A stretch of 64,000 nucleotides of DNA, from positions 124,001-188,000 of the forward strand of contig KZ537974.1 of the NCBI GenBank assembly GCA_000934665.2. Direction: 5' to 3'. Made by a program: the position numbers and the translations under genes. Shown in pieces: positions 1-64,000 of the stretch; within the stretch, counting starts at the first letter, position 1; the number at the start of each line of letters is the position of its first letter. The notes below the pieces were generated by a model. The model saw only the letters and a list, made by a program, of their open reading frames with translations. It searched no databases and was not told the DNA's origin. The stretch is from Catajapyx aquilonaris. Lineage: Eukaryota.

Positions 1-3000
1 CAGTCGATGTTACCCGCCGCCGCAAGATCGTCCGTAAATGGAAGATTCGGTTGGCCGGCTCCTATACGGAAAAGAATGTGTTGCTGCTGCAGCAGGCGTG
101 TAATTACATGGTCTGCTTATGTACACTAATTAGGTCGGGTGGGATGAGATAAGTCGGCTTATCGGCCTGGCCGCAGCCGTTTTCCAGCCCGAGTTCTACC
201 GAATTATATTTAAGTGCGTTTTGTGCAAACAAGTCATTGACGTGTGTCTTGCCTGGAGTAATTGACTTCTCCGAACCAGTGTCGTGCATAATGTTCCGCT
301 TTTTACGACTGCATGATCAAAAATGTACTTTCCAAAGGGCTTAAAAGAATCCACTCCCAGTACAGTTACTGTCACAGTGCCGCTCTTTTTCTGTAAGTCT
401 GAATATGGTACTGTATATACTGCCTTATCCACTTATGGCACCCAGGGGATTTGTTTTACTGTGCTTTATGCCCGGACTTGCAGCACAGTGCAGCTACTTT
501 CACATTAGCAGTATCGCCTTTGATACTGAGCCACTAGAGGATTCTAATTTTTGAACAGATGTAGACAAAATCTACCATGGCACTAATATTTCAAGGGTCA
601 GTTTATCTCACATTGTCGTATGGTGGTAGCAATGTTGTTATCCCAGTGAGTTTGAGTCATTTATGATTTGTAAATCAAGATGATCATCAGTGAACGCATA
701 TATGTAAACAGAACCCGGCGATAAATCGACTAACGTTTGATACGTCTGGATAATTCAGAATATTATTACCGAGAACGTTGTAATGTACATATTGATAGAA
801 AAATGTCTACTGACTTGGAAGAGTAATCTGGAGGCCAGACTTAAATGTACACAAAGCTCAGTGTAATTTAACCGAACCTTTGCAAGCTCCAGCACCGTAG
901 CAAAGCAAATTTTAACACAAATTACTCCACTGCGCCAAAGGCTTTTGAACGAAACTTTTATACTCTTACACCGTAATTCCTTTATTGAAGTCAAAAAGTC
1001 TGGCAGTCGAGAACAGAACGTCCTCCCAGTGACATCCGAGAAAGGCCAAAAAATTCGTCGATAGGGAGCAATAATTTGGCACTGGAAGGACAGGTGTCCA
1101 TGCAAATATGGCCCAGATATTGGGACGGCTGTTCATATTTTATATTTTCTCACTTGGAAAAAAAAGGAGGACAAAAGGAGCGCCAGCCTTCTGCGGAACG
1201 GAGCATCTGATAAATCGCATTAAAGGACACGTTAAAAAACGCGCCAGGCGAGAAGTGGCGAAGACTTTATTGCCTCGTAACATCCAGAGGAGAGCTATGG
1301 TGTATAAGACGGACCCCAAAAAAATGAATGTACACATGCAGAATACATCTATTTTTTTTTAAGTACGGCCTTGTACCGCAGTTATCGAAAAACACTTCGC
1401 GTCGAAATCATTTCAGCTGTAGGTGGGCGGAAGTAACGAATCGGCTATAAATGCAATCCGACCATGTCCGTGAAAATAGTTAGCATTCCGCTCGGTAACA
1501 GTTGGAGCCCTAAACGACGCTATTAATTTGGTGAAACGTACAACAAAGCGAACGCCCTGCCAGTATAAGGACTCGGGTGTGAAAAGCCCAGGCGTGCGTG
1601 AAACATAACAATGCAGATGGCCCTTTAGACCCCACATCTTTTTTGGGGGTTGAGCTGGAGAAGGCGGGATTTTGCGGGATAGGACTGCAATATTTCAATA
1701 TATCGATTTTGATGTTGAATTTACGATATATCGATAGAGTGAATGCGATTTGATATTTGTGCATAATAGTCTTGGCTCATATTTATACCCGGCTCATGTT
1801 CGCTTCTCGTAGCTATATAACCGATAGCCTTAATAGGAGTGTAGGCGATGTTGGAGGAAGAAAGGTTAGTTGAGAGTTGGAGCGTGGCAGATGGTAGGGG
1901 TATTAAAAGTGGGGCCTACCCCTTTGTCTGCTCTTCCTGTGATGTCTGGAGGCATATGGTGCTCGCCTTGCAAGCTGGTTGTGTGGCCTTGTAGGCCGAC
2001 ACTTGCTGCTCCGGATGCAGTCGCCGACCAGCCTTTGAATGCCGTTATTTGAAAAGAGCTTTCGATCTTTTTAAACCATCATAGGTGCAGCCTCCAGGGG
2101 CTCTGTTCGTGGAATCCGGCTCTTAGATCCGGCGCAATACCCGGTTGTCACACACAAACGGCAGTATATGGCGAAACCTAATTAGGCAACTTGGAAGACC
2201 AGTATGTGAGAGGAAGTTCACCCCTGAAGATGCGCGAATCCTAATAGATCTGGCCATGTTGGCTCCACTGGAAATAAACGCAGGGGCCGAGCTCAAACTC
2301 ATCAACCGGTTGCAGGGAATGTTAATGGGTTTCCATTGGTCCGGTTATACGAGGTGGAGGATAGGAGGATGCTAAAAGAGAAGTGGGGAGGACCTGCATT
2401 CCTGGCGAAGAAGCCGCATCTTCGCCTCGGGGGCTGCTGGGGAATTTGAAATGGGAATTTTGGCTCCAGAGGAAAAACAACCCTTGGAGGAAAAGTTCCC
2501 CCGGAATATTAAAAAAATGACTTCGCCTCATTTCACAGGATCATTTATCACTGGGCGTTTTCTCCCGGAGGATGAACACGGTCAACGTTTGCAAGCCAGG
2601 AGGTTTTGCATGGTGGGGGGTTCTGGCCAAGCACTCCTTCGGGCCCCACAAAAATCTGTTGGCGTTGTGTGCATTTTCCGGCGGAGTTGCCTCTTTCTTA
2701 CTGCCAAGGTCTGCCTCGCAGATAGGCCCTTATCGGTCTTTCAAAGTTGCCGTTGTCGCAACGGCCCAGAGGATTCCAAGAGAAAAATGATCGCAAAGGA
2801 ACGGGGTCCTAGGAGACACTCGTTAATTCTCGAAAAGGAAAACTCCTGCACAGGCAGTCGACTGCACACATGATGGGCTTGCACCGTACCCTGGAGTCTT
2901 GCACGGTAATTGCATCACTCAAAATGCATCAGCCTACACGAATTGAATTGCAAATTTTTGCAGTAGAAGCGTTAATATAACTGTTTTCTACCGATAATAA

Positions 3001-6000
3001 AAATATTTTAACGTCACTTTCGCTTTGCAAAGTTTACAGGTGAGGTAGCTCTAGTGGAATGAGGCTATGTCACATCCGGTCCAATGAAATTCAAGTTACG
3101 GCCCCAGATTTTACCAATCGCAACACGCATATGCTTTTGTCCCAATTACACCGGCGGATGAGCGTAATGAATGACTCCCCCCGCTCTGCCAGAGTCACCG
3201 ATGTGTAATTGCCAGGTAACGCCACCCCTGTTAGCAAGTTCCTTGAAAATACAAAACGGGCCCCAAGTTCTTGAGAAAGTTTCCGTATACCTTTGCCGAC
3301 TAGAGATTTCCGCATGACTAAATAGCTGAAAGGGTATGGCGGCTCGGGAACTGTACGTAATGGAGTTGGCGGCATAACGATCATGTTCTTGGGGCCGTTA
3401 GGCGCCTGTTTATGTAGAGCTGAACGGAAGCCAAGGTAAACAAGGTCAGAGTGCGGAACTGACGATATTAGCCTGCCACCAAAACCTCGATTTTCCTTCC
3501 GGAAAAGCCCGGAGACCTAGCGGCCGGAACTGTGGAGAAAGCCAACTCTGTGAAGCTTCTGATGCTGGCGGGGGTATACATAGAGAAGGTCCAGGTCTAA
3601 TTGCCGCAACCGTCGAAAGGAGAGGCGCAAATGTGGAGGGGACGACTTCCTTTGCACAGGAAGCCTTCCCAATTTGTTCAGTGTAGCCCCCAAATTATCC
3701 TGGGGCCAACAGAGGGATAAAGTTGGGGGACCCCTGGAATATAAGGAAAGTCAGGGGCGCAGTTTCCGCCTCGTCGTCGGATTCTCATTGATTAAAATCA
3801 ATTGTGTAGAAGAGCTATCAAAAATTTGGGACCGTCGGGTAATCGGATGAGTGAACGCCCAACTCCGACTCGCATTTTCGATTGACTTCCATTCCTCAGC
3901 ACAAAAGTTAAATTGGATGAGCCTGGCCGCATTTGCATGGAAGATGGCGAAGATGTGGACGGAGGAGAATTCGTTTCAAAAGGGAGGGTTAGTATAAAAG
4001 GACCCTGGACCTACCCGACTACGGACGATGTTGATTGTCGCTTTTGTCGGGATTCTGCCAGGAGCGTGTCTGCCTGGAAGAGTTACAGTGCTGGAGACAA
4101 AAGAAAATCCGGCGATATAACGAGTAGAATTATTATCGGGCAAGTTGTAAAGCATTACAGTATACTGCAGTTGGGTTTGTTCCGGAACAAACTACACTAG
4201 GAAAGTTTGTCAAGCAACTGTAAATCCAGTTAGGCTCACAATGGCTTCAAAACCTTTTTATCGGAATGTTGGTCTCCACTGCTGTCGGTATACCGCATTC
4301 TTGGCAAGTGACCGAAATTGAAATAAATGGCAATTATTTGGCACGCATATGAAATTTTACACTCGACATGCAGTAAATTGCTTTTAGCCCCAATGGCAGA
4401 CCGCACTTCAGCCGTGACACACCCATTAGGCTTTTCGTGCTCCTTCAAACGTCGTTACCAGATATTGTCACCAGACTCTCCACCACCTCATTAAACTTCC
4501 AACCCCTTGGTTTGAGAGATGGTTCAGAAGGTCATGCGGTTTTCCGTCTCGAGTTTGCTCGGTTTCCTCCCTGGACCACCGTCGACTTATTGGGTAAGTG
4601 CTATAGGCCTCAACCAAGTCGTGATCCATCCCCCCAATTTGTGGTGGCAGTATGGTAAGGGTGGACCGGTCCACTCGACCGCACCTCCCAAACATCTATC
4701 CATCCGTCTCACTTGGCCTGCTTCCACTTGGCTGGACCGCGATTCCTTCCCAAGGACTTCCGATTCTTTAAAAATGGTCTCTTTGTGCTGGCCACCCCCA
4801 GAAGAAGCCAATCGTGCGAAGGGCTCTTCTTTTTTTTTTCAACTGGTGAGACATGGAAGCTGGGTGGGGGAGAAATCTGGAATCTTCCTGCCGCCTTCAC
4901 CTACTCTGCAGGCCGAGTGCTATTTCCAATTTCTCCGTTTCCGTGGACAAAATCCCGGAGGAAATGGCCATACTCGGGTGGAGATGAGGGAGGAAATTGG
5001 TGTTAAGAAAAATGGGGGTGGGGGCTTGCCGGCACTTGGCCCCCTTGCTGCGCTGCATTTCTCCTCCTTTTGTTCCTCGAGAAGGACTAATCGAGCCACC
5101 ACCGGATTCCCTTTGACTTCGCTGGCCCGTGAAAAGAGGACGAATTCTTTGGGTTTGTTTCGACGGTTCATTAGCGGTCCAACCCGGGTGCTTTGTAACT
5201 CCATGGGGTGAAAGTTTTTGGGGTCAATATGTGCGATTGCACGCGTCAGGAAGTGTCAGCACTCTAGCGAGGCTGGCGGTGCATCTTAACCAACCAATTA
5301 GGCATTGAACTAAAGAAGAGCCAGATGATTATGGGAAGTTGAGTTAATGGCCCATTCCGCCGGTAATAATCCCACCTTTTATAAATCATCTAGTTTACCT
5401 TATGGTGTCAGATAAATCCGTGCTTCACAGGGAGATGACATATGAGGCGGTTTAATGAAACCGGATCACCTAAATTGAATTCTACGGGGCCGAATTATCG
5501 CTGGGAAGCGATCTTTGTAGCCAGTCTGTTTGAAGGGGTTCAATTACACAACCCTGAGGCTTATGAAGAGATGGGCTCACTGGAGAGAAGGATGGAAAAA
5601 ATTTTTGACTTGGAAAATCTCTCATGGGCCGGCCTACGCCTTGTGAATGCAAAGGGTAGAATAAGGGTTTGCCAGCCCGGATAATTAGTATTGAAGAGGG
5701 CTATTATTTATCCGATACCATAGAAGGTCTTTACGGAGGATAAAATAGAAGCAGGACCAGGTATTGTATTGAAAAGTGGTGCACGTTTGAATAGAGCCGG
5801 AATTACCTCTTTTGAGGTCTTTTGTGCGGACTAGCTCGGAGGTAAAATAATTGTCTTTTTTTTTCTTCTTTGAATTTTGAAGCGGTTTTTGTAGTCGTCA
5901 AGCCTCGCAAATGCTGCCGGTTGGCTGGCATCTGCAGTGCTATCGTGTAAAGTTTTTGGCGAGCACTTTTTGCCAGCGGTATTGAAACTTGTTGACTGTC

Positions 6001-9000
6001 GAGCAAGTACATTTTTGTAAGGATCCATGCTGTCAACGTAATTGGAAAAATTCAGAAGTAATGAAGCAGAACTAAAGTTTTCGAATTTTTGATTATTTTT
6101 GTTATCTGAAAAGCTTCTGGGGTTCGCGTATTGAAAGCAAACTCTTGTTACTGTACTGTAATCTCACTTCGCATTGAACAGTCCTTTTTGAGAATTTTGG
6201 TCTCAAACACTTTGATTACAGTAACCGTCCTAAAAGAGTACTATGCATTGCATCTGTCCAAGCGAGCATAGTAAGCTATTTTCTCAGTTCTTTGACTGAA
6301 CATAACCTTGTCAGGACTGCTTCCATGAACAGCACCAAAACAACTTCAAACAAGACTGAAAAGATGCCGGAGGAACAAAGCGATACATTACAAACTAGGG
6401 CGCAAAAATAAAGTTTCTAAGATGGCAAATCCTACCTGGCTGGGTTTATAGACCAGAAAGCATCCGGCATGATTTCCAGTGGGAGTCTGATGCAGAAGGC
6501 TCAGAAAGGGAAAGAAAAGCCTCTCCTAACTTATTTTCTCGGTGCGCCCCATTTTTCTCCATTTCTTCATCTTGCCCTAGGAGGAAAAGAGAGGGTACGT
6601 GGCCCCGAGCCTCTGAGCGTGCTTTCAGAAGTTTAAAAAAAAAAATCGCCTCCAAAATGGGTGTTTCTGCAAATGTGAGGCTTATTCGCTCGTTATCATG
6701 ACCTCGATATCAAGGGTGCCAGACAAAAAATTGGGTAGAAAAACAAGCAGTGAATGCCCATTTCCTGGAGTCTGGAAATCTTGGCAGAATGTGCTGTTAT
6801 TTTTTGGTAGCTAACTAGGCCCACTTGAGAACAAAATTAGAACATAGTCGGTACAGGTGTTTGGCTTTAATTTTTCATAACGATTTTATGATACTCTGTT
6901 CATTACCGTACTGATGGTATTAAAGAAATTTAATCGTTATTCTATCGATCGCATTGTGAATATGTCGATGATTTTTGGATGACAATAGCAGGTCTGGCGA
7001 AGGAGTAGTCGACCCTGATTACACAGCAAATGTTTGAAGGCTATTGAAGCTATGAGGTTTTTTTTGCCTTTGCTTTTCAATAGGGCACTGGCCAAAAAAT
7101 ACAGTAAAAGGGAAATGTAGGTTGAAATATTCAGCAGGTTATTGGACAGGAGATAGACATATGTCAATTATTGCACGGAAATTAATACGCGAGTTGTGGG
7201 CCCGGGATGAAAATGTCAGTAACCGTATTGGAAAGAGGCATTTGCTTGCATTTGTTCGTTAAGTTGCGGTTGGCTTTACTTGCAAAATGAGCTGCCAATT
7301 GGAGAATGAGAATCATATACGAGTGTGTGGATTTAGCTGCCCTGCCGGTGTCATTTTTGGATGAAGCAGTGAACTATACTGTGCATGTTGATGACCTGTA
7401 AACAATTAGTCACTATCAATGGACTCTTCTACACTCTCTTGAGCCCGTCAACTGCAATCATAAATTGCCTTTGACACTTGATCCCTTCATTCGCTGGGTT
7501 GTAGGAATTTAATTTATGGCTCGCAACAACCACCATGAAAAATGCGCTATCAATAGCCCAACTTAGCATTAATGAACCCTCTCCCAGGTACGAACTATTG
7601 TGCAAGAGACATAAATCAAAGTCATATGTGAAACGGTTCCAGATTACTGCATATGGGGTCGCACTTTGTCGCCAACGAGAACTGGGTCAGTCTGCATAAG
7701 CAGACACATACTGTAGTTGGCATTCCTGAAATTAGCTGAATTATGCAGTATTGTAAACGACCTGCTCGGCTTGTGGGGCTTAGGCGAGATGGGGGTGGGG
7801 GCTGGGGCTGGAATTCCGGCGTTGCTTTTGACAGACCGCCTGTCATAACGAACATGCTAATCAATACGTGCGCAGTTACATTTCCACATGTATGCCCATT
7901 TAGTTGCATTTAAATTGACCGTAAACAGGGCACACGCTCACCTTTTGTGTGGTCTAAGGTTCATTTGGTAAGATAATCCCAAACTGACCCTGCCCAATTC
8001 TGGAGGCTAATTAGAGGCCAGATGCCCTGCATTTGCATTCCCATTGTGCCCTATAATTGCAGCAGGAAGCGTCTTCCTACCGCAGTGGTTATAACGGCCT
8101 ACTATACAGGACCCAGACTACGCTTAAAACAAGCCTCGACCTCCAAGTCCATTTTCACATCGTAAAATGTAGAAAGGGCAGGCAAAAATTAGCTAAATAT
8201 TCTGACGGCCTAGTGACACACTAATCTGAACTCTGGCGGCAGCTTTGTTTACTAAACCAAACCCTGGTGGCCAATTTCCGCACTAATCCCACCTCTGGCG
8301 GGCAAACTCCCCACTAAAAACCCAATTCTGCCTTTTGAAAGTCTGACACAAAAAGTAGTGTATGTTCACAATTTATGTGGCTAAAAAAAGTCTGGAGTTG
8401 CTGAGTGCGATAAAGCATAGGATGTGTGACGCATAAAATGAGGCACGTAGTTATCGGATAGGAAGACGCAGGGCTTGGCAGAAATTATCGGTTGTGCGGG
8501 CAGAGGGTTGGGTGGCAAAAAGCCGATGCAAAGCAGATAGGCGACTGGATTTATAGCCCGTTAGCACACACGGCTTGCAAATCGTTTCGCCAAGCCAAAT
8601 TCCTAATCGGAGCCTGCAGGAAGAGAGAACGAGAGAGAGAGAAGCCGAAGGAGATTTATGGGCTAGGATTTCGCGGAGGAGCCTGGAGAATTGGGTTTCT
8701 ACAGGGTTACGGACCTGGTCAAGGTCAATTCCGGGCCTTATTTGTTTGTTGCGCATGACTAGGGAGTGAATTTTCCAAGGGGCTGCCTTTGGTTTTGGTA
8801 AAGGCGTCTGCAAGGTCGGAACAGTGTGCGGTCGCTTTGTGCTTTCGACATACGTAGCTTAGTGGTCTAAACTAGTGTTGCTGTCAGTTATATCGGGGGG
8901 GGGGGGGGNGGGGCTTATTCAGTAAAGCTGCATTCTAGGAAATTGTTAACCGATTATAGACCAGTACTGCGTAGTTTGGACCACATTCAATTACGAGCAT

Positions 9001-12000
9001 CCTTTTGGCGAGGATAAGTCAGTTGATGTAAATAATCAACGAGGTTAGCCACTGCACACGGGAGGCTATAAATAAATTGAAGTTCCTAGTTGGTAGCCTG
9101 CTGAAAACTTTCTGAGGCTTGCGAGATTAGGAGCTATAAGTACAGCCTTTTTTGTACTTGCGCAATGTTCTTCGTTTTATTTGTCCAGGCAAGATTAGGA
9201 TTACATTTTAAATTAAGGGCCTGCCAGCAAGTGAGGAGATTAAAACAAAGGCGTCTGCCTTACAAAATTTACCCTCGAAAGAAATGCGCAGTTGAAAACT
9301 TTTGTCTGTTTTTGGGGAGCCCTATATCCGAGCAGCCCCAAGTCAGACATCCGATATTGCGTTCACTAATGAACTTAACCCTGCCGTAGTGCAACATTAT
9401 CGAAAGAATCCTTAGGTAATTTACGGAGGAGGGTTTTTAAATTACAAACTTGAGCGAGTTTGATGTGGGGAGACTGGAGGTGAAGCAATATTGGTCCGGG
9501 GCTATAATGGAAGCTGCTTGTACTTGAGCCGCAATCAAGTTTACTCCACTCTGTGCGAATATGCTGGCGGCGAATTGCAGTCTGTTGGCTCAACCCATGT
9601 TTATTCGGCAATCCGAACCTATGGAGGTGACGCCTTACAAAAAAAAAACTATTTTTGTAACCAAATATAAATTTTCAAAGGTAATAATTTTATCCTCCTT
9701 TACCAATCCGATTTTCTCTCTCTTTTTTTCTGCTTCCATCTGCACGTTTGCTATATAGCGTTCGATCACTGGATGAGTTATGCTTCAGCTGGAACTAATC
9801 CAAAGACCTAATGTCTGGGGCTGCAGCACGGCTCTTGCCGGCTATGAATTCGAGAGAAATAAGGGGCGGAACGTGCAGGAGGAAATAAAGTAGCTGTTGA
9901 ACTTTCTGTTTGCGTAAAAGTGAGTACTAAGAGAGCGCAAAATTACCCCTGACTCAGAACATTTCTACATTTACACACACTTTTAGGTCTTTAATTGTGC
10001 AGAAGACCCCGTAAACGAAGTGCTGATGTGACCTTTTCTCGACATTGGGTCGTTATCTCCCTGTTTTTTTCCCCCTACTTTGTGAAATTTGTCATTGAGA
10101 TTGAACCAGTGATTAGATCCATTCATTAGAGTGGCCAATTAACTGGTTATTTAGTAAACTGAGGGGAGTCCTTTCAGGTGAATATAAGCAGAGTAGGACT
10201 GGCTGCAGGAGTTGGCTGGGACTCCTGCTGCTGCTTCCTGGGACCATTAACCAGGCTGCGAAGGGCCAATAAGCTGGCAAGTGTGGAGCCAGGGGAAGTA
10301 TTAATTCCCAGCCGGGACATCGGCGGTGCAAGGAAGCAGCGAATGAAAAGGACCCCGTGCTGTATACTTCCTCTTTTCTGTGCCTGCTGGGAAATGAAAT
10401 TGAATAAGCAAGGAGGCGGAAGAGGCAGGCGAGGGAGGAGGGGGGATGTAATTGGCCTAGGAACATGTTCTCCTGTGTGTTGCCCTAATTTCCATTGGTG
10501 TTGATGTTAAGAAGGGCCCCGAGTAGCGTTTTCATAAAATCTTCCTTAGGGACGATTAAACTGGGGGAAGAAGCTTCGAGGCATTTTTCGCCCTTCACGA
10601 AAAGTCGACTGCGGGGGCAATAAATTGTTCTCTCGCTTGGGGGACTGCTGCATACTTGATCAGTTTTCGTGGAGGGAAAGTTGGGAGTAGGCCTAGGCTC
10701 CGGTCCCCATGCCCGAAATTAATTTCTGCCAACGAAGACAAAGTGGATGCAGTGACTCCGTTAGCAGTCTCTCCTCAATATTCACGCTCAGCTTCACCTT
10801 TGTCAGGATAACTCACAGCCATCCGGGGAGAAAGTTATTACTCCTCCATTTCGGGGGTATCTAATTGGCCAAGTTGTTTTAGGTGTGGAGATGGATGGAT
10901 TAGGAGGGTCTGGAGGATTATCTGGGTCTGGCCAATGCTTATACACTGTAATGGATCAAACTTTGTGGGTTAAGATTATTCCTTATGTGCTTGAGCAAGA
11001 TGGCCTTGCCAGAGTGGACCGCTCTTTGGTGGTAATGTCTATTGGGAGGGGTGCCAGCCGGATCCATCTTCTGACAGGAATACTCCAGTGCTGGATGCTG
11101 CTGCTGGTGGGTTGAATGGGCGCGTGGTGGTGAAAAGGGAAATTCCTGTGCTGGCTGATAGGCGGCGGTCCAAGAGGCCATGTCAAGTGTCAGATGAGCG
11201 AGTAGGGCTCTTTGGAGCGCGGGATTTTAGGACCGTTGGTTGGTCGGCAGCCCCCCCCNNNCCCCCCCCCCCCTACCCCGATCCTTCCTTTTTTTTTCCC
11301 GGAGAAGACCCGATTTCACGCTTCGGGATTCCTCTCCTGGGTTTAATCTGGAAAAGTAACCGCTGGCGTGCGGATGTATCCTGGAGCAGATTTTCGCTTG
11401 GGAGACCAGTTTGGACCATTCCACCCCATCGCTTTAGCTCCGGAACATGACTCCGCGAAACACTCATTTGGGAAAGGGGGGAAAAAACACATCGGTACGT
11501 GACCTACCTCACCCTGCGCCGAAAGGTGCCCACGTGACGGTTGCAAAAGTCCGAAATTTTCCAATTTCAACGGCTTATCCCCACAGGCTGAACGGACAAG
11601 ACCAAAAGCTACGTGTAGCTGACCCGAATCCGCGTCTGATTAGCATAGGAAATGTAGCGCGTCCCAGTTGGTAGAAAGGGGATTGAAGTGCAGATGGGGT
11701 GGTGCGTTGCTTGAGAGCAAGAGTCCGGTTTGGTGGGGGGTGGGAAAAAGCCTCTTCCCTTTGAGTTATACCCGGTTTGAATGCGGTGCTATGTGTGCTT
11801 TGGGCCGGGACGAAGCGCAATATTTTCCGGGCTAATGCCTGGAACTACACGCTTCAATTTCCTTAATGCACCGCCCTGTTTACTACACTCGCTGGCCGGA
11901 TCTCCTTTGGCGCCATTCTCCCCATGCACGAATAATTGGGTTGAAGATTACCATGCATTAAGAAAGCTGGTTATATAAAAGAAACCAAAGCTGGAATACG

Positions 12001-13840
12001 ACGTCTTTAATATAATTATATCTACCCCAGAGCTGCCATTGCGGTTTCCTTTTTCACACTCGGTGTGTCCCGTGTTGACCCGTCCGGGCGTTACGCATTA
12101 ATTCGGACGCAATTAACGCGCCAGATTAGACCACTTGTTTATGTGGCGGAGGGATTAATTAGTTTATGGCAGGGCACCCCCGTAATTACCGATGCGTGTG
12201 GGGAGCTTCTGGTTCAATTCAGTGTGTGTACCACATGTGCAGGCATTTCCGTTCGGCTTGCTGAGACAGATGCGTCAAACAGCTTTCCGCCCTCTGTTTT
12301 CGCCGAATTGCCCTTTTTAAATATTACACGCGCCCGCATTACCTTTCGTGCTAATCAGAAGCGTTGAATTACCAGAATGTATGAGATTTCCGAAATGAAT
12401 ATGTTTGCTTCCTAGACCTGTCAGCTACTTTGCAGGATCAGCCATGCAGGTTGCCATAAGGCAATTAACTCGAATATGCTTTGTTGCAATATAACTAACT
12501 TGAAATATTAGCGTATTTTAATAAATCCCGAGAGCCCATAATTTAATGCACGAATATGTAAACTTTGGCTCTAGGCCTACATGCATCAGTTGGGAAGCCA
12601 AACAATGCTCAGAACAATTGTGCTTTTCGCAATATTAGACGAGTTGTAATAATAATGGAATGCAAACATTGGCAACAACTTCAGCTAGTATAAACATCAT
12701 ACTGCTACTGCGCCATAAGGCACAACCTGGCCGAACCAGAAACACCATCGAAAACGCTGCACTGCAGATTGAAACATTTTTTTTTGAAGTAGGTGAGAAA
12801 TAAAACTGGTGGTAGCCTGATGGAAAATGGAGTCGAGCGTAAACCCTTCCGATGCTCCTCCGAGACTCTCAGCTCCTATAAAAAGTGTGTATATAAAAAA
12901 ATGGTATAGACTCCCCCCCCCCCTCCCCGCAAAAAAAAGCAACTCTGAGCGACGATGGGGCTGTCATAGCTGAAAGAGAATCTGCGCGATGGGACGGGAC
13001 AGGCTTTTTGGCCTGAAGAAGAGGAGACATTGTTGGGATGGCGGCGAGAGGGAAAAGCTCTTCTCCCCGCAGCCATGACTAATCGCTGGGCTGGGAGAAT
13101 CCCGCGGACTTAAAGTAGGCTAAGTGAGCAGGCTCTTGCTACACAATTTAGGTTCCCCGCGCTTTGATTTAGAATAATGCGGCCGATGCGGTTAGGAAGT
13201 TGCGGAGCAGAACCGAGGAAGGAGGCTAGGCTGGGATGGCCAGAACCAAAAAGCCCGGATTTGCCCCGGAGTAGGAAACGGTTTTCATAACATGCTATTC
13301 GTCACGGACGGTAGACGCCTTGATTATCATTCGGCGGTGCAGGCAAATCCAGTTTTGGCTCTACGACTATTCCGGAACTGTCCCGGGTGTGCAACAAGGT
13401 GGGGTAAAATGTATTTGTTGTTGGGTAGGGCATTTTTTTGAGGGGTAAAGGGAAATGTAATGCGATGAATATGCATGGTATATGTCAAAGAGTGATTTTT
13501 CTTATGGTTGTCTAGAGAAAATATGTTTTTAAAATTATAGGGCATTGAACAGGGTGGAGCATGTTTTGTTTAAGTACTGTTTGGTTTTTAAATATTTCAA
13601 ACAATGGCGCTCCTATGTGGATTTAGTAGCGTGTACCGAAGAAAAAGTTGGGTCAAATTTAGTCCCGCGGCCAAAAATCAGACAGAGCACCGCCTATATA
13701 ACGCATTTTGCATGCAAAAGCGATATTTGAACACCACCTAACTTTCGGTGCAAATTTTATATCAGAGCTTGACTTGGCAGCCACAATTTCGAACATTTTT
13801 TTTCTGCCAATGGAAAAAAAAAGGATTCCAAGACCACTGT

Positions 13841-13991
13841 TTCATCCTGGAAGTCCGCTAACCTAAGCGCTTCTCTTGTCGAACCGTCCAGACTAGATAT
13901 CAGGGGTTTGGTTGGTCACTATTGTGCCCCTGAATTGTATAGTGTATGAAGAACAAGAGAGACCCTTAGGTTAGCGGACTGTCAGGATGAA
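13841..13991. mobile_element. Foldback / MITE-like element with long inverted arms
   Basis: Arms 13841-13879 and 13953-13991 are reverse complements at 34/39 positions; extra inner pairing TCAGGGG/CCCCTGA. No clear TSD. Confidence 0.6.
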
Positions 13992-14031
13992 CCTTTACAG
14001 TCATGACAAAAATTCATTGAGAATAATCACC

Positions 14032-14110
<79 letters not shown>
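14032..14110. repeat. (TAT)26 perfect trinucleotide microsatellite
   Basis: Uninterrupted tandem TAT for 79 bp. Confidence 0.97.
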
Positions 14111-14112
<2 letters not shown>

Positions 14113-17100
14113 ATGCAATTGGGCACCCTAACCAAAATCCTGACCTGTTCCAGTTTGGCTTCACCACAGGGCCTCCACTGTGGGATTTCTGACTTGCTCT
14201 ATTCACGAATATGCTGAAATTGGGATCCAAGCGAGCTGGAGATTTACATAAGAGATGCGTCGGGGATAGGGGGGGGGGGGAAGAGGGGGGCAAAAAAAGT
14301 AGGGGGAAAAGCATTTTCGTATTCCTGCATCCTTGGTACAGAATGGGGATTTCGGGGGGAGACGGAAATGAGGTTGCAGGAAAAGAAGAGGCTGCCGCAG
14401 AGATGATCCTCTCTTCCATTTGATGCTGTGGTATTGTTTTATTCTCCATCCGGATAAAGGGGAAAAGAGAAGTGGAGAGGGGGAGGGGCAAGAAAGGGAG
14501 TGAAAAAAGTGTATATAGACACACCACCCTTCTTCTTCAGTAAAAAAAAGGGGGGTACTGCATGGCCCAAGGCAACATTATTTTACTTTGGACATTCGGC
14601 GTCGCTGAAGCGTAGCAAAAGTGTATCTTTTTGCCGCACTGTTTCCAGCAAGTAGCTCGCCCGTTGATTTATAGCGGCCATCTTTTTGAGCCCCCCAGAC
14701 TTTGCCATACACACCGTAACCGTATACGAGTAATGTGAGGATCTAACACAATTGGACCTCACAAAAATTCGGGACACACACAATCGGAACCAAACGAACG
14801 CACAGATAAGGCCTCCAGGTTTCAAGCGGGGGATGACTCATTTTTCACATGGTAGCGATACAAAGAGGATTAAAACCGGTCCCGCTTTTATGAAGAGTTC
14901 CTGCAAGTTGTAAACACTTTTAGGGGCTGGCGAATGGCAGCAATGATGTCGGTGGATTTTTATTGCGATGGCGCGGTGCGGATTACCCCCACTCGCTACA
15001 ACGGTGTCGATAATCCATTGTGTCCCGGAGTACCCCCCTGAAAAAAAGCAGTCGGTTACCCCAGTCGCGATTGAATCTAATTATGTGAATCGGCATATGG
15101 CCCCGCAGATTCAATTTTGTTTTAAGGCCGTCTTTTATTATCAAAGGGCCGTAATTTTAATCAATCCCCTTGTCGTTAACCGAGAGGCGTCGCTTTTGTT
15201 TGCATATGTGACACTAGGTTCTTGGGTGAATATCCTGAAGAATGGGGTTGGGTATCGTGCCCGGCAGCAGTAATTCAGTCTTTTAGCCCCCATTAGAAAG
15301 AGGGTCTTATATCGGAAGGTAAACCCGGTTGGGTTGAGAGGCTCGTGATTGATCATTTGGCGGCGAGTGCCAAATCCTGTGCTGGGCCTGGGGATATTTC
15401 GGAGGGGGGTGATTTATTGGTAAGGGGCCAGCTTGGTTCGTAGGTTTGGGGGATGAAGAGGGTGCGGGTTGGTACACATGCACATTGCTTGCATGGCAAC
15501 AGCACGACAAGGATGGCCGTGGCCTCCTTTTTTGCTGAAAAAGGCGATGTTCCATCCCGGGGAGTATCCGGTGCGGATGCCCGGAATGGGACCATCCTGC
15601 CTGTTTAATTGACCATCACGGAAGCATAACCGGAGGCTCATGTAAGAGCGGCTGTCACTCCTTACAAGGAAACATGGTTCCGGTCCCCATTTTTTCCAAC
15701 CCCCCGGAGATTTGTGGCCGCACACCAGGGTAGTGATATAAGTGGCCATAACTCAGTTGCTTAGGCGGAGTAATTTCCAGGAGGCAATCTTGTGTGACGA
15801 AGCAGGTGCGGCTAATATCCAGGTGTATGCTGATTTATTCCGGTGTCCTCTGTCTGCTTATTTACAATCAGGGCTAATAGTATTCGCATCGCCCCCAGGT
15901 GGAACCACTATTTCGGGCACATCTGGTTTTATTGCATTATTAGACCCTCTCGGCTTGGCTGGAGGGGATGGGGGGCTTGCAAGGGCCCCCCGGAACGGCT
16001 GCAGGAAAATCCGGGTGAAGTTCGTGCGAGCGCACTTTGTCCGGAGAGTAAAGAGCACTTCCCAGATTACTTGTGGCTGTGTCGCATCTCTCTCTGGGGC
16101 GTTTAAGTTTGCCTGCATCTCCCCGAGAGAAGCTGTTGCATTAAGATAAACATGATCCTACGGTTTTGGGCTAAGACGGGGGTGGAAGCCTAATTTGCAT
16201 TTGCTATGCTTTCCGCGCATTTGACTGAATCCTTCCATTTATTTATCTTACCCACATCCCCGTGCAATTATTATCTTTACGTCATGAAGTGGGCGGATGT
16301 ACAGTCTTAGAAATGCCTGGAGTTTATTCCGAAATTCTCATGCAGAAAATTCCATCGCAAAATCTTACCGCAAGTGTTTCGCAGATGGTGTACTTCATGA
16401 TGTTTGTTCGTCAGTAAATAACTGCGGCAGATGCGCTGCTCATAGCAGTAATGATAATTTGAGCTCTGAGCTGCGAAGCCTGAGACTATAGTCCTCCGTT
16501 ATAGTATATAGGGTTTGGTGTCGAGGCTGTTGGCAGCTTTTTCAGCCCCCCCTCTTTGTCTCCGAAGACGTCGTCTGGAGACGACGACTTTTCTCATCTT
16601 GTACTCGGCGCCACGAATTAATTAATGCGGACCGCCGTGACGATATTAACCCCGAGCCGGGAGATAGCGTTTAAATTCGATTTACATTGGGAGGAAATGA
16701 AGGCAGGGATTTACAGCGCGCTTGAGGTCGATGGCTGTAAATGTTTATAGTTGCCATCAAAATTTTACACGACCCAATTAGTTATCAAAATGACCTCGTG
16801 TAAATTTAACTGTGGGCTTCATTACGAGTTGGGGACGAAAGGGAGGTACATAGTGTCTCAGAGTGACACTTGACCCCATTGCACGTCATGGACCAAGTCA
16901 GGTGTTTAGTTAGCGAATTTTGACCGTAAACTGCTTATTTCTTTAAAAGTTATTTTATGGACATTATGTGCCAGTTCATTGCAATGTATAGCTCGAATAT
17001 GGACGATTTAATTAGATTTAAAATAAGCAGCTTATAGTGGCAAAATTCTGTGATACCTCAAGAAGGACCATTCAGTTCAAGCCATAATTTTCGAAACTTG

Positions 17101-20100
17101 AGTGTGACTGTCGTGGAAAAAAGGTCAAATAGTGTGTCTCCTTGTGTCCTCCTTTCAGAATAGATGGCAAGGCCCATGGCCCCGTTTTCCCCCGGACAGA
17201 CACCATGATTGATTCAGGCCTGAGTGCAAGATGCAGTTTGTCCGGAGATGAGCCGAGGATGTAAAGAATTCCGGGAGTGCTTTCAGAGACGGGGGGACCG
17301 TTTTAAATATTTGAGGCATTCCTCAGGAATTTCGGTCCTTAGAGGGAGGTGCAGCAGCCAGAGAAGATGAGAAAGTCGGTCGGGCCAGGGCCCCATAAAA
17401 GGAAGACTCGGCGGCAACTCCGCTAATGTTTCATGTGTCTGATTTGCATGACGGTGCCTAAAATTCGATTCCCTCGATTGTCGGGTGGGTAGGGTCTTCT
17501 TGTCGCCTAGAACGGGTCTAATTGCCTCTGCAGGACTTCCATCAACAGCTTGCATCTTCAAAGTCGGAATCCAGCCTTAATGGTTGACTGCCACCGTTAC
17601 TTGCAAATGATACCAACTCGCTACTGCTTGGAAGGAGGTTAATCAGCAGCTTTTATTAACTAGAATCTGTCTAGGGTGTGAGTCGGATTGGGCTACGTGA
17701 CGCTATTAGGCTGCTTGAGAGGAATTTCAGGCGTTTAGTGTACAGCGTGGACTCGCATTCGAACTTACGTTCATTGCGTTATTCCAGGAGGATGTTACCC
17801 TGGTTGGTTTTGGCGATTTCGGCTCCATTTTGGAGGAAATCGCACCAGATATGCTCAACGTGACACGAAAATGAACTATCGTAATTTAGTATATTTTGAA
17901 AAGTTATTAACCGTCATCCTCCAGGCGCTTATACTCTGTAGATTATAAATCCGGAGTGATACATGTGGTCTGAAGTAAAATTAATTCAGGCAGGTGTTAG
18001 ACCTCGTTTGCTACAGTAGCTTGACGCTACCACATTGTCTTCCCTCATTAGCTAATCTCTCGAATAACAATGGCAACCTTTCCGGGCACTCTTTTTTGCT
18101 ATTCCACACTATTTTTTGTGTGCCATCCGCCAAAATCTTGCGTGAATATCCCCACCAGTCAAGTAGAGCATGCTGTTTTCGACCCATTTTTTGATGGCGC
18201 GGTGTTGAAGAGGCAGCCTGTTTTTGATCCGAGAGTCATTTCGAACAACGCACCGACAAAAGAGACCAATGGTTGTTGTGAGGAGTGGTTGATTCATCCC
18301 AGACCACAGCTCCAGATATGCATGGCCATCAGATGTTATCATCACATTTGGTGTTGGCCGGGATATGTTGGCTCACGGCTATCAATTCCCAACGGTGTGA
18401 ACGCAAAAAATATACCAGAGAGAGAGAGAAAAAAAATGTATAATAGGTGGGCGAATAATTGGCATTCCAGTGGGAGAGGACTGGCCGCGATAAATGCAGC
18501 GCGAGCTTCCAATTTCGCCCCACACTGCATCATTTTTATTTTGCTGTGTGTGTATGTGTGTGTGAGTGTGTGGGAAGGGAGATGGAGCTGATTATGGATA
18601 TATTTCGACCCATGGGAATTTCTGCATGGGTACAGTACAGCCTGAATCAACGGGAAGGTTAGTTTTACACGTGGCGCCCCCTCAGTATTTTTAGTGCAGA
18701 ATCCGGGTCGACTTCTTTTCCGGGACAATTCCGGATGGAAAGGGGGAGGCCTGCTTTAATTGACAAGCTGCTACAGAGTGTTTACTTTGGTTCCAGTTGA
18801 GCTCATTGAAATTCATTATTATCCCCTGCTTGCAGGATGGGGGTCGGGCTTAGGGCTATGTAAATCTGGACCCCACCACCCTATTCCGGATTAAGTTAAC
18901 TTTCCCTCAGGGGGGCTTCCGGAAACGGGCTTTGACCTGGCTTGTCTTGCTTCAGAGCACTGCTGGGGTGTCAGATTTTTTGGCCATTTGTTTAGGTATG
19001 TTGATAATAATTTTGTTTAAATTTAAAATTGAGCGAGGTTGCTGATTCTTGATTGTAGGTGGCCCACTGTGGAAGTGGCATGAAATGACGGATTTTAAGG
19101 GACTAGAGCCGAGCATGTGAATTTAATTACTAAAGCATAACCGTCGGGGCTTTTTGTCCATTTAGATCGAAGCTTAAGCTGAGAGGCCTCCCACGGCGGC
19201 TCTGGCCCGAAATTATGCGAGTCGCCTCCATAAAATGGCGGCGGCAAATTCCCCTTATGCTAATATGTGCCTAATGCCCTTAATATATTAATTATCCCGG
19301 GCAATAATACTCGGCGATAGCAGCCCAGGAGGCCTCTTGCCGTGCTTTTAGTGTTAAAGGGTGATTGCGGGAGTAAATAATAGCTGCCATTATTGGGCAT
19401 CGGAGGCGTTTTGTTTGCTCTGACGTGGAGTAGCCCACTAGCTTTTTATATCCTGCTATTAGTGTCGGGTACTACCAGTTTGGGCTGTCTTTCGGTTAGG
19501 AAAATCCCCTCCGTAGCCTATAGTCGGGCTTAGGTTCCCATTACATGTGCGCCTCGCATTGCTGGGGAAATCCGCATGGATGAGCTGCACACATTTTTGC
19601 AAATTATTTTTATCCTGGCCCACTGCATTCGCTCCTTGGTGTATTATTTATATGTTGCGTAATGGCCGTATGATAATTACATGTCCAACGGACTCAGCGT
19701 CTTACCCTTTTTTTTTTTTTTGCGACATCTTGCTTGGGAGTAGATGGCATGGTGGCGATAGGACTCCTGTTAGGTACCAGAAGGCCCGAATCCGATTCCC
19801 CGGAATGTTTCCCTAGCCTGGGATCGATATGATGGAACCGAGGGATTGTGTAGGGACCTGGCCAAGAACACCTCCATCCACACCTGACAACCAGACCGCC
19901 TTATCTGCCTCCCTGGGAAATAGAGATAGTGCAAGTCTGCAATGTGGCCTAGCTAGGACTTGTTTTCCGGATCTAGGTTTTGGTGCAATGCAGCCCATTT
20001 GACGCCCCGGAAAAGGAAAGAAAAAGAAAGGGGCGTAGCAGCAGCCAGCAATCAGTGTCTTCCGTTAAGAAAAGGGAAAGCCCCTCCGGATAAAATCTCC

Positions 20101-23100
20101 GGGACGTAAAGTGCAGCCGTAAAGAAGGATGATTACGGGCCGCACTTCGCACGTTCGGTTATGTCCGATGTCGAACCGGAGCGTGTACGGACTTGAAGGC
20201 TAATCCACCTCTAGCCCCTAGAGCACGACACAGAATCCGGAACACTCCCTTGATCTGGTGTTCAAAACCGAGGGAGCTTAGGGCTGTAGCAAATCACTAC
20301 GGGTGTTACGGGTCTGGATTATACCGGAATGAAGCCTAACGATAATTCGGGCAGACAGACGACGTTAGCGTGTGTGAGATTGTCCCTTCTTCGTCGTCCT
20401 CTCCGCCTGTTTGTAATGGCGTGGAAAAGCAGACAAAGGGAAGAGGGGAGTGCAAGTGACGCCGAGTTCTGCAGGTGACATCTGGAAGGGGGAGGTCCTT
20501 CCTCCAAATCAACAGCACCCCACTTTGCATAGCGAGTGTCTTCCCCATCCGCCCCCCCCCCCAACCACCCTCTCACAGTTAGAGAGAAGCCAGTTAGTTG
20601 TGCTCAGCCTTTGGAAGCTTTGAATGCAGCCGCAAGACCCGAACCAGTGTCATCTGGGCTTAGCGCTAGAGACAAAAGGAGAAGACACTTGCGGGAAGGG
20701 AGCACTAGAGATGGATTTTGGGGAGCCTAGAAATCAGCTATCGGGAAGACTCCCACGATATTTGAATTCTTGGCATTCTTCCGGAGGACTGGGGAAAAGT
20801 TGCAGACTAACTTGGAGGAAGGTGACGGCGGTTTCACTTCCTTAGACTGGATTCCGCTTGTTTTTCTTTCGTTTTTCCTTGTTCCAGGAGACGTGTGAAT
20901 CGTGACCCACTTTTCAAAAATCGTATTTCATGCACGATCAATACGATTCCGCAACAAGCTCCGTGTGTTTTTGGAGCTGGTTTTTTTATTATTAGCAAGG
21001 CGGTAATTAATTCCCCTATTCATAAAAACAATCCCCTAGTGCACCACTCGGCTCGGAACATGGCATACTCTAAATACGCCCTATGATTTGCTTCCTTGCC
21101 CCAGAGGAAGTATGTTAATGAGTCGTGGAGTGGACTATTTACATTTAATACTGTTATGCACCTCCGCATAATTAGAGGGCATTAGGCGAAATAGCTCTCT
21201 CCCTCTCCAAAATATTAATCTGCCAGCGTTCATGGGCATGTAACCTGAATGAGCTAATGTTAATCGCAGGCCAGCTAGGTTTACATATATTGCAAGAGCT
21301 TTATGGCATTAGCTGTGTGGATAAGGAGGTTGTTTTCCCCGGCTTGATCTTTTGCGGAGTCGGAATTGAATTTTGAAATCATCGCCATGTGTCTAGTTCG
21401 TATACTGTATGTGGACAGGACGACCTAACCCAATTGGGGAAGTTTGGGCCCGAAACCGTTAGAAGAAAGCAAGCTGAGAATGGGGAAGAAGGATGAGATA
21501 TAAGGGGCCAAAAGAAAAGAGCTACCGTCTCGTTAGTACATTGTGGGTGCTTCCAATTCCTGCCGCCTCCGCCAAATGTTTCCAAAGTAATGCAATTTTC
21601 TCCGCGAATCTTGTCAAGCCTATCGAGTTGCTACAGCCGACTGGTTAGGCAAATTTGTTTAAGCGAAGAGGAACCGCAAATGGGAACCGTTCTCGTGTGG
21701 CTAAAATATTAGGCCTATTTACGTGTGGAGCTCGTCTGCGACCCGGACGTGTCCAGACTCGCAGAAGCCGCGTCCCCAATTCCCCCNCCCCCCCCCCCCC
21801 AACCAGCTCGCGATACATGTTTTCAATTTTCTCCACAATGCACGGGGAACCGGGCTTAAAATGCATTTTTGTATTCCCAAATGAGGTTTTCATCTGGGCA
21901 GAGAAAAATGTGTGTGCGGCACAATGATGGGTGCCGAGCTAGGCAGAAACACATTGACAATGGTACTGTGGGAAATAATTTTATGAAAAAAAAGAGGACC
22001 TCCGTCATTGTTGCATTATAACCGGGCAGCCCGATAATTAGCGGTCGGTCACATTTTCAAACCTGCTAATTACTGTTCAAAGCCACGTGAAAGCAAAATT
22101 AATAACACCATTATTGGCAAACAGCAGCTGGATATAACTGCGTTTAAGTGTATTTTTTTAAAAACAAATGATTGCATGAATTTAGGACTATCTACTGTGC
22201 GTGTTGTAACAGGATTTGAAGTCATAGGTGGAAAGAGGATGTGCTCTGGGCCTTGATGACCAATCCGAGCCGGTTTGGTGTTCCACGCCATGTAATTTGC
22301 AATTAGGATTTGGCGGCGTCGGAACGAGGAGGGGACTTGCTCTACTATGCCCACAAGAGAGAGAGTCTTGGAGTTTTCGTGTAGGAATGGAGGGGACATT
22401 AGTAGATTTACGCACCCTGGTTGTGCCACTAGGACTTGGTATGGGAAGGAAAATGGCCACTGTGCTGGCTTTCCCTTCATTAGCAACGCACTATGTTCAT
22501 GCGGAACATTCCACATGACGTCACACGAAAAATGGGGTGGTCCCTGGAATTATATAGCTCCAAGGGGCGTAGGTCATGGCCTGAGAGAAAAGAACCTCAT
22601 TGACTGCGCTGAAAGTGTCGTCTGTTCCTCATTACGCCGCTGGAATAATGGTGCAGCGAGCATTAGAGTTGAGTCCTCATTATGGGGTTAGGAAAGCGCA
22701 AGATGAAACCCAGGTTTCGTCGTTGTCGGTGGTAAAAATGATTCTTTCGGGGAGGAGGAGGAAGAGAGAGCTCTTGTGTCGCTCCGGGGAATCCGGAGAG
22801 AAGAGGCCTCGTCCATCATTTTCGGAGGGAACAGCGCCAACTCCAGCGGATATTTTTGCAGCTATCACTCTCCAGGCTACTGTACTTTGAAGTTTGCTTT
22901 GTTACAAGTTGAGCGAAAGAGAGAACATTATAGCGTCACAAAGTGCCCCAGTTTCGTCTCGGTTTTGGGCCGGGTTTTTTTTCCATCCAATTTGTTAGCT
23001 TCATTAATCCTCAGATCAGCAGCGGTGATTCATTTGTGGAGGTTATTATATTTTTTTACCAATTACTGCCAACAGGACAGATGTGATGATTCGGGGCGTC

Positions 23101-26100
23101 GTATATATTTCCAGGGCTTTAACAGCGCTTCCACCGCGTAATTAATGACCCGTTAATTACCTCTGAATAGCAAACAAACCGAACGGATTTCGAGTAATAT
23201 TCCGTCGCGCAATGAATGTTCGCCAATTGGCGAGCTCTGGCGACAAAGTGCCCCCGTTTCCGCTCCTTGTACCTTTTTCTCGGAGGAATTTAAATGGCGG
23301 AGAGTTTATGACAGCCGTAAATTCCGGCGCCAAAAATTGTTACGGCCATCGTTTACGCCTTTATAGCTCCGTATATCTGTTTCTTGGCCTGAAGGATATA
23401 CCGTTATCGGATGAGTCTGGACGCCATCAAAAGGGTTAAGAAAAAAATATCCTTTATTCGTGATTAATCTTTTTTTCCCTTCCGACCGACTTCAATAATT
23501 GCAATCAGAGCACGTCGTGATTAATCGTCAAGTTTTTTGAAGTGAAACTTCGTTCTGGGCCATGTTTGGAGGAAGTTGGAACGCCTGGAAGTGCAAGAGA
23601 AAGCTACGCATTAGTGGTGCACAATAGGAGAATCAGTCGCGAGGAAGGCTTGGACAGGCGAAAAGAAAATAGTTTGTCTTACTTCTTCTTTTTTAAAAAA
23701 AAAAAAAAAAGCCGAAAGAAAAACTTGAAATTTCCGGGACTAGTGGCCATCAAGTCGGAGAAGATGTTATTTTGATGCGGTAATTTGGGCGGCGGGATAG
23801 TGTTAAATTATTCGCCAGGCGCCCCTTAGAACGTGCGAAAATCTGCACTTTCTGAAGTCGCGTTTAAATATTTGGGCGCGGAAATGATGCTGGCCGCACT
23901 TTAGAAAGTTTAGCCGGCTCGGAAATTGCCGGCAGAATTGGACGAGCGCGCGCATGAAAATTTTAGCGGAAAAGCTGCAAATGACACGTGAAATCTAGCA
24001 TTCATGAGAAGAGGATATTGGGCGCTCGAATTTCGATTTAGAAAACCCCAGGACCTGTCGACTGTAGCTAGGGTATCCCTTTCCCCCCACAAAAAAAAAT
24101 AAGCCCACACCCACCGGTACCTTGACAAAATGGGTCGGGTGCCAAATAACAATCTGCATGTAAATGTGGGGCCGATTACCTTGCTGGCAGTGTTGATGGA
24201 AATAGCATCGCAAATTAGACCCCGGGTCTGCCCAGAGGCGGGTCTGGCGGTAGGGTACAAAAAGAGAACCCTCTTTCCGATAGGGTTTGGTCATGTAAAG
24301 CTTCTGCATGTGTGCCTTCCCAATTTCCAGCAAATTGCCCTCCGGTTGTTTGGCCCAAAAATTGTGGCCCCATCTCCAGTGATTGGACCCACCTTTTTTA
24401 TTTTGAGCCTATATATCCATATTCTTGAGCCTGCTCTTCAAAGAAATGTTATGCTCATTAGCACCCAAATGGGGACGATCAATTTGAATAATCCGGTCCT
24501 AAGCATGCTCGACCGATAATGCAGAGTGAAAGTAAAGGGAAGCGCAACTTCAAGTGCCAACACATATAGCGAGTGCATCCTCTCTTATCCTCCTAGCACA
24601 ACTCGAGTTAAATTTTAGTTGAGGTTGAAGCAAATGGGTTGCGAAGCGTAATCTGTGGCCTTTCATCGCCACTTAGTGAGGCTTTCAGAGCTGCCTTTAG
24701 TTGACGTCCCGCCAAAATTTCCGGGAAAAGCGTGCCCAAGGACTGAGGCCCTTTTTTAAAAAGCCGGTTCCAAAAGGCCTAGGCGCGATCCTAGAAGTGT
24801 ATGCAACCGCATGGTGCAATAGCAGCTGTAATTACACTCCCGTTTTACATGACAAAAACAGGCTAATTATTACGCACTGCAAAAATTAGCAATTCTCGGA
24901 CACGCGTAATTATAGTTTGCAGTATTATGACCCGTAAAAAATTATGCTCGCAGTTATCCCGGAATTTGTTTTCTCAATTTGCGACTAAAATCGAGTGGTG
25001 TAATGCAATTGGGTCGCTTGGCTGCCCACCTTTTATTACGTTGGCGCAACAATTAAATCAGTAAACGGATTACAATAACGTTGTTATAACAGTTGCAGTG
25101 GCCATCTCGAGGGGAAAAATAATCGCGCGGGAAAAGCGAGTTTACGTTGCGCAGCAGAGAGAGATTAATTCGCATTGTGAGGATGGTTCCCTCAATCTCA
25201 TTGGTGCTCAGGCGAGCGTGTCTCATTTCCTCGTGATTCATCACTCAAGAAGGAAGTGGGGGGCCATCAACTGTGTTATCGAAACTCGCAGACGCTCGTG
25301 TACCCCCCCACCCCTCCTCACTCTCTTCTCTCTTTTCTATCATATGCTCCTGACAAGTCGAGCAGGATAACCAAGCCAGATGGTGATTTCAGCCAACCCC
25401 TAGCTATTCCAAGATTTATTGCTGCGCATGTAAAATGCTGGCGGAGTCTAGCTTAATACACCTTCCAATATCAATATCGCAGCCTCTTATGATGGCCTCC
25501 TCTCTCTTTTTTTTCGTCTTGAAGAGTCTTTCCTTCTTCCTTGCTCTGATTCTGGTAGCAAAGGAAGGCTTTTCCAAGCCGCTGACAAAGGGACCGGTTT
25601 TTGTCCTGCGGAAGGGGAAAGAGATAAATCCCCAGTCCATTTGGGCACCTTTTTGTAGCTGGCTTTATGGGCTCTGGATTATTTTCAGAGCTGCAAGAGG
25701 ATTCTTGAGGGATTGTAAGAAGAGATGACGTCATGCGGTGGGGGAATTCGGGGTGACGTCAGAGCGGAAAATCCGTGCGGTTCTAGGCGTTGGACGGCCA
25801 TCTTGGCCCACACCCGTTTTCAATCTATTCATCAGTCACTGAAGGTGAATCGCTTGAAATGGATCAGAGTCGTGCATACTTTTCTTGCAGAAGTCTTTGG
25901 CTGTAATATGGCGTGGCGTCGATTCTCCGCTGGATTTCCCTATTGAGGAAAATGGTTTATGAGGGGGTAGGGCGTTCTAATTAGCTACAAAACTCATTAA
26001 AACGGTGAGAAACGGATTCCGTTTCAGAATTTTTGTGTCATAGATCAGACGCGAGCGATGGGTTTTGCGTCACAAAGGGGAGGGAGGGTCTCATTATTTC

Positions 26101-29100
26101 CCTCGGCATGATTTTCCATTCATGTGGTACGGTCTTTTCTGGGAGACTTGTTAGCTGGGGTAGGCAAAGTTCGGGCCTAGGAATTAATTATGGATTGTCT
26201 TATAGTCCTCCACCCCGCCCCCTTCCTCTCCTCCCATTGTAATTATATCTGTTCAAAGACGTCTGAAATTACAGCTGTCATGTTCAGGGCGGGCCCGAGA
26301 TCAACTTCTCGTTACAGCACAAGCGAGCCTGGGTTTTGCCAACGGCTGATGAGGTCCACCAATCCGATGCTGAAATAACATGCCGTTTAACTGCCCAATT
26401 AAGCCGTCTGCCTTGCCCTCGTTAAGTGGATGCAGCCAGCAACTGCATTTTCCACTATGTATTCTGAGCCATGAAACTGAACGCCATTTTGGGATCCTCG
26501 CTTATGTTATACACACTAGCAAGGCAATGAGTCCGAAATGATCTTGAAAAATGTGTCAAATCTGTATCTCCTCGACGCAATTATTATTTGCATGGAGCTG
26601 ATATTTGATCCAACTCCCGAGTGCGTATTGTCATGTTTGACAATGTGAAACGCAATACTGACCTACATCGCATGCTGACTCGTCCATTTGGCGCGCAACA
26701 CGAGCCAGCCCCCCCACCCTTCTTTTCTGTGTTGGGCTTGTCGTTTCCAAGCCGACGTTCCCCTGGCGTGACATTTTCTATCCGAGTAATTACAGGGAGA
26801 TAATTTGTTGGGCTTGTATAGTTGCGTTTCCAGCAACCCCTCCGTTTTTTTCCCGTCGGCCATATTTTCTGCCAGCTTCATGAGCTCTGATAACGCGCAA
26901 CAGAAACCCATGGAGTAATTTGAACAACCCTTCCAGTTTTCGTGCTTATGAAAACCAAATCATACAATGCATGTTGAGGTCACACGAGATTGAAATTTAT
27001 CACTGGAGGTACAATAGAGCCTTCAAGTTGTACCTGTCGCATTTACTGTTCTTCGTGTTCATACCTGGTACAGTAGAGGACGAAAACCTTCGGTTAGACG
27101 AGCTTGTTGAAGGGGTTTGTTTGTGTGTGAGACGCGTCTCCGGAGTGGTCCAGGCAGTTGACTTGCAATCAAGAGGAGGGGATCTTTGTTGTCGCGGGTC
27201 TGGTGGTGGTGGATGGGGAGAGGGGGTTTGCGGAAATCAGGCCAAAGTGGAATCTCCGGGCCCAATCTGGTTGATGGCGTCCGTAGGGATTGATCCGGGC
27301 TGACTTTTCCTCTCTTCTCGCATGCAAGTCAGCAAGGAAGGCCCAAGGACGCTGAATGACATAGACACGCTTTTTTTTCACTTTTCAGGCAAAGGCTTCA
27401 ATGCGCATGAGAAGTGTCTTCGTTACTACCAAGACTTGAGACTGCCAATTTTTTTTACTTTCTTCCTCCCCACCCCCCTCAACCCCACAAACAACGGGCT
27501 CCTTCTATTTTCTCGAGTTTGACGAGTGGGGAGTAGAGCACTAAAAGCTAGTCGAGGACAATTCGACCGAGGGTCCTAAAGCAACAAGGAAGTGGAGTGA
27601 CATTGGCGAGATCACTTTATCTCGCTCGGGATGGGCCACTTTTTTTTTCATCTGGAGGCGCTTCTTTTGGGCTTCTTCCCTGCCATAATTAATGCATCAA
27701 ATGCCTCCCGCAGTGGCTATGCCTTGGCTTTAAGGGCCCACTTTGGAGCACCGAGACCTTCGCATCCTTAAGTAATATCCGAGCTGGGTAGGGGGAGAAA
27801 AAAGTGAAATTGAAAAGAGGATGCAGTTTCTTTTAGGGGGGGGGGGGGCAATTTAATAGGTTAGAGCAGAATAGCGGTTCGATCAGTGAAGGTGGATATT
27901 CCGCTTAAAATTGTTTAAAAATAGTAAAACTGTATGCTACAAGTGAAGGCGGATGCGGTTTGCAAATTCTGATGCTGCATTTTTCCCATGAGCGGCCAGT
28001 GGTACTCACTCGAAATGAATTACATGCTTAATTGACGGTGCAGTTTACATGAAATGATATATTCAATAGGGAACCGTGCGGGCTGTAGGAAAAAAAATTT
28101 GGCGGGTTAAAAACATTTTTTCGTCCACATTGTGGTAGATCAAGTTAGTCACAACCTTCATATGTCCAGTTACACGTTTGGTGTTGGCAGCCATATGGAG
28201 CTATGTGAGGGCTGATGCCACCAGACAGAATGGTTTTCATTTATTGGCAATTCATTAAATCGGAATTTCAGGCCCTCCCCTTTTCATCCGATATGAGCGG
28301 CACCGCATTTGGATTTGATTCAATGGAGCCTTTGTACGAGTGTGCGATCTTGTCGCTAAATGATGGCCCTTTTTTGCTCTCATTTATGACGGAAGCGCTA
28401 ACTGCGAGCGGGCCAGATCGTTGCGAAACACCACGAACGAATTCAACGTGATCAGAATGCTTAAAATGTACTGTGTAACCCACTATTCGAAGGCAATAAT
28501 CTTGCTGCAGAGTCGTCGTTACTCAGGAAATTGAAGGCTCGTATTTGTTACTGAAATTGGAATTTAAGCTGAAAACTTGCTATGTGTATTATTGCATAAA
28601 CAATGATGAAATGCACTTAGCGCATGAAGTTACACACTTAACTTTAATACATCAAAACAGCCATGACATCAACCAAAATTAATTTCAGCGTATAATGTTA
28701 CGCATTTAGTGTCACATAATATAAACAAGCGTTTGATGTGCAAATGTGTGGAATAATACGCTTACCAAGTTTTAAGTGCAATATTCCATGGGCGATTTCC
28801 CACATCACAGAAAGCTAAGAACTAAACCGCATTCATGCAGTCCTATATCATTCACACGCATATTCACTTTTAGCCCCCCCAAAAAAATTTCAACAAAGAG
28901 CAGCCTGTATAAGCCCGCACAGATTTAGTTGACTAGTTGTCCGAAAATGAGCCCACAAAAGTAAATCTCCGGTCTCGTTTTGCAACCAAGCCTTTGAATC
29001 CAAGTTCCACCAACTGTNCCCCCCCCCACTTGACCCGCCCCAAGTGGTTGTTTGCTTATGCACTTGGCAGAACACAGGCCAAAATTCCCATTCCACTCCC

Positions 29101-32100
29101 CTCCTCCCCATCTCCCTCCAGACTTAGTCCCCTTCGATCAAAGCACGTCGCCAAGTTGTCGCAACAGCATCTTTTTCCAAGCAAGGCTCTGTTCTCTCAT
29201 GGGGCCATGTCGGGAAGATTGGGGCAGGTCCCAGGCTCCGGTAAACGGGGTAATCCGGATAGGGAAATGGTGCCAAGGGAGGTTGCAGCACCAGGTTCCC
29301 TCTGGAATGAAAATGGCCTAGAGTTAATCGCGCTCTATGAGTGCTGACTGACAGGCGGACAATATCAATTAGCCGGATTGCTAGTTGGCTGCGTCTTCTT
29401 TTGTTCTTGCTAGCGACCCGGATTATTTTTCCGGGGAGATCACAAAGAAGGTCTCGCCCACGAAGAATAAGGGCTTTTCTTGCTTGCTTTTTTGCTGCAT
29501 TGTGCTCCGGAATATTAATCCTGCCAGTGTGCCTCTATATATTCATTACGGCCTTGGAGTGTATGCAGCGGGCTTGAAAATCCCCGGAAAATAGGATTTC
29601 GCACTAGGGGAGCTTGCAGTGTCCTTCGAAGGGTTTCATCCATAATTATAAATAATGCGGAGATTTAACCGAGTCAATCCAAGCCTTTTCATTGTTGCGT
29701 ATGCCCGCATCAACCACCGCTCATTACGGGTCAATCACACTTTTTTTTTTCTTCTTGCAGGATCTATTTTATCATGGGGGCGATTTACTTCCAATTCCCG
29801 GAGAAAAGCCAGGCGACCGTGATTTATGAGCAGGTCCCCGCTAATTACACGACTTGTCCCCATTTGTCACCGCAGGCTCGAATCAACACATAGGATGCTT
29901 CTGAAACTCCAGACCTAATTAGCTGGGCAGAGCTGTTCATCACATCTACCCAATATGCCTTAAGTGAGCTCTGGGCTTGTCAAAAACTCGATCGCCGCTG
30001 GGCGCCAACTTTTGTCAGCTTTTATTTCGTAATTGACAAAAGCAGCTTTTCCGGGCCGACGACGTGAGCTAGTTAATGATAGAGGAGGAGGAATAATTCA
30101 TAGGCAGGAGGCGGTACCATCTAAGAGAATCGCTTGTATATATGCGCCCCACGTTGAAGCCATGCTTTTGATTTACGTTTCTGAAAAAGTCCCCGTGATT
30201 AACGTCCCCACCTGCACCGTTCTCTTAAGTCTGGTTCCAATTTGATGGTAGACATTTCCAGGGGAATTGAAACCCAGCTAGTTTTAACCTGGGAGATGCC
30301 TGATCTGGTCGGGAGGCCGCTTCTAAGATGATTAAGCCTCCGGCATGCCAAGAAGCGACTCTTCGGGCTTCATTACCGACTCGGCCCGGCAACCTTAACC
30401 TCATTATATTTATACGAGCTAGCAGGTCCTCTCCATGAATAGCAAGCGAGCAAGCGGGGGCCAAAGGCAGAGAGGGCGGGGGACTTGGCGAGGGCTTTCC
30501 CGCCAGAGAGAATCCATTCATCCCCGAGAGGTTTGCAAAGTCGCTCGCCGACGTTTTCGCCGCTCGTCAAGGAGCTTGCAAAGTCCGCTTTTCTTGCTCT
30601 TAGGTTCTCCTCTCACCCCCCAGCTTTTGCAACGCAAACAGATCCTTTCGCCGACTTGGCCGATTATTCCGAAACGCACTCTGGGAATTAATGTCGAGCC
30701 AACACTTGACACCTCAGCCCTTTCTCGCCATGGGCTCAAACAGGCCTAACTTGTGCATAGTTTCCTCCATATATGCTGTAGCCTACTCAAAAGTGTGGCC
30801 TAAGTTGTCACGACACTATTCCGAGTCGACATTATATTTTAATGTGAATAATCGCGCTTCACCATGACGAACGAGATGTTTTGATTCATCGTATGCAAAT
30901 TGATGCATAATTACAGTTTTTTCCACACAACTTGATCCAAATTTATTCTGCCGTCTTAAAGACGACGTGCTTAATGCCTGCTGTTCTTGCTTGGGAATAC
31001 AGCGTATTTTTTTCTCTCTCGTTCCTTCTGAGCAAAATCCGTGCAGAAAAGATGAAGATCGGCGTCTAAAAGAGGATTTGGAGGCTTTGCAGGCTCGAAA
31101 AGGAATCCTCCTTCTGCCTAGTCGCCCGTGAGCTGTCATCGCGAGTCTAGAAAATCCGACGAGAAAATCCTGAGTAATTGTAACCGCCCAGAGTACCGTA
31201 TCTCCATGAAGGAGACCTGCCCACGGGCCTGACCTCCCGAGTTTATTATAAGAGAAGAAGATCGCCGGCGCCAGGAAATACGAGCCATGGTCCTAAGCAC
31301 AAAAGCATCGGGGAAGTTTACGGGCGACGTTTCGCGACAGCGAAGCGATGAGAGATAGTCGTAACGCTGCAGGCAATTAAGTATTAAAATTTTCGGGGCC
31401 ATCCTTGGAAAATGTAGGTCGCAAATACGAGTGCGAAGTTGTTCCTCCCACCGTGTTAACCCGGACTAATTAATAAGACTGGAGAAAAGGAGAGCATCGG
31501 AGCGGATTTCGGGCTGTCTGGTGGAAAGGGAATTGAAAAACAAACACATCGTCCCAGCACCGCAAAGGTGTACGACCCTTGGCAAACCCTTATGGACTCT
31601 TTAAAAAATGCGGGCATGTGTGTGTATAGGGCATCGGTGGAAGGAATAATATGCAGCTGGTGTATACTGGAGTCTACTTGTCTAATTTACGGATACTTTT
31701 ACACCCGATGTGTACTACGGGCTGGAAATAATTTATGCATCAGGTTTAATGCATAGCTGATACGTAGCGTGCATTCCCTAAAGGCATGCACAATTGGTGT
31801 GGCTTCCAGGCATGTTGCTTGGCAACTCGAGGATCCGGTCGGACATGAATTGCGGTGTGTCGTTACATTAGTTCTCGAACTCAAATGACCTGGGAATTGT
31901 GGACTCATCCGTCATTACCATATGCTTAAAAATGAACCTCATTTAGTTCGTAGTTAAGACACATCCACATTATATTGGGAACAATTCTGACATACATTGC
32001 AGTACAATGCGTCGGACCGAATTATAATAGAATCGGTTGCATTTCAAATGGGAAGCGAAACGAGAATGGGCATGTAACTGGTGGGATTACAAACCCAATT

Positions 32101-35100
32101 CCTTTCCTTGTCCAATTTCATACTAAACCTAATCACAGGGCTTCCAGGAACTTAATCGATCTCGCTCATGCGACTCGGAGTCAAAGTGATTTCTCAGTGG
32201 TACCTTTTTTTTAAAGTGAGCCCCCCTACCGATTGGTAGATTATTGCTAGCATTTAACGGAAAAGATTGGAAACTGCGGGTTTCGACTTTTTCATTAACG
32301 GCGATCTTTACGTTGGGAAGGTTTTTTCCCGGCTCTCTTGCCACTATATTGGCTTTCATGAATGTTTCATCCGGACTGTTGGATGGAGGTGAGGAAAACG
32401 AAATGGGCAGTGCTAGTGGCCCCCATTCGGCCCATTCCTCTCTTCAGGAGAAAGAAAAAAAGATTAGGGGAACGGGCCTTCTCGGTCGAAAAGCGTACGT
32501 TGGGAATAAGGCCGAGTGAGTATCTAGAGAGAGTCGATATCGCCCCGTTTCTTTTGGTTTCTTTACTCCCTTACCTCCAACCCCACTTTTTTTTTTCGTC
32601 TTGGGTCCAAATGTCAGCTGCCGTTCAACGTTCCATTTTTGGGGCTGATGGAATGGAACCAGTCCTATTTTCCTCTCGTGCCGGGATTTTTTTTCTGCCA
32701 TTTTCTGGGAGATGGAAGTAGGATTTTGAGGGAGAATCCTGAGCGCGTTATTATGAGAGAGGGCTGGACCCCCTTTTCCTTTTTCACTATGCACGGCCCT
32801 TTTGGGATTCTAGGTATGCATTTCGTCCGGTTCCAATTAGGTGCCCATATTGCGCCATGGGGGTTTTTTTAAAAATTCGTGACCTGATTTTTTTTCTAGG
32901 CTATATACCTGTTGCTGTGGATGGTTGTTGACAAAGGCGCAGAGAGTAGATGTGGCTGTTAGGTTGTTCAACCCATCCCTAGAGAGAGGAAATGTTTTCC
33001 TATGACCTTAAGCACCACCCAGTAACATGCAAATGACATCACTGGCGCCCCCTAGTTTTCACCCCCCCCTTCACTTATAGATCCGCGCTAACTGTCCCAG
33101 GCCCCCCTGGGCGCGCAGAGTAGCTAGGCGCATGGGGGAGAAGATTAATTAGAGCCATTTCCTGGTCGATTACTCGCATATTAGATCCGAGAGAACTGTC
33201 ACGATAACACTGCCACCTCGCTAGGATTGAAAAATGTCGCAAACTAGGACGGAGGCAGCCGGAAAGTGAAGTGTGAACCGTCTTGGAATTGAGCCGGAGG
33301 AGAAGATGAAACAAGTCAGTTGATGGGCGACATTAACTAAGGAATCTTGTTAAGGAGAGAGTGGAATACCTCGCAAGCCGCAACTTTGGGTATCTCGAGA
33401 TGAAAGCGGGCTCATAATGAAAGGAATGGGCTCTGGTTGGATCAAGGTAGACGACACACACAAAAAAGATCCGGGGAATTAAAGTATACGGGGGAGGTAG
33501 GGTTGGTGACAGGCTCGATCCGGAGTTGAAAAGAAAAATGATCCGGATTTAGGGAGAATGAAAGTGGGTTAATGCGGCTGGGTCATCTGCGGGTTGCGTA
33601 CAAGCCCCACTGACGCTGGTCAAACGAGGCCCAATCATTTTATTTTGGCGAGAGGGAGACCTCGTTAGCTGAGCCTGGCATTGGTCGGACGGAGATCGCT
33701 ACCAATTGGCCAATGATGGCCACCGGATACAGGGACCCGGACTTTGGACTCTAATTGCCGTCGTTCCCGGAGAGAGAACGGCTTGTTTGGAACCAGTTCT
33801 TTCATTCCGCTCCAAAAGAGCCCTTTCCACTGCCAATATTTCCGGTACTGGTCGTGTGTACTGTACGTGAACGCATTTTATGCCTGGTGTTTGTGGGCAA
33901 ACGGCGGCTTGCCTTTTTCTCTGTTGACTGCACTGCACGGGTCAAAGATTATTTTTTGGGGATCCAATTTTGTGAAATCCTTGTTATTAGTCTTTGCCAC
34001 CGTTACTACAGAGGTGAAAACTGAAATCTCGTTGTTTTATGGGATTTGAGCCATTTACTCTCCTCTCTCTGGTGGAGTAGTGCATTGTGAGGCGTATTCA
34101 AATGTAGTTCGCTTGCAGGCAAATGGCTAAACTGAAATCCGCCTTATGAAGTTTCAGGCACTTGCACCCTCTCCCAGTACACAATGGAAAATACTATAGT
34201 AATGCCATATCCCTGAGCCAACTCGGCACTTGCTTCAGATCCCATCATAATAGGCTTCCTAGGCAGATACGATATTGTCTAGGAAACCCTTGAGATAGGC
34301 GGATGCAATATGCACAGTATTGGATCTCCCCGAAATCAATTCCGGATTGGCTGGTCCAGGCCCGGATCAATCGCTTTAGACATGCAGGGATTTTTTTTTG
34401 AGTAGCCAACTTCTTTTAGATTTTTTTTTTTCCTGGAACGAAATTGAAGTGTTGGTGTGGAGTTAGGTGAAAGAGAATCTGGAAGGCGCCTCTTCTCTCC
34501 AGAGAGCAGTTTCGTGTTCCATCTACTTCTGGTAAAACCCCGCCAGCTATCAATTCCGTTGACATCCCAGTGCGGATTGTTCTTGCTGCAGCCACCGCTC
34601 TTTAGCCCTCCTCCCAAAGGACCTAGTCTCATTCTCTTGTCCTGCTTGCTAGCTATTGGCGTTAATCGATCCTGCACATTGCGCAAGCGTCTCTTTGCTT
34701 CCAAGTCTTAACTCCCAAAGTCTTATCCGTCTAATCCCTCTTTATGGCTAAGTGTAGAACTCTGTTGGATTTTGATACCAGGGAGCGAGGTGGTTGTTGG
34801 ACAACAGGTGGAGATTATAGTGCTGGTGTTGCACATTTGCACAATTCATAATTGCAGATTGGCAGGGATTTATGACTGGGTTTTAGAGCACTGTATATTC
34901 CGCGCAGCAGGGTTACAGCTGCACGGCCCGGAATGTGGAATGGGTCCGATCTTTAGGTTTTCACTGGGCCATGCTGTATGTGATACGTGGCATAATTTAC
35001 AACGGCTCTTAGCGGTGCCTACATGCATTCCATGTGTATAATTAATTTTAAGCTCTCGTTAAAAGGGAAAGTGCCACTGATGCGGAAGAAACGGCTTCAT

Positions 35101-38100
35101 TTGCAGTGTCATATTTTTTTCATTAATGCAGTATTCGTGGGAAACTCGCATGAGCGAGCAAAAGGCACGTGAAAATGCCGGAGCGTTTTCCCCAGGTATT
35201 TGGACGAATTAGTAGGGTCAGCCGCAAGAGACCTGGCCCCGGATGGTGAAGGGGTGTTGCGGTTTGTGTGACTGATGGTGACATGAGAAGGCAGGCCAAA
35301 CCGTAATTTTACCATCCCCGTCTCATCCATATCAAAAGGACAAAATGAGGCTTGCACATAGTGTCGGGGCTGATTTGTGCCCGACACTGAGCAAAATGTC
35401 ACCACAACTGGGGACCGGAATCCTTCTCATTTTTTACTCCTCCACTTTTCTGGAAGAGCCGAGAAGAAACGGGCCAGGAATCCTTGAAATCAAATCAGTG
35501 AGAGCTTTCTGTGGATACGAATGGGGGCAGTGACTTTCCGGGACTTGGTCTCCGAAATGGAACATTGGGACACAAAGAATCCGGCAAAGTTATGGAGGGG
35601 ACTAGGAGAGGGAGAGAGAGAGGGAAGGGGAAAAAATGGCGGTGGTCGAAACAAGAAACCGGATCTGGCAACAAGCCCGAACTTGGTGGTGTTCAGCGCG
35701 ATTGGGACCCACCAGAGATCTCCCTTTTGGAGGAAAGAAAATTGTTGTTCCGAGTGTAACTTTCAGATATACAGAGGACTGGAGCTGCGATAAACTTCCC
35801 CAGACACTGTTTCAATTCTCCCGCATTTTTATCGTTTAGTCCTGCTTGGGTGTACCTGGAAGGACTACTGTAGGCTATGGCTAGGTTGTGGCTCATTGTA
35901 CTGTTGGCGTTGGAATGTAGGGTTATTTTCCAGTATGCTTATTGGATTTGCAGCGTAGATTTTTCATCGGCTTTAATTACGGGACAGCTGCGCTTTATCG
36001 GAATGTTCTTAGGATATCGCGGGAGGTTTCCTTTGGTGTGGCTCTATATCTTAGTAGTTTCTTGGTCAGGAATAAGGGATTAGGTAACTCAAGTTGCAGA
36101 CTGTGCAATAAGCTGCATCCTAGCGGAATCCGAGAGATGTTTATTTCATCGGTTACCCACCTCCTCCCCGACTTTGAATCGGTATTTCCATCTCAATGCG
36201 TCTTTGGACTCTCTCCAAGTTCCTTTTGGGAGAGTTGTAAATACTTCTGTCCAGGACTTTTCGACCTAGCTAGTACCACACCGTGTGCAGTTTATTCGCC
36301 AAAATGGAAACCCGGCGTGAACACCTGCTCTAAAATTCCAAAAACACGCAACAGAATGGCGCTCCATTAAATACAACATTCGTAATTTAAACTCGGTATT
36401 CAAACCATGTAATAAAGCTTGGAATAATGCTTTTACAAGAGGGCCACTCTATTTCCATTTAATTCAAAAGCCGCTTCCATATTTCACCAACATTCCTTTT
36501 CCTCTCTCGGAACATGTTACTTCGCCTGTGGTCTGTTTGTGCATCTTTCATCCTTGCTGAGCCCCATAGGCACATACAATCATTGTTTATATTCACAGGT
36601 TCCCCCCTCACCCAACGCCCTCTGGCCTAAACCTTTATTTTTTCATTCGCAGAGACGTTAACCTACATCCTACCCTTTTATACTTTTCCTCCAATGTAAA
36701 CGTGCAGACACTGTAAAATATATATAAAAAAAGAAACGCATACACATGCATAGAGAGTTACTTTGTAGTTCCAACACCATCTCCTGCAGTCACTTTTTTC
36801 CCAACACGAACACAATTTGGACCCGTCTCCTAGAAGTCACTTAAATTTACTCTTTTGTTAGGCTTCCACCTTCCCTCCTGGAGATGTGACTGGAAATTCT
36901 AAAAAAAGGGAAAGGTTCAGTGTGGAACGACACCTGTCGATGTTTGTCCAACTCCGGACATGTCTCCAGAACCGTAATGATCCCGGACTTCAGGGTCCGA
37001 TACCAAAACTAGTCCCAAAGCTTTCGTACATTTTTATTCTCCCACCAGCTGTGCACCCTAATTACTGCAGTATTCCATGAGCAGATGGCTAATTGGAACT
37101 TCCGACTGCCTAGTATCTGGTCACACGTTTTCCGTCCGCTCCAAACCCTACCCCCATGCTCTGAATTACTTTAAAGCTTGGAGCAACCTGGATATTCTTG
37201 CGGGCAGAAAGGTATTTATATGCGGTAAAACCTGGTTTTAACGAGCCAGGATTAGTTGGGACTTTGTTTGCAAAGTTTGGAGGGTTGTTTTTTTTTACTG
37301 AGTGAAGGACCGCGATATGATCGCATTTATTGCGAATAAATGTGGCCGTTACCAGGAGTAATGTTTTTCTAGGTTACTTTTTAAATACCTGGCCAGATTG
37401 TGTGCAGTTTTTTTTCGGGTGGTAACGTGCGGTGAAGGCAACCGGAAAATTATTTTGAAACTTGCTCCAAGAGCTTGCCAGCAGCTAGATATCACTGTAA
37501 TGAAACCGATCGTTTAACTGGTGCGCTCAACCTACCTGAATAATGCGGATTTTATTGACGGATCAGTACAGAAAATCCATAAAAATATTTTTGGCCTTCT
37601 TATGGTTAACAGCGGATCAGGACGTTTTATTGGGCTATAAATTCCAAAATCCCCCGGTTATTTCGCTTCAGGCCGTTTTTTAGTTGTTGCCGAATCAGTG
37701 ACGCACATGTTTGATCGTGATCCGAGATGTTGTAGTGGTATAGAAATTTTCAATTCATCTGAACTTCTTTTTCTAAATAAGTACCTGCCAATGTGTGACA
37801 TTAAGTACGATCTAGTCGTTCCAATAAATAGGAGCATCCTCGAGTAGACACCGATAACACGGCCGTGCCTGACAGGAAAGGAGGACGGAAGCGGCGTCCT
37901 TTAGCACACAATCAGAGCATAAAGCCTCGTCGCATCTTGTATGAATTTAGATGGAGCATCATCAAGGGATCTAATTGAAAATGGCCGCAAGTCAGCGGCG
38001 AATTGGATTTCTCTCCATAACTAAGGTGCAGGAGCTGTCTGGAATATTAAGGAGGTAAAGGAGGAAGCCTCTCTCACACACACTAATGCCCAGGAGGAGT

Positions 38101-39087
38101 AATCACAAAGCAGGCAGAATCCTCAAGGAGACAATCGACACTTTTATCAGAGCTTGCTTGGTGAGGAGTTTTCATCCACAAAAAAATAGTCTCCTTCTAG
38201 CCAGACTCTCTCCGAGTGACAAATGGACAAACTTTTGACAAGCAGACAACTTTCCTTGCTGGAGTAAGGGGAGAAGAGGAAGTTACCCTCTTTTGCTATT
38301 GTAATCCCAATCACGAGCCTGCTTATCGCCCCTGCGGATCTCTTGGTATGCGAAGAAGCGTCCGGTTAAAAGTACGGAGGAAAAGCCGCTCACTTCACCT
38401 TCTGCTACCCACCAATTGATCTAATTAGCGGCCCCAGGGAGCTGGAAGGAGTCGAAAAGTAAATAAACGGTGGAGGTGAAAAAACAGAGTGAAAACACTC
38501 AGTGTAGGGAAGTGTACTTGTAGAGTTTTTGTTGCCACTTTCTGGTTACCTCTATATGTAGCAGTAACTTCTTTCAGAACTATTCTACTTAAAAGTAACC
38601 TGGAGTAAACTTGATAAAATGTGTCTTTTGTTCGTGTGTAATAAAATAGTGAATGTCGAAAATGAAAATACTGTGACATACAGGTACAGCTTTTTGTTCA
38701 TACTTACAACAGTAGTCCTCTGCCAGTTTTTGCGACGTACATGCCCCTCGGGTTCCGGAGACTCCAGAATTTCCCTTGCCTTTTCTTGAATTAGTACTAT
38801 CGCATTTTCCTGGGAGGAGCCTTGGGACCTCCTTCCAGCAGCATGACAGCTATTTGAAAGTAATTCCTATTGCATCAGGGCACCAAACTCAATTGATGGC
38901 TCCCTGAAACCCCCAGGACTGACGGCGCGCAGTAGAAAATCCCCCTTTGTATTTGCAACCCGGACTCGCTTATCCCATTTGACTCCTCCGGCGGATATCT
39001 CCAGAGGAATGGAAAAGCGACCAATATGGTCAAGTGAATCGATCGGGAATTGGAGCCACACATAGATAGAACCCAGTGCGACCCGAG

Positions 39088-39107
39088 ACTCTCTCTCTCT
39101 CTCTCTC
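39088..39107. repeat. Short (CT)n microsatellite
   Basis: About 10 CT units read directly. Confidence 0.8.
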
Positions 39108-40393
39108 AGAATGAATTCCCCTAGACGTTGAGAATGAATTCTCCCGGAATGGGACTAGTCTGGGATTAGTGCTTGGCAGACAAAAGCCCTGGGTTCCTGG
39201 GGCAGATAAACTGCGAGTCTTATACCCCCCCCGTACTAATGTGTACGTATGGGCTGCAGGTTCTAGGATTTGCTGTGCCTGTCCTCAAGTGCTGGACATA
39301 TTCCTCTTTTCCACTCCGGGGAATTGTCTCTCCGGATTGTTTACTCGGGTGTAGAGGAAAATGAAGCAAGCTTGGACCGTCCGAAGCTTGCTGACCACGA
39401 TGCATGCCACCTAGGCTCAATAATTAATTAGGAGTTTGGGAAGCTGGAGGTCTAGGAACTTCCGTATTTAACCGAACTCATTATTAATTAGCGTCGACTC
39501 TGAAAGGTTTTGGAAATGATGACATACCCTTTTTTACGTCGTGTAAGGGTTACTGTACTCTGAAAAAAAGTTTGTAACTAGGCCAAGGCATTACCTTAGC
39601 AATGAAATCCAATCAGTCCTGGTACTGGTAAACATTGAAGCGTACGGTGAGGACGCGGCTCACAATTTTTTATAGCTTCGGTTACAGAGTGAGTTGACGA
39701 TCGTCGCATTTGCCGCGCTCGCGAGCAAAAACCGGGCCGTAATTTTTGTCCGCAAAATCCATTAGGTAGGAAATACTGTGCATGCAAACAAAAACGTGAG
39801 CCACCGTCCTTGCCGCACATCCCCGCGGATTTTTTTGATCGTTGAATTATGCCGCGATGTTACTAGAGGAGTTGAGGAATAAGCGCAGCAGTTGCCGCTC
39901 GATTTTTGTATATATATATTTTAGCTGTTATTACGTGATGACCGTCCTGCTGTCATGGGGGGAAACGCCATTTGGGTTTTTCCCGAGCCTCCGGTGTACA
40001 TTGCACTTGCGAGCCTTGCTGGATCCTAATGAATGTACCACAATGGAAGCGACAGTAAAACACCACTGTATGCTAACGTTTTGTCCCAGTTCAAAACTGT
40101 CTTCACATCACTCCGAGCTCGTATTGACTTTTTTTTATATATAGTTAAACATAGCGAGCGGGGGACCCCCATATGTTTGGAATGGAGCTGGAAAAGCAAA
40201 AGCCATTTGTTTTCTAAGCCTCCATCATTTTTGGGGGGATGTGTTTTCTCTGTACAGTGCATTCAGCTGAGCTATTCCTGTACCCTCATTTGGTACCGTC
40301 TGTTTGACATTACAAGATGCCACAGGTTTTTTTGGGGGGGATATTCATCCGATTTACATGCATGTCTAACCATCTACTTCTCTCTTGTTCCAG

Positions 40394-40509
40394 CTTCCCG
40401 GATTCGATATGAGATCACAAGGGGTAACATAGGAGGAGCGTTCGCTGTGAAGAACATGACCGGGGCCATCTACGTGGCAGGGCCCCTCGACTACGAGACC
40501 AGGAAGAGA
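40394..40509 (+). CDS. CadN: CadN exon A, internal part of a cadherin repeat (SRIRYEITRGNIGGAFAVKNMTGAIYVAGPLDYETRKR)
   Basis: Acceptor ttctctcttgttccag| with upstream ctaac; donor AGA|gtgagt; phase 1 to 0; LDYE calcium motif. Confidence 0.93.
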
Positions 40510-43500
40510 GTGAGTACCATTCTTCCCTGAGAAATCATAATGTAACAGAAGCTGTTGTCGGGAAGGAGCCAAGAAGAAGAAAGACACGACTTTCAGTGCA
40601 GCAGAAAGGAAATGAAAGCAGCTGCCAACCCGGCGTCTATCTCAAGCCTCCACACAACTTGTGGGGAGCAATGACTCTAGGGGGAAGGAGAGACCTAGGT
40701 CGATACCAAATCCGGGGTCTCTTTGTCAGTCGGGCTTTTCCGACCTGTGACTTAGCCTGGTTTCGTCCGGGAGGCATAATGGAGTCATTGTGTCTCTAAT
40801 AAGCTCGATCTGGAATTATCTTTGTCGCTTGGAAGTAAGAATGGGAGTAACGTTCCTCCGCAGTCTGGCATCTTTTTTGTCTTGTATGGCACACACCTTC
40901 TGGAGGTTCATCAAGGCGGCATTGTCTGCTTGTCTGGCTATCTCTCGTCTGCGAGCCATTGTCGGCAGGCATTGTGGCTAAGTAGACATTATCGGGTGAG
41001 AAAGGCTGAAGGATGTGAGTAGGACTTTTGGTGCACCAGAAACTGCGAAACTTACTGAGGGAAAAATTTTCAGTTCCAAATTTGCCCGAAAAAAGCGAAC
41101 TGCTTGAAATTCATTTTTAATGCATGGACGCGTCAGTTTTGGCTCGAAACAAAAACATGCAGCCTCAGCCTGCCATGGCTTCAACACCCTTTCATCTCAT
41201 CGCTGAAAAATCACCATATTTTTTTAATGCGTACCGGTGGGAAAGCGCAGAGGCAGAAATTATTGAGGAGGTCATGGCCATTATCTGTTGCTGCCGAACA
41301 GCGCTTAGCTTTTGTGCCCCATATCTCCCGTCTATTCAGATTTTTTTTTGGCGTTTTGGGGGTGGGGGTGGGGGGGGGGGGTGGGAGAGTGTCGCACGTT
41401 AAATTGATGTTTGAGACCGAGTGCAGATATGGTTTTATGGTCGAAGCATGGTACCAGTGACTAATGAGAGATGCAGGCCGATATGATTGTATTGGAAATG
41501 AAGGCTGCAGGCGGTCAAAAAACTGCTGTTAGTTTAATTTTTTATTAAAGCGGATTACAGCGTATGATTGCTATACAATGCACCTGAATGGTAAATGTAT
41601 GTTTCTACATTTCAGACTGGTAGCATTATTTATACCTTCGAAAATCATGTTTGCTCTTCGCTTTCAGATTCAATGCATTTGAAAAACTCGGGGAGTTCAC
41701 TGCTCTTTTTATTCTTGTGGTCATGACGACGACCTGCATTCTATACAGCCTTTTCTACCCACCACCTTGTTACCAAGCCCTGACAAAAAAGCGGATGAAG
41801 TACAACTTGCAAGTAGCACTTGCCAATTTGAAATAATTATGTGCGCTTCCTTTTGCTTCTCTGGCTTCAGATCGTTGAAGTGTACTTAATCCGAGTGGGC
41901 TGAAGTAACTTTTATTGTTAGTTGAAAGTTGCTCCAGCAGTTCATATTTACTTGCCAGGAGATTTTTACTTAGAAAAAAAAAGTAGAAAGAGGGAGAGTT
42001 CGACGCAGATGAATCCCTAATGCTGGAAAATGGCATTACCCAACGAAAAGTTTTTCTCTGAAAAGTTGCTTGACCTAATTTCCAAGCTTTGAGAACCCAC
42101 CCCTTTTCGAGGGGTGGTTCCTTCCTCTCACATATATAAAAGGCGAGACTTTTATCCTCCGATTCCTTGTCCGGGCAAAAGTTGAGAGTTGGCCATCACA
42201 ACGAGATTCAGGCAGGCGGAAAAATGGAGTCTGCTTCTTCTCCTCTCTTTTCCTTCGAATGCGTAGCGATATATTTCTCTTTTTTTTCCCCAGGTCTCCT
42301 TCCATCTGTCTCTTTCCATGTGTCCTTCCAAGTTGGGGGACCAGACTTTCTTGACCCTGCCAAATGGGAAAAGGCAAGGTGTGGCAGGCGAAAAAGAAAG
42401 AGAGATATTGGATTTATAACTCCCTTTTTTGTGTGTGTGCAGTTCCCAAGACGGGGAAAGATCCCGATGAACCCGGTGAATTATATTCAGCGGAAGTTTC
42501 TCTCGCTTGTTAAGCAACACCGTCTGCAATTGAAATATGGGCCTAGAATTTTTCTTATTCTCTTGCTTCAGTCTGCGTCGCATTAGGCTTGGTGGAAGAT
42601 CCGCTTTTTTTATATCCCCAGATCTCTAGTGATTGAAACTGCTGAGTTGAGATCATGCGAATTCTGTGTTTAATTGCGATCTTTTTTTGCGAGCGAAATT
42701 TGGAGAGAAAAATGAGCATCTGTTCTACCAGGAAGAAAAGGGAGACGTTAAGATGTCGGATAGGCTAATAATGACGTGGATGGGGGAGCTAGAATCTGCA
42801 CTTTCTTCCGTGCTCCCTTCCTGCAGAAAGAGACTAATGGGATCCATATTGCTCCTCCTCTCCGGCTCTGAATCGAATGAAAGGAGCATCACTTATGAAA
42901 GGAGCCCCGGAATTTCTTTTACCGCCCTTTCCACCATTACTCTCTCTTTTTTTTTTTTACTTTCGTGGCTCTACCATTGCCAAGTGGATTTAGCTTATTT
43001 TGCAGGTATGGCCTGAAAACACCCATAGAAATGTCGAGTAGAATGCTGCAGTTTTTATAATAAAAAGTGTAGTGTACTCTAGCTGATATTAGCGTCATTT
43101 AGTTGAATTACTGGTGCAGTGGCAGGGCCAATTTAAAATTTTAATGAGTCCATGCATAAAATATTGGTTTGCTATAGATTGTTAGATTGGGTTACATGCC
43201 CGAGGTAATCTGGTAACAATGACGATCATGAAACGTTGATGAGAGCCGTGGGGCAGGAATTAAAGGCGATAGTAAGACATCGGTGACCTGAATTCCGTCA
43301 TATGACAGTCACTGCAGGTATTCGCGAAAGGGAGCCAATACATAATTTAGGTTGCGAAAGACGAACGTGTCTGGATTGTGTCTGCAGTATAAGTTACACG
43401 CTTCGGCACTTGCGCCCGTCGAGAGGTAAAGCCTCGAGCATAACCAAAGACAGGTTTGGAACATATTCGTGAAACCCCCCAGAAAAGCCCTTTTAGCCAT

Positions 43501-46459
43501 TGCGCGTCTGCGGGTGTAATGGATGAGTCCCCCAGGCCTAGGAGTCCAAACTTGTACACACCGCGAGTATTTATGGTAATAATTTTTCCTGGGTCAGGTA
43601 GGGGTAGAAACCAGTGGGGACTCTCATCATAATTAGCCCGAAAGCAATGCGGGCTCATCTGCATATTACACCGGCAGCTCCTCTGCTCAATTACCGCCGC
43701 TGGGAGAGGAGGGGGCAGTGGGTGGGGGGAAGGCAGCAGGGCGTATGTCAGCCTCTGTTGAGGAGGGATGGATTGTTGCCAAAACACACTCGGTTTCATT
43801 TTTGGGAGGATGGTGCTCTTGAGAAATCCAAGGGCTGCTCTGGTTCCATGCGTGCTGACATTGCGGTTGGAACTGGATGTATGAGGCTAGGCTAATTCAC
43901 TGCGTTGGATTATTACTGAGTAACCAGCATGGCTCTGATGGAATTGCGCTGTTGGGAAACAGGCACGTGAATGTCCGCAGGCCGTTTTTGGACCATCCTG
44001 CATTTTCTAAGGCAGAATATACGAGCTCATCCCGTTATAATAAAACAAAGTAGGATCCAATCACAGCTTTTGTCATTTGCAACGCACTCATTTCTGAAAT
44101 GGACTAGGTTTTAATGCAACTCGTACGGACCTAGTTCTTACGAGGCTATTAACAACACCGGAATTGTCAGCACACGTAAATCGAGTGGTGTCAAGTGTCG
44201 CCAACAATGCTCCTATCTTTACAAGGCAATTATCCAAGTTTTGCGCAGAAATGCTGAAGTAGGTTAAGCACCAGAGGCCTCGTTAGTTGCCCCTAAAATC
44301 CAACCAGAACAGATTGTCCTTATCTCCTCTTTTTTTTCAGGTCCTTCCTCTTTCTTTCTTTCTTCTTAATTCTTTATTGCCGAGGACTGATGGCAATGCG
44401 CGATTATCTGCGCCCGTTGTGCAGCCCTCCTCCTCGCCAATTGCTTTGGAATATTAAGGATGACTTAGTGCCTGCTTTATTAAATGAGGACCCGCGTGCC
44501 TTTTGTGAGTCCTGTAAAACTTTTCGGGAGGTGATTACCAAGAAGCAACTTCGCAGCCGGCAGCTCTTAGTCTAGTCATTTTAGAAAATGCGTTAGAATT
44601 GAGGCTCCGAGAATATATTTTTTAAAAGACCGGATCTTTGCAAGCAGGCCTTTTTTCTAGCAAAAAAGGGCTAATTTCTATATTTTTTGTGTGTGTCGTG
44701 CGATGGTGCTCTTTTCTCCGGCCTATTATGAGACACCGCCAAGCTGGGGACCAACAGCGGCGCCTTTGCCTGGGGGAATTTATGGCTCAAATTAGAGCTA
44801 ATTATTCCCGCTTGCCCCTAGGTGTAAGCTTCTCAACATGGTTTCAATGCGTGGGATTTTCCAAGGCGTTCCGAGGGAAAGGGACTTTTCTGCGGATTTT
44901 TAGCTAATACCCATGCACTGTACTGGTGGAATTGTCTTAGATATTGCTGGAGGATTTTGTGGGGCTCAATAATCTGTACAGTGCAATATGGTATGGGTAA
45001 TTATCTGGTAACTCACTTTGGCTAAACTGGAATTTTAAACGAAGGGGATTATTATTCACTTTGTAATTAAAAATGTAGGGACCCGTGTGATACGGTTTAT
45101 GTTCATCAGAATTGCATATGCTGATGGTGCTGCTCGGAATATACAGGGTGTTTCATAATCGACTGGCGAATGATTATCACGGGCGCCAACTGTGACAATG
45201 ATATATTTCTACAGTTTAGTATGCATTCGAATTATCGAGGTTTCCATTTCCATTCGGTTTCCCCAATCGGTCTGCACAAAATGGGCTTCCCACATCCCGT
45301 TTTTTTGTCTTAGAAACCTTACAAGTTCCAATCACAGGAAAGTAGAAGGGAAAAGAATTGAGACAACCTTGCGGAAAGTTCAACAAGTTCCCCAGCGGAA
45401 GTAAAGAAGAAGGGATGTGCAGTATAGGAAAGAGAAGAAGTAGAGAAAAAAAAAAGATGGCAAGAAAAGGTGCGACATTGACAGCGTTCGAATTGCATGA
45501 AGGAAAATTGATAGCTTTTGGAACCAGGCGAGTCTGTGCGTGCAACCCACTGCTAAAGGCAACAAACCGATCTCTAAATTGGCTTCCAGGAATAAATCCC
45601 AACTCGCCGGGTCTTGTCTGGCTTTGGGAATCCTCAGAGCAAAAACGCCATTGCAGTTGTTTCACTGCAGGAAGAGAGAGAAAGGAGCGAAAAAAAGAGT
45701 ATAAAATTGTTGCTGCAAGAAATAGTGCCTTGGTCGAAGATGCCAAGAATCGCAACTTTTTCCTGGTTAGTTTCCAAGACTTTGAGAGATTTCAGTGTGC
45801 ATCTCATTCGAGGCACGCAATAATAAGGGCGTTAAAGCCACGTTATGTCCTATCCAGTATATTGCCAAGGATCTGGACTGGTTGACGCTCTAGCCAGTAG
45901 GTCATCAGATTACTTGCGACAGAATCAATATTATTGAATCGTGTCAGGCTGGAATGCTTGATTGAACATAGTTGATGTGGTGGCCCTTGATCTGGCCCAA
46001 GATTGCACCGGAAGTGTGGGCGGAATGACCAATCAGCACGAAGAGCATGTTGCTGGACAATAATTTGTGTAGGGATAGGCTATATGATTATATTTAACGT
46101 GTAATAATTTTCCACAAATAGGTTTTATCCATGAAAAGTTTGCGCCTGATTTTCGCTGAAGCCGTTACTTTTCAAATAAGTAACTAATGTCGACACCTTC
46201 CTTTACGTTCCTAGCTGTTGAGCCTCTCTAATCACTATGGGACTGGATCCGTGTCTCCAAACGCTTTTCTAGCATCAGACTATGAGAAGAGGTAACGAAC
46301 GCGTCTAATCCGTCTTAGGAACTGGATTATACCCTATCAAGTAAATTTCAGGTCGCGAAGGTAGCCATTTTGTACTCATATGTTTCTAGAGACACTCCGG
46401 ATGATCCGATACCTTTCCCCAGAAGGGAAGAAGTGTTTGGGGGAGGGGGGGGGGGGGGG

Positions 46460-46503
46460 NNNNNNNNNNNNNNNNNNNNNNNNNNNNNNNNNNNNNNNNN
46501 NNN
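46460..46503. other. Assembly gap (44 N) after a poly-G run
   Basis: N run read directly; lies in intron A-B1. Confidence 0.98.
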
Positions 46504-47606
46504 CATTTTGGTGGAGGCCCCGAGGCAGCGCCCAGATGCGCCGATTGATTTCCTTTATATAAACGCCAACACAGGCCTTGCCCCCAAAACTCGACACAAG
46601 CTTCTCCTTCCGGACCGACCTTAACTCTCGCAAAATTCCACCTGCCAGTACATTTCGCGGAAATTACAACCCAGCAGCAGACCCACGGTTTTTATGTATT
46701 ACATGCAGATTGAATAGGAGCGACTCAACATCCGCACTAAATCTGCTGTCAAAAATGGCCCCTGCGAATATAAACGCTTTTTTTTTGGACTTTTTTTTTT
46801 GTAAAAAAAGGGGGGTGGTTCGTGCCCTCCAGACCAATCGATAGCTCAGTAATAAATTTTGGTACTTAAACAGCTTAATGCCAATATTTATGCGGCGTTT
46901 TATATCCATCCCGCTACTAACCGGGTCATTCAGGCTCCGGTACTTATCGAGTGGCAGCAAAGTTTGGACCAAATGTATAAATATTTATTGTGTACCTTTT
47001 TGCCACGGGCTCCAAGTACTGGAAAACGTAGTAAATGTGATTTTTTTTCTGGTGGACAATTTTTCCTGCAAGTAAAATCGATATTGTGATGATATATCGC
47101 GATATTCAGAATATTTTCGATATATTGAATATTGCGGAATTTTCCTCCTTTTTCTGTCGTTCCAGCAGGCTAAATAGGAAAATCCGTGAGCCCGTGTGCC
47201 TCCTTCCACTCGCATTACATTTACATTAGTACAGAGGCACTTGGCATGGATTGTCCGCTGCGAGCCAAATGTGATTTGTGTATCGGAGCCAAGTGAGGCT
47301 CTATTCCACTCCTCACGTCCCCAATTCCTCTAACGACCCTTCCCCATTCTATCGGGGCCTACCAGAGACACCGCCCAATCCCATTCTATAGTCCGCACCC
47401 GAAATGGACCGGACTTGCCAAAAAAAAAAAAAGAGGGACTGGAAGCACTGCACACAAGTGCGAACCGACCTGTAATTAATCATCACGCTGCAATTGGGCC
47501 CATTGCAAATGGGCGTGAGTTTTATGTCAATAGCCCGACGGGTCAATTTGGATTATTGACACTGTGGCGTGGCCAGAAATGTTTCAACTCCATGTTCCTC
47601 TGTCAG

Positions 47607-47771
47607 TATGAGCTTCGCCTGGTGGCATCGGACAACCTGAATGAGAACTTCACCACAGTTGTGATCCACGTGAAAGACGTGAATGACAATCCGCCAGTCT
47701 TCGACCGGCCTACATACGAGACACAGATCACCGAAGAGGATGACCGCAACCTGCCCAAGAGGGTCCTCCAG
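47607..47771 (+). CDS. CadN: CadN alternative exon B1 (exon-13-like; YELRLVASDNLNENF...DVNDNPPVF...KRVLQ, 55 aa)
   Basis: Acceptor ttcctctgtcag|; weak donor CAG|gtcact; 165 nt, phase 0-0; DxNDNxP inter-repeat linker. Confidence 0.92.
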
Positions 47772-47844
47772 GTCACTCGGATTTGATGGGTCAAATCGCT
47801 GACCTGTTGGAGGAATAAGCCAGCTGATGGCATCTTCCTTCAAC
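47764..47844 (+). promoter_or_regulatory. Candidate splicing-regulatory RNA hairpins over the exon B1 donor
   Basis: CAGGTCA/TGACCTG, GATTTGA/TCAAATC and TCCTC/GAGGA nest around the donor; an adjacent competing stem GTTGGAGGAA/TTCCTTCAAC follows. Function is inferred. Confidence 0.5.
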
Positions 47845-47985
47845 TGGACATGACCCTACTCTCTATGTGTTGTGTTGTGCTTTTATGTTGTGCATGCTTT
47901 TTTTTTATACTTATGTTTCAGGTATTTGCACGGCTAATCCCGCTTGATTTATTCTCGTTTTTTTGCCATTTTTGTTTTTTTATAG

Positions 47986-48150
47986 TATAACCTGACCCTA
48001 GTCGCTTCCGACAGCCTGAACGAAAACGAGACCACTATTATCATTTACGTGAACGACGTGAATGACATGCCGCCTGTTTTTAACCAATCCTTGTACACGA
48101 CCGAGATTGAGGAAGAGATTTCTGGTCCGTTTCGTCACAAGCTTTTGCAG
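47986..48150 (+). CDS. CadN: CadN alternative exon B2, paralogue of B1 (YNLTLVASDSLNENETTIIIYVNDVNDMPPVFNQSLYTTEIEEEISGPFRHKLLQ)
   Basis: Translated by hand; this frame is not in the ORF track. Acceptor tttttgtttttttatag|; donor CAG|gtatta; same 165 nt and phase 0-0 as B1; 30/55 identical residues ungapped; no stops. Confidence 0.9.
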
Positions 48151-48590
48151 GTATTATTGTTGTCACTGTACTTGGAGGAAAATTACTGCTATAGTAATTA
48201 AGGCAGATTCCATGTTAAAGTTATATAAGAGCAAAAGAATTATTTTTCCTCCATGTCTTCCTGGCCTATAGCTATGCTTTTATTTTGAAAACGTTAGTTG
48301 ACTGTTTTCCTTCCTTTTGCATGACACACGGCTCTGGAGACGGACTTTTCCTAAATCCTGACAATGTCAACACAAAGTAAGCCAGCAGTATCCTAGTAAA
48401 TGCGCTCCAGAGCCTATTTAACATTGATGACAAGTCGCATTTTCTTCGCAATCAGAGTGAAAGTCCTCTCAGATAAATGCGGCCATTTTTTCTTCCTCCT
48501 ACTCCTCCTCCTCTTTTTTTTATCTCTTCTCTCTCCAGAGATGGAAGCAATCTCTGTAAAAGCAGGCAGTTGACTGTCTTTTCTATGCAG

Positions 48591-48728
48591 GTGACTGCCA
48601 CCGATGGAGATAAGGACCGTCCTCAGAATATCGTCTACTTTCTGACGGGTCAAGGAATTGACCCCGAGAATCCGACCAATAGCAAGTTCGACATCAACAG
48701 AACCACCGGCGAAATCTACGTCCTCAAG
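48591..48728 (+). CDS. CadN: CadN exon C (VTATDGDKDRPQNIVYFLTGQG...TGEIYVLK)
   Basis: Acceptor cttttctatgcag|; donor AAG|gtatgt; 138 nt, phase 0-0; AxDxD motif. Confidence 0.94.
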
Positions 48729-49757
48729 GTATGTCCGAAACTTTTTTTTTCTATACACTTGAAAAAAAAGACAGGATTTTTTTTAAATGGCTGACCTAGT
48801 ACCTGGAGGTATTAGCTTACTATCCGGAATGTTCGAATTTGTCATGTGTGCTCATAGCGTGGAACCACGTTCCATTTGGGAAAGTAAATTTGATGTTGAC
48901 CAGCAGAGGTGAAGTTTGCCAATCCCATCCGTTTTATGCATGCAAACCCTCTTGTTTGTCCACCATAATGCAACTATTGTGTGTGAATACGGATTGCGAT
49001 TTTTCTGTGGGACCCTATAAAAAAAGAGGTCGTGAACCGCAACGTAATTGGCACATAAGTCATTATTCCAGCCGCACCGTTAACTGTTGCATCAGTTTCC
49101 CCATCCAAATAAAATGCATCGGACACTAATTCTCCCTGTTAAAGGTCGTAAACTTTTGCCAAGAGGAAGTCCGGGAAACCCAGGATCAAAAAAAGAGTTG
49201 GACAAATGTCAACGAAACTCGGGAGATTTGCAGCGGAAATAAATTGCCCGTGTAATTCACTGCTATTTGGACGAAACGGAAAAAAAAAGAAGGAGGGTCG
49301 TGCACGGTCCTTTCCCGGAGTTGCATGCCAACTTGACGGAGATGTAGTGTATCAGACGAAATTTTTGCAGGGAACGAATAAAAAACGGACATTTTTTTTT
49401 TCGCGCGTGTCTCAGTGGCTGGGTGTCCCCCATGGGTGTAGTGTTGAATGTGGTGGCCCGAGGCAAGTTGACACTAGGCTATTCATCACCGTGGGGGTGT
49501 AGGCGAGGGAATAGACTCCCATCAGTCGAATGGCTATGAGGAAGCCTATCGACAGGCCCTGGGGGATTTTTCATCCCGGTTCACTCAACATAGTAATAAC
49601 TATCGGATGGCCCCTGTTGTCACTTGTCATTCACAACTGGAAGGGCCTGTCTGCAAAGGGTGTTGCCACTCACCATCCACGGGGATTAACCTGGGGCGGA
49701 ACCCACCTCTTTTGCCTGATTCATCCCAAGTATTGAGGTCAAAATTTGAAATTCCAG

Positions 49758-49944
49758 CCTTTGGATCGAGACCAACCCAACGGCCGACCCCAATGGCGGT
49801 TCACCGTGTTCGCTCAAGACGAGGGCGGCGAAGGACTGGTTGGCTACGCAGACGTCCAGGTCAACCTGAAGGACATCAACGACAATGCGCCAGTCTTTCC
49901 TCAGGGAGTCTACCTCGGGAATGTCACCGAAAACGGCACATCAG
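49758..49944 (+). CDS. CadN: CadN exon D (PLDRDQPNGRPQWRFTVFAQDEGG...DINDNAPVF...TENGTS)
   Basis: Acceptor attccag|; donor TCAG|gtcagt; phase 0 to 1; LDRD and DINDNAP motifs. Confidence 0.94.
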
Positions 49945-51152
49945 GTCAGTGTTACATCAAAATTTGTGATGAAAATATTCACCAAGCTGTATAATTTTAT
50001 GCGCCTTACTGAATAACCTAAATTTAACCCGTATTTAGCAAAAGTAACTTAACCATCTCAGCTCTAAATTAACATTAATGAACAATTGTGCGTGTAAATT
50101 ATGCTGAAGATCTGGATGACTTTTCATTGGATGAGTGAACAGTGGTTTCACAGACGGGCCACCCTGAATCTGCATAATTCATGCAGAGAGCCAAGGTGTC
50201 CTTGTCGCTTGAAACCCCCTCTTGGCCCTATAGGGCCGCACCTCTTTAATAACCCTGCGCCAACAAAGGTTTTTTTTTTTTTTTGCCCCCCACCCCTCCC
50301 CCCTCGAACTGGAAGGACAACTACGAAACTGCTGCATAATGTATACCTCATAATCAGGAAGCCCTATTTCTGTTCGTAGCCGAATTCAACCGTGCAGCTG
50401 ATGGGCGAATATCATCCGGCTCACTTGCTTCACTCGCCTGCAACTGAAGATGTGCCGTTATTAAAATGCCACATCGTTTCATATTTCACGCTAAAAATCC
50501 TCGTAAAAAGGGCCGTACATGATTGTAATGAGTTTTGGAGCGGGTACAAAAACGGTGAAGCTCAGCTCTAAATGCGACTCACTGTTTGATTACGCTCGAC
50601 TTTATTTTTTTAAAAAAAATTGTGTAATTTTTGTGCGTGCCGGGTTTTTACTGAAAACGGTGGGGTGATGAAGTGGCAAAGCGTGAGAGCGCATTTGGGG
50701 ACCGAACTTTAGGGAAATCAGATCCGATTCGGCGGAGTGTCATCCCAGCAGCCTTTTCCCCGCACCATTTCGGGATGATTCAACCCCTAGTCTATTTTTC
50801 AGACCAGTTTTTTTTTTTATCCGGTGCAAAAATACGGGTTAGGCGCGTCGGATGGTAATAACTCCGAGTCGTCAATTAGAGAGGCTGGTACGCAGATGCG
50901 GCTGCAATTTGCGAGTCGGCGCGTGTCCTGCGGCTCCAAAGATTGCGGATATAATTTGTGGGATGGCGGACAGGGCGAATTAATCAAGGATCTCGGTTTT
51001 TTTTATGTATATATTTCAAGCTCGTCCAATTGATCTGCGCTTCGCTTACAGATCCTCGTTAAATTCAAGCGGCGCCAACATGTGGTCTGCTCACAAATCG
51101 GACCTATACTAGAACCGGATAGAGTGTGTATAAATATAATTTTTGTTTACAG

Positions 51153-52831
51153 GTATGGTGGTGATGACGATGACGGCTGTGGACTATGATGACCCCAACG
51201 AGGGAACCAATGCTCGTCTGACTTATTCGATTGAGAAGAATGTGATTGATGAGGAGCAGGGCAGGCCGATCTTTGAGATCGAGCCGGAGACGGGTGTGAT
51301 CAAGACCGCGGTGTGTTGCTTGGACCGGGAGAAGACACCGGATTATTCGATACAAGTGGTGGCAATGGACGGAGGGGGGTTGAAAGGGACAGGGACAGCC
51401 TCTATACGAGTGAAAGATATCAATGATATGCCGCCGCAGTTCACGAAGGACGAGTGGTACACCGAGGTTGATGAGACTGACGGGACCAATCTGCCGGACA
51501 TGCCCATCCTGACGGTGACGGTGCACGATGAGGATGAGACCAACAAGTTCCACTACAAGGTGATCGAGAACAGCGGGTACGGAGCGGACAAGTTCACTAT
51601 GGTCAGGAACAACGATGGTACAGGCTCGCTCAAGATCGTGCAGCCCCTGGACTTTGAGGATCCGCTGCAGAGCCAAGGCTTCCGGTTCCGAATCCAGGTC
51701 AACGACAAGGGAGAGGACAATGACAACGACAAGTACCACGTGGCGTACGCTTGGGTAAGGGTGACCCTGAGGGACATCAACGACAACAAGCCACAGTTTG
51801 AACGGCCCAACATCGAAGTGTCCGTGTACGAGAACGCAGAGGTTGGGAAGAGCCTGGAGACATTCAAGGCGACTGATCCGGACCAGGGCGGGAAGAGCAA
51901 GGTGTCGTACGCGATAGACCGCACGTCGGACAGGAAGCGACAGTTCTCGATCAATCAGGACGGTACTGTCAGCATCCAGAGGAGCCTGGACAGAGAGGAG
52001 ACCCCGCGTCACCAGGTGAAGATCCTGGCCATCGACGACGGCGTCCCACCCAAGACGGCCACTGCCACGCTCACAGTCATAGTGCAAGACATAAACGACA
52101 ATGCGCCCACGTTCCTGAAAGACTACCGTCCGGTCCTGCCCGAACACGTGCCGCCTAGGAAAGTGGTGGAAGTGCTGGCCACCGACGACGACGACCGGTC
52201 CAAAGGCAACGGACCTCCGTTCACCTTCAGGATGGACCCCAATGCGGACGACATCATACGCGCGTCCTTCAAAGTGGAGCACGATCCGAAGGGCGCCAAC
52301 GGAGACGGAATGGCCATCGTGTCGTCGTTGCGGTCGTTTGATCGCGAGCAGCAGAAGGAGTACCTGGTTCCCATTGTGATAAAAGACTCCGGAAATCCAG
52401 CCATGTCCGGCACCAGCACGTTGACGGTCATCATCGGAGACGTGAACGACAACAAGATGCAGCCAGGATCCAAGGAGATATTTGTGTACAACTACATGGG
52501 ACAGGCTCCTGACACCGAGATCGGTCGCGTGTACGTGTACGACTTGGACGACTGGGATCTTCCAGACAAGAAGTTCTACTGGGATGGACCAGACCACCCG
52601 TACTTCCGGTTAGATGAGGACACTGGAATGATCACGATGAAGCGGGGCACTAGAGAAGGGCGGTACCACTTGCGGTTCAAAGTGTACGACCGGAAGCACA
52701 CCCAGACGGACGTGCCGGCCAATGTCACGGTCTTGGTGAAGGAAATACCTTACGATGCTGTGATGAACTCCGGGTCAGTCAGGATAGCTGGGCTTACAGA
52801 CGAGGACTTTATCCGGATATGGGACTACAGG
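51153..52831 (+). CDS. CadN: CadN exon E, 1679 nt: the last cadherin repeats leading into the non-chordate classical cadherin domain
   Basis: Inside ORF 51143..52906; acceptor ttttgtttacag|; donor AGG|gtgagt; phase 1 to 0; repeated LDRE/LDFE/FDRE, DINDxxP and AxDxD motifs. Confidence 0.97.
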
Positions 52832-53161
52832 GTGAGTCACTGCTGGATGGCTGGCACAATGCATTGCTTTTGGTTCATGTCACTGGATCAAATCATATCG
52901 CAATAATCAATAATGGCATGAATATAAATATGCAAAAATTAATTGTTCCTTTTGCAACACTCATCCCAGTGAGTAGTTAATATGTAACAGCTCGTGGACT
53001 TTGAGAAACTCTTTGTCACTCTGTACTGTAGTTGAAAATTGAAATGATGGTGCAGTCATTCCATTATGAAAGAAATTGTTTGTGCCCAACATGTTTCCAT
53101 TGTAAGAAGCAGAAATGCACTGGAAATTTTCCAGGACCAAAGTCGCATACTATATCTAGGG

Positions 53162-53647
53162 CAGGGGTATTCAACTAGTTTCAGACAAGGTCCAGTATTT
53201 ACCTATCCTGGGCCATTGAAGGTTCGGATATTTTTTATGGTACGATTGGTACCAAAGTGATTGGTACCACAGGGTTCATATTCGAAAATATAAACATGTG
53301 CATCAAGGGTAGAAGGGCCTATTAAGACATTTTCGCCCTTTATGATGTCCTGTATACAGGGGCGTAGGCAGAAGAATTTCGGAGGGGGCCCATTTCGTAA
53401 GCACAAGGTGAACAAGCCGTAAAGGGCGGAAATTTTTTTGGTGGTTCAAGGTCACACGCGCTTAGGTGAGATGTGGGAGATTTGAATAGGTGTGTATTTG
53501 CTGAAATTGGTAGCACTTTTTCCAAAAAAAAATCATGAATTGGTAATTTATCATGCTATTTCAAACTGTCCTGTATATTGTCGCGGTCCGGACAAAATTG
53601 CGTCGCGGTCCGGATCCGGACCGCGGGCCGCCAGTTGAATATTCCTG
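53162..53647. mobile_element. Non-autonomous hAT (Buster/Charlie-like) MITE, 486 bp
   Basis: TIRs CAGGGGTATTCAACT / AGTTGAATATTCCTG (13/15); exact 8-bp TSD ATCTAGGG (53154-53161, 53648-53655) with central TA; 22-bp subterminal palindrome CGCGGTCCGGATCCGGACCGCG at 53604-53625. Confidence 0.88.
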
Positions 53648-54368
53648 ATCTAGGGTCTATTATAGAATAGTTCCACACTTAAAACAATTGTCACATGTCT
53701 GTTTTGATGAAATTACTTTGCACAGACCTATAGGTAATTTTTTTTTAAATCCAGTAAGTAGTAGTGGTACTGTATGCAAGTTCTGCAAAAGGAGATTATG
53801 TTACCCTCATACAAAGTTATGCTGTTAGTTAGACAACCTTTACAACTCTTTTCTTCAAGGGTTGGTTACTTGGCAGGAGGAAAAGAATTTGGAGCAGCTT
53901 GGCACAGCCACTGGCTACATCTGGTTAAGCTTGATTGAGCCAGTGGTCAATTACTTTTAGAATCAAGTTGGTTTCCAACCTACTGGGGATTAAACTGTGT
54001 TTGCCCTTAGGAAGTGAGTTGTTTGCAATTTAGAAGTTGGAAGTTTTAAAGTCCTTGGTCAGGTAATGAATTTTAAGGATTGTTGACTGTACTTGCCAGG
54101 TTGCAAGCAAGGTTACATTTAACAAACTGTAAGTCATGAATTAATCTGGTTGAAACTGCAACGTAATGTAACTGTGTGCATTATAATGTATAAAGGCCAT
54201 TTCACAAAAAAATGTCGCGCAGCAAACAGCGCGCGTTGCGGCAAATTTTTTATTAAATAAATAAAAAAAATTTAAGTCTATATTAAAATTGCTCGGCCAT
54301 GTGGTTAGTTGGCAGTGTATAGTTATCATTTATTAATGTGCATTAATATAAATGAGTAGGCTATAATT

Positions 54369-54694
54369 TTTATTTTTTATTTTTTTATTTTTTTTACTTT
54401 ACCCCGTGATAAGGCTGAGCCTTTTTAGGGGGGTGGAATACCACCATTTGTGCAAGGAGTCAAGGATGTAGGGTAGGGATAGGGATTTTTGGGGAGGGAA
54501 CATTAGTGCAAGTGCAATGTCGGTAAAGGGGTCATGTGCTATTCCCCAGGAGGTTAGGTTGCCAGACACCTCCTTGGTGCAGGTCAGAGACCCTCCTGAC
54601 CCAGGTGAAAGGAAAGTTCCCCAGGCGGGGATCGAACCTGGGGCCTTTCACTCAGCAAGCCGAGACGTTACCATCTCAGCCACCACACCTCCCC
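54369..54694 (-). mobile_element. Full-length tRNA-derived SINE (~326 bp) in intron E-F
   Basis: Minus strand: GGGGAGG head, A box TGGCTGAGATGG (54671-54682), B box GGTTCGATCCC (54628-54638), unique body, A-rich (AAAAAAT)n tail. Flanked by exact 14-bp direct repeats AGTAGGCTATAATT at 54355-54368 and 54695-54708. Confidence 0.9.
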
Positions 54695-54900
54695 AGTAGG
54701 CTATAATTATTTTTAGTGAATGACGCCCTGAATTACTTACATTCTTTAATATTAATTTGCAATAATGTGACTCGCAGTAAAGTTGAATGCCATGTATAGG
54801 TTGAATTCATGATTTTAAAATGGGGAAGTGGTTCATGTCAGTGTATATCCTAAAATGGTGCTGAAATGCAATGCTGAAACATGTTTGCTTACTTCTCCAG

Positions 54901-55992
54901 AGCCAATCTGTGATGAAGAGCAAGGCAGAGCGTTTTCGAGAGAAGATTGCTGAGTTGATGAACACCATGGAAGACAATGTGGATGTGTTCAGTGTCCAGC
55001 TTCACCAGCAGCGTCCTCCAGTAACAGACGTCCGGTTCTCTGCACATGGGTCACCTTACTACAAACCAGTGCGCTTAAATGGTCTTATATTGATGCACAG
55101 AGAGGAGATTGAGCGAGACGTGGGTGTCAATATTACCATGGTAGGGATAGATGAGTGCTTGTATGAGAACCAGGCTTGTGAGGGCAGCTGCACCAACACT
55201 CTTGATGTGTCTCCACTGCCATACACTGTCAATGCAAACAAGACTGCATTAGTAGGAGTGAGAGTCGAGGTGATTCCAGAATGCACGTGTGGTGCCAGGA
55301 ACTTCACCAAAGGCGAATCGTGCAGAAATAATCCTTGCTACAATGGTGGCCGGTGTGTTGAAGGACGCTACGGGTTAAGTTGCCTCTGTTTGGTTGGGTA
55401 CGATGGACCAAGGTGTCAGCAGACGACACGCAGCTTCAGAGGAAACGGGTGGGCATGGTATCCACCACTAGCCATGTGTGACGACTCACACATCAGCCTC
55501 GAGTTTATCACTCGCAAGGAAGATGGGGTGTTGCTGTACAATGGCCCCATTGTCCCACCTGAGCATGAAGAGGTGATGGTGTCAGACTTTATATCCCTGG
55601 AACTGGAGAAGGGAGATCCAAGGCTGTTGGTTGACTTTGGGTCTGGAACTCTGGAGCTGAGGATCAAGACCAAGAAGGGTTTGGCAGACGGCGAGTGGCA
55701 CAGGATTGATGTGTTCTGGAACACTGAGAATGTGGAGATGACTGTGGACTTCTGCAAGACGGCAGACGTATCTGAGCTGGAAGACGGGTCACCTCCAGAA
55801 TTTGATGGAGCTAGCTGCCAGGCCAAGGGGGTCATCACCCCATTTAATGAGTACCTGAATGTGAACACACCTCTGCAGATTGGCGGCATGTATGTTGAGC
55901 AGTTTGACCCCATTCAGTTCAGGTGGAGCTACATGCCTAACCTGGGCAAGTTCTTCGATGGGTGCATAAGGAACATCATCCACAATAGCATG
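54901..55992 (+). CDS. CadN: CadN exon F: rest of the non-chordate domain, Cys-rich/EGF-like region and laminin-G domain 1
   Basis: Inside ORF 54871..56070; acceptor cttacttctccag|; donor ATG|gtgagt; 1092 nt, phase 0-0; NPCYNGGRC EGF; DGEWHRI and FDGCIRN LamG motifs. Confidence 0.96.
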
Positions 55993-56129
55993 GTGAGTGT
56001 ACCTGTGATTTGCATGCATTGTCTCTTTTTTTTTTTAAAGCTGGTTACACACCTTGCTAATAGGCTATGACAAAATAATGTATCCAGTTCAACTGGTAAA
56101 ACTAACTGATATCTTTTTTAAATGCACAG

Positions 56130-56971
56130 ATATATGATCTGGCACACCCTGGTCTGAGTCGCAACAGCCAGAGTGGGTGCCCCCAGGTGGAGGATGTGTG
56201 CCTGGGCAATGATGTGACCGTCCGGTGTGCTGAGCATGGAGTATGCACAGGCAGCTTTACAGAACCTCGGTGCGAGTGCCGCCCTGGGTGGACTGGCCCC
56301 TCTTGCTCCGTCCCAACCATACCCACCACTTTCAAACCACAGAGCTACGTCAAGTATGCCCTATCCTTCGAGCCTGACCGTTACGTCACCCTGGTTCAGC
56401 TCAGGTTCCGCACCCGAGAGGAGCATGGGGAACTCTTCCGAGTGTCTGACCAACACAACCGGGAATATGGTATTCTGGAGATTAAGGACAGCCGGCTTCA
56501 CTTCCGATACAACCTGAACAGCCTGCGCACAGAGGAAAAGAGTCTGTGGCTCAGTGCCCTCACCGTTGATGATGGGCAGTGGCATACAGCCAGAGTCAGT
56601 CGGTTTGGGTCAGTTGCCATTTTGGAACTTGACGGAGGTGAAGGAAGGAGGTACAATGAGAGCTTCAGCTTCGAGGGGCACCAATGGATGATGGTGGACA
56701 AGCAGGAAGGGGTGTATGCTGGCGGGAAGGCTGAGTACACTGGAGTTCGCACCTTTGAAGTGTATGCAGACTACCAGAAGGGTTGCCTGGACGACATAAG
56801 GCTTGAAGGAAAGCAGCTGCCTCTGCCACCTGCTCTCAATGGGACCCAATGGGGACAAGCAACCATGGCCAGGAACCTAGACAGAGGTTGCCCCTCAAAC
56901 AACCCTTGCTCCAACGTCATTTGCCCAGAGCCGTTCGAGTGTGTCGATCTCTGGAATGAGTACGAGTGCAC
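56130..56971 (+). CDS. CadN: CadN exon G: EGF-like domain, laminin-G domain 2, start of the third EGF region (IYDLAHPG...WNEYEC)
   Basis: Branch point actaac at 56101; acceptor aatgcacag|; donor AC|gtgagt; phase 0 to 2; DDGQWHTA LamG motif. Confidence 0.96.
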
Positions 56972-57355
56972 GTGAGTACACACACCTGTTTGTTATACTG
57001 GAGTCGCTCCGCCAAAAGTAGCACTAAATATATTAACAGCATGGGAGTTACATGCACATTTAGTTTTATGTGAGGGACATGTCACTTTTGTGTATTGGAT
57101 CTCTGAGAAAAAGTAATATTGTCTCCTTTCATTTTAATTTAATGAGTGCAGAACTTGCACAGGCTGCAGTAGTACCTCAGATGAAAATTTGACCATCTTT
57201 TAAAAGGATACAAAATAATAATCAAATAATATAGTTGGAATTTTAGGTTGCAAAGTAAGCTTTAGTAAGCAAGTGACATTCCTCTCGATAATCACAAGTA
57301 GTGTCACAAACCTCTGCATGCACTGGTCTTGACTAACACCTCGGTGGCGGTGTAG

Positions 57356-57597
57356 GTGCGGCGAAGGCAAGGTGGTGACACCTGATGGGAAGGGCTGCAT
57401 GGATAAGAATGAGTGCCTTGAGAACCCGTGCCTGAACGGAGGCACATGCATCAACCAAGATCCACGCTACCGCTACCAGTGCATCTGCCCAGAGGGATTC
57501 TGGGGGGAGAACTGCGAGCTGGTGCAGGAGGGGCAGATACTCAGGCTTAGCATGGGCGCCCTGGCTGCCATTCTTGTTTGTCTACTCATCATACTCA
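57356..57597 (+). CDS. CadN: CadN alternative exon H1 (exon-18-like): Ca-binding EGF plus N-terminal part of the TM helix (CGEGKVVTPDGKGCMDKNEC...MGALAAILVCLLIIL)
   Basis: Branch point gactaac 57331-57337; acceptor tgtag|; donor A|gtgagt; 242 nt, phase 2 to 1; close to the fly reference isoform as recalled. Confidence 0.93.
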
Positions 57598-57820
57598 GTG
57601 AGTTTACACATGAACCAATGAAGCACCTCTTCCTTCCTGCTTTACAACCTTTTGCTCACCAATCCCTGTCACAATATATTTTTAGTTAGATCTAACCCCT
57701 ACTGGTGGTGATGGGTGCACACAACTTATTAACTAACCTGGCGGAGTGTTCCTGTTTATACGACCATTCATTGCACACTTTGTCGCAAATTTACTGGTAC
57801 CATAAACTCCCGAAATTCAG

Positions 57821-58065
57821 GTGCCCACCAGGTCGCACGAAGCAGCTTGACAAGTGCATTGACATCGACGAATGTGCCTGGATCATCACTCCATGTCAGA
57901 ATGATGCTGTTTGCATCAACATTGATGGTTATGAGATGTACCGTTGTGATTGTCTGCCTGGATATTCAGGGAAGGATTGCGAAGTGGAAGTGCTGCCATC
58001 TGCAACCATCACTACCTCAGCCGAGTTCCTCCTCACCATATGCATTTGCGTTTTTGTTCTCCTGA
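57821..58065 (+). CDS. CadN: CadN alternative exon H2: divergent EGF plus alternative TM start (CPPGRTKQLDKCIDIDEC...AEFLLTICICVFVLL)
   Basis: Acceptor aattcag|; donor A|gtaaat; 245 nt; same phase 2 to 1 as H1; the same eight EGF-region cysteines followed by a hydrophobic segment; no stops. Confidence 0.88.
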
Positions 58066-58951
58066 GTAAATCCATTTTTATTTTATTCCATTCCTAATGA
58101 TTTCACACCTGAGGTTAGAAAGAAGGTGATGCCATGCTAAAGGACATAAGACAATGCGTCACTCAATCATTTCCCATATGTACCTTACAACTGCCGGCAC
58201 ATATTACATCAGTATATATTTTCTGTCATAAAATGCTTTGATTTCTTTAATATCGACTGCAAACTTTCAGACAAAGAAACACATGCAGCTATCCTATATT
58301 GGTGCCATATGCACATGAATGCAATGATCCTCCCACACCATTCATCTGCTTGACTGTCCCAATGTGCAGAATAAGACAGGATCAGACTTTCAACAGTTGT
58401 CATGTAACCATATTAAGCAGTTGCACACAATTTACAAGTTATTGCTGAAATATAATTGTTCAGTTCAGTATGGTCAAGAATGTTCTTAGCCTCATCCTTA
58501 CCAAAATAATTATGATTGTCTATCTGGTTGTAAGGTAAGAATCACCCGGGTGTTGCATGAATGTACATTGTACTTTTGACCAACAGTTACCACCATATAG
58601 CAGACTTCTGTCATTTGATGTGGTTGCTCTTACTAAGGTACTGACAACAGCTGCTGCCAATATTTATGTGCTTTTGCATATTTGTGGCCAATGAAAGCTG
58701 TGTAAATACAACTGCTTATTTGAATCAAGTGATTTAACTTGTGAGATAGCTTTTGTGCTGATCCTTTATCATCCTGTGCAGAGACATGTCGTGATGTTAC
58801 AACTGCAAAAGTGTATGGAAAGCTTTCATGTGCAGCTTTAATTGCCAATAGCATTGGCAGTTACACCTTTTTTGGCCTACAGGTTTTATTTTACTATTCT
58901 GCATTTTACCAATAATAATTAAAATGCATTATTCTTCTTTTCAATCCACAG

Positions 58952-59155
58952 TTTTAGTACTAGTGTTTGTTGTGTACAATCGGCGAAGGGAAGCACAGAT
59001 CAAGTACCCTGGTCCAGACGACGATGTGCGTGAAAACATAATCAACTACGATGACGAGGGTGGTGGTGAAGATGATATGACTGCATTTGACATCACTCCG
59101 CTTCAAATTCCTGTTGGCGCCCCTGGACCAGATGGACCTCCTGTAAAAATGCAGT
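58952..59155 (+). CDS. CadN: CadN exon I: end of TM, stop-transfer RRR and p120-catenin-binding juxtamembrane core (RENIINYDDEGGGEDD)
   Basis: Acceptor ttcttttcaatccacag|; donor T|gtaagt; phase 1-1. Confidence 0.95.
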
Positions 59156-59725
59156 GTAAGTGGAAATATTTTGTGATGTACCAGTATTTTCAGGAAGATC
59201 TACATCTCATGGGTTTTGTTCATTAAATGTTAATTATTGCATTAATTACACCATCTTCATAACCTTTCTGTCCTTTTCATACTTTCAGCAGCAGTATTAC
59301 CTAACTTATGCTGCAGTTAATTTGAATATTGAAATTAATGGGCAGTTAATATCCAGCCACCCATAAACTTCTATTTCATATGTTGACTACAGTTTGTAAT
59401 CATTCATCCACTCATATCTCATTAATTTGGTAATTCACCCACTAGCCCTTGTATTATGCATGTGCATTAATTAGCGATAATTGGTAAGGGATATCAGCAA
59501 CCCTGGTATAATGTCAATCAATGGAAGCCCAGATCTGAACCCCTCATTTATTAAATGGGCAGTGAGGAATCTGTTACAAAGCACCTTTTAGTGATTTTGC
59601 TTGTACAAATGTTCCTGTGATATCTAGCTAGATATTCAAGCCCTTTAACTTCATAATTTCCAAGTGATAAAAACAAACAATATTTACTTCCTTGTTTGAG
59701 ACATTGCACTTTTTTGGCATTTTAG

Positions 59726-59920
59726 ATCCTGCGGCTGCTCCCTTGGGCCCTCCCATCGTCCCCACCATGGTGGGAGGCGAGCCCAACGTGGGTGTGTTCA
59801 TCGATGAGCACAAAAAGCGAGCAGACAACGATCCCAATGCTCCGCCATTTGACGACCTGCGAAACTATGCCTACGAAGGTGGAGGCAGCACTGCGGGATC
59901 ACTCTCCTCATTAGCCTCAG
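59726..59920 (+). CDS. CadN: CadN exon J: beta-catenin-binding region ([33 protein letters not shown])
   Basis: Acceptor ttttttggcattttag|; donor CAG|gtagtt; phase 1-1. Confidence 0.94.
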
Positions 59921-60283
59921 GTAGTTGCACCTTTCTCCAGAAATCTAGGCAACTATATTCCCTGTTGTTTTCTTGTCTTCATTTGGTGTACTTCAGTGCT
60001 GCTCTTGAATTTTCCACCACCAAATTTTAAAATACATATTGACAGACAAACTGTTTTTGGTAGATTCCTATTTTTTAAAGTTTTGTTAGATAATTTCATC
60101 TCTCTGCAACTCATTATGACAGTAGCTCTTTGGATGCATGTACTATTTGCCCAAACTTTTATTCTGCTGTGACATGGAATGACCTTTATATCTTTCACAT
60201 ACGTATCAAGTTATTGTGAGTGTTACTGAAACATTGACACACTTGACTTTTTCTTCCCCCTTTTTTCCCCCCGCAACAATTAG

Positions 60284-60390
60284 GTACAGACGACAATGAG
60301 CAGGACTACGATTACTTGAATGGTTGGGGCCCTCGGTTCAGCAAATTGGCCGACATGTACCATGGAGAGAGTGAAGAGGAAGATCAGTAA
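60284..60390 (+). CDS. CadN: CadN terminal coding exon K ([35 protein letters not shown])
   Basis: Not in the ORF track. Long pyrimidine tract then caattag|; classical cadherin terminal motif DYLxxWGPRFxKLADMY; TAA at 60388-60390. Confidence 0.94.
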
Positions 60391-63300
60391 AGGAGGAGAT
60401 AGATGGAGTAAAAGGAAGAAGGAAGCCAAGGCTGCTGCAGCTAGTCAGAGATTAGGCTGGAAAAGGAAGTCTTAGGGGTTTTTGGGCAGGGAGGTGCAAT
60501 CCCAAAAAATTTTATCTGCCTCCCACCCATCCCATTCCATTTTCAAGCCAACTCAAAGCAACAAACCCAGTTTTTTTTGTCGCTATTATTAAGATATAAG
60601 GACTGGAGATGAGATTTATTCCAAATGGACTCCATAAAAACCCCACAACTTAAGTGGAGCTAAATAAGAGAAAAAAAGTATTGGTGTATAGTTTCTCTGT
60701 GTGTATGTGTGCTGAAGAAGTAGATTGGGGAGGGCGACATGAAGAAGAGAAAAATAATGGAGGAAGAGAGAAAAAGTGTGGTAAACTGTTTTCTGGTTGT
60801 GAAGAGGAAAATGGGGGAAGAAGATACCAATGTTTTTTTTTGGATGTTGCTCTCTGTCTTTTTTCGTGCGATCTGATTGCCCTTTTTTATTGTGCCGTAA
60901 CCAGTACTGTTTGCACTCAGGTTAAATATTTCACAGCCGTTCTCCAAACTCGACCCCTCACCCCCTCATCCAGTGACCCCCCCAAACAACCCCCCACAGG
61001 TTGCGGCAGTGATTTTCAAAGTGGTGATTCAGATCAGTGGACAGACTGACAAGAAGACTAGAGAGTGACAGAAGAGAGACACAACACAACCCACATAAGT
61101 GACTCAAATCAAAAAAAAAAGTAAGAAAGAGGAAACACAAACTTTGCAGCTAATGGTTAAACTCCCCCTCCCCAAAATACACGAGTTCAGTTGTGCGTTA
61201 TCCAGGCTCAAAAGTCGTGAGTCAATCAGAGCCATTTGTTATTTTGCCATATGAGTTTAGTCAGGCGGCTCATTTTTTGTACCTTTTGGACTTTTCGTTT
61301 TTTTACATTTTTGTATTATTATTTAAGCCTTGCAACCCACAAACTTATATTCCTGACCATTGTCATCGGTTTTGCTGATCAAGTGGCAGGGATTTTTCCA
61401 GAGCATTTCTATCATGCCCAATTCCAGGTGTGTGTGTTTTTCCTCTCCCAAACCACCAAGTACACAAATAAGGGAAGAGAATAATAATCAAACAAGTGCC
61501 TAACAAACCCCTGGATTGACAAAGAGAGTAATAAGAAAAGCCAATATAATACCAAAGTGAAAACCGATGACTATGGGGGGGAAAACACTATGTAATTTAT
61601 TTGAGTTATTTTTGTACTTTTCATCCCCTCCCAAATGTGACAACTGCATTTGTTTTCCCCTTATGTGGGAGAAAATACATATATCGAGGCATAAGAGACA
61701 TCTCTTCTCACGTGACACTTGGGATGCTCAATTCCACAATTTTTATTGACGTAATAACTATCACAGTTGAAGTCCCCAGTCAGAGCAGGTTTAACTACGT
61801 TAGAAAGGTAAAATATATATATAAATACATCTGCACTACTCCCCCCAAAAAATATTTATTTGTTGAAAAAGAAGTGGTTTTTGATACTGTTTGTGCGTAA
61901 CTTAATCAAACATTTTTAGTGATCTGTGGGGGAGCCGGAGTAACAGTGTGTTTGGACACATGGAACTCTTTGTGTGTGGCAAGAAGTATGGGGAAAAAAA
62001 TAATCATGACATAGGAAAAAAACCAGAGATTAATTTTGTTTCGTTTTTTCGGTGAATAATCTTGTCATTGTTGGCTGTCCATATTCAGTGTGAGTGTGTC
62101 CAGCGATAAAAAGAGGAAACAGCTTTTTTTGTCCTGCACGCATCATGACACCATTTTTGCCCACCCCTCGCCACACGCACATAACATGCATTTGAGTTTT
62201 AGAGATGCCTTTCAGTTCCGTGGGAGTACATGTGAGATGTGATTCATTCTTGAGAGCAGTGTGTGTGTTATGCACCACCACCCACCCCTTTTTCCCTTTT
62301 TCTCTCCCCCTCCTGATGAACACCCAACCACAAAAACTAAAAGAAAAAAAATGTTTGTACCATACACCTAAGAAAACTCCTTTTATCACTGCCATATAGT
62401 GGTTCGGAGAAAGCAAGAGATGTGTGAATGTAAGCGTGACTTCGGTTTTAATTTTCTGTTGGTATAGGCTAGTTGCTTTGGCCATTTTTTATTTTTCAAA
62501 AAAGTGAACACTCCAACAAAAAAAACACACACACCCATTTTTTTATTGCCCCTACCTGTTACCTGACCTTTGCACTACATTTCCCACATCCAACTACACC
62601 TAGATGATGACGATGGAAAAAAAGGCTGACATGTGAGTGAGTTCAACTGAAAAGAAGTCAATATCTTGCAAAAACTGAGAGGAAAATACTCACAATCATT
62701 GCCCATTTTTTTGGTTACTTCTTTTACACACACTTTCTACGTTTATGATTATTTTCCAAAACTGAATCATTCCCACTATTCCTACTAATTGATAACGAGA
62801 AAAAAATAAAAAGTTTTGTACATTTCTACACATTCATGGTACCTAATAGTAAATAATATGAAACCAACACATACAGGGACATGAGTTGGCATCAAGATAT
62901 GGTAATAGCCAACATAACTCTTTATGTTTTTAAAACACTTTTGCCCAATTTGTAATACTATAACACATGCAGAAAAAAAGCATCTCTCTCTTTTATTTTA
63001 ATCAATCTACATTCGCTCATGTGTCCTGGCATCATGGTGTTATTTGCGGGGCTTACTTTTCAAGCAAAACGAATGCCGAAAAAAGGTGACTGAAATTTTT
63101 GTCGCCCTGCAAATGACACCAGAGTTTCTTCATGAACCAAAAAGACGATCCTGTAAAAGACTCACAATCATGGAATCTCAAGGCATTTATGATATTATTA
63201 TTTTTTATTTTTGAGTCTCCTCCCCTGGTGGCTAGCAATACAGAGATATATTTGTAGGTTCCAAAATTAATGTAATTAGTAATGATAAAAAAAAGAATGA

Positions 63301-63540
63301 AGAGAAATAAGTATGACACAAAGAAAAATAACATAAGTATGCAGGAGTTTAAAGTCACAGGATGACAAAGGGGGACGTTGGTAGTGATAACCACCATCAG
63401 CACTTTTCGTTCCTGTGATTTTAGAGACTGTCAAAAAAATTCTCGTGCTCTGTTTTGGTGTTGTGTTTTTGCAGCTGTGATTTCTGTAGCTGTATAGCTC
63501 TATACCGAAATAAAAATTACACCAGTTCTGAAAGTTAACA
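60391..63540 (+). other. Probable long 3' UTR (up to ~3.1 kb)
   Basis: AU-rich non-coding sequence after the stop; AATAAA at 62805-62810 and 63509-63514. The 3' end is inferred. Confidence 0.5.
63485..63514 (+). promoter_or_regulatory. Candidate polyadenylation signal
   Basis: AATAAA 63509-63514 preceded by two TGTA (CFIm-type) motifs and followed by moderately GU/U-rich sequence. Confidence 0.45.
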
Positions 63541-64000
63541 ATGGCGGTTTGTGAAGGGATGAATGTCGTATTATGGATTTTGCACTCCTTTCCAGAAATA
63601 TAGGGACAACCTCCAGATGCATGGGTGTTCAGCTGGCTAAATGCAGCTTTGAAGACTGATGAATGGTGAACAAGGTTTGGGAAATTGCATGTTGTATGGC
63701 ATCAGGCTAAAAATGTGCAGTAGGCCTACTGTACTGGTACTATTGCAGAAGTTTGATCATATGTAAGGTTGTAATATTCAACCTTGCACAGAAGCTGTAT
63801 TATTGCTTCTACATTGTTAATTGTCAGATTAATTTCTGAAAGGTCTTGTTGACAATGTGGAGTCAATACAAGTGTCTGGTTGTAGGAATGATAGCTTCAA
63901 ATGAAGTGGAATTGAGCTCAGGTGCATTTCACTTCATCAGAGTTCAGAGGCAATGAGAGCCATGTTTAATTTATTGCATGCAGTCTAATTATTATGTAGT

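Follow-up and report, generated by a model that had tools for sequence, protein, structure and literature searches.

The 64,000-nt stretch of the Catajapyx aquilonaris contig KZ537974.1 analyzed here (the window) carries, on its forward strand, the exons of a cadherin gene. The gene is identified by a large cadherin-repeat exon (51149..52831, approximate limits), whose best matches over about 51152-52825, among 1285 proteins matched out of 7892 candidates, are insect neural-cadherins at up to 91% identity over 558 aa. Tribolium CadN is colinear with the window from the upstream constitutive exon A (40394..40509; 116 nt, ending in phase 0 before the consensus donor GTGAGT) to the last coding exon near 60390, and the colinear exons run through the laminin-G/EGF, transmembrane and cytoplasmic parts. 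On these grounds the host gene is the orthologue of the type III neural cadherin CadN. No earlier CadN exon is found in 1-40393 at an identity of at least 45%. The window opens inside an intron of more than 40 kb, and the same 1-40393 region holds only one frame of at least 200 aa (4516-5211), with no protein recognizable by eye. In a quick tree of the large exon (35 rows), the window falls beside Collembola and outside the winged insects, with an SH-aLRT of 92 that lies below the starred threshold; this makes an early-branching hexapod likely.

An intron of 7097 nt separates exon A from a pair of short exons, B1 (47607..47771) and B2 (47986..48150), which enclose a 214-nt intron of 43% U (47772..47985) and are followed by the constitutive exons C (48591..48728; 138 nt, phase 0-0) and D (49758..49944; 187 nt). 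The initial annotation had described B1 and B2 as two 165-nt, phase 0-0 exons 214 nt apart with 30 of 55 residues identical, each running from the end of one cadherin repeat through the Ca-binding linker into the start of the next. Its coordinates are exact and its placement of the exons across the repeat boundary holds: the linker motif is present in both, as DxNDNPPxF in B1 and DxNDMPPxF in B2, and B1 aligns across the inter-repeat linker of solved cadherins. Both exons are preceded by AG, followed by GT and open in frame without a stop codon; B1 has the pyrimidine-poorer acceptor and the non-consensus donor GTCACT, B2 a strong U-rich acceptor and the likewise non-consensus donor GTATTA. Aligned without gaps, they agree at 101 of 165 nt and, by codon position, at 35, 42 and 24 of the 55 first, second and third positions, which is the pattern expected of a diverged coding sequence. 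This likeness is not due to chance, since the runner-up ungapped 55-residue match to B1, in six frames of the whole window, reaches only 16/55 and belongs to another cadherin repeat. The further statement that B2 is invisible in the ORF track holds for a track built on start codons, which would miss B2 because the TAG of its acceptor stops the frame and no Met occurs before residue 28, but not for stop-to-stop frames, among which B2 is visible as one of 71 aa. Neither exon is detected alone by Pfam, as expected for half-repeats; no tRNA is found in the window and no Rfam match in 40000-52000. Within the A-B1 intron, a 44-base N gap beside a G run (46460-46503) may hide a small element.

The same gene holds a second, ME-18-like pair, which is a choice separate from B1/B2: an 18a-like exon (57356..57597; 242 nt) encoding an EGF domain and the start of the transmembrane helix and, 223 nt further on, an 18b-like exon (57821..58065; 245 nt) with 27 identities to it. 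Their lengths are not multiples of three, and therefore the reading frame punishes double inclusion or skipping there. The ME-7 pair of the published gene would be situated upstream of the window.

Almost certainly, B1 and B2 are ME-13a and ME-13b of CadN, the arthropod type III neural cadherin, a tandem-duplicated pair spliced in a mutually exclusive manner. Each mRNA would include one of the two between A and C and so exchange the final strands of one cadherin repeat, the Ca-binding linker and the opening strand of the next repeat. ME-13a and ME-13b are 54-55-aa exons with a DxNDNxPxF motif, known from fly, beetle and Daphnia through a survey of five insects plus Daphnia, kept from Drosophila to Daphnia and verified by RT-PCR (PMC2655722); CadN is also listed elsewhere as a known mutually exclusive case (PMC3245913, PMC9013439). 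The Catajapyx pair shares with the published one the gene, the position, the exon length, the linker motif and the ME-18 pair that comes after, and its two members are 55% identical, as against 47% for fly 13a/13b. The initial annotation had likened the two pairs in architecture and suggested a phylogeny with insect exons 13a/13b; the likeness goes further than architecture, to orthology, with the a and b exons clustering by type across species. In the ME-13 exon tree, B1 belongs to a single clade of all 33 a-type rows, chelicerates included (99/95), and B2 lies among the hexapod b exons with a support of 93/90, below the starred threshold; the b rows overall are not resolved as one clade in this midpoint-rooted tree. 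The residue after ND is L, M or I in 35/35 b rows and in 0/33 a rows, and B2, which is 73% identical to the Timema b exon, has M. Taken alone, B1 is nearest to a centipede sequence (54/55), its 55 conserved columns holding little signal. A region search with a b-type exon recovers 16 proteins out of 36 candidates, from insects, springtails and crustaceans.

The equation of B1 with 13a follows from the Hymenoptera, whose proteins have the B1 type only (45-49/55 matching), together with Apis, in which the 13a-like exon alone is retained (PMC2655722). The labels a and b are in this sense indirect, resting on gene order and on Hymenoptera with a 13a-like exon only, the fly match present being CadN2. 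In Drosophila and Tribolium, 13a is neural and 13b early mesodermal, and the two isoforms are interchangeable in rescue (PMC2655722); by analogy with fly and beetle, neural expression would be expected of B1 and early-mesodermal expression of B2. Such an exon pair has been published before, and B1/B2 adds one more arthropod to a known system—a further lineage relative to the published ME-13 set, and a hexapod apparently outside the winged insects. Exonic motifs have been proposed in fly 13b only, GATGCAG among them (PMC3303723), and GATGCAG is absent from the end of B2. Elsewhere in the family, the spider proteins P0072 and P0118 have a single b-like segment and fly CadN2 (P0061-P0064) an a-like one; the spider and fly CadN2 gene duplicates may each have fixed one isoform.

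A metagenome scan yielded 54 related loci out of 388 pattern matches, and the 19 pattern matches on viral contigs include no relative. L038-L054 were excluded as weak matches to other cadherins; among L001-L037, both exons are present in 18 loci, most of the others ending too early. The statistics below are based on the window plus 13 loci (14 loci), with L002 and L003 dropped as near-identical to L001, L014 and L018 as having the same exons as L010, and L032 as having an a-exon edge that could not be resolved; 7/14 loci are copepod-like, so the rows are not independent. In all 14, the b exon is 165 or 162 nt long with AG/GT flanks, and the a-b intron measures 134-2473 nt. When four a-b introns were aligned, those of L001-L003 were near-identical and that of L004 not reliably alignable. 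A dN/dS check on the B2-type exon, also suggested by the initial annotation, was run in the relatives: dN lies well below dS (0.083 vs 0.385 for L001/L004, 0.213 vs 0.617 for L001/L008 and 0.31 vs 1.55 for L001/L024). The b exon is under purifying selection in relatives, in pairs with measurable dS, many deeper pairs being saturated. It evolves faster than the a exon (dN 0.21 vs 0.06 to L010).

Four loci, L026-L029, run from a to C without b. The ant-like L027-L029 are near-identical and count as effectively one observation; their a-C intron is 123 nt long and contains no GCATG. In L026, a continues straight into C, as in a spliced transcript or after intron loss. Partial matches to the a exon, covering residues 1-24, 22-55 or 25-55, occur in L031, L032, L033, L034 and L036, and in L034 the 55 a-exon residues are spread over 235 nt. 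The partial matches suggest that some lineages have an extra intron within exon 13a, in which case the alternative unit would consist of two exons.

Compared with the five insects and Daphnia of the published set, the pair extends here to the chelicerates. L022, L023 and L030 group with named mite proteins, and models from Sarcoptes, Oppiella and Cordylochernes hold both exons; as read from these models, the pair is present in mites and a pseudoscorpion too. Chelicerate and mandibulate b exons share diagnostic residues, T at position 4 being found in 9/9 chelicerate b, 22/26 mandibulate b and 0/33 a rows. An AU test on 29 rows does not reject a tree with chelicerate a and b forced together (p-AU 0.062), and the exon tree is without a non-arthropod root; a single pan-arthropod origin of the duplication is therefore likely, not proven. 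A search of the literature on alternative CadN exons in chelicerates, including passages of PMC5473995, found no report.

How the two exons are used can be gauged from gene models of relatives. Among 57 RefSeq isoform models, drawn from 98 members listed across 10 clusters, at most 15 from each, and constituting pipeline output, not junction counts, 36 contain a only and 16 b only, none contains both or neither, and five are without anchors; of the other 41 listed members, 34 are without anchors, 6 contain a alone and 1 contains b alone. Separate a and b isoform models occur within single species, among them Folsomia, Halyomorpha, Coccinella, Lutzomyia and the mite Brevipalpus, and b-only isoform models are found in Folsomia, Halyomorpha, beetles, a sand fly and mites. 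With 52/52 placeable RefSeq models single-exon, the relatives support, by analogy, the use of one exon per mRNA in Catajapyx, and in published work nested RT-PCR gave the predicted exclusive combinations (Hsu et al., PMC2655722). Across a wider set of 120 homologues, the A-to-C span consists of one 50-60-aa segment in 67, two in nine and an irregular arrangement in four, 40 being without an anchor. The nine both-exon models all fall outside the RefSeq isoform set, and one more Tribolium model, beyond these nine, also holds both exons in tandem. Their linkers are spaced 55 aa apart, against 100-119 in neighbouring repeats, and we read them as probable gene-prediction artefacts: because the pair is neutral to the frame, prediction programs appear to join its two exons into a single erroneous protein.

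The initial annotation had further argued that NMD cannot enforce the exclusivity. This stands, and it extends to the relatives: B1, B2 and the exons in all 13 related loci are multiples of three (165 or 162 nt), and therefore transcripts with both exons or with neither are beyond the reach of NMD. Exclusive pairs that leave the frame intact are nothing unusual: among 629 human clusters, 377 (60%) fail to divide by three, which leaves about 40% frame-neutral (PMC5740500). Each exon corresponds to half a repeat, and therefore mis-spliced products probably misfold; a filter acting on the protein may be a second safeguard behind the control of splicing.

We scored splice-site strength by base composition and donor consensus. 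The first exon (a) has the weaker acceptor, and both alternative donors are non-consensus: U content is 0.54 at the b acceptor vs 0.34 at the a acceptor, with b higher in 11/13 loci (Wilcoxon p=0.002), and GTRAG donors are found at 0/14 a and 1/14 b exons, as against 8/9 for A and 3/5 for C. The exonic AG of the alternative donors can offset a missing +5 G.

The intronic word that stands out is (U)GCAUG, the RBFOX site (PMC3585155). GCATG ranks first of 1024 5-mers in the a-b introns (16 observed vs 3.1 expected, in 9/14 loci) and again in the b-C introns (11 vs 1.8, in 7/11 loci). In 35 control gaps, it ranks 22 (15 vs 8.0), and nine A-a introns, the long ones scored on their first and last 300 nt, contain none. 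The word was first spotted in the window, before the test; the counts without the window are 15 vs 2.9 (a-b) and 10 vs 1.6 (b-C). Its density is 4.3 per kb, against 1.7 per kb for the remaining introns of these loci, an approximately 2.5-fold difference (p=0.003-0.006), and control introns of the same gene are mildly enriched too (11 vs 6.1 and 4 vs 1.9). GCATG occurs in hexapod, branchiopod-like, copepod-like and mite-like loci, not in all loci and at no fixed position. With intron ends scored to 300 nt, it is missing from 5/14 a-b and 4/11 b-C introns, including both introns of L022 and L031 and the one intron scored in L009. The single copies in the window's own two introns do not stand out, GCATG occurring at 1.16 per kb over the window as a whole. 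UGUU/UUGU reach 36.8 per kb in the a-b introns vs 8-15, which is not above the dinucleotide expectation (140 vs 128), and YGCY, YCAY, UCUU/CUCU and ACUAA, the words of other splicing factors, show no enrichment in a-b or b-C introns. Near another alternative exon, four GCATG are clustered in the intron after an ME-7-type exon (L006:1178-1255), and three further ME-7-adjacent gaps have none in their scored ends.

Several of these elements can be placed in the window. The B1-B2 intron contains a UG-rich tract (47866..47896) that ends in UGCAUG (47891-47896), candidate CELF-type and RBFOX-type elements, and the B2-C intron has another UGCAUG (48318..48323), again a candidate RBFOX-type element. 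A branch-point-like CTAAT (47932..47938) has its A at position -49 relative to the B2 acceptor, a distance of 166 nt from the B1 donor. A pyrimidine tract followed by a back-to-back CAG/GT (47916-47927), 64 nt before B2, is a possible cryptic acceptor or recursive site; as a cryptic acceptor it would give a frameshifting extension of B2. Recursive splicing through CAG/GT was rejected, with only 2/13 a-b introns scoring (window and L001) in a count that left out the 2473-nt L010 intron, and control introns doing so at a similar rate.

The likeliest route to exclusivity is through unequal splice sites combined with one protein-bound switch, a mechanism for which we find the case evenly poised. 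In the default state, with no regulator, exon A would join the strong U-rich B2 acceptor and B1 would be skipped, its acceptor and donor being poor. In the regulated state, an RBFOX-family protein on GCAUG and a tissue-restricted partner on the U/UG-rich tract, for which our guess is a CELF or ELAV-type protein, would bind between the exons; this complex on the inter-exon intron would mask the B2 acceptor and strengthen the B1 donor, so that a would be chosen in neurons. The GCAUG after B2 would help B1 join C. The B1 donor would work only while the B2 acceptor is covered, keeping B1-B2 joining rare, and leaked both-or-neither mRNAs would be in frame but code for half a repeat more or less than normal, their products probably being lost at protein folding. 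The binding, the direction of the switch, the identity of the partner, the tissue pattern and the misfolding are what we infer in this scheme. RBFOX as a rule activates exons upstream of its site and represses those downstream, and the GCAUG after b could equally activate b. Taken as a whole, identity together with mechanism, this is the best explanation of the locus, and we lean slightly towards accepting it.

Searches of the literature, subscription journals and most supplementary tables aside, turned up no link of CadN exon 13 to Rbfox or to another named regulator; such a link may exist in knockdown datasets. Low synonymous rates in the pair have been taken as a sign of cis-elements, the available text of that study leaving the enforcing mechanism unnamed (PMC2655722), and in the available part of a preprint on Muscleblind and Dscam2 (10.1101/297101) CadN appears merely as an RNAi stock. 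The closest parallel is the 7a/7b pair of the worm unc-32, a neuronal switch run by RBFOX (ASD-1/FOX-1) and CELF (UNC-75), in which the second exon is followed by a UGCAUG, a UG-rich element lies between 7a and 7b, and the splice sites of the first exon are weak (PMC3585155). B1/B2 is likewise a two-exon pair with weak first-exon sites and, by analogy, a neuronal first exon; the candidate UGCAUG after its second exon (48318) matches that of unc-32, and 11 of the 12 letters of the unc-32 UG element recur at 47868, the sole copy in the window. Between its exons the window has this candidate UG-rich element; in the relatives it is not kept letter for letter, and such words, though dense, do not exceed the dinucleotide expectation. 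Unlike unc-32, CadN is an unrelated gene, so the likeness would be convergent; GCAUG here also lies between the exons, and the arrangement is known from sequence alone. More tentatively, the 13a/13b switch may have arisen once, before the chelicerate/mandibulate split, and have been run since by an RBFOX-centred intronic code, which strikes us as possible rather than probable. Such a code would comprise GCAUG both before and after the second exon, a long tract rich in U and weak donors, its motifs shifting in position and persisting in number. The chelicerate/mandibulate split lies over 500 million years back.

The acceptor regions raise the alternative of a distal branch point or steric hindrance, by which the b branch point, upstream of a long U tract, would be too near the a donor for a-b joining; we consider this unlikely. 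Among human clusters, steric hindrance is possible in 57 of 629 (PMC5740500). In the loci studied here, YTRAY within -63..-14 is present at 3/14 b acceptors vs 8/13 a and 11/11 C acceptors (19/24 together; p=0.001), and A is scarce in the b tracts (0.15 vs 0.30-0.34). A good branch consensus lies in the window 31 nt from the B1 donor, and in the short introns of L009, L031 and L006 the last TRAY lies 52, 11 and 5 nt from the donor. However, the looser YTNAY pattern is not depleted at b acceptors (11/14), and therefore the YTRAY signal may be mere base composition. The a-b introns also range up to 2473 nt from a minimum of 134, L001, L004, L005, L010 and L030 are without a branch-like word within 50 nt of the donor, and a sequence scan of the window gives proximal branch candidates at -49 and -39, the latter 176 nt from the B1 donor. 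For the window itself, steric hindrance is improbable, and it is the relatives that keep the distal branch point alive as an explanation. In 11/14 loci, the b acceptor has a long, A-poor U tract and no strict branch consensus close by; that of L005 has instead an A/C-rich stretch, with 243 nt free of AG.

The half-repeat nature of the exons raises another possibility, to which we give slightly less credence: exclusivity might be loose at the RNA level, with independent tissue cues for the two exons, some both-or-neither mRNA and protein quality control removing the half-repeat products. Linkers only 55 aa apart, as in the both-exon models, should not fold as cadherin repeats, folding constraints have been invoked for such clusters (PMC5740500), and both-exon database models do exist. 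Yet both or neither is the state of 0/52 placeable RefSeq models, and the nested RT-PCR of Hsu et al. gave exclusive combinations (PMC2655722).

A little less probable again is the looping out of one exon by competing RNA pairings of the docking site/selector kind seen in Dscam1 exon 6. Both systems concern a neuronal adhesion molecule of arthropods whose alternative exons are tandem duplicates (PMC3245913); B1/B2 differs in comprising two exons only and in that conserved pairing was not found. An 11-bp helix between 47535-47545 and 47800-47810 is possible in the window and would loop out B1, but it is equalled by 3/30 and 3/40 shuffles and is absent from the relatives. The 751-nt region folds at z=-2.25, with 1/20 shuffles as good, whereas across loci the mean z is -0.27 for pairing of the A-a with the a-b intron (n=9) and -0.57 for that of the a-b with the b-C intron (n=11), with one outlier, L022. 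Around exon a, pairing outscores every one of 40 shuffles in 3/18 loci; the positions are unrelated, and L027, one of the three loci, is without the b exon. Conserved competing helices flanking the exons were not found among these relatives, which are too distant to reveal a lineage-restricted helix.

That B2 is a dead duplicate, never spliced in Catajapyx aquilonaris, is very improbable: b does outpace a in dN, and b is lost in the ant-like loci and in Apis (PMC2655722), but the B2 frame and splice sites are intact, its length is exactly 165 nt, its identity to Timema b and its b-diagnostic residues are retained, and in relatives b has a dN well below dS and b-only isoform models.

Returning to orthology with ME-13a/13b and a protein-bound switch, it is the wider phylogenetic range and the RBFOX-motif lead that exceed routine annotation. 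The former would date the pair to the root of the extant arthropods. The GCAUG signal offers a specific and cheap test, namely of GCAUG and Rbfox1 in the fly CadN introns 13a-13b and 13b-14. Hsu et al. left an open puzzle: as proteins, the two isoforms seem able to replace one another, and still the switch between tissues has persisted over hundreds of millions of years. The RBFOX code, if true, would repeat by convergence the logic of unc-32 in the worm and would supply the regulator so far missing from the neural/mesodermal switch of N-cadherin.

Follow-up and report, generated by a model that had tools for sequence, protein, structure and literature searches.

The N-cadherin locus and its mutually exclusive exon pair

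The window analysed here is a stretch of 64 kb of Catajapyx aquilonaris DNA, whose + strand encodes N-cadherin from approximately 40.4 kb on. By protein comparison, the gene is an arthropod N-cadherin orthologue, with an overall identity of at most 85% for all 120 proteins compared. The preliminary description had labelled it CadN, and the label is correct insofar as the gene is an N-cadherin orthologue, but not in the sense of the Drosophila gene: the large exon shares 91% identity with Tribolium and several other insects and 86% with a D. mojavensis protein.

Alternative exon B1 (47607..47771, + strand, 165 nt) encodes part of a cadherin repeat; its reading frame is open, and it is bounded by a cag acceptor and a GT donor. 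It is ME-13a-like, with 87% identity to residues 1065-1119 of the Tribolium N-cadherin model P0002, where they form the first tandem copy. Alternative exon B2 (47986..48150, + strand, 165 nt, donor CAG/GTATTA) is ME-13b-like and shows 62% identity to the second tandem copy (residues 1120-1174) of the same model. P0002 thus carries a 13a-like and a 13b-like segment in tandem and is 55 residues longer than model P0003; it looks like a gene-model artefact that holds both exclusive exons, and several other models are alike. The next constitutive exon, exon-14-like, is located at 48591..48728 (+ strand); the match of a relative's contig stops at 48728, and the contig runs on into the following exon.

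Judged from their position before the transmembrane exon pair and from Hsu et al. 2009 (PMC2655722), B1 and B2 are the central mutually exclusive pair ME-13a/13b, each of them being closer to its orthologue than to its paralogue, and the same exon pair is found in 12 other lineages. In that article, 13a is neural and 13b mesodermal in both Drosophila and Tribolium, low synonymous rates are reported around ME-13, and cis elements are inferred there with no structure being named. Since B1 and B2 are both 165 nt long, the reading frame cannot enforce the choice between them. To our knowledge, no mechanism has been described for the mutual exclusivity and tissue specificity of the N-cadherin exon pairs.

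The donor of B1 is supported by RNA from a relative. One RNA contig in this relative's metatranscriptome, which shows 19 differences in 172 nt, extends from the upstream exon across B1 and into the next exon. Past the last base of B1, the contig matches the start of the next exon, with 19 of 21 loose letters in agreement when read by eye, and the joining of these two ends indicates that an equivalent donor and acceptor are used in the relative. This junction, together with the equal lengths of B1 and B2 and the CAG with which both exons end, places the B1 donor correctly. The first intron letters, GTCACT (47772-47777), nearly repeat the start of the next exon, GTGACT (48591-48596), and for this reason the spliced contig of the relative was aligned 6 nt into the intron.

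Several further observations concern the locus as a whole. The B1-B2 intron contains tttcag/gtattt at 47917-47927, which resembles an acceptor directly followed by a donor. A run of 44 N (46460-46503) marks an assembly gap in the long intron approximately 1.1 kb upstream of B1, and single N or short N runs occur at 8909, 11259-61, 21787, and 29018. The sequencing runs recovered were the probable source sample (X1-X4), the metatranscriptome of the relative (X5), and a small run that lacks the stretch (X6); their contigs showed no polymorphism, included no RNA of the window's own species, and yielded no intron downstream of B1 for the relative. No relative was found in the prokaryote genome contigs scanned.

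The weak donor of exon B1

The donor CAG/GTCACT (47769..47777, + strand) had been described as non-consensus, and the duplex energies agree. The predicted U1 duplex of this site amounts to -5.6 kcal/mol, the weakest of the 10 donors in the window; the donor of 18a follows at -5.7 kcal/mol, and the rest range from -6.8 to -11.1 kcal/mol. Only five contiguous U1 pairs are possible at CAG/GTCACT, which has a pyrimidine at position +3.

The same weakness is found in other arthropods. In 15 of 20 arthropod lineages, the window counted, the 13a donor carries a pyrimidine at +3, and approximately five U1 pairs are available to the 13a donors of nearly all sampled lineages. By comparison, position +3 of the 13b donors is a purine in 9 of 14 lineages (window counted), and the mean U1 duplex is -5.9 kcal/mol for the 19 other 13a donors versus -6.7 kcal/mol for 13 13b donors. 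The weak 13a donor is therefore an old feature, common to most of the arthropod lineages sampled. At so weak a site, any local structure should carry more weight.

A nested hairpin and its enclosing fold over the B1 donor

The preliminary description had drawn a nested hairpin across this donor, and all three of its stems are present in the window sequence: TCCTC (47764-68) pairs with GAGGA (47810-14), CAGGTCA (47769-75) with TGACCTG (47800-06), and GATTTGA (47780-86) with TCAAATC (47791-97), the last of these being capped by a TGGG loop. The 51-nt hairpin (47764..47814, + strand) contains the 19 Watson-Crick pairs that had been counted, as well as an internal loop with CUCG opposite GC. Donor positions -3 to +4, the nucleotides that bind U1, lie inside it, and their partner is 47800-06. 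The hairpin is unusually stable: its minimum free energy is -22.8 kcal/mol, with z -3.36 against dinucleotide shuffles, and 2 of 200 shuffles are as stable.

When the hairpin is folded with its flanks (121 nt), z is -2.95 and 1 of 200 shuffles is as stable. The segment 47758..47860 (103 nt, + strand) reaches -44.8 kcal/mol and z -4.15, with none of 200 shuffles as stable. According to the folding model, this segment is the best-defined folding unit, a larger three-way structure that encloses the donor. Six predicted helices (47760-65/47852-57, 47767-69/47846-48, 47770-75/47800-05, 47780-86/47791-97, 47806-15/47835-44, and 47819-22/47828-31, all on the + strand) make up its 36 pairs, of which 35 are Watson-Crick and one is G-U.

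The wider fold keeps the middle and inner stems of the 51-nt hairpin, and donor positions -2 to +4 are still paired in it. The outer TCCTC/GAGGA stem is displaced: GGAGGAA takes the downstream UUCCUUCAAC as its partner, and the last 12 nucleotides of exon B1 pair with GGA and GACCCU farther downstream. A second hairpin (47806..47844, + strand), which appears in the folding of both the 121 nt and the 103 nt, rivals the outer stem for GGAGGA. Uninterrupted helices reach 7 bp at most, except in the second hairpin, where one of 10 bp occurs, and the 51-nt segment from 47800, which covers this second hairpin, is itself within the extreme 0.1% tail.

The element was also compared with known and repeated structures. 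An Rfam search at E up to 1 returned two sub-threshold chance matches only, none of them on the hairpin, and no second copy of the element exists within the 64-kb window. A mirtron precursor was considered and rejected, as the hairpin is too short (35 nt from the donor to 47806). The arms AGGTCA (47770-47775) and TGACCT (47800-47805) are nuclear-receptor half-site words 24 nt apart; we know of no response element with this spacing. In addition, the 31 nt at 47777-47807 in the hairpin region are 74% complementary to 48645-48675 in the next exon, 837 nt downstream.

Stability and donor burial compared with chance

In terms of stability, the B1 donor stands apart from the other donors of the gene. 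After GC correction, 23 of 21,216 51-nt segments on the + strand are as extreme as the hairpin, and among 60-nt donor regions the z of B1 is -3.06, compared with -1.33 to +1.20 for the nine other donors of the gene. The region of the B2 donor is without unusual structure (z 0.11). On the other side of the account, approximately 20 comparably extreme hairpin clusters occur per strand in the 64-kb window, so that the landing of one of them on some donor is not very unlikely.

The burial of the donor itself gives a less distinct picture. Opening the 9-nt B1 donor costs 7.5-7.7 kcal/mol across three context sizes, and 16.5% of 400 random GT sites are as costly to open (7.5 kcal/mol). Among the 10 donors, the opening cost of B1 ranks highest in one context and behind 18a (7.6 kcal/mol) or ex19 (8.2 kcal/mol) in the others, and similar costs, 7.6 and 7.2 kcal/mol, were obtained for two further donors of the gene. 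The pairing of the donor region (-12..+6) with intron positions +10..+130 is not beyond chance, being matched by 11% of 300 shuffled introns (p 0.11), and the mean pairing probability of the donor does not discriminate between donors. Moreover, the antisense strand of the 103-nt unit folds nearly as well (-41.4 kcal/mol, z -4.03), which means that the sequence carries no strand-specific signal. Overall, the evidence for donor burial beyond chance is mixed.

The hairpin in other lineages

When metagenomes were scanned with the B1 peptide, 54 loci were obtained, of which approximately 19 are distinct lineages carrying the orthologous exon and its intron. No usable alignment beyond the donor was obtained for the introns of eight lineages; therefore, covariation is not scorable. 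The conservation of the pairing, which the preliminary description had proposed as a check, was assessed instead through a donor-pairing test in 19 lineages and did not hold: the mean z is -0.08, and 2 of 19 lineages fall below z -1.64.

A donor pairing of their own is found in only two other lineages, L004 (p 0.013, with z -1.61 for its 65-nt hairpin) and L025 (p 0.017), and donor pairing is absent in 16 of the 18 other lineages, which are metagenome-derived. When only the intron is shuffled, the window has z -2.79 and alone lies below -2, the others ranging from -1.73 to +1.69. When nine rows were placed on a tree from the three exons, L005 (81% identity) came out closest to the window, and L005 shows no donor pairing (p 0.98). 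Likewise, no donor pairing is present in L001, the well-supported sister of L004. A helix that the window and L004 seemed to share (exon AGGGUC with intron GACCCU) was dropped, since L001, the sister of L004, is without the helix and L004 itself is not the lineage closest to the window.

Because the hairpin does not recur among the lineages, it does not belong to the ancient machinery of the exon pair. Based on these sequences, it is most likely lineage-specific among the lineages compared.

This distribution bears on a possible neutral origin of the structure. Template switching during replication can give rise to hairpins, and a recent DNA-level event of this or a similar kind may have duplicated the donor region, together with adjoining sequence, in reverse complement. 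The result would be a hairpin without measurable splicing effect, with nuclear proteins and helicases keeping the donor available. Near-pure Watson-Crick pairing together with folding of the antisense strand is the expectation of an inverted duplication at the DNA level, and this is what is observed, with 35 of 36 pairs being Watson-Crick and the antisense strand folding almost equally. The roughly 20 comparable clusters in the window, the opening cost and donor pairing within the chance range, and the absence of the hairpin from 16 of the other 18 lineages, the nearest among them, also agree with such a neutral inverted repeat. What it does not readily accommodate is that two independent top-0.1% hairpins stand next to each other precisely where the gene has its weakest donor, and that the closing helix makes use of the last 12 exon nucleotides. 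Furthermore, the arms are imperfect (CUCG opposite GC), which speaks against a very recent single event, and a structure as stable as -45 kcal/mol would hardly leave the kinetics of a donor with only five U1 pairs unaffected. We regard a neutral repeat as the main rival reading, somewhat short of an even chance.

An editing substrate was also considered. In this reading, the hairpin would serve ADAR, and A47770 in the last codon (CAG) would undergo A-to-I editing, changing Gln to Arg just before the mutually exclusive exons. A47770 pairs with U47805; it is the sole paired exonic A, located at position -2, in a hairpin that spans the donor. The last codon encodes Arg or Lys in six other lineages (AGG in L001-L003, L004, and L024; AAG in L008), a pattern common at editing sites. 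ADAR, however, usually requires a duplex of approximately 20 bp, and the helix that holds A47770 is 6-7 bp long and flanked by loops, in a structure of 36 bp in total, which is short for this enzyme. The 5' neighbour of A47770 is a C, and the donor pairing is not conserved across lineages. As to precedent, a conserved structure ahead of the flip/flop exons holds the GluA2 R/G site, which is embedded in a donor (PMC3553983), and ME-13a is the neural form (PMC2655722). Taken together, editing appears highly improbable as the function of the hairpin.

Two side observations emerged from the lineage comparison. In L027, L028, and L029, no 13b exon is present between 13a (1501-1665) and the next exon (1789), and the 13a donor reads GTAATT; Hsu et al. 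2009 (PMC2655722) record the loss of exon 13b in the honeybee. In L022, the introns flanking 13b (approximately 300-330 and 660-690) are complementary over approximately 20 bp (z -3.5, with 0 of 60 shuffles as good), a predicted pairing that would loop out 13b in this lineage.

Pairing beyond the B1 donor

The same 9-mer, TTGGAGGAA, occurs at 47807-47815 (36 nt past the B1 donor) and at 48172-48180 (22 nt past the B2 donor). GGAGGAA after B1 (47809) and after B2 (48174) could act as selector-like elements that pair with UUCCUCC, with complementary TTCCTCC sites at 48246 and 48493, and the local hairpin would then be the 'off' state. In agreement with such long-range competing structures, a relative retains the block 48411-48590, and the intron following 13b contains GGAGGAA in three lineages out of 13, namely the window, L001, and L005. 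On the other hand, TTGGAGGAA is common in the window, with 10 copies versus 1.08 expected, in unrelated contexts, and the partner sites are ordinary pyrimidine tracts. The duplex between the two whole introns is no better than that of shuffles (z -0.69; whole-intron RNAduplex gives unrealistically long duplexes, and only z-scores were used), and the region past the B2 donor is unstructured and unalignable in the relative. A long-range selector arrangement is thus decidedly unlikely.

The intron after B2 has some features of its own. In the relative's contig, 48154-48410, the first 257 nt of this intron, are replaced by 193 unlike letters. The block 48411..48590 (+ strand), upstream of the next exon, is alignable in an unspliced contig of the relative (with 10 substitutions and 10 gaps across 48411-48617); these last 180 nt of the intron show about exon-like identity and include a long pyrimidine tract at 48484-48538. 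A perfect 10-bp inverted repeat, GGCTCTGGAG/CTCCAGAGCC, is located at 48330-48339/48405-48414, and the 106-nt stretch that holds it has z -2.63, with none of 200 shuffles as stable.

The 3' arm of the hairpin also contains CTGAC (47799-47803), which fits the branch consensus and is followed by approximately 125 nt of pyrimidine-rich sequence. If this were the branch site of B2, with the branch point at 47802, it would lie 30 nt from the B1 donor and would block B1-B2 splicing by steric exclusion. Exons 2 and 3 of alpha-tropomyosin are kept apart in this manner, through a distant branch point. Nevertheless, a perfect CTAAT is present 48 nt upstream of the B2 acceptor and is followed by a strong pyrimidine tract; this is an ordinary arrangement, 165 nt from the B1 donor, and it makes steric exclusion at B1 scarcely credible.

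A possible role of the structure in exon choice

Among the readings weighed, we tentatively prefer, at a little less than an even chance, the view that the B1 element acts in cis as a local, lineage-specific RNA fold and vies with U1 snRNP for a weak donor. The fold would form once 35 to 90 nt of the intron have been transcribed. The intron arm UGACCUG would then pair with donor positions -3 to +4 through 7 contiguous bp versus 5 for U1; as the better partner, it should slow or reduce U1 binding. If it forms in vivo in this way, the structure would lower or delay the commitment of the B1 donor and might change the B1:B2 ratio. The use of B1 would consequently depend on helicases or activators, and room would be left for B2.

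The interpretation of the preliminary description, that the structure tunes the choice between B1 and B2, is upheld with respect to a weak donor overlapped by a stable structure and fails with respect to conservation across the lineages tested. A part for the hairpin in selecting between the two exons is a plausible hypothesis. A more elaborate version of the proposal treats the 103-nt fold as an RNA switch, in which GGAGGA pairs with either the exon end or the downstream UUCCUUC and which, together with a 7-bp U1 mimic, would gate neural 13a versus mesodermal 13b N-cadherin, possibly coupled to Gln-to-Arg editing of the last codon; we consider it unlikely.

The sturdier result is the weak 13a donor in most arthropod lineages sampled, which suggests that regulation acts on the donor itself. 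In that case, local structure would be an accessory that lineages gain and lose. If the hairpin acts, it represents a simple and testable cis element at an exon used in neurons.

Comparison with known systems

As the preliminary description had supposed, the structure appears to be without prior description: in a search of openly available full-text articles, no paper on RNA structure at N-cadherin exons was found. The terms 'secondary structure' and 'stem' never occur in the text of Hsu et al. 2009 (PMC2655722), and three further papers that mention CadN (PMC9013439, PMC3303723, and PMC3245913) use it only as an example or discuss exonic motifs.

In the docking-site/selector systems of Dscam1, 14-3-3zeta, and Mhc, RNA pairing chooses among mutually exclusive exons; one docking site pairs over a long range with several selectors, the pairing activates the exon, and it is conserved with covariation. 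The pairings of Dscam1, 14-3-3zeta, and Mhc are thus long-range and activating, whereas the B1 structure is local and expected to be inhibitory.

Another likeness is offered by TSL2 of SMN2 exon 7, a stem over a weak donor that reduces U1 snRNP recruitment (PMC1802598). As predicted at B1, a stem formed where exon and intron meet hides a weak 5' splice site whose U1 duplex is short. The two differ in that TSL2 has been proven by mutation, U1 suppressors, and enzymatic probing (PMC1802598), whereas the B1 hairpin is predicted. They also differ in design: TSL2 is a mostly exonic stem of 8 bp, while the partner arm of the B1 donor is intronic and the hairpin lies inside a 103-nt three-way fold.

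Similarly, the stem at tau exon 10 restrains its donor, since destabilising this stem raises the availability of the donor to U1 (PMC2483273). In tau exon 10/intron 10 as in B1, both alternative exons, complementary sequences lie on either side of the exon-intron boundary. The tau stem is backed by disease mutations and species differences, and it controls a cassette exon, whereas B1 is a member of a mutually exclusive pair.

In its setting, the R/G hairpin of GluA2 (Gria2) also resembles B1, being an exon-intron structure over a donor, just before mutually exclusive exons, in a neuronal gene (PMC3553983). The GluA2 hairpin is, however, a highly conserved ADAR substrate (PMC3553983), whereas the helices at B1 are shorter and the structure is not conserved across the lineages tested. 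If it is real, the B1 hairpin joins the known donor-occluding stem-loops of the SMN2 TSL2 and tau exon 10 type.
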